Assembly (NCBI RefSeq): GCF_009914755.1
Contig: NC_060933.1
Length of the DNA stretch: 64,000 nucleotides
DNA from: the human T2T-CHM13v2.0 reference genome, Homo sapiens
Direction: 5' to 3' (one strand)
The first letter of the stretch is position 1, and every line of letters starts with the position of its first letter. Of the stretch, positions 1 to 64,000 are shown piece by piece. The position numbers and the translations under genes are program-made. A model generated the notes under the pieces. The model ran no database searches and was not told the origin of the DNA. It saw nothing but the letters and a program-made list of their open reading frames with translations.

Positions 1-129
1 AAAATAGATGATGGAGAGGAAAATGAGAAGGATCTGCTTCCTGATCCACCCCTTTGAAAGTGAGAAAGTTGGGAGTTGACCTTGGCTCCTCCCTTCATCT
101 CACTTCACTGTGCTCCAAGACACTTCACT

Positions 130-415
130 CAACCCTTAAATACCCTCAGATCTGCTTCCTTCCAACTCCTCTACCAGCCCGACATTGTTAAGGCCACATC
201 ATGTCTTGCCCGGCTTACTGAACTTCTCAGCTTACTGAACAAGACTCCCGGCTTCCAGACTTACCAGCTCCAACCTATGCTCTCACCTGCCGCCCCTTTC
301 AGTCAAACTGGAATGTTTTTGTATTGATCTTTGCTTAAAATACATCAAGCGTTCTTCATTGCCTAGTGGATAAAAAGTCCTTAGTCTCACAGCCTTTATG
401 ATTTGTTTGGCTCCT
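130..415 (+). mobile_element. L2 LINE fragment (degenerate)
   Basis: Resembles the L2 3' region (ttgcttaaaa...cttcattgcctagtggataaaa...tccttag...gcctttatgat); boundaries approximate. Confidence 0.4.
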
Positions 416-504
416 GTCATACATGATGAAGACACTAATTATGATGACAAATATATATACATATACATGTGTACGTGTGTGCATGTGTGTGTAATTTTTG
501 TACA

Positions 505-685
505 CAGACTATGTACCAAGCATTGTGCTAGGAACTTTACGTTTATTTAATCCTCACAATGTTTCCTCATATATTTGGTATTAATCTCATTTTACAGATA
601 GGACGACTGATTCTCAGAGAGGTTAAGTCACTTGCCCAGGAATATACAGCTAGTTTAACTGGGGAAGGCCTGGATGTGAAAATTC
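505..685 (-). mobile_element. MIR SINE
   Basis: MIR core in reverse: cattttacagat...ctcagagaggttaagtcacttgcccagg...acagctagt. Confidence 0.7.
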
Positions 686-1740
686 TTTCCAGTAAATCAG
701 TGTCTTGACATGAAAGCATGTACCGCTCATCAACCTGTTCTCCACCGCCCTCCTCTATCCTAAATGGGCAGCCCTGTTGAAGAATCACAGCCAAAGCCAG
801 TCTTGCCCCCCGGGGCCAGAGGAATCCATCTGCCCCTGCCTACCAGAGCGGGAGGAACGCAGGCTCTCAATGCCTGCTTCAGCAAGGGAGGAGAGAATCG
901 CCCAGAGCTGAGCGGCGTCGTAGGGTGGTGGTCCTGACCGGTCAAGGCCCCTTCTCCTCGTGAACTGGGGGCCAGGGAGCCCTTCTCCCTGTCCCCCCGG
1001 CACCACAGCGCTGTAGAAGTGAAATCCCGGCTCCAAGGTCACCCTCTCCCGAGCCTGGAGCTGGAAAGCCACGGGGACTCCGGGGACTCCCCCAAGGCCC
1101 GGACTAGCCTGGCACCCACCCCTCACCACTAACCCACTCCGCCTGGGCGCTGGTTCTGTGCGCTCCCGCGGCGCAGTCGCTCCGCTGCAAGAGCGCTTTC
1201 GCGCGCCGCCACCGCCCAGAGCCGGGACCAAAGCAGTCCTCGGGCACCGGCTCCCCGAGGGACACACACCCCCCCGCGCCCCGAGTCGAGGGGTTGAGAG
1301 AAGGGCGGTCGGGGAGCCCCTGGGCCTGCCGTCAGTCACCCGGATTTGTAACTGGAGAAGGGTGCGGGTCCCGGAGGGACATCTCCAGCTGGCACCTAAC
1401 TCCTCGGATCCCGGACTGGGAGCCCGAGCTCGGATATTGCAACGGCTGCCCCGTGGGCAAACCGACCCTGGTTTCCGACTCCGGCCACTGGCAGCCTCGC
1501 GCCCCAGACCCTTCCCGGGCACGGAAGCGGGTCAGGTCGCCCTGCTCAGCCTCCGGAACGGCGGCGGCACAAACCCCGGCCGCTCCCAGCAGCCCCGACG
1601 AGACCCCGGGCAGCGCCTGCCGCCGGGTGGCCTCCCTCTGGGGCTGACCCCCTCGCGCCCCCGCGCGTCTGTCTGCGTTTCTGAGCCTGCTCTGACAGTG
1701 ATGTAACAAGGCCAGGCTCGCGCCGCGTCCCCTCTTTCCC

Positions 1741-2006
1741 AGACTCAGTGCTCCCTCCTCCTCCCGCGCCCCGCGCTCTGCGCGCTGAGCTGGCGCCGGG
1801 CTCCGCTTGCACAGCACCGGGACCGACGGGCACTGCTGGGAGAGCCGCTCTCCCAGGTTCCACCTCCCCGATGCAGAGTCCGTGGGGGAAACCAGGCTTT
1901 CCTCCCAGAACCAAGGGAGCGAGCCGAGGGGGCAGCTGCTGTGGGGGCTTCTGAGGAGACAGCCTGGCTTCTTTCCCTACTTCCTGGAGAGGGCAGGAAA
2001 CCTCAG
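1741..2006 (+). other. TMEM215: TMEM215 non-coding exon 1 (TSS approximate)
   Basis: Donor CAG|GTACCT at 2006/2007; acceptor tttcatctctgacAG at 2326 with branch-like TTAAC at 2298-2302; Inr-like TCAGT near 1745; exact TSS is inferred. Confidence 0.7.
1871..1954 (+). other. uORF1 (27 aa, MQSPWGKPGF...GGF) in TMEM215 exon 1
   Basis: ATG at 1871, TGA at 1952-1954, inside the inferred exon 1; weak Kozak context. Confidence 0.55.
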
Positions 2007-2040
2007 GTACCTCGTTGACCCCAGCCGGAGCGTGTTGATA

Positions 2041-2265
2041 TGAGAGAGAGACGGAGGTTGCAATAGTGAGAGGAAGAGAGGGAGGGCACAAGAAAGGGAG
2101 GGAGGGAGAGGGGACGGAGAGAAAGAGTAGAAATAGAAACAGGGAGAGATTGCAAGAGAAACGCAGAGAGAGAGATAGAGAGATTGCAAGAGAGATACAG
2201 AGACAGAGATCAAGACTGAAAGTCAAGAAGCAAGTCGGAGACAAAGGGCAAGAGAAAGACAAGAG
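2041..2265 (+). repeat. GA-rich polypurine low-complexity tract in intron 1
   Basis: Almost all A/G; gagagattgcaagaga occurs twice. Confidence 0.85.
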
Positions 2266-2372
2266 TTGATGGGTGGGAGCTTGACTTGGATTTTTTTTTA
2301 ACGCACTGTGGTTTCATCTCTGACAGAATAGAGGAACGCTGCTCCCTGGTCAGCAAGCAGCCCCCAACCTGG

Positions 2373-2381
2373 ATGGAGTGA
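2373..2381 (+). other. Minimal uORF2 (ATG GAG TGA), in frame with and 3 nt before the TMEM215 start
   Basis: ggATGGAGTGAaacATGcgg read directly. Confidence 0.7.
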
Positions 2382-2384
2382 AAC

Positions 2385-3092
2385 ATGCGGCCTGATGACA
2401 TTAACCCGAGGACTGGGCTGGTGGTGGCCCTGGTCAGTGTCTTCCTCGTCTTTGGTTTCATGTTCACCGTCTCTGGGATGAAAGGGGAGACTTTGGGAAA
2501 CATCCCCCTCCTGGCCATCGGGCCAGCCATCTGCCTACCAGGCATCGCAGCCATTGCCCTGGCCAGGAAAACCGAGGGATGCACCAAGTGGCCAGAGAAC
2601 GAGCTGCTGTGGGTCCGCAAATTGCCCTGCTTCCGGAAACCCAAAGACAAGGAGGTGGTAGAGCTGCTGAGGACCCCTTCAGACCTAGAATCCGGCAAGG
2701 GGAGCTCAGATGAGCTGGCTAAGAAGGCGGGCCTCAGGGGGAAGCCTCCCCCACAAAGCCAGGGTGAGGTGTCCGTGGCCAGCTCCATCAACAGCCCCAC
2801 ACCCACGGAGGAAGGAGAATGCCAGAGCCTCGTCCAGAATGGGCATCAGGAGGAGACGTCCAGATACCTGGACGGCTACTGCCCCTCGGGCAGTTCCCTC
2901 ACCTACAGTGCCTTGGACGTCAAGTGCTCAGCAAGGGACAGATCTGAGTGCCCTGAGCCTGAGGATAGCATCTTCTTTGTGCCCCAGGACAGTATCATCG
3001 TTTGCTCCTACAAGCAGAACAGCCCGTATGACAGATACTGTTGTTATATCAATCAGATACAAGGCAGGTGGGACCACGAGACCATCGTCTAA
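2385..3092 (+). CDS. TMEM215: Transmembrane protein 215 (235 aa, two N-terminal TM helices, single coding exon)
   Basis: ORF MRPDDINPRTGLVVALVSVFLVFGFMFTVSG...GRWDHETIV recognised as TMEM215; two hydrophobic segments; Kozak A at -3. Confidence 0.97.
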   Translation: MRPDDINPRTGLVVALVSVFLVFGFMFTVSGMKGETLGNIPLLAIGPAICLPGIAAIALARKTEGCTKWPENELLWVRKLPCFRKPKDKEVVELLRTPSDLESGKGSSDELAKKAGLRGKPPPQSQGEVSVASSINSPTPTEEGECQSLVQNGHQEETSRYLDGYCPSGSSLTYSALDVKCSARDRSECPEPEDSIFFVPQDSIIVCSYKQNSPYDRYCCYINQIQGRWDHETIV

Positions 3093-5580
3093 TCTCTGCC
3101 TACAAAGGTGGCTGGATTGATAGAATATGACTAAGCCCAGCTCCCCGTGGAAGCAAATTGCTCTGCTTGGAGAGCCTTCACACTGTTAGAAATTGACCTG
3201 GTATGTGATGGGTGTGATAACCTCTGGTACCCGAGAGTCATGTAAATAGGCATGTTGGGGACACATTTTAGGGAAGGGCGATGAGGGTTAAGGACACTGG
3301 AAGAGGCAGTGGGTAGGAAAGGAAGCTACTCCAGTTGCTTCTTAACAATTTACACAATGTTAAATGTTTTGTAAAATAACCCAAAAAGTGCTATCCAGAA
3401 CCAGCTGAGAGCAAGATAAATCTAGAGTGGGCTGCAGATGTGAGGCATCAAATGATGCATGAGCTGACCACAGGGAAACTGAGCTGCTTTATGTTTGAAT
3501 AAGTTGAAAATAAAATTAATGATCCGTTATATAAAGTAATTTTTGCCTGGTTAAAAGCTTATCACACTTGGTATTTGCTGAAAGAAAAAAAAATCAAGAT
3601 ATAAGAGTTAAACCCTCCTTAGATGGGATGGTTTTTGGGAAAAGGGTAGTTAAAGAGAGTTGGATTATGTAACTGAGTCTTGTGGCATTATTGTCTGACA
3701 AGATCATGGTCTCTAATAAAGTAAAATAAGTGTGAGCAGCTATGTGAAAAGTTAACATTTTTAGATGGCTATGTTACTTCTTAAACTCTTCGTTTAAATC
3801 CATTTATTGCATCTTTATCTGAAATGGGTTTTTTCTAAACATTTACTATCATTCATGTATTATTTCCTTACCAGGTGCAACATTATTTGAAATGATACTT
3901 TCATAGATTGGAATTTGTTTTCATCAAGACAAAATGAATTTTACATATATATCCAAGTCTTTAACATTGGCAGACATGTACTGATAATTACCATTCCTAC
4001 ATACCTTTTAAAATCTGAAAACTATAAAGTCTACACATTAGCCTTGAACATTGCACATAATTTGTATGAAATGCAATGGTTAAACCTTTGCAAGTGTCAT
4101 TATTTGTACATTTGTTCAACTCCTCTCACAGACTGTAAATGCCAGTGAAACAAGAACTCATCTACTAAATTTAACTGAAGCCTAGATTTTATTAAGCTCA
4201 CCTGATCAGTGAACATTACATGATAAAAGTCTCTTTATTTCATACATTTTTGCTGCTGAGGAAAACAACAAATCACAATGATATCCTAAAATGTGCTTTC
4301 TATTTCACTTGCTCAACTGCAATAGATAAGAAGGCTATCAAGCAGAATGCCATTTGATCCCCGGTGAAGAAAAATATGAATTATATATAGGAATGGTGAT
4401 AGAGTTCATCTTGAAGATCAGAAGTATTTTGTATCCTTCAAAGAATGATCATTTTAAGTGATCATATAGTCTTAGTCACTTTCTCCCAAAAGGGGAATTG
4501 AGGACAAAAATTTGGGCATATATGTTTTGTGTATTTCAATTCCAACTCTGCAATTCTTTCTTAAGTATAGCAATTGTTCTGTCTTAAGAATCATGGTATT
4601 TTTAAAAAATCATAATTTTCAAGTCAAGTTCAAGATCAAAAATATGTAATTATTTTAGTAGGGCTTAAATATCAGAAATGAGATGCATGATCTTGGGCAA
4701 ATTTTATCTTCTTACACCTGAGTTTCCTACTCTGTGAAGGGAGGGGGAACTGATTCACACTTGATTATTTCTATCATTCATTTTCAGTTTAAATATTCTA
4801 TGGTGTTATGTCAAAGGCATTTTATATATTGCCAGGAAATGAGTTACAGCAAAATTCATGCCAAAGTTATGAAATTTATGATAATTATGTGACATACATT
4901 GCACAGCTACTACTCAAAAAAGAATTTTGTAGATGTATGAAAGCAGATTATTCAACACAATGCATTCCTGAGAATAAAATGAACATAATCAGAGTAAAAT
5001 ATTTTTGAGGAGAAAACTTAAAATGTTGGTATAACTCAAAGTAATCTAATACACAACCTTGCACTAAATGTGATTGACATTTGGATTTGGGATGGGGAGA
5101 GATAGTTTCCTAAAATCACAGTAACTTTTAATAATTGTAATGCATTTTGAAAACAGAGAATCATATTTTTATAATGGTGAGAACTATGCAATAACTCTTT
5201 AGGAATGAAAACTTCCTTTAAGAAGTTTGCCACCGTTAGAGATGAGGAGATAGTGAGACAGAGAGATGTTCACAGAGACTCAGCAAATCTTAGACAATAA
5301 TGCTGCAATTTTCTGAAAGAAGATGCTTGCAGTGTCAGGTATGGTTTGGGGGTTGGAAAAGTTACTTTTCTGATTTCTTGGAACCATTTAAAACTCCTTT
5401 ATATCATTCTGTCTCTTTCCAAATTGAGGGTCAACTACTAGTTTAGAGATATAAGGTATTTTATCTTGTTTTCAAGTTCTACTTCAGAAGAAAACCTATT
5501 TCATGTTTCTTCTCCCATTACCTACTTAAGATACTTAAGGTATTTAAGTATGCATTTGAGGAAATATTTTCCTGTGCTAA

Positions 5581-5586
5581 AATAAA
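5581..5586 (+). terminator. TMEM215: Poly(A) signal (proximal candidate)
   Basis: AATAAA followed about 15-30 nt later by GU-rich tgttggtgtg. Confidence 0.55.
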
Positions 5587-7378
5587 GGTTTGCAAATGTT
5601 GGTGTGAGAGGTTTTAACTTTGACCAGTGAGAATAAAATGTATGATTGTGTGTGTGAATTTCTCCTAACATATTAACCAACTCCTTTCTATATGCAACAA
5701 GGTAACCTGGTGCCCCAAATCAATACTTGTAAGTACTATTCAGAGTTAAACTTCCAAAGTCAAAAAATATATATACACAAAAAAAGGGGAAAAGCCACAT
5801 TTTTTTGAACAGAGGTAGAAGAGAAAGAGAAAAAAAGTGTCTCAGCCCTTTAGAGGAAAAGAGAGCAACTCATTCTGATGAGTTACACAGTTTTAGCAAA
5901 TTGTTCTTATCAATATAATAGATATGAGGATTGTTCCTGGTAGCCTTCAAGAGCTCCTAGACAGATATAAATTTAAGTAGACATTACTTTATTTTGCTGT
6001 TAATCCAAGTAGACATTGCGACTTGATTCTGAATAGGCATTTTATTTTCAAAATTTTTCTACTGAATTTCTCTTGCTCTGTATGCCTACTTATTGTGCAC
6101 ATGGGTTGTTTTTCCAAACTGCTTCTTGATTCTTAAGTGAGAATTCAGACATGATACTCAAACGAGAGCATATTAGACATCTGTTTTAAGATTTATTTTC
6201 TGTTGCAGTCATCTTGGCAAACAAAATCCAGATACAGTTAAGTTCAGGCTCTCTTCCAAACCCTGCTAAGCAGCTGCTTTGAAAATGTTTTCAATACTAT
6301 GGATCTTAATATCCACTGAGATGACAAATGTAGGAAAGGAAGATTCATTCTGTTAAATGTTTTTTCTCTTTTGCAATGTCCAAGCTCTACTTATTTATTA
6401 ATAGCCTCCCTCTGTACCCATAACATCATTTATTTGGTGAATTCACTGTTATTAATACTAGTATTTTATCACAGTAAAGAAAAGGTTTCTGAAAACCCAC
6501 AACCTCACTATCCTAAAGCAACTACTGTGTTTCTATTTTGGTATATCATCTTCCAGGCTTCCTCCACATGCAAATGCAGCATACATATTATAATAGTGTG
6601 TTTTTCTTTTCTCTTTGAATTATATTCCATGCATGTTTCCATGTTTCTATGTAGTATTTCTAATTATCAATGAACGATTGTGTAATATGCCATTTTAGTG
6701 ATGTTCCATAATTTATCATGCCATTCCTTATTGCTGGCAAGATACTAAGTTTTATGGATGATTTTGTATGTTTTTTTCCTATTGCTGGTTACACTGCTAT
6801 ATTATTTGTTATATGCCAATAGAGAGGAACTTTACTATTGAACAGGTATCTCCTTGTGGATGAGAGAGAGGAGGCAGAATTGTGTAAATGAATGGAACTC
6901 TCCATATTGTTGTGTGGGTCTTCCCTTCACTCTTGTGGATATAAGACCCAGGGTGGGAAACAAAACGATGCTTCTTCCAAAAGATCCTCCCATCAGGACC
7001 AGAACTAGTATGTTTAGGAGTAAGATGGAACATTTCCCCAGCTAAGATACCAGTGGTGTGTTTCTCACAATTAGATTACAGTGGTGTCAGTCTTCAAGAG
7101 CATCGTGTTCAACAAGCAAAATGATAAATAGATGTAAACAATAATAATGACTTTGTAATATGCCAAAAGCATTTTCTTAAAGTACCTCATCATATATTTT
7201 ATAATAGATGTATTTCATATGTATATGTATTGTCGCCTATCAGTGACTTACAAATGAACTGGAATTTCAGGAATCTGATAGACTCTGCCCTTGAGTTTTC
7301 TGTGTTTCAGTTTCCTACTGGGAAAAACTAAACTGAGGATGGAAATGGGGACAAATGCTTGGTTTGCCCAAATATCTT

Positions 7379-7384
7379 AATAAA
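7379..7384 (+). terminator. TMEM215: Poly(A) signal (distal candidate)
   Basis: AATAAA with CA about 16 nt downstream; near the end of the repeat-free UTR-like zone. Confidence 0.5.
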
Positions 7385-7969
7385 AGACTAGATTCCATTC
7401 AACCTCTTGTCCAGTTCACATAAAATCATGTAGACACCACTGAGTCTGAGACCATGACTTTGATTTCTCATGACCTACCGCAGGGTCCTCACTCTATGGG
7501 CACCCAACCAAAAGAAATGTGTACATGATGCTGCCCAGATACACAAACAGGCAGGCACTGATGTTAGATAGCCAGTCTTTGGCAAGTTGTTCCTGGGACT
7601 GACCCTTACTAGGGATTCTTTTTTTATTTTTCCCTTTATTCCTTCCCTGACCCCAGATTACAGCCTGCAGACTTGGTATTCTCGGTGATAGTACAAAGCT
7701 TTGCATGCTTTATCCCTAATAAGGTACAGAGTTACAAAATGAACCGATTACAAAACAGTACATAAAGCTATTAAAAATCTCCTGTGCTGCTCTTTGACAA
7801 ATCTATCTTTAGAAAGTTGAACATAAAAGATAATTTTGCAATTAGTCACTTTCTTATTTTTCATGGTAATGAACTATTGTACATAAGACAACTCTTCAGT
7901 AGGAGGCCAGACCACATTTGTTTGAAAAAACTAGGCTTTTGAAAATCACCTGCCTGTATCTGAACATGA

Positions 7970-8298
<329 letters not shown>

Positions 8299-10249
8299 AT
8301 TATTTTCTATATAAGTGATTAGACCACCAGACCAACTCAGAAAGGCCCACTCTGTTCCTCTGCTTTTCCGAACTACCTCCCATCCCCTGCGGGAGCTTCT
8401 TGAATATTCCTGATTGTGCCCTGCAGCTGACCACCCTAAGGCTTTGCCCCAACCATTTTCTGTGCCTCAAATGCCCTGTCTTCACCCCTCTGCTGCGTAA
8501 GGCCCTAACGTCCTTCAAGGAGAAGCTGCCACATCTTCCACCATCTTCTGGATTTTCCGACTCAGAACTAATCCTTCTATTATTCTCTGGCCTCACAACA
8601 CCCTCCACCACTATCATCACACACATTAGTTGCATGGGTATCTGTCTCTCCAACTGTAGTGTGAGCTCCTTGAAGGCAGGGACCACATTTTATCCATCTT
8701 TCCAATCCCCTACTTCACCCCCTGACACACTCATTTATTCCATCTTGCTCAGTGAAAACTCTAAATTGCACCATTTAGGTCACCCTCAAAGCCTACTTTC
8801 TTTTTCAAGTTGAATATAGTCAGCAACAATATGGGTTAAAATTGGCTTCTGTGGGTTGGGACCCTAACTTTTATTTTAGTATATTGTTTCTTTGGGAAAA
8901 CCACGTCTTATATAACAAGAAGAAAGAAAGAAATCCTTCCAGAACATTTTCCCCTACCTCCATGATTAACCTAACTTCCACTCCATGAGTCAGAGACTGC
9001 ACCAAACACGTGATAAGAACTGGTGGTTCTAGGAGCATGTGACAACCATTGAATTCCTGACCAGAAATAAGGTGAATCAATGTACTCAGGTTAATCCTGC
9101 AAGTAGGTCAACAAAATATAATTCCTCAGCTTTGACTATTGTCCTTCTAATATGTTTTTTCACCAATAATTCTAAACAAGACCTTCAAGACCACCTGGAT
9201 ATTCTCTTGGGTCAATATTGAGGGGCTGAGGTGCAGACCCTCTCCCACCGCCCCCAGTGATGCTCCCCTTCTCCATGAAAGCTGTAAATACTCAGAGACC
9301 ATGGTTTGTAATTCAGAGAAGTCCCGGCTTGTTCTGGAACAAGAGATAGCATTGTTCAGCAATTCCTGTGAGCAGAATTTGAGGCCAGTCTTAATAACTT
9401 CTGACCCATGTAATTTTTCCTGTGAATTTTCCCAACTATCTGACTAGGTAAAAATAGGATTTAATTGGAGTAACTCTTTATCTTGACTGTGGTGAATATC
9501 AGGGTCTCTTTTAACAATAGAAAGAAAGACCTCCTTTAAGTATGTATAGGAAAGGGAGCATAGGGAAAGAATGAGCAGAATTGTGGGCATGGGGAAAAGA
9601 GCCAACAATCCCTGATTAAGCCAGTCACTTTTGCGGCATCCACCCCCTCCATCCCCCTAGCGTTACCACTTCTCTTCTCTACTTTGGAAGCAAATGCTAG
9701 AAAATGGACTAAGAGGACAAACCAAACAGAAAATGTTTTAAAAACGTGAAGAGTAAAAGGAAAATGTTAGAGAATTTTAATATATTTTTAAATGGCTGTG
9801 AAAATAAATATGTACTTAATTTAAGTGTATATTCCAATAAGGGCAATATTTAGCTAGAAATATACTGCTGGGCACAGTTAAATATAAAATAGTATCCAAT
9901 AAATAAGATCAAATGGGTTCAAAAAACTATTCAACAATAGACTAAAAAGTATAATAAAAACTATGAAGCTAAATGAATATAAAGTGAATAAGACTAGCTG
10001 AAGTATTAGAAGGATAAAGACAGTAAAGTTAAATAATTTTAAATGCATAAAGTCAGCCAAAATTTTCCACTGAAAGAAGAATGGGGTATTAAATGCAAGC
10101 AACAATACAGAGGCCAGAACTAAGACCCCAGCAATGTGTTGCAGGCTGAGGCAAGAGCAAACAAGGGACACAGGTTGTGCTCAATTCTCCTCCCAGGCGA
10201 GATCCCCTCAAAGCAGGGTGTCACCCTTCAGGTTGCAAAAATTCAAGGC

Positions 10250-11770
10250 CCAAATGATTTTTTGGATATGACACCAAAAACACAGGCAACGAATGCAAAA
10301 ATAGACAATGGGATTTCACCAAACTAAAATACTTATGCACAGAAAAGGAAACAATCTACAGAGTGAAGATAACCTAGGGAGTGGGAGAAATATTTGCAAG
10401 CCATACATCTGATAACAGGTGTATTAATCTGTTCTCACACTGCTAATAAAGACATACCCTAGATTGAGTAATTTATAAATGAAAGAGATTTAGTTGACTC
10501 ACAGTTTCACATGGCTGGGGAGGCCTCACAATCATGGAGGAAAACAAAGGAAGGGCAAAGGGGATGTCTTATATGGCAGCAGTCAAGAGAGCATGTGCAG
10601 GGGAACTCCCCTTTATAAAACCATCACATCTTGTGAGGCTTATTCACTATCATGGGAACAGCACCGGAACAACCTGCCCCCATGATTCAATTACCTCCCC
10701 ACCCCCAGGTCCATCCCACAACACATGGGTATTACTACAGTTCAAGGTGAGATTTGGGTGGGCACACAGAGCCAAACCACATAAACAGGTTAATATCCAA
10801 AATGTATCAGGAGCTCAAACAGCTCAATAGCAATAAAACAATCCAATTTTTAAATGGGCAAATGACTTGAATAGACATTTCTCCAAAGAAGACATCCAAA
10901 TGACCAACAGGTATAAAATGCTTAAAATAATTAATCATAAAAGAAATACAAATTAAAGTCACAATAAGATATCACCTCACACCTGTTAAAATGGTTATTA
11001 TCAAAAAGACAAAAGATAACAAGTGCTGGAGAGGATGTGGAGAAAAAGGAATCTTTGCACACAGTGGGTGGGAATGTAAATTAGTACAGTCATTGAGCTT
11101 CCTCAGAAAACTAAAAGTAGAATTACCATATAATCCAGCAATCCCACTACTGGATATATACACAAGCGATATGAAATCAGTATGTTGAAGTGATATCTGC
11201 ACTCCCATATTTATTGCATCACCATTCACAATAGCCAACATATGAACCTAAATCTTCACTAACAGTTGAATGGATAAAGAAAGCATTGTATATTATACAC
11301 AATGAAATATTCAGACTTTAAAAAGAAGGAAATTTTGTCATTTGTGACAATATGGATGAACCTGGAGGATGTCAACGCTAAGTGAAAAGATTCAGGCATG
11401 GTCTCATATGTGGAATCCAAAAAAGTTCAACTTATAGAAGTAGAGAGTAGAAGTGTGGTTACCAGAAGCTGGAGTAAGGGAATGAGGAGATGTTGGTGGA
11501 TAGGTACAAAGTTTCAGTTAGACAAAAGGAGTAAGTTTTCCAAATCTATTGTAAAGTGTGGTGACCATAGTTAACAATAATGTATTGTATTTTCAACATT
11601 GCTGAAAGAATAGATCTTAAGTGTTCTCACTATAAAAACATAAGCATGTGAGATGATGTATTATGTTCATTAGCTTGACATAATTATTGTACAATGTATA
11701 CAGGTACCAAACCATCACTTTCTACCCCATAAGTATATAAAACTATTATCTGTCAATTAAAAATAAAAAG
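10250..11770 (+). mobile_element. L1MA-type 3' fragment (ORF2 end + 3' UTR), interrupted by THE1 LTR
   Basis: ORF2 C-terminal remnants ([24 protein letters not shown]), L1MA-like 3' UTR and A-rich end. Confidence 0.85.
10420..10784 (-). mobile_element. THE1 solo LTR (ERVL-MaLR)
   Basis: Reverse THE1 consensus; 5-bp TSD ACAGG at 10415 and 10785. Confidence 0.92.
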
Positions 11771-11784
11771 GTAATTTAAAACAC

Positions 11785-12176
11785 ATGTCTGAATATATCC
11801 CCAAAAGTTCATGCATTGGAAACTTAATTTCTAATGCAACAGTGTTGGGAGGTAGGGCCTTTTGGGAGGTATTTAGATCATGAGGGCTCCACCTCCATGA
11901 ATAGAATAATACCATTATAAAAGGGCTTAGCAAAGGGAGTTTGGCCCTTTTTTGACCTCCCACCTTCTGCCATGTGAAGACATAGTGTTCCTTCCCTCCA
12001 GAGGATGCAACTTTCAAGGCACCATCTTGGAAGCAGAGAACAGCCCTCACTAGATACTGGTGGCTTGATCTTGGACTTTCCAGCCTCCAGAACTGTGAGA
12101 AATGAATTTCTGGTTTTTGTAAATTACCCAGTATGTGGTATTCTATTATAGCAGCACCAAAAAAAAGACAAAGACA
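11785..12176 (+). mobile_element. MST-type MaLR LTR
   Basis: ttggactttccagcctccagaactgtgagaaatgaatttc...aaattacccagt...atagcagca. Confidence 0.8.
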
Positions 12177-12733
12177 GGAACTGAGTGTACAGTATTCCAT
12201 GGGGCTTTTCTGAAGACTAGCATTCAAATAACTATACTTTGTGAAGTCTTCCCCCAATTCCCAAATCTAGAAGCATCAATCAGAGAAGTCAAATTTCCAG
12301 AAGTCAGAAAGATTGAAGTATCAAAAGAAAGAAGAAAAAGTTACGTAACCCCCAGAATTACCCTTATTTTCTTGGCCCTCGTCATTCACTGCATAGCAAT
12401 CTCTCAATAAACCCCTCTTCCCTCAGCAGGGAGACTTGAATGATCAGAAAAAATATATATCTGCTGGACATATTTTGCTTCCAGATGTTAGATTTTGAGG
12501 TTCCCAACTTTACCCAACAATAGTTGCTAGGTCCTGCCTTCACTCTAGGTACAAAAATTGGTATGGACTTTTTATAAGAGTTCTAAGAAGGTTTATAATG
12601 CATATTTAATATCTCAAGGAACCAGCAACCCATTGGAAAACATAACCCTTGCCTTCCCTAGTCCTACCCTACAAGACCTTGAATGAGCATTCTTAGCCCT
12701 ACCCAAGGCCTAAGCAAATATCATTAAGGTAGG

Positions 12734-12870
12734 CCAGTAGTTCTCAAGCCCTAGCATACATCAGAATCACCTGTAGGGCTTGTTGGAATACAGAATGCTG
12801 GGGCCATCTCCAGAATTTCCATTTCTAAAAAAATTATCAGGTTATACCAATGATATGGGTCCCAAGTCTC
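12734..12870. mobile_element. MER5A-like hAT DNA transposon fragment
   Basis: cagtagttctcaag...catcagaatcacctg...cagaatgctgggcc. Confidence 0.55.
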
Positions 12871-12892
12871 CTTCAATTGGTGCATGTGTACT

Positions 12893-13036
12893 TTTTAAAA
12901 GGTGAGATCTGGCTATGTTGCCCAGGATAAAATTTACAGGCATGATCTACAGCCTCAAACTGCTGGATTCAAGCAATCCTCCTACCTCATCCACCTGAGT
13001 AGCTGGAACAACAGGCATGCACTACCATGACCAGCT
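12893..13036 (-). mobile_element. FAM/FLAM Alu monomer
   Basis: gctatgttgcccagg...acagcctcaaact...caagcaatcctcctacctca...gagtagctgg. Confidence 0.7.
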
Positions 13037-13166
13037 GCTTTTAAGTGGTTTTATATCCAGGAGTCTGGTATAGCCCCTAGTCCCAGCTATGCCCAAGCAG
13101 CAGCATTTGGATCTAATGTCTGGAACACAATAAACATTCAGTAAATAATTTAATTGAATTAATGAA

Positions 13167-15431
13167 TGTATTAGTCTGTTTTTACACTGCTGATAAAGAC
13201 ATACCCAAGACTGGGCAATTTACAAAAGAAAGAGGTTTATTGGACTTACAGTTCCACATGGCTGGGGAGCCTCATAATCATGACAGAAGGTGAAAGACAC
13301 ATCTCGCGCAGGGCAGCAGACAAGAGAAGAGAGAGTTTGTGCAGGGAAACTACCCTTTTTAAAACCATCAGATCTCATGAGATTTATTCACTATCATGAC
13401 AATAGCACAGGAAAGACGGGCCCCCATGATTCAATTGCCTCCCACCAGATCCCTCCCACTACGTGTGAGAATTCAAGATGAGATTTGGGTGGGGACACAG
13501 CCAAATCATATCATTCTGCCCCTGGACCCTCCCAAATCTCATGTCCTCACATTTCAAAACCAATCATGCCTTCCCAACAGTCCCCCAAAGTCTTAACTCA
13601 TTTCAGCATTAACTTAAAAGTCCACAGTCAAAAGTCTCATCTGAGACAAGGTAAGTCCCTTCCACCTATGAGTCTGTAAAATCAAAAGCAAGTTAGTTAC
13701 TTCCTAGATACAATGGGAGTAAAGGCATTGGGTAAATACAGCTGTTCCAAATGGGAGAAACTGGCTGAAACAAAGGGGCTACAGGTCCCATGCAAGTCAG
13801 AAATCCAGTGGGCAGTCAAATCTTAAAGCCCAAAAAAGAACTCCTCTGACACCATGTCTCATATCCAGGTCATGCTGATGCAAGAGGTGGGTTCCCATGG
13901 TCTTAGGCAGTCCACCCCTATGGCTTTGCAGGGTACAGCCTCCCTCCCAGCTGCTTTCATGGGCTGGCATTGAGTGTCTGCTGCTTTTCCAAGCACACAG
14001 TGCAAGCTGGCAGTGGATCTACCATTATGGTGTCTGGAGGACGGTGGCCCTCTTCTCACAGCCCCACTAGGTGGTGCCCCAGTAGGAATTCTATGTTGGG
14101 GCTCCAACCCCACATTTTCCTTCCACACTGCCCTATCAGAAGTTCTTCATGAGGGCCCCACCCCTGCAACAAACTTCTACCTGGGCATCCAGGCGTTTCC
14201 ATACATCTCCTGAAATGTAGGCAGAGGTTCCCAAACCTCAATTCTTGACTTCTGTGCACTTGCGGGCTCAACACCACATGGAAGTTGCTAAGGCTTGGGG
14301 CTTCCACCCTCTGAAGCAACGGCCCAAGCTGTACCTTGGACACTTTTAGTCACACCTGGAGCAGCTGGGATGCAGGGTGCCAAGCCCCTAGACTGCACAC
14401 AGCATGGGGGCCATGGGCCTGACCCAGGAAACCATTTTTTCCTCCTAGGCCTCTGGGCCTGTGATGGGAGGGGCTGCTGTGAAGACCTCTGACATGCCCT
14501 GGAGACATTTTCCCCATTGTCTTGGGGATTAACATCTGGCTCCTCGTTACTTATGCAAATTTCTGCAGCCACCTTGAATTTCTCCTCAGAAAATGAGATT
14601 TTCTTTCCTATAGCATTGTCAGGCTGCAAATTTTCTTAACTTTTATGTTCTGCTTCCCTTATAAAACTGAATGTCTTTAACAGCACCCAAGTCACCTCTT
14701 GAATGCTTTGCTGCTTAGAAATTTCTTCTGCCATACCCTAAATCATCTCTCTCAAGTTCAAAGTTCCACAAATCTCTAGGACAGGAGCAAAATGCTGCAA
14801 GTCTCTTTGCTAAAACATAACAAGAGTCGCCTCTGCTCCAGTTCCCAACAAGTTCCTCATCGCCATCTGAGACCACCTCAGCCTGGATTTCATTGTCCAT
14901 ATTATTATCAGCATTTTGGTCAAAGCCATAAAACAAGTCTCTAGGAAGTTCCAAACTTTCCCACTTTTTTCTGTCTTCTTGTGAACCCTCCAAACTGTTG
15001 CAACCTCTGTCTGTTACCTAGTTCCAAAGTCACTTCCACATTTTTGGGTATCTTTTCAGCAGCATCCAACTCCTGGTACAAATTTACTATATTAGTCTGT
15101 TTTCACACTGCTGATAAAGACACACTCAAGGCTGGGAAATTTACAAAAGAAAGAGTTTGATTGGACTTACAGTTCCACATGGCTGGGGAGGCCTCACAAT
15201 CATGGCGGAAGGTGAAAGGCATGTCTCACATGGCAGCAGACAAGAGAAGAGAGAGCTTGTGCCAGAACGCCCCTTTTTAAAACCATCAGATCTCATAGGA
15301 CTTATTCACTATCATGAGAACAGCACAGGAAAGATCTGCCCCCATGATTCAATGACCTCCCACCAGGTCACTTCAACAACACGTGGGAATTCAAGATGAG
15401 ATTTGGGTGGGGACATAGCCAAACCATATCA
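13167..15431 (-). mobile_element. Full-length THE1 (THE1B-like) element: LTR 13167-13513, internal 13514-15087, LTR 15088-15431
   Basis: Two similar LTRs around a THE1-int region; 5-bp TSD ATGAA at 13162 and 15432. Confidence 0.95.
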
Positions 15432-16614
15432 ATGAATAATTCAGTTTATCTAATTCCTAAGACTGAGATTCTGTTTTGGGGCAGTGTACTCCACTTTCCC
15501 TGATGGAACAGAAGCCTAGTCCTCTACCCTAACTTGCTCAACTGGGCTCACAACTCCCTACCTGTCTCCAGACCTTGCAGGGACTATGTGCACAAAAACC
15601 AGACCTTTTGCTTAGTGAGGGAGATCTGAGGGAACCCAAGTGGGACAGGCCCTCTTTAGACCCTGGGATTTAGACTCCTTGTCTGCCTGGTAAAAGCCCA
15701 CTCCATCAGGATCAAGTTTGTCCCAACCATTCCTGGTCAACTCTTCTCCCTGCCAAACCATTCCTGAGATCCCAGCAGGATCCTAGCTACAGGTACACAG
15801 CTGCATTGGAATCACAGGGAAGGTATCTGAACCACGTTCTGATGGTGAATTTGAAATGGAGATTTGCATTAGAGATCTCGGAAGCTTTCTCTAGCTGCCA
15901 GAATAGAGAATGGTTTACTTTATCATTTTCTTTTGTACTATTTTAATCATGCTTTTGGTGCATGGATTGCAGTGGCTAATTTCCTTCTTTCTTCCCTGTG
16001 ACTTGGACCTGTGAACTGTGCAGAAGAGAAAACCATACTACAGCCCTGGGAGAGAAATATACTCAGGCTTTGATGGATTGTAGAGAAAATAGATTCTAAG
16101 AATGAAGATTTTCCCCAAGAAATTCAGGAAGAAAAATTAAAATCTATTGTTTATTAATATCCCAACACTTTAGTATTTTTATTATCCAAGGACTCTGAGG
16201 AAGTCCAGGTAACTGCCTGTGTAGAGACACTTTGTAGAATGACCCATCTGTGCTAAACCACAGCCTTCCCACTCCTTTACTTTTGCAGCTTCTACCACTG
16301 TTTCCCTTGGAAACCAAAGTAGCAGCTGCCTACAAAGACATCTCTCTCCCTCCTCACTCATTAGTCCCAAGGATTAGAGCCTGTTTTCTTCCTCACTGAA
16401 AACATTTGATGTTAGGGGACTGTGTGCATATGAGAGACAATGTAAAAACAGTACCACACTGGGTCAGACACATTGTGCATTCCATCTAATATTCTGTCTT
16501 GGATAGTTTCATTTTTCCTCTTCATTTTATATGATACGCCATCAATTTATTTTGTGTTGTAATGGCTTGTGTACACAAATCTTCTCTATTAGCTAGTAGG
16601 CTATTTAAAGTCTA

Positions 16615-17408
<794 letters not shown>

Positions 17409-17425
17409 ATCTTGGGAGAACATGG

Positions 17426-17728
17426 TTTTTTGTTTGTTTGTTTTTGAGACAGGGTCTCACTCTGTCACCCTGGCTGGAGTGCAGTGGCACAATCAGGGCT
17501 CACTGTAGCCTTGAGCTTCTGGGCTCAAGCGAACTTCCCACCTCAGCCCCCTGAATAGCTGGGACTACAGGCATGCACCATCACATCTGGCTAATTGTTT
17601 GTATTTTCAGTAGAGATAGGGTTTCACCATGTTGTCCAGGCTGGTCTTGAACTCCTGGACTCAATTGATCCACCCACCTTAGCCTCCTAAAGTGCTGGGT
17701 TTGCAGGCGTGAGCCACCAAGCCTGACC
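17426..17728 (-). mobile_element. AluJ
   Basis: Reverse dimer with J-type gggctcaagcga; flanked by AGAACATGGT duplication. Confidence 0.9.
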
Positions 17729-18319
17729 AAAAGAACATGGTCTTCTGTTTGCCATTCCCCACAGAGTCCTGACAAAGTCCTTTGCTTGATAAAAGTGAGT
17801 TGGATTATGTAATTTTTGATTACATAATTATTGATGTAATATGATTATAGCCCAATGATGAAAGTTTTAGCACCCATTGATGATTCTTGCCTGAATCAAT
17901 TATTACTCTAATGACTGCTATTCATTTTTCTTCACTCATTCTACATTTGTCAATTGTAATTCTACCCTAATAAAGAACTTTTCCTTCTCCTCCCTTTATT
18001 TGTTCACTTATTTATTTATAAATGAGTATGAATTCATGGACTATTATTTTATGCAATGGGTTATCTTCTGTTACAGTCATTTTTCCAGCTTTACTGAGGT
18101 ATAATTGACAAATAACTATTATTTTTAATAATCAAATTGTCATAGATTGTCATTTTATGCAATGGGTAGAATTCTGTAACTATCATTTTTTAATGATTAA
18201 ATTGCCCCAAATTTGGCCAAGGAGAACACTTTCTGGCTTGCTCCTGTTTCTCTTTGACTTATCTCCTCTTACTTTAATCTTTTTTTTACTTTTTATCATG
18301 TTTCCATCAAACACTTATT

Positions 18320-19380
18320 CATTACAAAAAGAAAAATAGTAATCTTACAGCAGATAAACCTGGTAGATGACACCTTAACAAAGTGACCAAGTTAATATCA
18401 TCATCAGTAATGGTGCCTTTTGATATTATGTGCTGAGAAGAACATGTAATCACTTTGATAGTATTTCTGCCAAAAAGTGGATAATCACAAAATAATCATG
18501 AGGAGACATAAGAATAATCCAGACTGGGGGACATTCTACAAAATACCTGGCCTATAGTATTCAAAAATGTCAAGGTCATAAAAAAACAAAGACTAAGAAA
18601 TGATCCAGATTAACAGAAACTAGAGACATGACACTAAATGCAATGCATAATCCTGGATCAGATATTGAACCTAAGGGGGAAATTTTGTTATTAAACAACA
18701 TTGGGACAATTAGAAACATTGTAATAAGGTTTTTAGATTAGAAAGTAGTACTGTACCAATGATAATTTTCTGATTTTGATCATTTTGCTATGGTTATATT
18801 AAAAACGTGCCTTTATTCTTATGGAACAGATACTGAAGTACTTAGGGAGAAAGGAGCATCACATCTGCACCTTACTCTCAAAAGATTCAGAAGAATGATG
18901 CTGCAGTTTGAGTGTGTCCTCCAAAAAGCATGTGTTGGAAACTTATTCCCTAAGGCAATAATATTGGGAAGTATGGCTTACAGGGATGTGTTTAAGTTAT
19001 AAGGGCTCCACCCGCATGAATGGATTAATGGCAATTATAAAAAGGACTTGAATCTGCAAGCACACTCTCTTGCCTTCTTTTGTCCTTCTGTCTTCTGCCA
19101 TGGGATGATTCAGCAAGAAGGTCCTAGCCAGATGCTGGTCCTTTGACCTTGGACTTCTCAGCTTCCAGAGCTGTGAGCCAATAAATTTCTGTTCATTATA
19201 AATTACTCAGTCTCAGGTGTTCTGTTATAGCAGCAAAAACAGATGAAGACAAATAATAGGTAAATGTGGTCATCTGGATGAAGGATATGGAAAATTGGAT
19301 GAATGGCATATGGCATTTTTTGTGCTGCTCTTGCACCTTTCTGTGTTTGAAATTGAAATTAAAGGTTATAAAATTAAAAG
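18320..19380 (+). mobile_element. Old L1M (L1MC/L1ME-type) 3' fragment
   Basis: ggggacattctacaaaatacctggcc...aaaaatgtcaaggtcat...ctaaatgcaatgc..atcctggatc. Confidence 0.6.
18899..19251 (+). mobile_element. MST-type MaLR LTR nested in L1M
   Basis: TG...agaca ends; ttggacttctcagcttccagagctgtgagccaataaatttc; TSD-like aatga/aataa. Confidence 0.8.
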
Positions 19381-19516
19381 CTACAAAAACTGATTTGGAT
19401 AAAACTCAATAATAGTATTGAGGCTTTATTTTTATTCATTTATACTTCACTACGTTCTAAGTAGGATTAAAGCAATTTAAAAGCCTATCTATTCAACAAA
19501 ATTTTTAAAAATTCAG

Positions 19517-19970
19517 TGTCTTCAGCTGGGTTCTCCTAGAGGCATACACTGAGCCAAGGATTTCAGTGCAAGTAGCTTATTTGGGACATGATCCTAGAAA
19601 GCATCAGTAGGGGGGTGGGAAGTGAGATCAGGAAGGAAAAGAAACAATCAGGGTGTGTTATTGAACAGGTTACAGCTGTGGACAAATAGGGCTATATTCT
19701 ATTTGGGAGACAGTGTAGAGCTGGCTCCTTTCCTGAGGAACAAGGAGCCTGGGGTATTAATCTATCAATTCCCACCAGCCATTAGTTGAGGGCTGCTCTC
19801 TTGAAGGTATTAACTCCAAGGCACTGCACTGTACACAATTTTAGCAGGCTACAATGGCCAGAGAAAACCCTCAGGAAAGAGTCACAGGTTCTGCATCTGG
19901 AAGGCTGTAGGGTTGGTATGCACATAAATAGTAAGGAGGGAGTCTGGGTGGAGCCCAACCATATCTGCTA
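19517..19970. mobile_element. Old MLT1-type MaLR LTR
   Basis: tgtcttcagctgggttctcctagaggca...ctgagccaaggattt..gtgcaagtagcttatttggga. Confidence 0.6.
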
Positions 19971-20057
19971 AAGTAAGTGAGCAAATCAGAGCTAAGGAAA
20001 ATAGATGAATCAGGGTGAGTTTAGTGTATAAAATGCATACCCTTAGGTCCTATAACA

Positions 20058-20390
20058 CAGCAGTCCCTAACCTTTTTGGTACCTGGGACCAGTTTCGATG
20101 GAAGATAATTTTTCCATGGATGGGGGAGGAGGTGGGTTGTGTGGTTTCCAGATGAAAGTGTTCCATCTCAGTTCATCAGGCATTTGATTCTCATAAGGAG
20201 ACCACAACCTAGATCCCCCACATGCACAGTTCATAATAGGGTTAATTCTCCTGTGAGAATCTAACGCCACCGCTGATCTGGCAGGAGGCTGGAGCTCAGG
20301 TGGTAAATACTCCCTCTCCCTCTGCTCACCTCTTGCTGTGCCAACTGGTTTCATAATACTAGTCTGTGGCCCAGGGTTTGGGGACCCCAG
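20058..20390. mobile_element. MER1B hAT-Charlie DNA transposon
   Basis: Degenerate TIRs cagcagtccctaacc / gggtttggggaccccag; exact 8-bp TSD CTATAACA at 20050 and 20391. Confidence 0.9.
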
Positions 20391-22665
20391 CTATAACACA
20401 AATATGTGCTTTTATCAGAGGCCAATAACATTAAGAAGATTTGTGAGAGAATATGTCTACCCACCCTGTCACTAACTTCTAAATGTTTCCCATAATATTC
20501 CCATAATAATCCTCAACAATCACATTGCCATCATGTCACTTCTTTATAGGAAAAGAGTTCTAGAAATTTACTGCCGTGAAGAGTGTACATCCTTTTACTC
20601 ATACAAACTTACCTGTTTTAAAATTCAAGAGCTCTCCAGGATCTGGTAAGTAACTTCGTTTCTTCTGCCTGCACTCTGCATTTTTTGAGACTTTGAAGAT
20701 ATATTCTTTTCATTTACATCTTTTTAGACCGAAAACATTTTTAATTAGATTCTCACTCAGCAGTTTATTTTATGAATTATGGGAAGATGCTCGTGTAGAC
20801 TTCTCACTGACCAATGTCATCAGCAGGGCTTCTCTTTGAGATTCATCTGCCCTTGACCCTGAACCCCTCAAACCAGCTCTGGCATGGACTCAGCAGGGAG
20901 AAGGATTTGGGTAACTGGCTCTTTAAAATGTATTCTTCACACCACATAAAACTACAGGGTCTAGTTTTCAAATGATCCTTGCCAGTGGCATGCCCCCCTC
21001 ATCAACAAAAGAAACCCTATCATACGAACATGAGTGAGGAAAATCAGATTTCACTTTGAAGAAAACATCACTCTTTCTGGCCCAGCATGTAAGGAGCTTC
21101 AAAGTCACCACTCCTTTCAAACAACAAGTAAAAATTTGAACAGACTGAAAAATAAACAACTCTCAGATCTATCAGAGAAGTGAGCTCACCAGGCAATATA
21201 CTGCCTCCCAAAATTGGAGGGATAGACAGAGAGGGTACAGAGAATCGAAATACTGGAGCAGAAACACAACACAAACAGAAACATCCACAGGAACCAGTAG
21301 CAGGGTAGAAAAACCTTGAACTGTAACTGACAAATTACTAGAGGCTTAGTGTGGACAAATCTGAGAGTTTAGAACTACAGGGGGAGTCCTATACTTTTGT
21401 AAGTCTTGCCTCCTGGTTCTCAAAGTGAATCAGAGAAAAATCCCTTGTGCTTCCAACACGGAGAGAGAAAATACAACAGAGCATTGAAATATGCCAGAGC
21501 ATTCTGTTGTTAACAAGGCCTGCCCTCAAGAGAATCTACTTTACGAGAGCCTAAACTATTGGGGTTTTATTCGAGGCTAACCAAGCCTTGGGGAGGGAAA
21601 TACCTACTCCAGCTGTCTCTAGCCACATTGTCCCACTAAGCAGTGGGGGAACTGAGAGGCACTTGTGAAATTCACAACCCAGGGGCACAGGCTCACTAAA
21701 AGACTGAGACCCAATCATAGGACTAGAGACCACTTTTCCTCCCTTAATACCAACTACCACATTACTGAAGGCCTATTTACCAGAGTTATTTTTATCTGGT
21801 ACATCATGTCTAGCTTTCAACAAAAAATTACAAGGCATACTAAAAGGCAAAAAACACAGTTTAAAAAGACAGAGCAAGCACTAGAACCAGACTCATAGAA
21901 TTATCAGACTGTGAATTTAAAACAACTATGACTAATACACTAAGAGTTTTAATGGAAAAAGGAGACAGTATGCAGGAACAGACGGATAACATAGGCAGAA
22001 AGATGGAAGTGCTAAGAAAGAATAAAAAAGAAATGCCAAATATAAAAACAGTGTAACGAAATAAAGAATGCTTTTGATGGGCTCATTAGTAGACTGCATG
22101 TAGCTGAAGGAAGAATCTCTGAGCTTGAGGATATATAAACAGAAACTTCCAAAACTGAAAAGCAATGAGAAAAAATATTTTTTAAAAAACAGAATATCCA
22201 AGAACTGTGGAACAACTACAAAATGTGAAACATACACATAATGGGAATATCAGAAGGAGAATAAAGAGAGCAAGGAGCAGAAGCAATATTTGAAGGAATA
22301 ATGACTGAGAATGTTGGATACCAAACCACAAATTCAGGAACCTTAGAGATACCTCAGAGAACACCAAACTGAATAAGTGCCCAAAAAAATATTTACACCT
22401 AGGCATATAATCTTCAGCTGCAGAAAATCAAAGGTAAGAAAAAAGATGAAAGAAGCCAGAGGAAAAAATTCCTTACCTACAGAGGAGTAAAGATAAGAAT
22501 TATATCCAACTTCTCCTCAGAAACCATGCAAGCATAAAGAGAGTGAAGTGAAATATTTAAAATGTTGAGAAAAAAAAACACCACTAGCCTAGAATTCTCC
22601 ATCCTGTGAAATTATCCTTCAAAAGTAAAGAAGAAATAAAGACTTTCTCAGATTAAAAAAAAAAA

Positions 22666-23045
22666 GGCTGTGTGTGGCAGCTCATGTCTGTAATCCCAGC
22701 ACTTTGGAGGCTGAAGTAGGAGGATCACTTGAGGCCAGGAATTTGAGACCAGCCTGGGAAACATAGTGAGACCCTGTCTCTACAAAAAAATTTTTAAATT
22801 AGCCAGGAGTGGTGGTGCTCAACTATAGTCCCAGATACTCAAGAGGCTAAGATGGGAGATTCCCTTCAGCCCATGAGGTTGAGGCTACGGTGAGCTATGA
22901 TTATGCCACTACACTCTAGCCTAGCCAACAGAGAAAGAAAAAAAAAGAAAAGAAAAGGAAAAGGAGAGAGAGAGAGAGAGAGAAAGGAAGGAAGGAAGGA
23001 AGGAAGGAAGGAAGGAAGGAAGGAAGGAAGGAAGGAAAGAAAAAA
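22666..23045 (+). mobile_element. AluJ whose tail expanded into (GA)n-(GAAG)n microsatellite (22962-23040)
   Basis: Alu dimer followed by gagagag...gaaggaagg repeats. Confidence 0.9.
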
Positions 23046-23871
23046 AATTCAGGGAATTTATAGCCAGTGGACCTGCCTTACAAGACATATTTTTAAAAGT
23101 TATTAAGAGGGAAGGAAAATTATATAAGTCAAACTAGGAACTGAATGAAGAAAACAAGAGTATTAGAGAAGGAATAAAGTAAAATAAAAACTTTTCTTTT
23201 TCTTATTCTTAATTGACCTAACAGATAACAGTTTGTTCAAAATAATAACAGCAACAATGCACTTGATTAGAAATTATGTTTAAGTAAAGTGAATGACAGC
23301 AATGGGATAAGAGGCATGAATTAGGAATATTTTATTATCATAAGGTACTTGCACTACCTGTGAAGTGTTATAGAGTTATTTGAAAGTAGACTTGGACTCA
23401 TTGTTAATGTATATTGCAAATTCTAAGGCAACCACTGAAAGAAGTAAAAAAAGAAGTGTAATTGATGTGCTAAGAAAAGAAAGAAAATTGAATCATATAA
23501 AATGCTAAATTAAAACTACAAATGGCAGAAAAAAGAGTGGAAGACAAAAATAGGAACAAAGAACAAGGGCAATTAATAGCAAGCAGTAACAAATATGGTA
23601 GATATTAATCCAACAATATCAATAATTACTTTAAACATCAATAGTCAACATATGACAACTAAAAGATATTGCCAAAGTAGATTAAAAACAAGATCCAACA
23701 TTATGTTGTCTACATGAATACCACTTAAATATAAAAATACATATAATTAAAAGTAAAGGGATGGAGAAAAATATATCACGCTAACACTAATCAAAAGAAA
23801 ACTGGAGTAGCTATATTAATTTCAGACAGACCAGACTCCAGAGCTGAGGTAATTATCAGGGATAAAGAGGG

Positions 23872-24577
23872 TGCTGTAGACTGAACTGAATACCTCAAAA
23901 TTTATATGTTGAAGTCTTAACCCCCAATGTGACTGTATTTAGAGATAAGGCCTATAAAGGAGGTACTTAAAGCTAAATGAGGTCTTAAGGAAGGGTGCCT
24001 GTTTTAATGGAATAAGTATCTTTATAAGAAGAGACACCAGAGATCTCATTCTCTCTCTACACACAAAAAGAGGTCATGTCAGCACACAGCAAGATGGCAG
24101 CCATTCAGCCAAGAAGAGAGGCCTTACTTGAAATGTATTATACTGGTACCCTGATCAGACTTCCAGCCTCCAGAACTGTGAGAAAATAAATGTGTGCTGT
24201 TTCAGCCACACGGTCCATAAGGGTATTTTGTTATTTGTTTTAGTTTTTGTTGAGATAGGCTCTCGCTTCATCACTCCAGCTAGAGTGCAGTGGCTCAACC
24301 ACAGCTCACTGTAGACTATTGCTGGGCTCCAGCAGTCCTCCCATCTTGGCCTCCCAAGTAGCTGGAACTACAGGTACACGCCACCCACCACATCCAGCTA
24401 TTTTTTTTTTATCTTTTTGAAGAGGCAGGGTCTCACTATATTGCCCAGGTTTGTCTCAAACTCCTGGCCTCAAGTGAACTACTCAACTTGACCTCCCAAA
24501 GTGCTGGGATTACAGGTGTGAGCCACTGTCCTCAGCCCTATGGTATTTTGTTAAGGCAGCCTGAGCTGACTAAGACA
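23872..24577 (+). mobile_element. MLT1A-type LTR in L1 ORF2, containing a reverse AluJ (24234-24538)
   Basis: TG...agaca ends, TSD gaggg/caggg; Alu flanked by ggtattttgtta duplication. Confidence 0.85.
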
Positions 24578-25458
24578 CAGGGGCATTACATAATGATAAA
24601 GGGGTCAATTCTCCAGGAAGACATAATAATCCTTAATGTGTGTCTACCTAAAAACAGAGCATCAAAACATGTAAGGCAAAATCATCACACTGGAAGAGGA
24701 GAAATTGGTAAATCTATGATTATAGTTGGAGACTTCAACACCCCTCTATCAGAAAATGGTCAGATCCAGAATGCAGAAAAATCAATAAAGACATAGCTGA
24801 ATTCAACAACACCATTAATAAAGTGAAGATAATGAATATCTGTAGACTACTTCATCCAACAACAGAAGAATATGTATTCTTCTCAAGTTCACATGGAACA
24901 TACACCAAGATATACCACATTCTGGACCATAAAACACACCTTAAATTTTAAGGAATAGAAATCATACAATGTATGCTCTTAAACTACAATGGAATTTAAC
25001 TAGAAAATGATGATAGAAAGCTGGAGAATCCCAAAATGCTTGCAGATTAAGCAACACACTTCCAAATTACGCATGGGTCAAAGAATAAATCTCAAGAGAA
25101 GTTTAAAAATATTTGGAACTAAGTGAAATAGAAAATAAAATATATCAAAATTTGTGGTATGCAGTGAAAGCAGCACTTAGAGGAAAATTTATAGCATTGA
25201 ATGCACATATTAGAAAGGAAAAAAGATCTAAAATCGATCATCAAGCTTATACCTTAGGAAACTAGAAAAAAAGAGCAAATTAAATCCAAAGAGAGAATAA
25301 AAATTAGAGCAGAAATCAATAACACTGAAAATAGGAAATCAATAGAGAATGTCAACAAAACCAAAAGCTGTTTCCTTGAAAAGATAAAAATTAATAAGCC
25401 TCTAGCCTGGCTAACTAAGAAAAAAAGAGATGACACAAATTACTAATATCAAAAATGA

Positions 25459-25850
25459 TTTCTGCTGCCTTGTAACTTCTAAAATTTAACAGACTGGGCT
25501 CTTGTCATCAGGCCAGCAGAAAGAACTGTAGAAATGTAAGGATTTCCATTGTCAATTTGATGTATATAGACCTCTCTTCATTTTTGTTGCTTGTGAATTT
25601 TGTCCCTGGAGATTTGCTGACTTGACATGAGATAATTATGATATTTACATAACCCTGTTTTTATCATGCAGTTCAAGTTTTATAATTGCCCTTTTAAATA
25701 TTATGCCTACTGAATCTGTTTCTTTCTGACAGAGCGTACCAAGTGTTCTAATGTAAATTTGTTAATTACTTCTTATGTTCCTTCAGATTTAATGCATTAA
25801 ATTTCTTGGCTGTATTGTACTTCCAAAAAAAAAAAAAAGAAAGAAAAGAA
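25459..25850 (+). pseudogene. Orphan polyadenylated retrocopy (3'-UTR-like fragment) inserted in L1 ORF2
   Basis: 366 nt non-L1 sequence, ATTAAA at 25796, poly(A) from 25825, TSD-like AAAAATGA/AAAAAGGA; L1 ORF2 resumes colinearly. Confidence 0.75.
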
Positions 25851-27848
25851 AAAAAGGAAGACAGGACATCAGTACAGATCCCATGGACATTGAAACAATA
25901 ATAAAGGAATATTATGAACAACTCTATGCCCACAAATTTAATAACCTAGATGAAATAGGCTAATTTTTTAAAAGACACAATCTGCCAAAACTCAAACAAG
26001 AAGAAACAGACAATCTGAATAGGCCTATATCTATTAAAGGAATTGAATCAATTTTAATAACCTTCCAAAACAAAAAGCACAAGGCCCAGATGGGTTCATT
26101 GGTGAATTCCTCCAAACATTTAAGGAAGAAATTATACTAATTCTCTACAATCTCTTTCAGAAGACAGAAGAAGAGGGACTATTTCCTAACTCATTGTATT
26201 AATATAAGGCCAGCATTACCCTAATTGCAAAATCTAAAAAAGACTTTAGAAGAAAACTATAGATCAATATCTCTCATGAACATGGATGCAATCCTCAAGA
26301 AAATTTTAGCAAATCAAATCCAACAAGTATAAAAAGAATTACATATTACAACCAAGTGGCATTTATCCTAGGTATGCAAGGCTAGTGCAATGTTTGAGAA
26401 TTAAATAATGTAATCCATCATATATGATATCAACAGGCTAAAGGAGAAAAATCACATATCATATCAACAGGTGCAAAAAAAATCTGACAAAATCCAACAT
26501 CTATTCATGATAAAAAGTCACAGGAAATAGCAATAGAGGATAACTTCCTCAACTTGATAAAGAACATTTACAAAAAACCTATGGCTAACATCATACTTAA
26601 TGGTAACAAACTAAAAGCTTTCCCACAAAAATCAGGAACAAGGCAATGATGTTCCCTCTCACCACTTCTTTTCAACATAAAACTAGACAACCTAGCTAAC
26701 GCAATAAGACAAGAAAACAAAAGTATACACATTGGGAAGGAAGAAATACAACTGTCTTTGTGCACATGACTTAGACATTATTGTCTACATAGACATTCTG
26801 AAATAATTGATTTTTAAAACTCCTTCAACTAATAAACAATTATAGCAAGATTGCAAGATACAAGGCTAACATACAAAAGCCAATCACTTTTCTATATACC
26901 AGCAATAAACAAGTAGAATTTGAAGTTAAAAATATAATATCTTTTGTATTAGCACCACCTCCAAAATGAAATACTTTATGTATAAACCTAACAAAATTTA
27001 TACAAGATCTACATGAGGAAAACTACAAAACTCTGGTGAAAGAAATCAAAGAACTAAATAAATGTAGAGATATTCCATGTTTACGGACAGGGAGTCTCAA
27101 TATTGTTAAGACGTCAGTTCTTTCCAATTTAATCTATAGATTCAGCACAATTCCAGTCAACATCTTGTGAGGTTATTTTATAGATACCAACAAACTGATT
27201 CTAAACTTCATTTGGAGGGACAAGAGAACTAGAATAGCCAACACATTATTGAAAAAAAAGAACAAAGTTTGACGATTGACACTACCCAACTTCAAGACTT
27301 ACTATAAAGCTACGGTAACCAAGACAGTGTGTTATTGACAAAAGAATAGCAAATAGATCAATGAAACAGAATAGAGAGCCCAGAAATCAACTTACATAAA
27401 TATAGTCAATTGATCTTTTTTTACAAAGGAGCAAAGGCAGTACAATGGATAAAGCTTTTTAATATATGAAACAACTGGACAGCTACACATAAAATATAGA
27501 CTTTGCACCCTTCACAAAAAATTAACTCAAAATTCAGATCATAGGCCTAAATGTAAAGCACGAAACTATAAAACTCCTAAAAGATAGCATAGAACATCTA
27601 AATGACCTGAGATATAGTTATGACTTTTTAGTTATAATACCAGAGGCATGATCTATGAAAGAAATAATTGATAAGCTGGAATTCATTAAAAGTAAAAACT
27701 TCTATTCTGCTGAAGACAGTATCAAGATAATTAGAATACTAGCTACAGACTGGCAGAAAATGTTTGCAAAAGACGTATCTGATAAAAAGTTGTTATCCAA
27801 AATATACCAAGAATTCTTAAAACTCAACAGTAAGAAAATGAAGAACCA

Positions 27849-28187
<339 letters not shown>

Positions 28188-29326
28188 TTACCAAAGAAGA
28201 TAAACAGATGGGAAAAAAAAGCACAAGAAAAGATGCTCTGCTTCACATGTCATCAGAAAACTACAAATTGAAACAATGAGATACCTCTACACACCTATTA
28301 GAATGGCCAAAATCCAGAATCCTGACAACACCAATGCTGTGGAGCAATAGGAACTCTTCAATCATGGCTGGTAGGAATGCAAAATGGTATAGCCATTTTG
28401 CAACACAGTTTGACAGCTTCTTACAAAACTAAATATACTCTTGTCATACAGTCCAGCAATTGCAATCCTTAGTATTTACCCAAATGAGTTGAAAACTTAT
28501 GTCCACACAAAAATCTGCACATGGATGTTTATAGCAACTTTATTCATAATTGCCAAAACTTGGAAGCAACCAACCAAGATGTCCTTCAATAAGTGAATGG
28601 ATAAATAAACTGTGGGACATCCAGACAATGGAATATTTACAGTGCTAAAAAGAAAAGAGCTATCAAGCCATGAGAAGGCATGGAGGAAACTTAGATACAT
28701 ATTTATTATAGCCTTTTCAGATGTATAGTTATATCTGTATAATTCCAGCTATATAACATGGAAAAGGTAAAACTGTGCAGACAATAAAAAGGTTGGTGAT
28801 TGCTAGAGGTTGCTAAGAGGAGTGGGAATTAATAGGAAGGGCACAGAGGATTTTTAGGGCAGTGAAACTATTCTACATGATACTCTAATCGTGAATACAA
28901 GTCATTATACACGTGTCAAAACCCATAGAATGTACAATACCAAGAGTGAACCCTAATGTAAACTATGGACTTTGGGTGTTAATGATGTATCAATGTAGGT
29001 TCATCAATTGTAACAAATGTACCACTCTGGTGGGGGATGTTGATAGTGGGAGAGGCTGTGCATTTGAGGGCAGGCAGGGGGACAGGGAAAATATGGGAAC
29101 TCTGTATTTTCTGCTCACTTTTACTATGAACCTAAAACAGTTGTAAAAAGTAAAGTTTATTTAAAGGGAAAAAGAAAAAACATCACTGATTTTAGCTGAA
29201 TGGAGATTATTACAAAGCATTTCTGCCCTCTGAAAGCTAATAAGAATACACAGTTCTAGAAAGGATGCCCTACGTAATAGGATCTTACACTGGAATCCAT
29301 GACCAAACTCCATGAAAATATATGCA

Positions 29327-29356
29327 ATGTGTGAGCGTGTGTGTGTGTGTGTGTGT
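29327..29356 (+). repeat. (TG)n microsatellite
   Basis: Direct reading. Confidence 0.9.
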
Positions 29357-29917
29357 TTTCAAACATGCCTTTCTTCCCCTGGGAGGAACTCCAAACCTTT
29401 CATCATGATTCTTAGTGGTTGATCACTGTCCCCTTCCCAAAATTTTAAGGCTCTCAGGCCTACAACAATCAGCTCTGAGTATCTGCTTCTGACACCTTTC
29501 ATTTTTTTCCCAGTGGCTGATACACAGTCAGCAAATGATGCAGTAGCAAGATCCCTCCCCAGCTTCACAAAAGAAATGCAGCTTGTGGGCTGCCTGCCAT
29601 GCTTGGATGTCAGCTGATTATCCATGACTGATAATCGGCTCACATCCCTTCAAGGGAGAAGCTGCCATGTGCTTCGTGTCCAGAGATGCAGAGGAAACAC
29701 ACTATGACATCAGGAATAGCACGTTCCCAGACACAGACATGGCCAGTTGAAGGACATACCCACATCCCCTACCCCCAGGAGAAAAGAGAAGGCAGGGGAA
29801 AATGTATAGCATATACTTATAATTACCAATATGGTTATAGCTATGCCTATCTCTCCTTCAACTGCTTGACTTTTCCATCTGAAGTCTAACCTAAAACTAT
29901 TTTTAAATCAAGAAACA

Positions 29918-30218
29918 GGCCAGGCGCAGTAGGTCATGCCTGTAATCCCAACGATTTGGGAGGCCGTGGCAGGCAGATCACTTGAGGTCAGGAGTTTGAG
30001 AACAGCCTGGCCAATATGGTGAAACCCTGTCTCTACTAAAAATACAAAAATTAGCCGAGCATGGTGGCAGGTGCCTGTAATCCCAGCTACTCAGGAGGCT
30101 GAGGCAGGAGAATCACTTGAACCCAGGAGGCAGAGGTTGCAGTGAACCCAGGAGATCACACCATTGAACTCCAGCCTGGGCGACAAGAGCAAGACTTCGT
30201 CTCAAAAAAAAAAAAAAC
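29918..30218 (+). mobile_element. AluS
   Basis: Full dimer with A tail. Confidence 0.95.
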
Positions 30219-30333
30219 AACTTCAATGTACTTGTGTGATTTCCTATTCCTGCTACAAAGTAAATACAGATAATAAGAAAATTCTTCACTTATAATAGAG
30301 ATTATAAGTGAAGTCTGAAATTTTAGTGCACCC

Positions 30334-30650
30334 AACTGGGTGCGGTGGCTCACGCCTGTAATCCTAGCACTTTGGGAGGCCGAGACTGGTGGGTCACTTG
30401 AGGTCAGGAGTTCGACCAGCCTGGCCAGCAGGGTGAAACCCCATCTCTACTAATAATACAAAATTTAGCTGGGTGTGGTGGTGCATGCCTGAAGCCCCAG
30501 ATACTTGGGAAGCTGAGGCAGGAGAATCACTTCAACCTGGGAAGCAGAGGTTGCAGGGAGCTGAGATCGCACCACTGCACTACATCCTGGGCAACAAAGT
30601 GAGACTCTGTCTCAAAAAAAAAAAAAAAAAGAAAAAGAAAAAAAAGAAAG
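30334..30650 (+). mobile_element. AluS
   Basis: Full dimer with A tail. Confidence 0.95.
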
Positions 30651-32047
30651 GAAGAAAATTCTGAGGGAAAATCTATTTTCTCCCACTCTCTCCCTTGGAG
30701 AGGACATCCACTCCTCCCCATCAGGTCACCAGCCTTCCTACCCCACAGCTCCAAGTCAACAGTTCCACCATTTGCTTTTGTAATCAGATTTGACATATCG
30801 ATTGTCTTCTTATCTTTGACTTTCTCACTCTTCACACCTCCTCATCTAGCCAGTCCCCAGGTCCTCTCAGTGTTCCCATAGCCACAATTATTACATCTGA
30901 TTATTCCTTTCTTCCAGCCCTGGAATGGCCCAGAGGACTCAACACAATAACGCCAATGACATTTTCTAACCCCATTAGTTTATCCCATCGCTTTTCCTGA
31001 CAATAACTACTTCTCTTTTATTCAAAAATAGAAAATATTAAGTCCTTATGGCGTACCTCAGTAAGGTGTAGGAACTTTAACACAACTCTGTGATATAAGT
31101 GTCATCTTCCTTCTCACAGAACAGACTACTGAAGCTCTCTTCACAGAAATTCTAAGTTGCTGCGATCACCAGAGATAAAATGATGAGAAAAAGAGGTGCA
31201 CAGATTCTATTGAAGGTACCCTTCATGAGTGTCCTTATGTCCTGCCTACATGCCGATGTACAGCAGGAAATCTGAGTGGACCCGCAGAACTCCTGCCCCA
31301 TGATAACCCTCCAGTACTGACACATTCAGACAGACAAGGCACATACCCTGGTGAAGGTAGAACACAGCCGAGAAGTCCACTTGACTTTGTCTTGGGACAG
31401 GCCCCAAAGATTGGCAAACCCTCTCTCTACTTTGACCTATGGTCTATAAGTGAGGGGTTATAGCTCTTTCATTATTTCTTAAAACTTGAAAGAAATGGTT
31501 CATTCTTCTCAATAAAACCACATTGGTCAAAGTACATATGCCTTTTGCTGGCATTATCCCTGCTCCCTGGGGTAACAGGGGTTTACTCCTACTTATCTGA
31601 GCCTCTGGTTGGTAGCAATATAGACTTCTGATAAACAAAAGATTAAGAAACATGTTAAGCATACTTAATAATATAATTTTACACGTGAGAAAAAACTCTC
31701 AGAAAAAAAATTCACAAAGTCCTTCAGAGTGACAAGAGGTAAAATCACTGGTCTTGATCATTTCTGGCCATTTTATTTACCGATCCTTGTCAATATCAGC
31801 TTCATGACCAGCACAGCCATCCTAGCGCCTTCTGTTTGGCCTGACCAGGTGTTAGGCTGACCCTTACTACAGCCTGCCCTTTGGTTGCTGGTGTTACCAG
31901 TGAGCAATGCTAGCACAGCCAGACCGCTGGCCCTGTGTGGTCAGCACTCCCAGCTGCAGCCCCTGCTACAAAGACCTCAGGACAACAGCCAAACCTGTGG
32001 CCCAAGGGGCAGTGAAAACGGGAGTTCAGAACACCTATGTCTGCCAC

Positions 32048-33346
32048 TGCTGGGGCACAGAAACAATACCCCAAAGTACAGCGCTTTGGCTTGCTGAACA
32101 CTTTTGGATTAAAGGAAACTGGAAGGCCTTAGAAGGCTTCACTTGTTTCTCCTTGAACCCCTTCCCCACCACCACCAAGCACAGAGAGCGGTTCTCTCTG
32201 GAGGTTCCCTCATCTGACTGGGGAATGCAAGAATACCAAATACCACATGTTCTCACTTACAAGTAGGAGCTAAATGATGAAAAGTTATGAACACAAAGAA
32301 GGAAACAACAGACATTGGGGTCTACTTGAGGGCGGAGAGTGGGAGGAGGGAGAGCAGCAGAAAAGATAACAGTTGGGTACTGGGCTTAGTACCTGGGTGA
32401 TGAAATAATCTGTACAACAAATCCTGTGACATGAGTGTACCTATGTAACAAACCTTCACTTGTACCCCCGAACCTAAAAGTTTTTTAAAAAACAGGCCAG
32501 GCGCAGCAGCTCACCCGTGTAATCCCAGCACTTTGGGAGGCTGAGGCAGACAGATCACTTGAGGCCAGGAGTTCGAGACCAGCATGGCCAACATGGCAAA
32601 ACCCCATCTCTACTAACAATACAAAAATTAGCCGGGCATGGTGGCGCAGGCTTGTGATCCCAGCTACTTGGGAAGCTGAGGCAGGAGAATCACTTGAACT
32701 CACGGGGCGGAGGCTGCAATGAACCGAGATGGCGCCCTGCACTCCAGCCTGGGTGACAGAGCAAAACCCTGTCTCAAAAAAAAAAAAAAAAATAATAAAA
32801 ATAAAAAATAAACAAAAACAAAAGAAATACAATTGTCTTAAGACTCCATTTCCAGAAATCCCATCAAATAACCAGGAAAGATTAACTACTGGAAAAGAGG
32901 AGAGACTAAATAAAAGTCATCACCACACCCAGACAGACTTTCTATCTATTCTTCTGTAGGCAGTTCTGAGAGATTACTGAAAAGATTTTACATGTGTAAT
33001 AAGATAACCTTTGTTCACAGTGCTCCAAACCTTCCCGTAACTTGTTCTGTTCAGCTTTCAAAGGGGATCATTTACAAACTACTGTCTGCTCTTTGGGCTC
33101 ATTTGATTCCCCTGAAAATCATTTGCTATGCCTCAAAATTGTCTACACCCCCATTTCCCTGTCCCTGATGAAGAGGGTGCTATTTTAAGCCTCAGCTATC
33201 TGGCCCTTCTTTGAGTCTCATATCTGTGGGACTCCTGTGTCCATGTGCATATTAATAAATTTGTATGCTTTTTCTCCTGTTAATCTATCGTGTTTGTTTA
33301 GCAGACTTGAACCTGCAGGAGCGTGGAGGGTATTTTCGTCCCTACA
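32048..33346 (+). mobile_element. MER39/MER34-family ERV1 LTR, interrupted by an L1PA 3' fragment (~32238-32492) and AluS (32495-32825)
   Basis: tgctggggcacagaaacaataccccaaagtac... start; aataaatttgtatgctttttctcctgttaatct and cctaca end. Confidence 0.75.
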
Positions 33347-33641
33347 CCTTTTTCATGAAGTAAAAGACAAACCAGTAGATTGTATAGCCCTTACAAGTTG
33401 TCCTTCCAAGGAATGAAGGGAGCTAATTTGCACTGCAGCAAGGAGAGACAAATAGCATGGCAGTCACCTAAGAAACATAAAATACTTTACACAGACAAAA
33501 TAACCATGCAGGATATGAGTTGCCAGTCACAAATTACACACTTTAAAATTGTCATAGTAAATATTTATTCAATATAAAAATTATCTTTTGATAGGCCACA
33601 AGACACCGGGCACATCAAGGTGATTAAGGAGGACACAGTCT

Positions 33642-33937
33642 GGCCGGGCGCGGTGGCTCACGCCTGTAATCCTAGCACTTTGGGAGGCCGAGGCAGGCGG
33701 ATCAAGAGGTCAGGAGTTCGAGACCAGCCTGACCAACACAGTGAAACCCCACCTCCACTAACAATACAAAAATTAGCCGGGCGTGGTGGCGGGCACCTAT
33801 AGTCCCAGCTACTCGGGAGGCTGAGGCAGGAGAATGGTGTGAACCCAGGAGGCGGAGGTTGCAGTGAGCCAAGTTGCGCCACTGCACTCCGGCCTGGGCA
33901 ACAGAGTGAGACTCCGTCTCAAAAAAAAAAAAAAAAA
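33642..33937 (+). mobile_element. Alu with mixed S/Y diagnostic positions and no visible TSD
   Basis: Left arm gagttcgagaccagcctg (S-type); right arm gaatggtgtgaacc (Y-type). Confidence 0.9.
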
Positions 33938-35317
33938 GGAATGAAATAGGTTAATATGTGTAAAGTGTTTAGAATCACATATTGCATGTAGCAAACGCAG
34001 TGTGAGAGATGGCTGCCAAGATCATTACCATGGAGGATCCAAGAGGTCAGGGTGAAGTATTTGTTCAGTTTGGACAGAGAGCCAGGAAAGCTCTCTGAGC
34101 TGTAACAGGAAAAAATTGGAACTGGACTTTAAGACAATGAGTCTGGCATGAGGTAAGGGAGGGAATGAAATGGGAATGGCAGTTGGGAATTGGGGAAGTG
34201 AACATGGGCTCCAGGCTGTGGCAGAGGGAGTTCTCCCCCTGAAGATAATGTGGGCAGCTTCCAAGGGCTCCTTAGCATTCGGGTGGCTACACCCCTTAAG
34301 GCTCCTACTCTTCGCTCAAACCACATGATTAGAATGTAAAGGACCATGAAAAGGGTTTAATATCTGTGACAGGAAAAGCTGCTCTCCAAAGAGTGGAACG
34401 TAACTCTTGATATATCAAAAGGAAAACCGACCTCTAAAAGCTTCCAGTTTTCTTTCTGTGTCCTGAACTAAGACTGAAAGGAAGCTAAGGATGTCTTGTT
34501 TAAAAGGACATACAGGTCTTCACAAAAAGAGAACAGACACTTCCCTCTTCGGAAGGTGTTGAGCGTTACTTTAAAATTCCCTTCTAAAGGCTTGTCCCAA
34601 AATCTATGTTCTTACTGTGTGCTACTTCCATAAGATAAAATAACAGTGATCCTTCTTAAAACGCAAAATATCACCTGTCCCATACAAATTTAATATGGCA
34701 ACAAGAGTAACGTATTCCATTAACCAGAAGCCAGTCACTAATGAGGCCCCAAAGGACAGCTGGATTTGACTGAGACCCTAGAGGACAAATTGATCTAGAG
34801 CTCTGAATGAGATGCTGGCATGGGTGAGGGTCCAAGCAAAAGCACAGGACAGGGAGAATGTGAGAAGGAAGCCACATAAAGGAAGCAGATGCAGAAAGGA
34901 GAATAAAGCAGCTTAGGGAATATATTTGCCAATCTCAAAATTTTGTTGTAAACCAGTCCTGCCCTGACATGTCTGATGAAACTTACATCTGCCACCAAAC
35001 CAGAAAACCTTGGTCCTCAGTGCCACCTGACTTAACGCTCTCTCCTCTTAGCTGCATGTACACCCCTGCCAGGGACCACTACTCACTCATTTTCCCCAGG
35101 AAAAAGGAAAATGAGAGAATGTTTACAGTTTTTATAGTTTTAACCCTCAGTGGTTTCAGATGATCTGAAGGGAGCAAGTGTCACCCCTTCCATGCAGCCC
35201 AAAGATGCCATGAAAATATCAATGTCTAGGCTCCCTACATTTCATGAGAAGAGTGTGACACGCTGATCTACATGGCCAGAATGAGTAAAAACACAGGTAC
35301 AGAACAAAGACATGACT

Positions 35318-35479
35318 TTAAGGTGACCTACAGAGCAGTTGGTTGTTAATCACTCCAGGAATTAAATTAAAAGAGCTTCTCTCTGGTTCTGTAACGGGGA
35401 CAGCAGTGCCAAAGAACTCTTTGCGGGATGCAGTAAACTTCTTTCCTTCCAGCCAATAGGTGACCATTTCCCTTTTTCC
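35318..35479 (-). pseudogene. GC pseudo-exon F (terminal): GKREMVTYWLEGKK...LLCRSP*
   Basis: Matches the GKGxMxTYWL motif; pyrimidine tract ttttcctccc but acceptor reads TG instead of AG; TAA at 35320-35318. Confidence 0.9.
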
Positions 35480-37368
35480 CAGGGAGGAAAACCACAAGTG
35501 TTAATTAGGGGAGAAATAGCCAATTCAGCCAGAAAGGGAGCCATCTGGAGATAGACCCATCAACTCATTGGACATGACAGGGCACATCCTCAAGTCTGCC
35601 CAGGGAAATCCTGGGGTCCCAAGGGACTGGCATCCCCAAGAGACAGCTCTTAAATTGGTTTCCCATTTGCTGCTGAGTGCACACCCTGCATTCAGGGCAG
35701 AGACCACTGCTTCATGGCACCTGGAGACACAGGCAGATTGAGTCAGTCACCGGCACACACTCACCTGTGCTGCCATGGCTAACAAATCCCACATGTACTG
35801 CCAAGCTGGGAGGGGAGACACAAACTTGGGCTCTGCAGCTACTTAGCCCTTCTGACAAAGCTAAAAGAGTATAATGACCCGGCAATTCTGAAGAATAACG
35901 TCTTTTCAGGACAGTGACTAAACAGGCATATCGCCACATGAAAAATTAGTGCCCTTCCAACAACTGTGGATCAGTCACAGCCTCCTCCCAGCACCGGGGT
36001 CAGAATTTCTGCCTCTCATTTACATGGAAACTGGAATTTGAAAGCTGTCACTCCAGATTCGCTCTGATACACTCTGCAAGAGAAAACATTACCTGCTTGT
36101 ATTTGCTGACCAGATTCAATCAAATTAATTGTAATTCATTTCAATAAACACTCATGCGGCCAGAGCCCTGTGCAAAACAAGTTTCAGAGTTAAGAGTGTG
36201 GTGCTTTTCCTGGGATTTTCTATGTAGGTTACCATGGTACTCTCTCTGAACAGATTTCATATTTAAAATATACAAAAATACCACAGAAACTATTTGGGCA
36301 ATGTCTGGAGGGAACCGCCCACAACTAATGCACATGCATCTCACATTATTTTATAGCTGGTTAGATTGGCTTGCAGCAGACCTGGTTTCTTTATTCTTTT
36401 TCTAAGTCACACAATTATTATTTCTGTGACTTTCCATCTGAGGAAACTGGAGCAGAGTGAAGGGGTCCAGTCACACCACAGCTAGTGTGAGCTGAGAAAG
36501 AATCAGGCTCTGGTGGCAGGAGAGCCAGGACTACCCCCCGTCCACTGCATCTGCCCCATGGATGGATCGAGCACAGGGGGGTCTGAAAATCTCTACCACC
36601 TTCAGCTCGCATTCGCTCCACCTTCTGTCCCAGGTGTAGTGAATTTCAATTACTTTCATATAGTTAATTTCATTGCCTTTTCTAGGGATTGATCCTCTTT
36701 TAAAATAATGACACCTTACAAGGGAAGCACCCCGGGAGTACCTCACTGGGAAGAGTTCATAAATGGATTTCTTCTATTATAGGAGGAATGTCAAGCACTG
36801 GGAGAAGATTGGGTTGAGTGGCTGGAAATGAGAAGGATGCTGAAATTAGGGGGAAGAATTTGGAAAGAGAATGTGGAAAAAAAACAGACATATTTTGCCT
36901 GTTGCACAGTTTTTCCAAGGATTGTTGTCCCTTCCTCTCTTTTCTCTTCCTCATCCCCAAGAAGGAACATCTTAAGAGATGTCCTATCTGCTCATAAAGG
37001 TCTGGGGATGAAAAAAATACATATTCTTTATGAGCCAAAACAAACATGTGCAATTCTTTAGCAGATGTATATCCAAACCTTACCTAGGCTAATAGTTTTT
37101 CATGGGTCTCCCTATGTTGCCCAGGCTGGTCTCAAACTCCTAGGCTCAAGCAATCCTCCCGCCTCAGCCTCCTGAGTAGTGAAAATCAAAGAATTTCCAG
37201 TTTTGTTTGGGACTTTTTCACCTGTAGCAGAGACATAATATGCAATGCTGCAAATTTTTATCACGAGTTTACTGGGCACAGTGACTCTTAGGACTTTAAT
37301 GGTGAGAGTTCCCTTGTAGTGCTTCTCTCCCATGCCTGCCTCCACACATACAGGTGGCCAATATATAC

Positions 37369-37460
37369 CTTGACTTGTAAATTCCTAAGACATACCAGTA
37401 TGTAGTCTCCAATTTGCTCCAAGATTTGATATGCACTTGAACTACACTGGATTTTCAGAG
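37369..37460 (-). pseudogene. GC pseudo-exon E (92 nt): (A)LKIQCSSSAYQILEQIGDYILVCLRNLQVK
   Basis: tttcctcttctgtcctccAG acceptor, AAG|GTATAT donor, open frame, same length as the homologous receptor-GC exon. Confidence 0.92.
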
Positions 37461-37866
37461 CTGGAGGACAGAAGAGGAAATAACACAGTTACATAAGTCC
37501 AGGCAACATCCCTTGCTTTTGCCTTGCCCTGAAAAACTGAGCAACTCTGAAACATGACCAAGAAAATTCAACTTCAAGAATCTCACCTAGCGAAGAGGTA
37601 TCCCAGAGCACATCCCAGCAAACATCCCCCAAGTGCTTCACATATAATAATAAGCTCTACCTGATTAGCTTTTCCCATCACAGTTACGTGGCAGGGGCTG
37701 CTGACCTGGGGAAAAAATCTTGTATATTCTAGAGAAAAGTTGGTGTCCACTCTTACTTTTGGACAGTTTTTCAGGGATATCTGCCCCTTCTTATCACATA
37801 CCTCCCTCAAGCAGCCAGCCTTTGGCTACCTGAGAGAAAAGCAGTCAGAGCAAGGTAAAGATATGA

Positions 37867-38252
<386 letters not shown>

Positions 38253-38512
38253 CACATCATGATTTTTGCCACAGCCATACACTCACCTGAGCTATTATTG
38301 AGTTAACATCTTTCTTTAAGTGGCCTCAATTAATCTTTTTAATAAAGAGTAGGAAAACTTAGAGAGTCAAAAGAAAGCATCTTACTACCAAAGTAATTCC
38401 CATTTTTCCCTGACAATCAGAAGCACTGAAAGAAAACAGAAAAACAAACAACTTTCTCATGATGTGACTTAATGGTAAGCTCTTGTCTCTTGACCATCTA
38501 ACATCACCTACT

Positions 38513-38643
38513 GGCGGATCTAAAGGTAGTGAGTTATCTCAATTGATTGTTCACAGTCAGTTACAGATCAAACTCCTTGTTCTATGCTTTCCCCTCTTCC
38601 CATTACTGCACTAAGAATAAATAAATATTAATAAGTAAATAAA
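38513..38643 (+). pseudogene. Y1 RNA (RNY1) retropseudogene
   Basis: AAGGTAGTGAGTTATCTCAATTGATTGTTCACAGTCAGTTACAGATC matches hY1; A-rich tail; TSD taa(c/a)atcaccta(c/g)t at 38499 and 38644. Confidence 0.95.
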
Positions 38644-39569
38644 TAAAATCACCTAGTAGTATGACCTTGTGTTTGGGGGTGAGGGGCTCTAGGAAAAGCC
38701 CAAGCTCCCTCTCCCACACCTGCACATGCATACAGATGCACACATCCACACCCCACCTTCCACACACGTGTCACCATGGAGAAACTTGGATCCATCATCA
38801 AGTGCCCCACGCTGGGCCATAGCTGTCAACAGAGATTGGGAGCTTGGATGGTTAAACCAAAAGGATTAAGTCTAATGTCACATGGCGCCCTTCCTAGATC
38901 TCTTCCAGATCGTCCCTCCTCCTTCACTTCTTCCCACTCCACTGGGTGGTCAGATAGCCCAGAGGCTGCCTCCCACTTACTGGGCTCCCAGCTCCCACAC
39001 TCAACCCTCGGAAAAAACAAAACTGGGGGACCCGGAGGAGGTATGGAGAGAACAGCTGAAGCTAGCCTGTTTGGGGCCTCCAAGAAAAGAATTCTGAGCT
39101 CTGTATAGGTCTTTTGGACCTTCTTTCATCTGGAGCCTTAGGATGCTGGAGTGGATCCTAAGGAGCCTTGAGCTGCGGGGCAGAGGAACTTCTCTTGCTC
39201 AGAAGTGGTTCTGCTCAGTCAGCAGGATCTGAATGTCATTTCCTCTGACAGTCAACCCTAAACCTTGTTAACAAGTGACAACACTGAGTGGCCAACCCTG
39301 TGTTTTTATTACCCTGCCCACCTAGTTAAGCTTCATTAAGCTGGAAAGAGGCAACATTTGGATAATGCCAACCAGAATAATTGTTCTGTGAATAATTGTA
39401 TTAATTATATAAGCCAATCATGACTGAACAAAAATAATGGAAAGTATATTACTTCCAATAAGGCAAGTAATAAACTTGAAACAGCACTTGCCATTTTTAA
39501 AATTTTTATACTAAAATTCTCTTTTGAAGCTCCATAAAGACATTATATCATATTAATAGTTATTACCAT

Positions 39570-39780
39570 TTGTTGGCCCTGACATATATACCAAGTACTG
39601 TGCTAAGATTCTAATAAGTCTACTATGTCATTTTACCCTTATAGCTTCCCTAAGAGGTAGTTAGACTCACCCCCATTGTATGCGTTAGGTAACCGAGGCT
39701 AAGGGAAGCTAAATACATGCTCAGGAGAACAGAAATTTATAAATTGCAGAGCCAGGATCCCAAAATCCCGTGCCTTAAAC
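39570..39780 (-). mobile_element. MIR
   Basis: ccaagtactgtgctaag...ccccattgtatgcgttaggtaaccgaggct...gcagagccaggat. Confidence 0.55.
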
Positions 39781-40177
39781 AGTTCAATAATATCACCCTA
39801 GATCCTAAACTACTTCCCCTCATACACATGAATCATGGAAAGCAGAAAATGAGAGAGCTTAAATACCATTGTCTATAGAACAGAGGATACATTTGCCTTA
39901 TTTTGAGCTTTTACCAACCCAGTAGAGGTTTAGAGAAAAGACTTTTAGTTTAATTCTAATCTTTTGCTACTTGAGTCTTTTACTTTTAGGTAAAGAGCCT
40001 CCATTAATGAATGAAAGTGGTTTTTAAAAGGGCATGGCTTAGGACATTTGAGTATCTTTTTTGGTTTTAAGTAACACAAATAACCTGGTTGGTAATGCAT
40101 CATAACCAGAAATCCAAATGGAAATTTTCCACTTGGTGGCCGGCTTTTGAAAGATGGCCTCAATGTTCCCCTCAGCG

Positions 40178-40632
40178 TGACAAACTTTACACAGCTTTCT
40201 CTGACCTCCCCTTCTTAGAGCACTTATTTTAGAAAACTTTCAATTGTAAATTATTTCTGATCCTTTGAGATGTACATCTTCTCCTAGCCTCTTGCCACTT
40301 TTGTAACCCAGGAATATCGTTCTTAAGGATCTGGGAGCCATCCTTTGAAATGTAATTATCAAGAAAGACAGTGCCCCTATCTCCCAGACTTTGTAGGAGA
40401 CTAAAAACCTAACTTCAATAAAGACCAACTAGGAAACACTGATGGCCTAATTACATTGACCAACTTACTCCCTAACATACTCTAGTACTTTTCCACTAGC
40501 TCACCCAGAGCTTTAAAAATGCTCCCTCTCTTGTTTTAGTGGAGTTGAGTTCAATCCCTCTCCTCTATCGCAATCATCTTGAATAGCCTTCCTTGACTAT
40601 CTAACTCCATCTGGTGCCATTTTTCTTCGATT
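40178..40632 (+). mobile_element. MER31-like ERV1 LTR
   Basis: aaggatctgggagccatcctttgaaatgtaattatcaagaaagacagtgcccctatctcccag...gttgagttcaatc. Confidence 0.65.
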
Positions 40633-41003
40633 TACTGTAACCCATGCCAACACATCTTCTCACTACTGGTGACGACTGTGTGCTTGTAGCAACCCGGGGA
40701 CTGCAGATGCTCTTATAAGATGATGAGGTGGAAATGAGTGCTTGTGGGTTTGGGGGCCATTTCTGATCCATGTCTTCTACTCCCCTGTGATCAGCTAGCA
40801 GGGAGGCTATAGGGAAATCATCCCAATACTGGCAAAAATCACCACATTCAGCCTGGCTCAGACCTCCACCTGTACCCATCCCCCTATCACCAGGGCTACT
40901 TTCCACTCTTTGGAGCATCACTTAGGTTCACATGAACTTCTTCAGGGAAGTAAATGCCCCCTGAACTGAACTCAAGTAGAACACACCTGGAAATGTTTGG
41001 GAC

Positions 41004-41584
41004 TGTGATGGTTAATATTAAGTGTCAACTTGACTGGATAGAAGGATGCGAAGTATTGTTTCTGAGTGTATCTGGGTGCTTCTGGGTGTTGCCAGAAGAG
41101 ATTAACATTTGAGTCAGTGGACTGGGAGAAGAAGACCCACCCTCAGGAAGACCCACCCACCCCGTGGATGGCCACCATCCAATTAGCTGCCAGTACAGCT
41201 AGAAAAAGCAGGCAGAAGAAGGTGGAAGAATCTGACTTGCTGGGTCTTCCAGACTTCATCTTTCTCCCGTGCTGGATGCTTCCTGCTCTTGAATATCAGA
41301 CTCCAAGTTCTTTGGCTTTTGGACTCTTGGACTTACACCAGTGGTTTGTCAGGGGCTCTTGGGCCTTTGGCAACAGACTGAAGGCTGCACTGTTGGCTTC
41401 CCTACTTTTGAGCTTTTGGCACTTGGACTGGGCCACTACTGGCTTCCTTGCTCCTCAACTTGCAGATGGCCTATCATGGGACTTCACCTTGTGATCGTGT
41501 GAGTCAATTCTGCTTAATAAACTCCCTTTCATATACGCATACATTCTATTAGCTCTGTCACTCTGGAGAACCCTGACTAATACA
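41004..41584 (+). mobile_element. MLT2A2-like ERVL solo LTR
   Basis: tgtgatggttaatattaagtgtcaacttgactgga...gagaaccctgactaataca; TSD GGGAC. Confidence 0.9.
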
Positions 41585-41902
41585 GGGACCCTACTATCTT
41601 GAAGACCATGAAGAATGTGCAGATCACAATCAGCTCACTGAAACAATAACCTTATATTTCACAAAATTTCCATCCAGCTTGCACTGTCTTCTGTGCAGAG
41701 CCCCGGTGATGTTTCCCCCTCCCCTGAATCCTCCCCCTCCTCATCAAGCAGTGCAAGTTCTCATCTAAGCAGTTGTGATGTTAATGCCCTGTATTGGACC
41801 TATTTGGATTCGACAAATAGAAAGTTAAAAGAAAAAAGGTTTTAAGGGTTTTTTTTTAGAAAGCAGCAGACAGAGGAATTACCACATAATTTGATGTGTG
41901 GC

Positions 41903-42567
41903 TGTGATCTGAGAGACCAAAATAAAAGCTCTTTTATTGACTAAGATGAATCCTAAGGTTAAAGAAACAGAAGTTACCCATGGGTTGAGGGTTCAGGGAT
42001 CAGCTGGCATGGCAACTTCCTAAATTTCTACAGCTATAAGGAGAACCATATTCTTGCTAAACTCTATAACTAGGAGCTACTGTGAAAATTATCAGCTGAT
42101 TGACAACCCAGACCACTACAATGCTGATTGGACAGAAGAACAGCCCTACAAACATTCTTTCCTGATAAGCAACTGCAGACCTTAAGCCAATTTCAGCAGC
42201 TTATAGAGACTCCACACAAACTGTCTTTGTGTCCTATAGTTCACCTTTTGATGTAAAGAGCCAAATTTCACCTCATTTTAACGCTAAAACCTGGCCCCAA
42301 AGTGAACATGCGATGTATGTTATATATACATTTGCCCATTGAACATGCATTCCACTCCCCCCATAAATACGTATAACCTTTCCCCAAAACCTCTATTGTG
42401 TGATGCAGGCCCTGTGAGGAATAAAACCCAACCTACCCTTTCCCTCTTTGAAGAGAGAGCACCTTCAGTCCACACGCGAGACTGCCCCTTCCCAGTGTGC
42501 AAACTGATATCACCAATAAAACTCTCTTTTCTGTTATTTAGCCATCCTGGTGGTCTTTTGGACAACA
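41903..42567 (+). mobile_element. MER72-like (MER4-group ERV1) solo LTR
   Basis: TG...CA ends, AATAAA near 42515, TSD-like tggc/tggg. Confidence 0.7.
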
Positions 42568-42636
42568 TGGGAAAGCACACAAACTAGACCCTTGGAAAAG
42601 CAGATCTTTCACCGTCTGCCAGAGAGGGCATCTCAC

Positions 42637-43255
42637 CTTAGCTGGTTACCTCCATTCGGAGGCTGTGTTCACAGTGCAACAGTGAGAGAAATATAACATA
42701 GCTGATTTCATCTTGCTTCTAGCCTCAAAAGTTGACTGCCTTTATTTGTTCCTGCCTGTAAGCCACGCTAAGTGTAGGAGGAATTCAGTTTAACATTAAA
42801 GCAAGGATGATAATAGTCCCTTCCCAAAACTAAGCCCCAAAGAGATGAGGAGAGCATACACACAAGTAACAATATTATGTTAAAGATTTATAGGAGCACT
42901 GTGACCTGACCAAGGACAAAGATGTTTTGCAACCCCCTCAGACTCCGGCTGACACCCAGATATCTGTGGTCACCTGCAATATCCTGACCACAACCCCCTT
43001 CTTGTTCCCCCTTTCCCAATATAAAAAGAAGCCTGAGATTCATGCCTTTAAGATGGTTCTTTAGGACACTAGTCTGCCATCTTCTTGGTTTGCTGCCTCT
43101 CCAAAATAAAGTCGCCTTTCTCACCCGAACACCTTGTCTCTTGACTTACTGGCTGTCATGAGGCAAACAGTATAAGCTTTGGATTTGGCCACAACTGCAT
43201 CTCCAAGTAGACAACATCAAGGCATTTTGGTTCCAACAACTCCAGTAACACTGGC
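42637..43255 (-). pseudogene. GC pseudo-exon D split by an LTR: (GPV)VTGVVGTKMP*CCLLGDA|VNTAS(R)MEVTS*
   Basis: Halves 43194-43255 and 42637-42674; acceptor tttttctcactgactAG, donor G|GTGAGA; TGA, TAA and three inferred 1-nt deletions. Confidence 0.93.
42675..43193 (+). mobile_element. ERV1 solo LTR (LTR8/LTR51-like) inserted in GC exon D
   Basis: TGCAACAGTGAGAGAAATATAACATAGCTGA...CA; TATAAAA and AATAAA present; 4-bp TSD ACAG/ACTG. Confidence 0.8.
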
Positions 43256-44189
43256 CTAGTCAGTGAGAAAAATTCATGGATTGAGAATCTACAAGCCTAT
43301 GAAGGAAGTTATAAATCAAGTCTAGAGTAAGAAAACATGAAACACTTAATGTGTGTCAAATTTGTGCCACATGCTTTGCACTTCCTTTTATCATCCTAAC
43401 AACCTTGACGGGTAAGCACTGTCATCCCCATTTTAGGTCACACAGACAGGAAAGCTCAAAGCTATGATCCAAAAAGGTGTCTGTTTAATTTCAAAGCCTG
43501 TTCTCTTTTCACTGTACAATGCCACATACTTAACTTTGAGGAGTAACTAATCAGCCTTTAACTCTTGTTTCTTTACTCCCTAAGGGAATGCAGCCATTTG
43601 TTTAGCATTCAGAGGATTTGCTCTGTGGTTCAGGCAGCAAACATTTTACAAGGGGTGTGTAATTAAATGAGGTAGAGATTGATGGAGAAGATTATGCTTT
43701 GAAGTTAACACATCTGGTTTAAACATGTTGAAAGTGGTGTCCATGTAAGATATGCAGATGGAGGGGTCTAAGGGACATTTGTCACCATTGCCCTATAGCT
43801 CGCGAGAGGTCTAGGATAAAGATAATGACCTGGGAGTTTTCATCAGCAAAGAACTGTTTGCAAACCATAAATGTGGATGAAATTGCCCAACTTGAATAGA
43901 AAGATTGAGTAGACAGAGGGCCAAAAACAAAGTCCTAAAACCATCAGAGAAGAAGGAAACAGTAGAAGAGACCTGGAGAAAAGTCAGCCCAAAAGGTAGG
44001 AAGGGAGAAAAGAGAATGGTGAGTGGAGAAGAGGGAAGAGATGGAAGAGATGGTAAATAGCATCCCGTGCCTCAGCAGGATCAAGTGAAGTGAGAAGTAA
44101 TAAAAGGCCTCAGGGCAAGGTAATGCTTCAGGGCAGAGGATAATTTATAATGGATTGAGGAGCAGAAACAATCAATGGAGATGACTTTA

Positions 44190-44410
44190 AGAATAACAAC
44201 TAATATTTCAGAGTGCTTAATAGAAGCCAGGCACCTTTTACATACGGTACCTCACTTAATCCTTATAGCTACCCCATGAGTAAAGTACTCTTACCATCTC
44301 CACTTGATGGATGAGGAAAACAAGGCACAAGGAGGTGACACAATTTACCCAATATCTCAAATCTAGTAAATAGCAACAATCTGATTTGAATCCAGGCAGT
44401 CTGACTTTCT
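44190..44410 (-). mobile_element. MIR within a degenerate reverse L2 region (~43600-44600)
   Basis: ctcacttaatcctt...gatgaggaaaacaaggcaca...atttgaatccaggcagtctgact. Confidence 0.6.
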
Positions 44411-45023
44411 TATCCTGAGGCTAAATTGCTTCTCTAAGTAGAAGGAAAAACAAGACAGGATTAAACTTAAGTAAGAGAAGGTGCCAAAAGAGGTTTTCTA
44501 TGCATGTTTGATTTTGGATGGGAAAGTTCTGAGTATGTTTTTAGACTGAGAGAAAGGGATCAGTGGAGAAAGTCTGAAGATCTGAGAAAGAAAAAAAAGT
44601 CAATAGAACAAGGTCCCATAGGAAGAAGGCAAGATCAGAAGCAATTCTTTATCTAATATTAACTCCCCAAATCCTCAGTGAATGCCTGTGTGCCAGGCTC
44701 GGCTTGGCACTGGGGAATCAATGGTGAACTTGATTCCCAAAGGGGCCCTGACCTCAGGAAGCGTCGAGGCTAGCAGTGGGGCGACAGGTGAGAAACAAGG
44801 GAAGAGACAAACATAGGCCATGGTATGTGTGGTGAAGGAAACAAACCAAGTGCTGGATAAAACATTATCTTCCATAAATGGTGACACTAAAACTGAAACC
44901 TGAAGTTTGGGAAACAGCCTTATAGAGACTGGAGGGGAGAGGTCAAGGTGGGGAGTCACGGGGAGAAGGGGACAAGGTGCTGCAAGAGGAAAGCAGAATC
45001 CGCCGGGATGTCTTAAAAATACT

Positions 45024-45193
45024 CCTGGGAGGATGAGGGATAAAAAACTACATATTGGGTACAATGGACACTACTCAGATGATGGGTGCACTAAAATTTC
45101 AGACTTCACTATACAATTCATCCACGTTACCAAAAACCACTTGTAACCCTGAAACTATTGAAATAAAAATAAATAAATAAAATTAAATAAACA
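45024..45193 (+). mobile_element. L1PB/L1MA 3' end fragment
   Basis: gataaaaaactacatattgggtacaatg...aaaaccacttgta; TSD AAAAATACT at 45015 and 45194. Confidence 0.8.
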
Positions 45194-45228
45194 AAAAATA
45201 CTGTTGACCAGATCTCACCTCATACAAA

Positions 45229-45630
45229 TGTGAAAGAAAAATAGAATCTCAGGACCCCAAATTCACTATGCCAAAGGGAAAGTTAAACTTGGGAACTGAG
45301 TCATGCAAAAACTGCCTTCCTTTTGTTCCCAGATAGCTGTAATTTCGCATGCTTACTTTAGCTTATGTAAAATGTAGATTTCCTGAGCGCTAATCAGAGC
45401 CTCACAAGAATGTAACCACTGGCCTCATTGCTTGCTGTCTCTTTTTTTTCCTTCCCTTCCTGCTTGCTTTTTCTCCTTTACATATTAATGTTTCCAAAAC
45501 CATCTTTGGAAAAGGTGCAAGTCACAGGTCCTACCATGATTTTTGTTTCTTCTTCCTGGGTGCATTCTCAACCTTGGCAAAATGAACCTCTAATTAATTG
45601 AGATCTGCTTCAGTCACTTTTTGGTTTGCA
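45229..45630 (+). mobile_element. MER4-family ERV1 LTR
   Basis: tgtgaaagaaaaatagaatctcaggaccccaaattcactatgccaaaggga...tttttggtttgca. Confidence 0.75.
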
Positions 45631-46620
45631 CCGATTAAAGCAGAGTGCCTGGTGGAGGCACCTGGGCATGGTTATGCTTTTGAGCTTCCCAGTGCAATCT
45701 GGGAAGAGAACTACCATTTTAGGGCAAGCATTTCTTGAAGACCGCAGTAAGGAGTTTGCTTTTTAGTGAGGATGTAATTGGAAGTATCTGGGAGGTTTCA
45801 AGCAGAAAAATGACATCCTCACCTTCACTGGTTTAAACTATCAAAAGAACTCGTTGGTGGAAAGAAACCAGCTTTATGAAAGAGGAAACTCTTTTCTAAA
45901 ACAAGAACAAAAGATGGAGAAAGAAGTACTTTTATAGATAAGTTTAAAAGTGAAAAGGAAAGTTTACATCTAAGAACTTCTGTTTTCTCTAAGAAAGGAA
46001 AGACTTGGTCCCACCTGCAATGATTGAGGGGCATGTGGGTGTGGCTCAAAGGAGAAATGGGAGATCAGAAACAGCCAACAAAGGGAACAGGAAAGGAAGA
46101 CATCTGGTCAATAAGAAGAGCTAGAGGCACCAGGAGCCTCAGCCCTGAAACCAGCTCCTTAGGGAGTTTATCTTAGGTGGAGCCCTCGTCATCAGGTGAG
46201 GTTATGTAAGCATCTCTGCTGTGCACAAGGAGAATCTGAGGCCTGTTAGACTGACCAAGAGACACAAGCTGTAGAGCAAGTGCAGGTTAAAAAAGAGGTG
46301 GCACAGAGTTGAGCATTGTCAACAGGAAACCACTCTAGAGATTGATCATGGATTCCAGGCTGCATGAGAAAGAAAAGCTTGTTAGGCTGGAACAGTTGAG
46401 ATCCCGGAGCCTTGGAGCAGCTGAAGAACAAATAGATTTAGTGAGACAGAGAGAAGAGATGGAAGATGTGGACCCAGGGTGGGACTTATTTTTTTAAAGG
46501 AGCAGTTTCAAGCAATGATGAGGTCTGGGTTGTGACCACAGGAACAGCAGCAGCAGCATCTAGTTTACCCACCACAGTGTTCAGAGAACCATGCAAGTCA
46601 ACAGACTTTTGTTTATGAAC

Positions 46621-47005
46621 TGAAGGGTTCAGAACATGACACAACAAAGTATGCCACTTTGGTATAAAGATATTTTGAGCTGAAGGCAGGTGAGAATCAG
46701 CAGACACAGAAAAAAAGCTCTCGGCCAGGCGCGGTGGCTCACGCCTGTAATCCCAGCACTTTGGGAGGCCAAGGCGGGCGGATCACGAGGTCAGGAGATC
46801 GAGACCATCCTGGCTAACACAGTGAAACCCCGTCTCTACTAAAAATACAAAAAATTAGCCGCGCGAGGTGGCGGGCGCCTGCAGTCCCAGCCACTCTGGA
46901 GGCTGAGACAGGAGAATGGCGTGAACCCCTGGGGGCGGAGCCTGCAGTGAGCCGAGATTGCGCCACTGCACTCCAGCCTGGGCGACAGTGAGACTCCGTC
47001 TCAAA

Positions 47006-47037
<32 letters not shown>

Positions 47038-47447
47038 AAAGCTCTCTACCCTCCTCCTATTTGCCTAAAAGAAGGGCATAAATTTCCTAGACCCTTATCA
47101 TCCCAGAAATAGTACTGAGAGAAACCTGCATCACAAACGTTACTTAAATAACCCTTATCTTCCATTAGTTTCTTCCACATATTTGCCGTCCCACAATTTA
47201 CTGCCACTAGAAGCTCAAACCCCTTTCCTTTGTCTTGTCAATTATCTGCAAATGTATTGCCCTTTGTTAAAAGGGCAAAAATAACTGTCGGGTCTAACTA
47301 CTTCTTTCGGTTTTTATTTCATTTTTGTGAGCCCCTCGTATGCATATAAAATAAACCTTTTTCTCCTGTTAATCTCTCTTTTGTCAGTTCAATTCCAGTC
47401 ATTGAACCTAAGAGTGCAGAGGAAAAAGCCTTTATTTCTGTCTGACA
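46621..47447 (+). mobile_element. MER34-family LTR interrupted by AluY
   Basis: tgaagggttcagaacatg...aagtatgccactttgg; aataaaacctttttctcctgttaatct. Confidence 0.7.
46723..47031 (+). mobile_element. AluYe-type (AluYe5-like) young Alu
   Basis: gcgaggtggcgggcgcc, gaacccctgggggcggagcctgcag, gacagtgagac; exact 15-bp TSD AGAAAAAAAGCTCTC. Confidence 0.85.
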
Positions 47448-48197
47448 GGACATTAGTTAGCTTCTGAATTAAAAGTGCTCTACAACCTCCAAGCATTAGA
47501 GTATTATTGTTATGAGATACTGGGGAGATAGACTTGAGTCATATGCTTGATGGTGTTCTGGCACCTTCCTTGAAGCATTTAAACCCTGAAGATCAACAAT
47601 TATTGACCTATATTATCTCAGGGGGTGGGAAAGTTCTCTTTGAAAACAATTCACACCATCATGTTATCAAAAAACTAAAATCAATGACTCAATTCAAAAT
47701 GTCACTCTGTTGCTGACACCCAGTCCTGACAACTCCCCTGGTTATTTCTGTCTTGGAAACAAGCCTGTCAACATCTTGGTTGGCCAATTGCAAGATTCTT
47801 TCCCCAGTCAACTGGAAGTTCGATTGTGAAGCCCAGCTGAAAACTTAGGAACCACTTTGGAGAAGTGAAGGTGAGAAATAAAAACTAAAGCTTCAAGCCC
47901 CCTGCTGTGAAGAGCACCACAGTGAAGAGTTAAGATTACTGGCTCAGTGATGAGATCTGGCATCAAGATACATCTCCAACTTACCAGATGGGTAGACTTC
48001 CACAAATTTGATTCTTACTGTCCTCTTCTGTAGAGTGTATTCATAATACCTACTTGGTCTTTCCAAGGTATTTATGAATCCACTTCATAATACCTATGAA
48101 TGAAACCTTTGTTACAAAGGTTAAACAAGATCAAGTACATAAAGCACTAAGCACAGGGTTTGACACATAGCAAACATTCATTAAACAGTAGTTACTT

Positions 48198-48243
48198 TTA
48201 TTATTATTATTATCATTATTATTATTATTATTATTACTATTAT
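48198..48243 (+). repeat. (TTA)n microsatellite at the end of a MIR (~47990-48195, +)
   Basis: Direct reading. Confidence 0.85.
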
Positions 48244-48509
48244 CAGGTTCCCAAATAGTATGCCGAGAGTAATGAACTGCTTCCAAGTTATTGCTGAGGG
48301 ATTGTAGCCACTTTAAAGAGCTCTCCAAAGTGATTACACAGCAGCTGGAGGGTGCAGGTAGGAGAGCCCTGATTTGTAGCTACATGCAATTTCATGCTAT
48401 TACATGATATCTATCTCTGGGTGCACATTTTGCTCTCAGGAGTCATATAAGGTAGCTCCCATTCACCTCTGGATGGTTGTCTGAGATTTACTCCCAAAGG
48501 TCTTTGGGA

Positions 48510-50110
48510 ATTCATTCATCTGTTCACTTAATGCATGTAGATATGCATATATAGAGATACATAGATGTATCTCAAACACCTACTCTATTGTGGGTCAAAC
48601 ATCTACCATGCAAAGAGGATTTTAAAAATAAAGAAGACTGGCCCTTCCTTCCCCCAGAGCCTGTGATCAAGGAGGGGTGGGCAATTAGGCAGCCATGACA
48701 ACATTGAGAGGTAGAAGCCATGAGGAAAGAGCAGTGTGGCCAGGAAGTTCAGGGAGGGGTACCTCACCCATATGAGAGTTTAGAGAAGGCTCCTAGTCTA
48801 GACACTGAGCAGTAGGTAGACAGGAAAGGTGAGAGCTGTGGGTGTGTTGAGCAGAGGAAGAGTGAGTGCTAAGGCACCGTGGCCTGAAGGTGTGAGCAGA
48901 TACTAAGAGGTTAGTATGAGTGAGCATGGCACAGGGCAGAAACCCCATCATCTAACCCCACCCAGGCCATGCAGGGTCTGTGAGCAGTGGAGAACCAATA
49001 TGGAGTTTTAAATAGAAGCATGAGAGGGTTGGGTTTGCCTTTTAGAAAGATTGCTCTGATGCATTATGTAATTTAAAACAAATTTTTTTAAGTGGAGAAA
49101 AGAAAGATAAGCCTGGTTATAGTGTAGATTTAAAAAGTAGTGGGGGAGGGATGGGTAAGACTGGAGGCAGGGAGCACCACTTGGAGGCTGTTCCTATCAT
49201 CTGAGCAAGGGACGATGGTGCCCTGCCCCAGGGATGGAGAGAAGGACAGTGATGAAGATTCAGGACCTGGTAACTGCTAGGAGTGGTGGGAGAGGGAGAA
49301 GGAGGGGTCGAGAATGACGTCCAGGTGTGTCTGCCCTGGTGGATGGACATGCCATTCTCTGAAAAGCTGAAAATGGGAGGAAAAGAAGCAGTACTGAAGT
49401 GGGGAAGAGTATGGGGTTCAGTATTGGACATGTTGAGGTGGAGGTGCCTAAGAGACACTACTCGAGGATGACAAGCAGGAGTGAAATAATTCCACCTGGT
49501 ATGCAGGAAGAAATCCGAGCTGGCAACAGAGTCTTCAGGGTCTCTGGCACAGAGGTCCCAGCATAAGCCACGGGGGCAGTTTAGAGCATCCATAGAGGGG
49601 GAGTAGTTAGGACAGGGCAGGGCTTAGGGTAGGACTATGAGTATCATCAACTTTACATCCCCAGGAGGAGCACCTGTAGGAGCCTGAGAAGGATCAACCA
49701 GATACATCAAAAGAAAACCTGGAAAATGAGGAATGGTGACGCTCAAATGAAAACTGTTTCAAGAAGGAAGAATGAGGCCGGGCGCAGTGGCTCATGCCTG
49801 TAATCACTAGCACTTTGGGAGGCTGAGGCAGTCAGATCACTTGAGGTCAGGAGTTTGAGACCAGCCTAGCCAAATGCCAAAACCCCTCTCTAAGTTTACA
49901 GAGACCTGAGCATGTTTAAAGGCTAACAGGGAGAAGTCAGTAAAGAGGAGGAGGCTGAGGGGGCAGGAAGAAGATGTAACATGGGCCAGGCTGAGCCTGA
50001 AAGGAGCTGAGCCCGGGCTTCCAGTCACCTCTCCATAGTGGAGACAGCCCTAAGGGTCTCAGATCACCCCGGAGTTCACCATCCCAGTGAGGAGGAGAAG
50101 GAAGACAAGG
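48510..50110 (-). mobile_element. L2 fragments, with an isolated Alu left arm (49776-49892, +)
   Basis: ggttcagtattggacatgttgaggtggaggtgcctaagagaca, gaatgacgtccaggt and other reverse L2 motifs. Confidence 0.7.
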
Positions 50111-51709
50111 CAGGAAGGGACAAAGGAACATGTAAGTTGTTAGACAACTGGGACCACACCAGTTTGTAAGTTACTAGTACCAGGCCCCAATTATTTAAAG
50201 CACCACCATTTTGGGGTAGTGTGACTAAAACTTATTTTTAAAGTTATTCCATGAAACAAAGTTTTCTAGTTTTTTACCAGAATACATTTTTAGATCCTGT
50301 AAATGCTTAGAAAAGGGAATCCCAACTGGCAGCCTGTACATCCAATCCAGCTGGCATATAAGTATTTTGCCTAAACAGTGTTAGAAAATATAGGAAATTT
50401 CACTTAAAAATCTAGACTGCTAAATTCTTTTGAAAACGAAGATCTGGCAACACCAGCACTGCATGGCATCCCTCAGATATCTGAGTGGCTGCTCTGCCCC
50501 CATTGAAAAGGGGCAAATGCACTCCATCCAGCTTGTCATAGCCTCCCCAAGCCTCTTTCCTGGCCCCAAGAGGCAAACTCCTCTGCCCTTGCAAAAGGGT
50601 GGGTCCCATGGTGCTGTTGTCTGTCCCAGCCCTACCTTGTGATGGAGAACCTTCCATGTGCCAAGCAGAGTTTGAAGGCACTGGGGATACAGCAGTAGCT
50701 GCTACACTCTTCCTGTCCACAGAGCTTAGAAACTGGGGAGGCCAATGGAGCTCTAATCTCAGCAGGGTGGGGCTGCTGGCATCCTTTAACAGCGCAGATT
50801 TAACTTTGCATGTAGGGAATATTCCAGCTGTCTGCTCATCCCACACACCCACTGATGAACAAAAGCACATTCAGAATGGATGCTCAACTCACTATAGAGA
50901 TTTTGACACGAATTTCCTGGAGTTTGACATTGTATTGTGACACATTGCTTTAGCAATCAGGTCAGACCACTGTCTGAAGAGGGCAGGGAGGTGAATAATT
51001 CAGTGTGATACAAGAGAATTTAAAAGAGCACTGGAATGTTTTTGGCAATAGCAGTCTCATTGCAATCCTTCATTTTTCTTTACAAGCTGGAGTCATTTCC
51101 AATATTGTGCCGGTATCTGACCTGGTCTTTGCCGGACTCAACTGAAGATAGATTAAAACAATAGAGCAGGTATGACCCGCAGGGCTCAGAGGATTTATTT
51201 GTTTTCCTAAAACTCTTGCAGCTGATCATTTGGCCACTGTAAGCATCTGCCTGCCTGTGTCCCTTGAGGGTACTATTTTAAGGAGAAGGTGCTTTGTGGA
51301 ACAGAAGGGATTTTTCACTACCGAGACTTCCCCTATTCCTTCTGCAGAGACAATGGGGAAAATACATTTGATAAAGTTTTAGTGGGAACTGAAAAAGGCA
51401 CATCACATAAAAGTATGACCTTTATCTTTTGCAGTAGAATTAATTTTCACTGAACAAGAAGCAAAGAAGGATGAAAACACCTAAGGTCCCGAAGAACTTA
51501 ATACAATAAAACAAAACCATAATATTCCTGTTTTGAGAACTAGTGCTAATCAGAAACTCTGAAGGGGTATGGACATGGAGGTAAGGGAAGCAGGCTGTTC
51601 TAAATTTCTGGCAAAGACAGTAACAGGATTTGGAAGTGAGCTCACGAAGGCTGCTCTGTTGACCCAGTGGACCTCCCTCCCTTCCTCCCTCCCTCTGTTC
51701 CAAACCAAG

Positions 51710-51950
51710 GTAATGGCATAGCACAGTGAAGTATGGATTAGGGACTGTTTGCCTGGGACAGACCTGGATTTGAACCCCAGCTCTGCTACTAACTAGCTGG
51801 GTAACCTTGTTACCCAACCTCCCTAAGCTTTAGCTTCCTCACTTATCAAAGGGGATTCTTAATACATATTTCAGAGGATTGTGGTGAGAATGGAATAAAA
51901 AGCGTTTGTAAAGTAGCTGGTCCGTAGCAAGTATTCAGTAAGGGGCACCA
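51710..51950 (+). mobile_element. MIR
   Basis: cagacctggatttgaaccccagctctgctactaactagctgggtaaccttg. Confidence 0.7.
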
Positions 51951-52229
51951 AGAAACAGACAGTTCTGAGTGTACAGTCAAATATAATAATATTGAGGACC
52001 TTTTCATAATATCAGTTATCAAAATTTGACATCTGAATTCCTGTATTCCTAATCTAATTTTCAAACTATTCAAGTGTCCATTATGTAAATCTAAAGAACC
52101 ACTATAAAAGCTAAGGTGAGAGCTTGAGGGGAGGGATACTGGGAGGGAAAAGGGATAAAGACAGATGTGAGAGGGAGAATTACTTTTTACTGTTCCCTTT
52201 TACACACTTAGAAATTATTTCCATCTGTA

Positions 52230-52680
52230 TTATGGTATAATTTAGAAACAATTAGACTGACCCATTTTAAGTGTACAGTTTAATGAATTTGGAAAATGAA
52301 TATAATCATGTCATTATGTAACCACTCACTCAAGATATACAACAGCGGTAACACCCTAAAAATACCCTGTGCCCCTTTGCAGTCAATAACCTCCTCCACA
52401 CAGGCCCAGGCAATACCCATCTGCTCTCTGACATGATCTTTTTGCCTCTTCTAGAATATCATATAAATGGAATCATACATTATGTGGTATTTGGCCTTTT
52501 GCTTAGTATGTTTTTGAAATTCGTCCACATCGTGGCCTGTATTACTATTTCATTCTGTTTTATGGCCGAGCAATTATCCATAGTATGGCTATATAACAAT
52601 GTGTTGATCCATTCACCAGTTGATGGACATTTAGGTTGTTCCCAGTTTGGGGCTCTCACGAATAATGCTGCTGTTACAAA
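52230..52680 (-). mobile_element. L1M (L1MB/ME) 3' fragment
   Basis: ccattcaccagttgatggacatttaggttgttcccagtttgggg; ORF remnant WEQPKCPSTGEWIN. Confidence 0.8.
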
Positions 52681-53097
52681 TCTGTGTTGCACCATTTACA
52701 TTTTGCTCCAAATGCATGTATTCACACTTTAAAGATCAGAGTGTGGGAAGAATCACCTCTCTGAATAACTAGAACCTGGAATAAATGAATATAATTACCG
52801 TTTGGCTGGCCAAGATTTATATAACTTCTCTCCACATTCAATACTCAGTGTCTTTTTATGTATTATGTATGTAAATATACAAGAAGTATATGTCTTCTGC
52901 TAAGCAGTATACATCTGGTTTATTTCCCCAACAGACAACATGAATCAAATCACTATGATGATGTTAAATATTTCCCTATGGCCTTAAGAGTGTTTGATTT
53001 TCTTAAAAACCAATCTTTAACAACTGCATGCAGCAACATGCAGGAGATACGAATACTCACATTAGGAACAAAAGAATACATAAGTTCAAATACAGGA

Positions 53098-53499
53098 TGC
53101 TATGGTTTGAATGTGCGTTCCCTCCAAAACTCATGTTGAAACGTAATCCCCAAGGTAGCAGTATGGAGAGGCCTTTAAGGGGTGATTGGGACATAAGAGA
53201 TTTGCCCTCGTGAATGGACTAACTAATTCATGGATTAGTGGGCTATAATGGGAGTGGGACTGGTGGCTTTATAAGAAGAGTAAGTGAGATCAGAGCACTC
53301 TCAGCCCCTCACCATGCGATGCCCTGTGCAGCCTTGGAACTCTGCAGAGGGTCCTTAACAACAATAAGACCCTCATCAGATGTGGCCCCTTGACTTTGAA
53401 CTTCTCAGCCTTCATAACTGTAAGAAATAAATTTATTTTATTTATAAATTATCCAGTTTCTGTTATTTTATTATAAGCAACAGAAAACAGCCTAAGACA
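53098..53499 (+). mobile_element. MSTC-like MaLR LTR nested in an L1ME-type fragment (~53020-53745)
   Basis: tgctatggtttgaatgtg...cctaagaca; TSD cagga/caggt. Confidence 0.8.
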
Positions 53500-53856
53500 C
53501 AGGTAAAATTAATTTGTGGAGATAAAAATTAGATAAGTGGTTACCTCTGGCAGGAGTCAGATGTATTGATTGTTGCAGGAAGGAGGAGATGGGAAAAGGA
53601 GTGTGATCGAGTCTTAGGGTGCTGGAATTGTTCTTTATTTTCATCTAGGTGCTGGTTCCATGTTTGTATACATAGATAAAAATTCATCGAGCTGTGCAAT
53701 TAAGATGAGTGCACTTTACTGTGTATATGTTGACCTCAGTAAAAAAGTACAAAGCTAATAATAATAATCTTTCAATCTTGGATCAAAACAGATTGTATGT
53801 GTGACTGCCTGACATTATTCCTGGCACATAATAAATGGTGATTAATAAATATTCAT

Positions 53857-54145
<289 letters not shown>

Positions 54146-54314
54146 AAATAAATGTTCATTTATCTCCATTGCTTTCATTTCCAAGGAAAATGTTTGGCAA
54201 AATGTTAACATTACAAACATGGGGTTTAAATATTCACTCTTCTTTCGGCCTGCAAAGATTAGGTCACTTTTTCTCCTCTGAAAATTGATGCACTGTGGAG
54301 TATAGGGAGGAGCG

Positions 54315-54825
54315 CAGAGTGGGCTTTATACATCCTATCAGAGTGGGCTCTTTACACATCCTATCAGAGTAGGCTCTTTACACATCCTATCAGAGTGGGC
54401 TCTTTACACATCCTATCAGAGTGAGCTCTTTACACATCCTATCAGAGTGGGCTCTTCATACCTCCTATCAGAGTGGGCTCTTTATACATCCTATCAGAGT
54501 GGGCTTTACACATCCTATCAGAGTGGGCTTTACACATCCTATCAGAGTGGGCTCTTTACACATCCTATGTGAATGGGCTCTTTATACATCCTATCAGAGT
54601 GAGCTCTTTACACATCCTATCAGAGTGGGCTCTTTACACATCCTATCAGAGTAGCTCTTTATACATCCTATCAGAGTGGGCTCTTTACACATCCTATCAG
54701 AGTAGCTATTTACACATCCTATCAGAGTGGGCTCTTTACACATCCTTTCAGAGTGGGCTCTTTACCCATCCTATCAGAGTAGCTCTTTATACATCCTATC
54801 AGAGTGGGCTCTTTACACATCCTAT
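54315..54825. repeat. Minisatellite, 20 copies of a 24-26 bp unit CAGAGTGGGCTCTTTACACATCCTAT
   Basis: Units counted by hand (14 x 26, 3 x 25, 3 x 24 = 511 bp). Confidence 0.97.
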
Positions 54826-54835
54826 CTTGTCTTAC

Positions 54836-54988
54836 CCGAGTGGATCCCAGCACATATTTTCGGGTGGACATTGGACTTATGTGGAATCTCAAAAGTTTTC
54901 TGCACAGGTACTAGGTCCAGGGCCATGTTTGCTATTTCCCTAGCATGGAGGATCCCTTTGGCCTTGTGCACCCTAGATGCCACCATAT
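54836..54988 (-). pseudogene. GC pseudo-exon C (153 nt): (Y)MVASRVHKAKGILHAREIANMALDLVPVQKTFEIPHKSNVHPKICAGIHS(G)
   Basis: Matches HAxEIANMALDL...GIHSG; donor G|GTAAGA intact; acceptor reads ttttcAA instead of AG. Confidence 0.94.
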
Positions 54989-57052
54989 TTGAAAATACAT
55001 GAAAAAATGGCACACTTGAATGAACTAAAGCAGACTGTAATTTTTTTAAGGCTGCTGGCAAGGGTTTTCTATCCAAAACCTTTACCTGTACCTTCCCTTG
55101 CAGCTTGGAAAGTTTATTTAGGGCAGAGGGTTTGAAAAACATTTCAAGGAATGGGTCTTTGAGAGCAAAAGTCACTACAAGGTTGGGTGCTCTGGACATG
55201 AACTGATCCAATAAATGTTTCCGGTCCATGAAGTAAACAGACTGACTCTTGACAACTATTAGTCAGTGCTTCTTCCTTCTTATGTTCAAGCAGCATTGAT
55301 TTCCTTGTCTTTCTGACATAGCCTTGTTCTTAATACTCAGTCTCAAGACAAACAAGAGAAACAGTTTGGGAGCAGCCAGCCATGTTTGAGTCAATTTCTT
55401 ATAGTTCTTTCATACTGAGAATAGGAACTCTGGGTCAAAGCTATTGAGGGCCACAAGAAATAATGAAATGATGTCCTGAAAGTTAATTATTTGACTTCCA
55501 TGAGACGATTTAGTGCAATGAGAGAAGTACTTATGAAATAGCAGTCCAATAGCATGCAAGAGTCAAAGGGCTTCCAGGGATATGGAAAATTCATAAAGAT
55601 CGAGTCCTGGGCTCAATGCTCCAAGCTATGGACAAAATGGATTTCCTAGCTCAAAGCTGAATGATGTGTCTTGAAAAAGCTGGCCTTCTTTAGAGATGCA
55701 TGACAAAAATCTTAGAAACTTGAAACTGTAATTTGTAAGAGGTTCTCCAGAGTGGTATACAGAGAGTTAGAGGTTTCTGCAAGAGATGAGACTAGAAAGA
55801 GCAGAAAAGGTTAATAGAGCAGTATCAGCAGGATCAGAACACTGCTGAATCATAGTGTGTATTGGTACAATAAAGAATAAGAACTTAGATACTTAGACAC
55901 TAACCTTGAACGTATGAATGATGGAATAGCTGATTGGGAGTTTAATTGAAATTCTGATGCTGAATAATATCTTCAACCTTTTCTGACACTGTTGCTTAAA
56001 TGAGTGGGTAGACACTCCCTGTTCAGCACACCCCACCTATTTCTGCCTGGATGCTGAAGGTGCTGCTTCCAGACACCATTCAGCAGACACACATGTATGT
56101 GCACACACACAAACACACATACACGGTTGTCATGACAACTGAGGCATGGACATTGAGGCCATGTCTGAATGGAGCCAGTCATTCAGACACCTTGGTAAAG
56201 GTGTTCTGTTTTGGGGGTGAGGGAACTTGTTTGTCTACCCAGCAGTAGCAAAAACCCATCTTTCTACCCTGCAGACAGTGGTCCTTCCTAACTAAGTGCT
56301 CAATCCTGGGATCTCGGGATACTAAAACAAGGCATCATTATTTCTCAAAAGAGCTCTCTGGATGAGATTTACCCAACTTTTATAGGGTCTAACCCACAAG
56401 GGGTCACAGTAAAAATAACTGCCAAGCCAGTCTCACTCAGTGCATTGGTTCCAGGGAAACATTTTTTGACCTCTTGGGGACCACTTATGTTAACCCACCA
56501 CTTGTTGTTTTCATTTGCAAACATTCTGAAGGTCAATTTGAATTTGATTGTTTTAGGATCTAATAATTCACTTAGTGACATATCTAAATTAAAGCCCAAA
56601 TCATCAGAAAGAATAAGATACACCCAACAAAGATGCCTAATTTACAATCATGAAGAAACAGTTCAGTTCATGTCAAGAGATTTATCGAATGCCTTAGACA
56701 CAAGGAAAATTATCATCAATAATAAGCATTTTCTAAGCAATTACTTTGGGTGGACACATAGGCTCAGAGAGATATAAGGCTCAGGGAAGTCTATGAATAC
56801 CAGCCACATTGCAAAGCCACACAAGGCATACACCAACTAGTTAGAAAAGTGGGTGATTAGAAAAGCTTTGGGCAAAGTTTCTAGGGGTAAGTAAGACTTA
56901 AGCTGAGCCTCATGGAATGCAAAGTGCTTCTGCATTTTAGAAGTAAAGGGAGAAATATTACAGGTGAAAAAAAAACTGCATGGTATGGGACCGTTTGAGT
57001 ATTACCTTGTTTGGCAGGAGATGTCCTGCAGAAGAGCAATGGGAAATAAGGC

Positions 57053-57755
57053 TGTGTAGTAAACAATTAACCTTACCCAAAAAGAAGTCTGGCTTTTACC
57101 CTAAGGTACTGGGAGTTGGTTCCTAGGCCCCTAGAATGCCCTGCCTGAGTCTTTGTTGCTGGGGAGCTTTGGCTACTAACAGCCTACCAATGTGATTTGT
57201 GATTGTGGCCTTAGGGCCACGCAGTGTCATTTATGACCTCTGGAGGAACAACTAAAGATATTAGCTTGATCTCCAGTCTCCAGAAGTGGCTGGAAACTCA
57301 AGGTCAGCCACTCAGGCAGGATGTGATCAGGCCCCAGTAAATCTCTGAACACCAAAGGCTGAGGTGATCTTTCATGGTTGACAACACTTTGTGTGTCTCG
57401 TTGCACATGGTGACCAGGAGGAAGCAGTGTTGTCCATGACCCGATAGGGAGAAAATGACTGGCAGCTGGCACTAGACCCCGCCTGGATTCTGCCCCATGT
57501 GTCTCCTCTCTAAGCTGAATTTAATTTGTATCCTTTTACTGTAATAAAACTACAATAAGAAGTATAGCACTTCCTTGAGTTCTGTGAGTCATTCTAGTAA
57601 ATTATTGAACTTGAGGGTGGTTGTGGGAGTCCCCAGATTTGTAGCCAGCTGGTCTGAAATAAGGATGAGCCTGCGCATTACCAAATTTGCAGCTCATGTC
57701 AGAAGTGAGGGAAGTCATGTGAGGACTGTGCCCCCAAACTGTAGAGTTGTCTTAA
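57053..57755 (+). mobile_element. MER21/MER77-type ERVL LTR
   Basis: tttactgtaataaaac...gagttctgtgagtcattctagtaaattattgaacttgagggtggttgtggg. Confidence 0.75.
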
Positions 57756-57979
57756 CTCATCGCAAAGGCTGAAGAAGTTAGTCATGTGGGGCATTGAATG
57801 TAAGCCTGGAGAGTCTGGATATGATGCCATAGGCAGTTATATTCTTGAGCAAGAGAACAAGACAAGCTTCATCTCATAATAGTGTAAGAGACAGGATGCT
57901 TAGAGGACTGTGTTTTGTCCAGATGTGGGAAGATGAAGATCTGAACCAGCCCTGAGGCAGAAAAGGAAAAGCTGTGTGA

Positions 57980-58200
57980 ATAATAACACTGACTGAGCAT
58001 ATGCTATGCCAGGCATCCTAAGCGCTCCATGTGCTTTTAATCCTCAAAACAATCTTATATGGCAGGCGACATTCTCCTCTCCATTTTACAGACCAAAAAA
58101 CTGAAGCCCAGAGAGACTAACTAATTTGCCCAAAATCATCCAGCAGGAAGTGGCACAGCTGAGATTTGAACCCAGCTGGAATCAGACTCATAACCATTAT
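57980..58200 (-). mobile_element. MIR
   Basis: ccattttacagaccaaaaaactgaagcccagagagactaactaatttgccca. Confidence 0.7.
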
Positions 58201-58549
58201 CTCACATAAGCGCTACCACATGGAAGACACCGTGGTAAAAGAATCAACAGGATTTGCTGACTGGCCGTCTGGATACAAGATGAAAAAGCCAGGAAGAGGA
58301 CAGGACAACTCTAGGGTTTTCCATATTGATAAATAGAAATTGCAGATGTTCCTATAGCCCAAATTGCCTATTTCACCTTGAGCAAAAAGGACATGAGCTA
58401 AGGAGATCTAAGTCATGGGCGGTTCAAATTTGCCAACTAACAAAGGGAACCTAGCTAAGTCTTTTAACTTTCCTGGGCCTAAGGTTCCTCTTCAGTTGGA
58501 GTAAATCTCTAAATTCCCTACTGACCACAAGAAGCAAAGTAGTAAGTGA

Positions 58550-58790
58550 TCAGTAGCATGTGCTCTTAAATCAGACAGGTCTAAGACCTGACTCTGCATT
58601 TATAAGCTACGTGACCTTGGACAAGTAACTGAGTCTTGGCATTCCCATCTGGGAAATGGGGATTATAATAATATCTGGGTTATAGAAATGTTGTGAAGAT
58701 ATATACCATAATCAAATAATCTATGTCAAGCCCTTAGCACAATGCCTGACATATGACTAAGTATTTGATACATGACGGTTTTATTGTTAG
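58550..58790 (+). mobile_element. MIR
   Basis: agctacgtgaccttggacaagtaac...catctgggaaatggggattataata...cttagcacaatgcctgacata. Confidence 0.7.
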
Positions 58791-60496
58791 TTTTCATGCA
58801 ATGAGATATCATAGAACTTAGCCCCAAAACCACCATTCCAGATAATTCCACTGGCCAAACTCAGAGGTGAATAATTAATTTTTTAATCATTATTAATAAA
58901 GACATGAGAAAACCTTACCATGTTTTAACTACCCTTGATGCAAGTATACAGTTATGTTATTCTACTGTGTGAGTCATTATTGTCCAGTGCTGTGATGATA
59001 CACACCATAAGCATAAAAGTTCACACGATGCATGATAAAATTGTTCAACAATAAAACAGACAACATTAAAGGACGAAGATTCAGCATCACTTCAGATTTC
59101 GACCAAAACACAAGTTAATCAGCACATCCCTAAAGTATAACAAAGCAGAAAGTTAGTTACAATCAAGTCCTAAATGCCTAAGTACTTAATATATTTTTCA
59201 TCAACTCCAAGCAAAATTTACTTCAAATTTAGCCAAAAGATTATTTCAATTTTCTTTTTTTTTTTTTTTTCCTTCAGCGGTGGCCATCAGAGATAGTGTT
59301 ATGACCCTCACCTACATTTCTGTATAATGAGCTTACCTTTGGAGAATAAAGGGAAATCCTTTAAATCTGAGGGTTATTGAAAATCAAAATCCCTGCTTAC
59401 TATGTAGTTAGTGCCCTGTATTTACCCATTAATTGTTAGATATATTAAAAGTTATTATCTTTGCTGGAGCAGGTTTGGGTCTAAACACCCATTCAATGGT
59501 TCTGAATTAGAGGCAAGGGGAAGAAAAGCCCAGAGATAATAGTAAAATTCAAAGTAAATGTGGTTTAATTACATTGTCATGTATGATAGCAACTTTAATT
59601 TCATGATGCAGTGTTTTATGGTAATGAAAAGAAACACAAGGAATTGTAGGAACACAATAGTTTCATCAACATTAACCTCATAATGCAGTATTTTTCAGTA
59701 ATGAATGGAAAGAAAAGGAACTGTGTGGGTTGCAGTGACTCACCGCAGCAACCTTCATGAGCAGCAGGTGGAGTAATGAAGGTGATGGGAGAACCATCGT
59801 CTCCTCTTCAACATGGCTATTGGTCTCAGTCCTTCTATGTGTTACTAGACTGCACCCTGAAGGTAGAGATCCATCTATCACATTCAGCCTTCTGCCCTTT
59901 AGAGCTCCAGTGCTAACACAGTGCCTGGCACATACAGGTTTCTCAATTACTGTGCATTGAAAAAATGAATCTTAAATACTTTCTAAATCTATTTTCAGTT
60001 TGCCTGATGGCTAACAAAACATTTCATTGTTCCCTTCTCAATTTATACAATTAAAAATGAAATTACAGTCGGTAATGATTATTGATATTATAATTTTATC
60101 TAAATATTTGTTCTGTGTGTCTTTCAAAATTCACCGCCTTTCCTCACTGGCCATGAGGAAAGGAAAATACCTATGTCAGTAAAAGGTTGGAGATCATTGA
60201 GCTAAGTGCCGGAAAGTCTGACCACAAAAGTAAAAATATAAAACCAGTTTGTTTCCCTTATTATTGAAAAGGATGGCTCTCAAATCAAAGCAGTAGACAT
60301 TTCCTCGGGGACAACAATGAGAAAAGCCATAGGCACAATTGAGACTACTAAGAAGATTTGCTTTCTAGGAGCTTACAACTTAAGAAAGTTCGAATGTTTA
60401 CATAAATGGTTACTTTCCATTAATTCCAAGCTTTGTCTCCACTAAAAATTAATATTATTCCATGTCTAAAATACCCACCCATACATCAATAGTCAC

Positions 60497-60636
60497 AAGC
60501 ATTTCCCATCGTCTCCATGTTGTAGACATCATAATGGTCTATAATTTTTCCCAAAGGTGGTATAGAGCTTGTCCAGGAAGTCCACTACCTGATACAGTGT
60601 GCTGATGTAGAAAGTCGAGGGAAGCCTACTATGTCA
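60497..60636 (-). pseudogene. GC pseudo-exon B (140 nt): (S)DIVGFPRLST/STLYQVVDFLDKLYTTFGK/IIDHYDVYNMETMGNA(Y)
   Basis: Matches SDIVGFT...QVV..LN.LY..FD.IID.YDVYKVETIGDAY; acceptor ttctacctccctgctccattccAG, donor T|GTGACT; one deletion and one insertion frameshift. Confidence 0.95.
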
Positions 60637-61115
60637 CTGGAATGGAGCAGGGAGGTAGAAAAAAAGTAAAATCAGGCAAAATAATTGGCAAGACCTAATT
60701 AAGCAATGGTACTTCCTTGTTTGGCACAATTTTTTAAAGCTCTCAGAAATCTGAGCCAGGGAGACCAGAAAGTCATGAGTCAGTCAATGGGTTTAGAAAA
60801 TATCCTTAGTTGTTTGTAACTTGTTTGGTTGGGATTTTGTTTGGGTTTGCTTTTGGTGTTTGGGTGTTGGTTTTGTTTGGGTTTTGCTTAGCTTCATTTT
60901 AGACAGTGCTGGCGTATTCCAAGCTAGGGAAGCTGGGTGCATGAGAGCTCTATCCGCTAACATCTGGACTCCCTCTGTTTCTGTTGATCAAGTGAGTGGG
61001 TTTATATAACAAGAGATTTACATGGATTGAGACAGCTGTGCAAACTCATTTAAAGAAGTCCCAGGTCGAGGTTAATTTGCTTCCCAGTTATCCTGATTCC
61101 TACCTACATTCTAGT

Positions 61116-61389
61116 TTTGTTTGTTTGTTTTTGTTTGTTTTGTTTTTTTGAGACAGTATCTCTCTCTGTCATCCCGGCTACAGTGCAGTGGCTCAACTGT
61201 AGCTCACCGTGACCTTGAACTCCTGGGCTCAAGTGATCTTCCCACCTCAGCCTCTTGAGTAGATAGGACTACAGGCACTTGCCACCCTTGGCCATCTAAT
61301 GTTTTGTATTTTTTGTAGAGACAGGTTCTCTCTGTTTCTCTGGCTGGTATTAAACTCCTAGTTTCAAGTGATCCTCCCACCACAGCCTT
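61116..61389 (-). mobile_element. AluJ (5' end missing)
   Basis: Reverse Alu with (GTTT)n tail. Confidence 0.85.
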
Positions 61390-62169
61390 CTAGATCTTTT
61401 ATTTTTTGGTTGTTAGTGATGCTTTCATATCTTCAGATAGATTTCTCTGAGGTTATACTAGCCTCTGCTGGAGAGAGGTCTTTTGTCTTTTTCCTCCCAG
61501 GAAGGAGTCTCTATCAGTGACATGGCATGGCTTTAAACTCTAAAGAGCCGGTCTTTAAGCTCTATGCCTCAGTTTATCCATCTGTAAAACATGGACGCTC
61601 TCTTGACCCCCAGTTAGAATCTGACTGCTTTGAGTAACTGCTGTAAACTGCAAATCATTTGCAAGGCTTCCACCTCACAGCTTACAACTTCAATTTATGG
61701 GTTTTTCTCAGAAATTTCTAAACTTTCCCCCAGGCAAGGCAACCCTGGTTCTGCCTCATCACAGATGGGGTCATTGTATGTTTTGTTATGGCAGGGAAGA
61801 ACTATATGGCTTATTTACTTCAGATTAAAAAAAAAATTCCCTGAAATGAAGTATAAGCATTCTAAAGCAATTTCCTGCTGTTTTTGCTAAGCTGCATGCC
61901 TTTTAGCTCTAAGAAATTGATTTAAGTTAAAAAAAAAATAAGGTGGTGGGGTGGAGGGACTTAACCAAATCACACCAACGTATTTTATTAACAACATGCC
62001 TAAGTGGTAAGCTTGCTGCCACTTGATTCAAATGCCTGCAGTTTCTTCTTTTGCAGATATTATTTACTCTCCACCTGCTGCCAGTCACGCACAAATTGTA
62101 TAACACTGTAGACTGCTCCAACTCTCTGCCTTTTAAGCTGAAATCCCAATGCCAGTCATGTTAATTTAC

Positions 62170-62255
62170 CTGAAAAGATGGACACACTCAGGTATCTCTG
62201 AGCCAGGCAGGTTGGCCTTGTCTTAGGTCATCAACAACTTGTTTCAGTAGCGTGC
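62170..62255 (-). pseudogene. GC pseudo-exon A (86 nt): (S)TLLKQVVDDLRQGQPA/AQRYLSVSIF/(S)
   Basis: Matches the helical-domain/cyclase start MLP..VA..L..G....A..Y..VTIFFS; donor CAG|GTAAAT; weak acceptor; two inferred 1-nt deletions. Confidence 0.88.
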
Positions 62256-64000
62256 CTATTTTTAGGTATGAATCCGAACAGTTAATTACCCTTAAGGAAA
62301 AGGACACACGGGGGCCCACTGTCATGCCTGCAGCATCATTTTTTACATTGGCACTCTCGATTGTTCTGTCCTCCATACACAGTAAGTAGGGTATGGTTTG
62401 CATGCTGTTTGCTGGGCCACAGTGGATTTGTACCAAGTCAAGTGTATTCCCTAACCCAGTCTTCCCCGGGGCCACTGTTGAGATGGGGTCAGGGGTGCTG
62501 CTAGGAGTGGAGAGAGAGGAGAGTCAATTGGAGGAATGGAAGCTCTGCCTGCAACCTCATTAGGATCAACCTTTACTCATCTAGCACTTTGGTCATTGAG
62601 ATTGACGCCTCCCCTAACTTAAAATACTTATTATGGGAACCAGGACCTCAGGGTGCGTTAAGCAGGCCCAGCTTCCACCCTGCAGTGATTTGCAATTTCC
62701 TTGTTGGGAGCGGTGGCAGCATTGTTAGTTCAGAGAGCTGGGCTTTGCCCTTTTGGGAGGTTGTGGGGCTTTTTGCTCCCAAGAGGTGGCTATTACCTTC
62801 CTCATGGGCAGTTTTTTTCTAAACAGGAAGCGGTGGATGAACAATTTTACCATGTCCTCCTCTAGTCTTGGGGATTAAAAATCTTAAGTTATTTGAATCG
62901 TTAGGCTGTCGGAAGAAAAAAATCAACTAAGATCGCCATTCTGTCTACAGGGTGAAAACAAACAGAGTGATTTACTGGGCACATTTAGCACTCATTTCCC
63001 TTGCAGGAAGCTTGGGATCCCCTGGAGGGATAAAGGATGAATATTTATTGGAGCCTAATAATGGTGGAAAAACCTGATTTTGTATTTTTTTTTCTGTGAA
63101 AGAAATAGGGTGATTTTATATATTTCCCTTAGGAATTTCTGTCTCAATAGCGTTTTTGCTATACGTATTCATAATCTACCCTGGTAATATTGTCTGCTAA
63201 ATACTTATAAATGCAGCATGATCTGGCTATATTGCTTCATCATTAATTGAGGAATATAAAATGCAGTCAGGCCTCCAATCAGTGTTTACAGAGCACCTAC
63301 CATGTCCCAAGCACTGGACTAGGCACTGAGGGATGTAAAAATGAACAAAATTTAGTTATGCCACACAAGAATTATATAATCCTGCTAGATAAACAGAAAT
63401 GTGTACAGTTAATCACATACGTATACTACTTGAATATAAAAGTCAGGCTTGCCATGGCCAGGAGAAGGTTTAAAGGGTTACACAGGAAGTATTGACATGT
63501 TTCTACCCAAAGGGGGGATATCTTTTATTTCATATAGATTTAGAAAGTTATTCATCTCACCAAAAGGAAGAGATTAACTCATCCAGTCTACAGAATAGGA
63601 CTGGCAAAGACCCCAAAGGCTTATGAAAATGAATAACTTGGATTAGCTTGGTTCTTCATTTTTGAGCTGCCTTTGAGAATATGGATGAAAACACGGGTCC
63701 TCTCCTGGAAAAATGCACATATATACCCAGTCTTGCATGTAATTTCAGGGATACATGGGCCACTTGAAACTTCAACATGGACTGTCTAGAGCACCACCAA
63801 ATTAGATAAGCAGACAAAAGAGCCAACAATGACATTCTAGTAAACATCAATATTTAGAAGTAAAAAGGCATTTAGAGGAAGTCAAACAGAGAAGAGCCAT
63901 TGAAAGAAACTATGGCATTGTCAGAATTGAGTTGCACTGTGGGGGCTATTCATCCAGGGCAGCTCTCTGGGTCATCAGGCATCACCAGTTGGTAAAATAT

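What the first reader, a model, noticed from the sequence alone, without database searches (positions are those of the whole stretch)
54836..62255. Intron layout marks a GC subfamily distinct from GC-A to GC-G
Seen: introns fall inside the Ser codon of FS|DIVGF (phase 2) and inside the Tyr codon of GDA-Y (phase 1). There is none after ..Q|VV or DVYK|VET. Recalled knowledge: NPR1/NPR2/GUCY2D-type genes have introns at Q|VV and YK|VE, and share the three downstream positions seen here (153+22=175-nt, ~99-nt and 92-nt units). Signature residues (KQV.DDLRQG, STxYQVVDFL, GTKMP, LKIQCSS) also differ from NPR1/2. From memory they resemble orphan 'ANP receptor-like' cyclases predicted in birds and fish. 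Inference: an ancient separate branch of the family, not a recent duplicate.
Basis: partly seen in the sequence, partly recalled or inferred. Interest (0 to 1): 0.8.

Follow-up and report, generated by a model that had tools for sequence, protein, structure and literature searches.

The report
Dead eighth human guanylyl cyclase gene
A long-dead gene on human chromosome 9 is the remnant of an eighth, very old type of receptor guanylyl cyclase that molluscs, fish, birds, platypus and opossum still keep intact but placental mammals appear to have lost.

Summary
On the minus strand, three cyclase-domain exons (62255-62170, 60636-60497, 54988-54836) are split inside the Ser codon of FS|DIVGF (phase 2) and the Tyr codon of GDA|Y (phase 1). 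Exon b reads straight through Q-VV and YK-VE. The exons belong to a roughly 99-kb unitary pseudogene (window 35318 to 134567) with at least 13 premature stops, several frameshifts and lost catalytic residues. It is the human orthologue of proteins annotated only as 'ANP receptor 1/2-like', found from molluscs and echinoderms to platypus and opossum, with no eutherian among the listed hits. Two trees on separate domains place it inside that family, apart from GC-A to GC-G. AU tests reject the alternatives. The family has no ANF-type ectodomain; it carries a Cys/His-rich domain with no Pfam match. The GDA|Y intron is conserved across the family. Ligand and ectodomain fold remain unknown.

The parts
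62256..64000 (-). Start of the intron upstream of exon a, which runs out of the window. The gene continues beyond 64000. The upstream exons, given in window-equivalent coordinates on the minus strand, are:
- coiled coil, 70689-70595
- kinase-homology exons, 71087-70969, 72880-72764, 76060-76007, 80375-80229, 81947-81825, 83472-83329 and 87905-87759
- a weak possible exon, 91688-91526
- juxtamembrane piece, 99219-99175
- Cys-rich module plus transmembrane helix, 102420-102276
- ectodomain exons, 105722-105597, 116832-116719 and 134567-134430 (chr9:32932430-32932567)
   Evidence: Searches cover 70.6k-102.4k. The best exon, 83472-83329, has E=4.6e-18, is 71% identical to platypus, and hits Pfam PK_Tyr_Ser-Thr at E=6.5e-7. 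Searches cover the three ectodomain exons, which carry 1, 3 and 2 in-frame stops and have lost invariant residues. The 91.6k piece is only 18.9 and 18.5 bits.
62170..62255 (-). Cyclase exon a: (S)TLLKQVVDDLRQGQPA..AQRYLSVSIF(S). 86 nt against 88 expected.
   Evidence: acceptor aaaatag|GC and donor CAG|gtaaat. Two 1-nt deletions. The Ser codon is split AG|T.
60497..60636 (-). Cyclase exon b: (S)DIVGFPRLSTS / STLYQVVDFLDKLYTTFGK / IIDHYDVYNMETMGNA(Y). 140 nt, the expected length.
   Evidence: acceptor ccag|T and donor T|gtgact. Two compensating frameshifts. No intron at Q-VV or YK-VE. The metal-binding Asp of IGDAY is now Asn.
54836..54988 (-). Cyclase exon c: (Y)MVASRVHKAKGILHAREIANMALDLVPVQKTFEIPHKSNVHPKICAGIHS(G). 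153 nt, open frame.
   Evidence: acceptor decayed to caa|AT, donor G|gtaaga (phase 1). PF00211 E=0.0081, below the Pfam cut-off. 63% identical to platypus.
43150..43255 (-). Cyclase exon d: ASVTGVVGTKMP*CCLLGDAVVAKSK.. 106 nt against 99 expected.
   Evidence: TGA in place of the Arg of KMPRY. The catalytic Asn is now Val and the Arg is now Lys. Indels are present.
37369..37460 (-). Cyclase exon e: (x)LKIQCSSSAYQILEQIGDYILVCLRNLQVK. 92 nt, open frame.
   Evidence: 26 of 31 identical to platypus. Acceptor ccag|CT and donor AAG|gtatat (phase 0).
35318..35479 (-). Last coding exon GKREMVTYWLEGKKF...NLIPGVINNQLLCRSP plus the stop codon.
   Evidence: 53 codons and then a stop at 35320-35318, the same length as in platypus and opossum. 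The acceptor now reads tg.

Best explanation
The three exons of the finding are part of a unitary (unprocessed, vertically inherited) pseudogene. It spans about 99 kb on the minus strand of human chr9p21 (window 35318 to at least 134567) and lies tail to tail with TMEM215.

It is the dead human orthologue of an eighth lineage of receptor guanylyl cyclases, separate from GC-A to GC-G. Intact members have a signal peptide, an ectodomain of about 210 residues that is rich in Cys and His and has no known family, one transmembrane helix, a kinase-homology domain, a coiled coil and a class III cyclase domain. The Glu and Cys that specify GTP are retained. By analogy with the other receptor GCs, these proteins most likely act as homodimers that make cGMP when the ectodomain senses an as yet unknown ligand; that step is inferred, not shown.

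The lineage is at least as old as bilaterians and is highly conserved. It has its own exon layout and shares only three intracellular junctions exactly with the classical receptor GC genes. In the line leading to humans the gene was inactivated, probably early in eutherian evolution, and has since drifted. The human locus most likely encodes nothing.
For: Anatomy. Twenty collinear minus-strand pieces match the platypus protein P0083 in order, from ectodomain to stop codon. All 5 donors of exons a-e are GT, and 4 of 6 acceptors are AG with pyrimidine tracts. The introns are retained (1.5 to 11.6 kb), so it is not a processed copy.

Decay. There are at least 13 in-frame stops in 8 exons, and frame changes inside at least 6 exons. 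In the cyclase domain the Asp of IGDAY is now Asn, the Asn of TVNTASR is now Val, its Arg is now Lys, and the Arg of KMPRY is now a stop. Invariant ectodomain residues are lost.

Identity. The relic is 57-71% identical to 17 of 17 family rows and 39-47% identical to 9 of 9 human GC genes.

Trees. Cyclase tree: relic in the vertebrate clade at 99/99, family at 92/88, classical seven at 91/80. Kinase-homology tree on other columns: family against classical at 100/99, and relic with platypus and opossum at 99/99, with the gene tree following the species tree. AU tests reject the rival placements.

Family. Members are named only 'atrial natriuretic peptide receptor 1/2-like'. They occur in scallop, abalone, echinoderms, a hemichordate, amphioxus, sharks, teleosts, amphibians, reptiles, birds, platypus and opossum (best 120 of 1848 hits; taxonomy).

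Loss. With the opossum query, the mammals among the best 120 of 566 hits are 3 marsupials and platypus, with 0 eutherians, although the list runs down to 68% identity.

Single locus. All 3 of 3 ectodomain matches in the human genome lie at this locus.

Intron layout. Of 55 library hits to exon c, 50 carry the MVVSG motif. In 23 it is preceded by unspliced sequence ending in D (the reading of ag|AT), 19 begin at the M, 7 are spliced (GDAY), and the human copy has N from aa|AT. D-type pieces match duck, wrasse and turbot proteins at 100% and lizard and cichlid proteins at 98%.

Annotation. The hub's RefSeq table lists no gene between 7402 and 144635.
Against: I could read no genomic DNA of an intact orthologue. 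Synteny (TMEM215 as neighbour) and the FS|D junction in other species are therefore not shown directly. The only hints are two gene models, P0031 and P0046, that break at that point.

The absence of eutherians rests on one list of the best 120 annotated proteins of 465-1483 residues. It does not exclude an intact but unannotated or fragmentary copy in some eutherian.

The classical families are represented by human genes only. Their sequences were assembled from genomic matches, with small errors at some junctions. Several branches are long (GUCY2GP, GUCY2C, both soluble subunits, the relic).

One proposed exon (91526-91688) is a weak match.

The function of the intact family is entirely inferred.
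Confidence: 0.93

Rival explanations
1. The locus is a decayed duplicate of a classical receptor GC. The obvious candidates are NPR2, which lies 3 Mb away on the same chromosome arm, and GC-G/GUCY2G. On this view its odd features are products of decay.
For: NPR2 is at chr9:35.8 Mb. The single kinase-homology exon first found matched NPR1 and NPR2 best among human genes, at 42% and 39%. Databases name the family 'ANP receptor-like'.
Against: AU tests reject clades with NPR1/2 (p=0.0003), with the GUCY2 genes (p=0.0005) and with GUCY2GP (p=0.029). Identity to every human GC gene is 39-47%, against 57-71% to the family. The exon layout differs at about 10 of 13 intracellular junctions, and the same GDA|Y junction is seen in intact genes of birds, lizards and fish. 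The ectodomain is unrelated to that of NPR1.
Confidence: 0.02
2. The gene is a real relic of this family, but the loss is recent or patchy (for example primate- or boreoeutherian-specific). Some placental mammals would then still have a working copy.
For: Only annotated proteins of near-full length were surveyed. One unnamed library fragment, P0004, keeps an open exon c with SGVP intact. It shares 5 derived residues with the human copy, so at least one other related lineage retains recognisable sequence.
Against: There are 0 eutherians among the best 120 hits, although three marsupials and platypus are present and the list extends to teleosts at 68% identity. The human copy differs from intact amniote proteins at about 30-40% of residues. 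By my rough, recalled neutral-rate reasoning, that fits roughly 100 million years of drift. P0004 itself has 6 unique changes at positions conserved in 11 intact rows, which suggests that it is decaying too.
Confidence: 0.2
3. The locus is still functional in humans, either as a protein made through unusual splicing or recoding, or as a regulated non-coding RNA or enhancer derived from the old gene.
For: Exons c, e, the second kinase-homology exon and the last exon keep open frames. The original stop position is preserved. Most splice signals survive.
Against: There are at least 13 stops and several frameshifts across the other exons, catalytic residues are lost, and two acceptors have decayed. 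RefSeq lists no gene model here (hub table). No Rfam family matches in 33000-64000. I had no expression data, so a non-coding role could not be tested.
Confidence: 0.03

Closest known systems
GUCY2EP (GC-D) and GUCY2GP (GC-G), the two recognised human receptor-GC pseudogenes
   Same: Both are unprocessed pseudogenes of receptor guanylyl cyclases that are functional in other mammals, with stops and indels in retained exons. They are described as human pseudogenes in PMC1435932 (passage read). I saw their decay.
   Different: Those two belong to the classical seven classes, have the classical exon layout (YK|VE, 175-nt exon) and are intact in many placental mammals. The chr9 relic belongs to a different lineage, has a different layout, is unannotated in the RefSeq table supplied, and has no eutherian counterpart among the listed hits.
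NPR1/NPR2 (GC-A, GC-B)
   Same: The intracellular architecture is the same: kinase-homology domain, coiled coil and class III cyclase. Full-length NPR1 is the closest solved structure to the platypus family member (E=1.6e-148 over residues 300-858). Three junctions are shared exactly: IH(S/T)G in phase 1, one codon before LKI in phase 1, and K|GKG in phase 0.
   Different: There is no ANF_receptor ectodomain. The family lacks the Q|VV, YK|VE, GSLQ|D and K|GM introns and has its own at FS|D, GDA|Y and elsewhere. Platypus is 63% identical to NPR1 over the coiled coil plus cyclase region, but 80% identical to starfish. The trees and AU tests separate them.
Predicted 'atrial natriuretic peptide receptor 1/2-like' proteins of non-eutherian animals, such as platypus P0083, opossum P0161 and medaka 'membrane guanylyl cyclase' P0075
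   Same: This is the family the relic belongs to. It shares the signature residues (LPKQVADDLRQGKP, STPYQVVDFLNKLYTTFD, VVGTKMPRYCLFGD, ALKIQCSS..LQVKGKG), the ectodomain, the GDA|Y junction and the C-terminal length.
   Different: Those genes are intact and strongly conserved, while the human copy is dead. Their database names are misleading, because they lack the natriuretic-peptide-binding domain. From memory only, the medaka member may be the 'OlGC8' orphan cyclase described in Zoological Science in 2003. A search for 'OlGC8' found 0 occurrences in the held library, so this is unverified.
Insect eclosion-hormone receptor guanylyl cyclase and the 'EH-type' receptor clade reported in echinoderms
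   Same: It is a receptor GC clade with echinoderm members and no human member. Zandawala et al. state that EH-like receptors are 'absent in vertebrates' (10.1101/129783 and PMC5627052, passages read). The EH ligand is reported widely in non-vertebrate animals (PMC6660194, passage).
   Different: The link is not tested. I had no arthropod EH-receptor sequence. The paper on that receptor is not held, and the readable supplements of PMC5627052 contain no receptor data; the PDF and AI supplements could not be read. This family is present in vertebrates, and no arthropod appeared among the 120 listed hits.

Membership tests
Receptor (membrane) guanylyl cyclases in general | Class III cyclase catalytic domain | tested here: met
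   Intact family members hit PF00211 at E=6.7e-64 to 1.8e-67. Relic exons a-e and the last exon align collinearly to it. Relic exon c alone gives PF00211 E=0.0081, below the cut-off.
Receptor (membrane) guanylyl cyclases in general | Kinase-homology domain and coiled-coil linker upstream of the cyclase, and one transmembrane helix | tested here: met
   PK_Tyr_Ser-Thr and HNOBA are found in the family members. A relic kinase-homology exon gives PF07714 E=6.5e-7. The coiled-coil exon and the transmembrane exon are present in the relic.
Receptor (membrane) guanylyl cyclases in general | GTP-specifying Glu (VETIGD) and Cys (RYCLFGD). This is established knowledge for RetGC-1; the Tucker et al. reference was seen in the reference list of PMC1435932. 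| tested here: met
   Both residues are conserved in all family rows printed, and both are still present in the relic (METMGNA, P*CCLLGD).
Natriuretic peptide receptor class (GC-A/GC-B), the name the databases give | ANF_receptor (periplasmic-binding-protein-like) ligand-binding ectodomain | tested here: not met
   No ANF_receptor hit in any of the 6 long proteins scanned; P0038 and P0030 carry the whole ectodomain and P0023 its N-terminal part, the other three do not. There are 0 Pfam families at E<=10 for the platypus ectodomain. hhalign against the NPR1 exon-1 region gives probability 0.07%. The NPR1 structure matches only residues 300-858.
Natriuretic peptide receptor class (GC-A/GC-B) | Gene structure with introns at Q|VV, YK|VE, GSLQ|D and K|GM | tested here: not met
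   The relic reads through all four positions. NPR1 and NPR2 have all four.
Natriuretic peptide receptor class (GC-A/GC-B) | Phylogenetic placement with NPR1/NPR2 | tested here: not met
   AU test p=0.0003 against. Trees.
GC-C, the sensory GCs (GC-D/E/F) and GC-G | Phylogenetic placement, and the YK|VE junction with its 175-nt exon | tested here: not met
   AU test p=0.0005 for the group and p=0.029 for GC-G alone. All of these genes have YK|VE and the 175-nt (or 174-nt) exon; the relic has a 153-nt exon instead.
The 'ANP receptor 1/2-like' short-ectodomain family (eighth lineage) | Signature residues in the cyclase domain, and placement inside the family in trees | tested here: met
   57-71% identity; 99/99; 99/99 with platypus and opossum.
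The 'ANP receptor 1/2-like' short-ectodomain family (eighth lineage) | Cys/His-rich ectodomain (WHDLxN..CWP; NCCxHHxNxHSCP; CGPWxP..G.IFTH; S.IAH; CG.G.C...E.C..CP.DC..C) | tested here: met
   Three decayed ectodomain exons and the Cys-rich/transmembrane exon lie upstream at the locus, in collinear order. The motifs come from alignment A1.
The 'ANP receptor 1/2-like' short-ectodomain family (eighth lineage) | Phase-1 intron inside the Tyr codon of GDA|Y | tested here: met
   Relic: T|gtgact ... caa|AT. Other species: 23 of 23 unspliced exon pieces with upstream sequence read D before MVVSG, and some match duck, lizard and teleost proteins at 98-100%. Two divergent unnamed pieces (P0049, P0052) also have it, so it may not be exclusive to this family.
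The 'ANP receptor 1/2-like' short-ectodomain family (eighth lineage) | Phase-2 intron inside the Ser codon of FS|DIVGF in intact members | tested here: inconclusive
   It is clear in the relic. For other species there are only two suggestive gene models: P0031 starts with intron-like sequence directly before DIEGF, and P0046 breaks after ..VYF. No orthologue DNA was available.
Functional human gene | Uninterrupted reading frame and intact catalytic residues | tested here: not met
   At least 13 stops in 8 exons, frameshifts in at least 6 exons, and Asp to Asn, Asn to Val and Arg to Lys changes.
Processed (retrotransposed) pseudogene | Absence of introns | tested here: not met
   About 20 exons are spread over about 99 kb with GT/AG borders.
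Eclosion-hormone-type receptor GC clade | Grouping with arthropod EH receptors in a tree, or a shared ectodomain | not tested

The most novel reading that the evidence does not exclude
Receptor guanylyl cyclases have an eighth class that is as old as bilaterians and among the most conserved. Its ectodomain is a previously undescribed Cys/His-rich sensor domain with four invariant histidines and six likely disulfides, which might bind a metal or some other non-peptide or unknown peptide ligand. Every vertebrate group except placental mammals keeps the gene under strong constraint. On this reading, placental mammals discarded a whole cGMP signalling axis early in their history, and the human chr9p21 relic is its fossil. 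A bolder but weaker extension is that this is the vertebrate branch of an invertebrate neuropeptide-receptor clade (EH-type) that has been reported as absent from vertebrates.
Probability: 0.4. Interest if true: 0.75.

Novelty: new member of a known kind. Interest (0 to 1): 0.62.

Why it matters
The texts I read count seven membrane guanylyl cyclases in mammals, two of them pseudogenes in humans (PMC1435932, passage; PMC10061024, abstract). This locus adds an eighth human receptor-GC gene, dead and absent from the RefSeq table supplied for this window.

It also draws attention to a family that is hidden under a misleading database name. The proteins are called 'ANP receptor-like' but lack the natriuretic-peptide-binding domain.

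The family is strikingly conserved: over the coiled coil and cyclase region, platypus is 80% identical to starfish and 71% to scallop. It survives in monotremes and marsupials but has no listed eutherian member. That makes it a clean case of a deeply conserved signalling receptor lost on the way to placental mammals, and it raises two questions: what the ligand is, and what replaced it.

The finding also shows that exon layout alone flagged a separate gene lineage correctly from raw sequence.

For genome annotation, the relic gives a coordinate set for a roughly 99-kb unitary pseudogene, and a reason it was missed: its cyclase exons did not appear among the 74 matches of a genome-wide PF00211 scan.

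Tried and rejected
1. Word-indexed protein search with exon c alone found only the window's own ORF. The query was too short and decayed.

2. Six-frame comparison of paralogue ORFs against the window was swamped by Alu-derived ORFs. It became usable only after filtering and with per-exon profiles.

3. I first read the second half of exon a as ..SEIPECVHLFS. That was the wrong frame, and alignment to platypus corrected it to AQRYLSVSIF.

4. I first took K|GM to be a junction shared with NPR1. This was wrong: the relic's exon extends upstream through ..LDVA*GM...

5. I first counted the junction near platypus position 395 as shared. Inspection showed it is 5 nt away and in a different phase.

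6. Earlier findings of this scan were not open.

7. Literature: all ten searches found no description of this family, of 'OlGC8', or of a human chr9 GC relic. One further search call failed on a term that was too long. PMC2726410 (the EH receptor paper) is not held. PMC6878697 does not mention the family. The two readable supplements of PMC5627052 hold nothing on receptors; its PDF and AI supplements, which may list the receptor sequences used, could not be read.

8. The protein atlas gave no usable hit for the starfish or platypus ectodomain.

9. Sequence searches with the ectodomain: the only solved-structure hit is a Rieske protein at E=0.42, which I treat as chance. Pfam gives 0 families at E<=10. 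NCBIfam gives one hit at E=0.54.

I located the 5' exons through whole-genome searches instead and fetched three pieces of 191-301 nt.

12. Rfam over 33000-64000 found nothing. Pfam on 8 other long ORFs in and near the finding found nothing above cut-off.

13. The link to eclosion-hormone receptors could not be tested.

14. I considered dating the inactivation from substitution rates but had no orthologue DNA. Only a rough estimate from recalled rates is offered.

The upstream exons are now listed in the text of one in-window part.

Full report
**What is at the coordinates.** The cyclase-like reading frames between 54836 and 62255 lie on the minus strand. Base-level inspection gives three exons.

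- Exon a is 62255-62170 (86 nt). Its acceptor is aaaatag|GC and its donor CAG|gtaaat.
- Exon b is 60636-60497 (140 nt). Its acceptor is ccattccag|T and its donor GCT T|gtgact.
- Exon c is 54988-54836 (153 nt). Its acceptor now reads caa|AT and its donor is TCG G|gtaaga.

The finding's two coordinates are exactly the first base of exon a and the last base of exon c. The Ser codon of F-S-DIVGF is split AG|T (phase 2) and the Tyr codon of GDA-Y is split T|AT (phase 1). Exon b runs without a break through ..YQVVDFL.. and ..YDVYNMETMGNA.

**The recalled comparison, tested on the human genome itself.** The assembly holding the window could be searched. I fetched NPR1, NPR2, GUCY2C, GUCY2D, GUCY2F, the pseudogenes GUCY2GP and GUCY2EP, and the soluble subunits GUCY1A1 and GUCY1B1.

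- All 9 have a phase-0 junction at YK|VE, with AG directly before VETIGDAY.
- None of the 9 is split in FSDIVGF.
- The phase-1 junction in the Gly of IH(S/T)G is present in the 7 receptor genes, but both soluble subunits read through it. The relic shares it.
- The VETIGDAY..H(S/T)G exon is 175 nt in 6 of 7 receptor genes and 174 nt in GUCY2GP. A 99-nt solution for the following exon exists in 6 of 7.
- The relic's exon e is 92 nt. I checked the equivalent NPR2 unit only.

**The rest of the gene.** Per-exon profiles built from the paralogues, and then intact relatives used as queries, show that these three exons are a small part of a long minus-strand gene.

- Downstream lie exon d (43255-43150), exon e (37460-37369) and the last exon (35479-35318). 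The last exon ends with a stop after 53 codons, the same length as in platypus and opossum.
- Upstream, outside the window, lie the coiled-coil exon (70689-70595), seven kinase-homology exons (87905 to 70969), a juxtamembrane piece (99219-99175), and the Cys-rich/transmembrane exon (102420-102276).
- Whole-genome searches found three ectodomain exons at 105597-105722, 116719-116832 and 134430-134567.

The locus spans about 99 kb. The RefSeq table supplied with the finding lists no gene between 7402 and 144635.

**It is dead.** Against platypus, 659 aligned positions are 58% identical. I count at least 13 in-frame stops in 8 exons, and frame changes inside at least 6 exons: the transmembrane exon, the 91.6k piece, the last kinase-homology exon, the coiled-coil exon, exon a with two 1-nt deletions, and exon b with two compensating shifts.

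In the cyclase domain, the metal-binding Asp of IGDAY is now Asn, the Asn and Arg of TVNTASR are now Val and Lys, and the Arg of KMPRY is now TGA. The roles of these residues are established knowledge for class III cyclases, not something tested here. Invariant ectodomain residues are also lost. All 5 donors of exons a-e are still GT, and 4 of 6 acceptors are still AG. Because the introns are retained, this is an unprocessed pseudogene.

**What family it belongs to.** A search of the whole representative library with the open exon c gave 55 hits, many at 60-70% identity over all 50 residues. The human paralogues reach only 38-44%. The long hits carry the relic's signature residues almost word for word.

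A named search shows that these proteins are annotated only as 'atrial natriuretic peptide receptor 1/2-like'. They occur in scallop, abalone, sea stars, brittle star, sea cucumbers, urchins, a crinoid, a hemichordate, amphioxus, sharks, teleosts (the medaka member is named 'membrane guanylyl cyclase'), amphibians, reptiles, birds, platypus and opossum. That list is the best 120 of 1848 hits (taxonomy checks).

Pfam finds kinase-homology, HNOBA and cyclase domains but no ANF_receptor domain. The ectodomain of about 210 residues has:

- 0 Pfam families at E<=10;
- no solved relative by sequence, the only hit being a Rieske protein at E=0.42;
- no relation to the NPR1 ligand-binding region, with hhalign probability 0.07%.

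The closest solved structure, full-length NPR1, matches only residues 300-858. The ectodomain is nonetheless well conserved, at 42-52% identity between platypus and the invertebrates. It has 12 invariant Cys and 4 invariant His, in motifs such as NCCxHHxNxHSCP, CGPWxP..G.IFTH and S.IAH, and a membrane-proximal CG.G.C...E.C..CP.DC..C module.

**Phylogeny.** I assembled the coiled-coil plus cyclase region of the nine human genes and of the relic from genomic matches anchored on the platypus protein. These were aligned with 17 family members.

In the maximum-likelihood tree (27 rows, 197 columns, rooted on the soluble subunits), the relic lies in the vertebrate clade of the family (99/99) beside platypus, opossum, crocodile and quail. 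The family is one side of a branch (92/88), and the seven classical human receptor genes group together (91/80). AU tests reject relic+NPR1/2 (p=0.0003), relic+GUCY2C/D/F/EP/GP (p=0.0005) and relic+GUCY2GP (p=0.029).

A second tree on the kinase-homology domain alone (21 rows, 246 columns, none shared with the first tree) separates the family from NPR1/NPR2/GUCY2D at 100/99. It follows the species tree within the family and joins the relic with platypus and opossum at 99/99. Plain identities agree: 57-71% to 17 of 17 family rows and 39-47% to 9 of 9 human genes.

Three caveats apply. The classical classes are represented by human genes only. The assembled rows have small errors at some junctions. 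Several branches are long.

**The exon layout as a family character.** Of the 55 library hits, 50 carry the MVVSG motif:

- 23 have unspliced upstream sequence ending in D, which is what ag|AT gives when read in frame;
- 19 begin at the M;
- 7 are spliced models with GDAY;
- the human copy has N, from its decayed aa|AT.

D-type pieces match the proteins of duck, a wrasse and turbot at 100% and those of a lizard and a cichlid at 98%. The GDA|Y junction is therefore conserved in birds, squamates and teleosts. Two divergent unnamed pieces also have it while lacking the IHSG junction, so it may be older or wider than this family.

Across the intracellular region the relic has about 13 junctions. 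A fourth, near platypus position 395, is 5 nt away and in another phase. The others differ: WGFR|FSF instead of K|GM, a break near KIS|DFG, three further junctions in the second half of the kinase-homology domain, MMPL|MEKY, LLC(S)| instead of LP+2 nt, FS|D, and GDA|Y instead of YK|VE.

YK|VE is shared by the soluble and the classical receptor genes, so it is probably ancestral. In that case this family lost it and has a different junction 22 nt downstream. That last step is inference.

**When it died.** With the opossum protein as query, the mammals among the best 120 of 566 hits are opossum, koala, Gracilinanus and platypus. There are 0 eutherians, although the list extends to teleosts at 68% identity.

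All 3 of 3 ectodomain matches in the human genome are at this locus, so there is no second copy. One unnamed library fragment (P0004) shares 5 substitutions with the human exon c that none of 11 intact rows has, and it carries 6 unique changes of its own. It looks like a second decaying copy from a related lineage.

Together these points suggest inactivation early in eutherian evolution. The timing is not proven, because I could survey only annotated proteins.

**How it works.** The human locus most likely does nothing: no frame, no catalytic residues, no annotated transcript. Rfam finds nothing in 33000-64000, and the other long ORFs in the region have no family.

For the intact family, the architecture and the retained GTP-specifying Glu and Cys support a single-pass, probably homodimeric receptor that makes cGMP when its ectodomain is engaged. 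The ligand is unknown. The invariant His and Cys pattern allows a disulfide-rich domain with a metal site, but that is speculation.

A link to the eclosion-hormone receptor clade is possible but untested. Zandawala et al. report that clade in echinoderms and as absent from vertebrates (passages read).

**Is it known?** The texts I read count seven membrane GCs in mammals, with GC-D and GC-G as human pseudogenes (PMC1435932, passage; PMC10061024, abstract). The two Gesemann and Neuhauss papers deal with the sensory GCs only (abstracts and outlines). Ten full-text searches found no description of this family or of a chr9 relic.

From memory only, a medaka orphan cyclase called 'OlGC8' (Zoological Science, 2003) may be a member, and its paper may already describe an unusual exon layout. 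The held library has no occurrence of that name.

I therefore rate the human relic as a new member of a known kind (receptor GC pseudogenes). It belongs to a lineage that exists in databases under a misleading name and is at best sparsely described.

**Verdict.** Three things need adding or correcting:

- the Q|VV recall holds only for NPR1 and NPR2;
- the locus is a roughly 99-kb dead gene, of which the finding covers three exons;
- the lineage is defined as much by its non-ANF ectodomain as by its introns.

Noticed in passing
window 54315-54826: A minisatellite of 20 copies of a 26-nt unit (90% matches). It starts only about 10 nt downstream of the exon c donor, inside the 11.6-kb intron c-d. 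On the plus strand it creates long repetitive ORFs.
   Followed up: partly
window about 61114-61400: An Alu-like insertion inside the 1.5-kb intron between exons a and b. It is seen in the sequence and matched by an Alu-derived ORF cluster.
   Followed up: no
whole genome scan: A genome-wide six-frame scan with PF00211 returned 74 matches, covering all known adenylyl and guanylyl cyclase genes, but none at this locus. The relic's cyclase exons are too decayed for the general model, which may explain why it is unannotated.
   Followed up: partly
library protein P0004 (58 aa, unnamed): An exon-c-sized ORF with an intact SGVP motif. It shares 5 derived residues with the human relic (A9, K10, R16, E33, C45) and has 6 unique changes. 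It is probably the same gene decaying in a related lineage.
   Followed up: partly
library proteins P0049, P0052, P0045, P0047, P0055 (unnamed): Divergent exon pieces in which the exon c and exon d equivalents are fused, so there is no junction at IHSG. Two of them still show D before MVVSG. The IHSG junction is therefore not universal, and the GDA|Y junction may extend beyond this family.
   Followed up: no
library protein P0005 (1250 aa, unnamed): A highly repetitive protein scored E=6.8e-12 against exon c through five repeated stretches, at only 27% identity. It looks like a repeat-driven false match and was left out of all counts that needed the MVVSG motif.
   Followed up: no
L041 (GUCY2GP, chr10): The VETIGDAY..HxG exon of the GC-G pseudogene is 174 nt instead of 175, so it carries a 1-nt deletion.
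   Followed up: no
window 35318-35320: The relic's last exon still ends with a stop at exactly the ancestral position, 53 codons as in platypus and opossum, despite heavy decay elsewhere.
   Followed up: yes
window 1741-7402 (TMEM215, plus strand) and the relic's 3' end at 35318: The relic lies tail to tail with TMEM215, about 28 kb away. This gives a simple synteny test for orthologues in other vertebrates. I could not run it.
   Followed up: no
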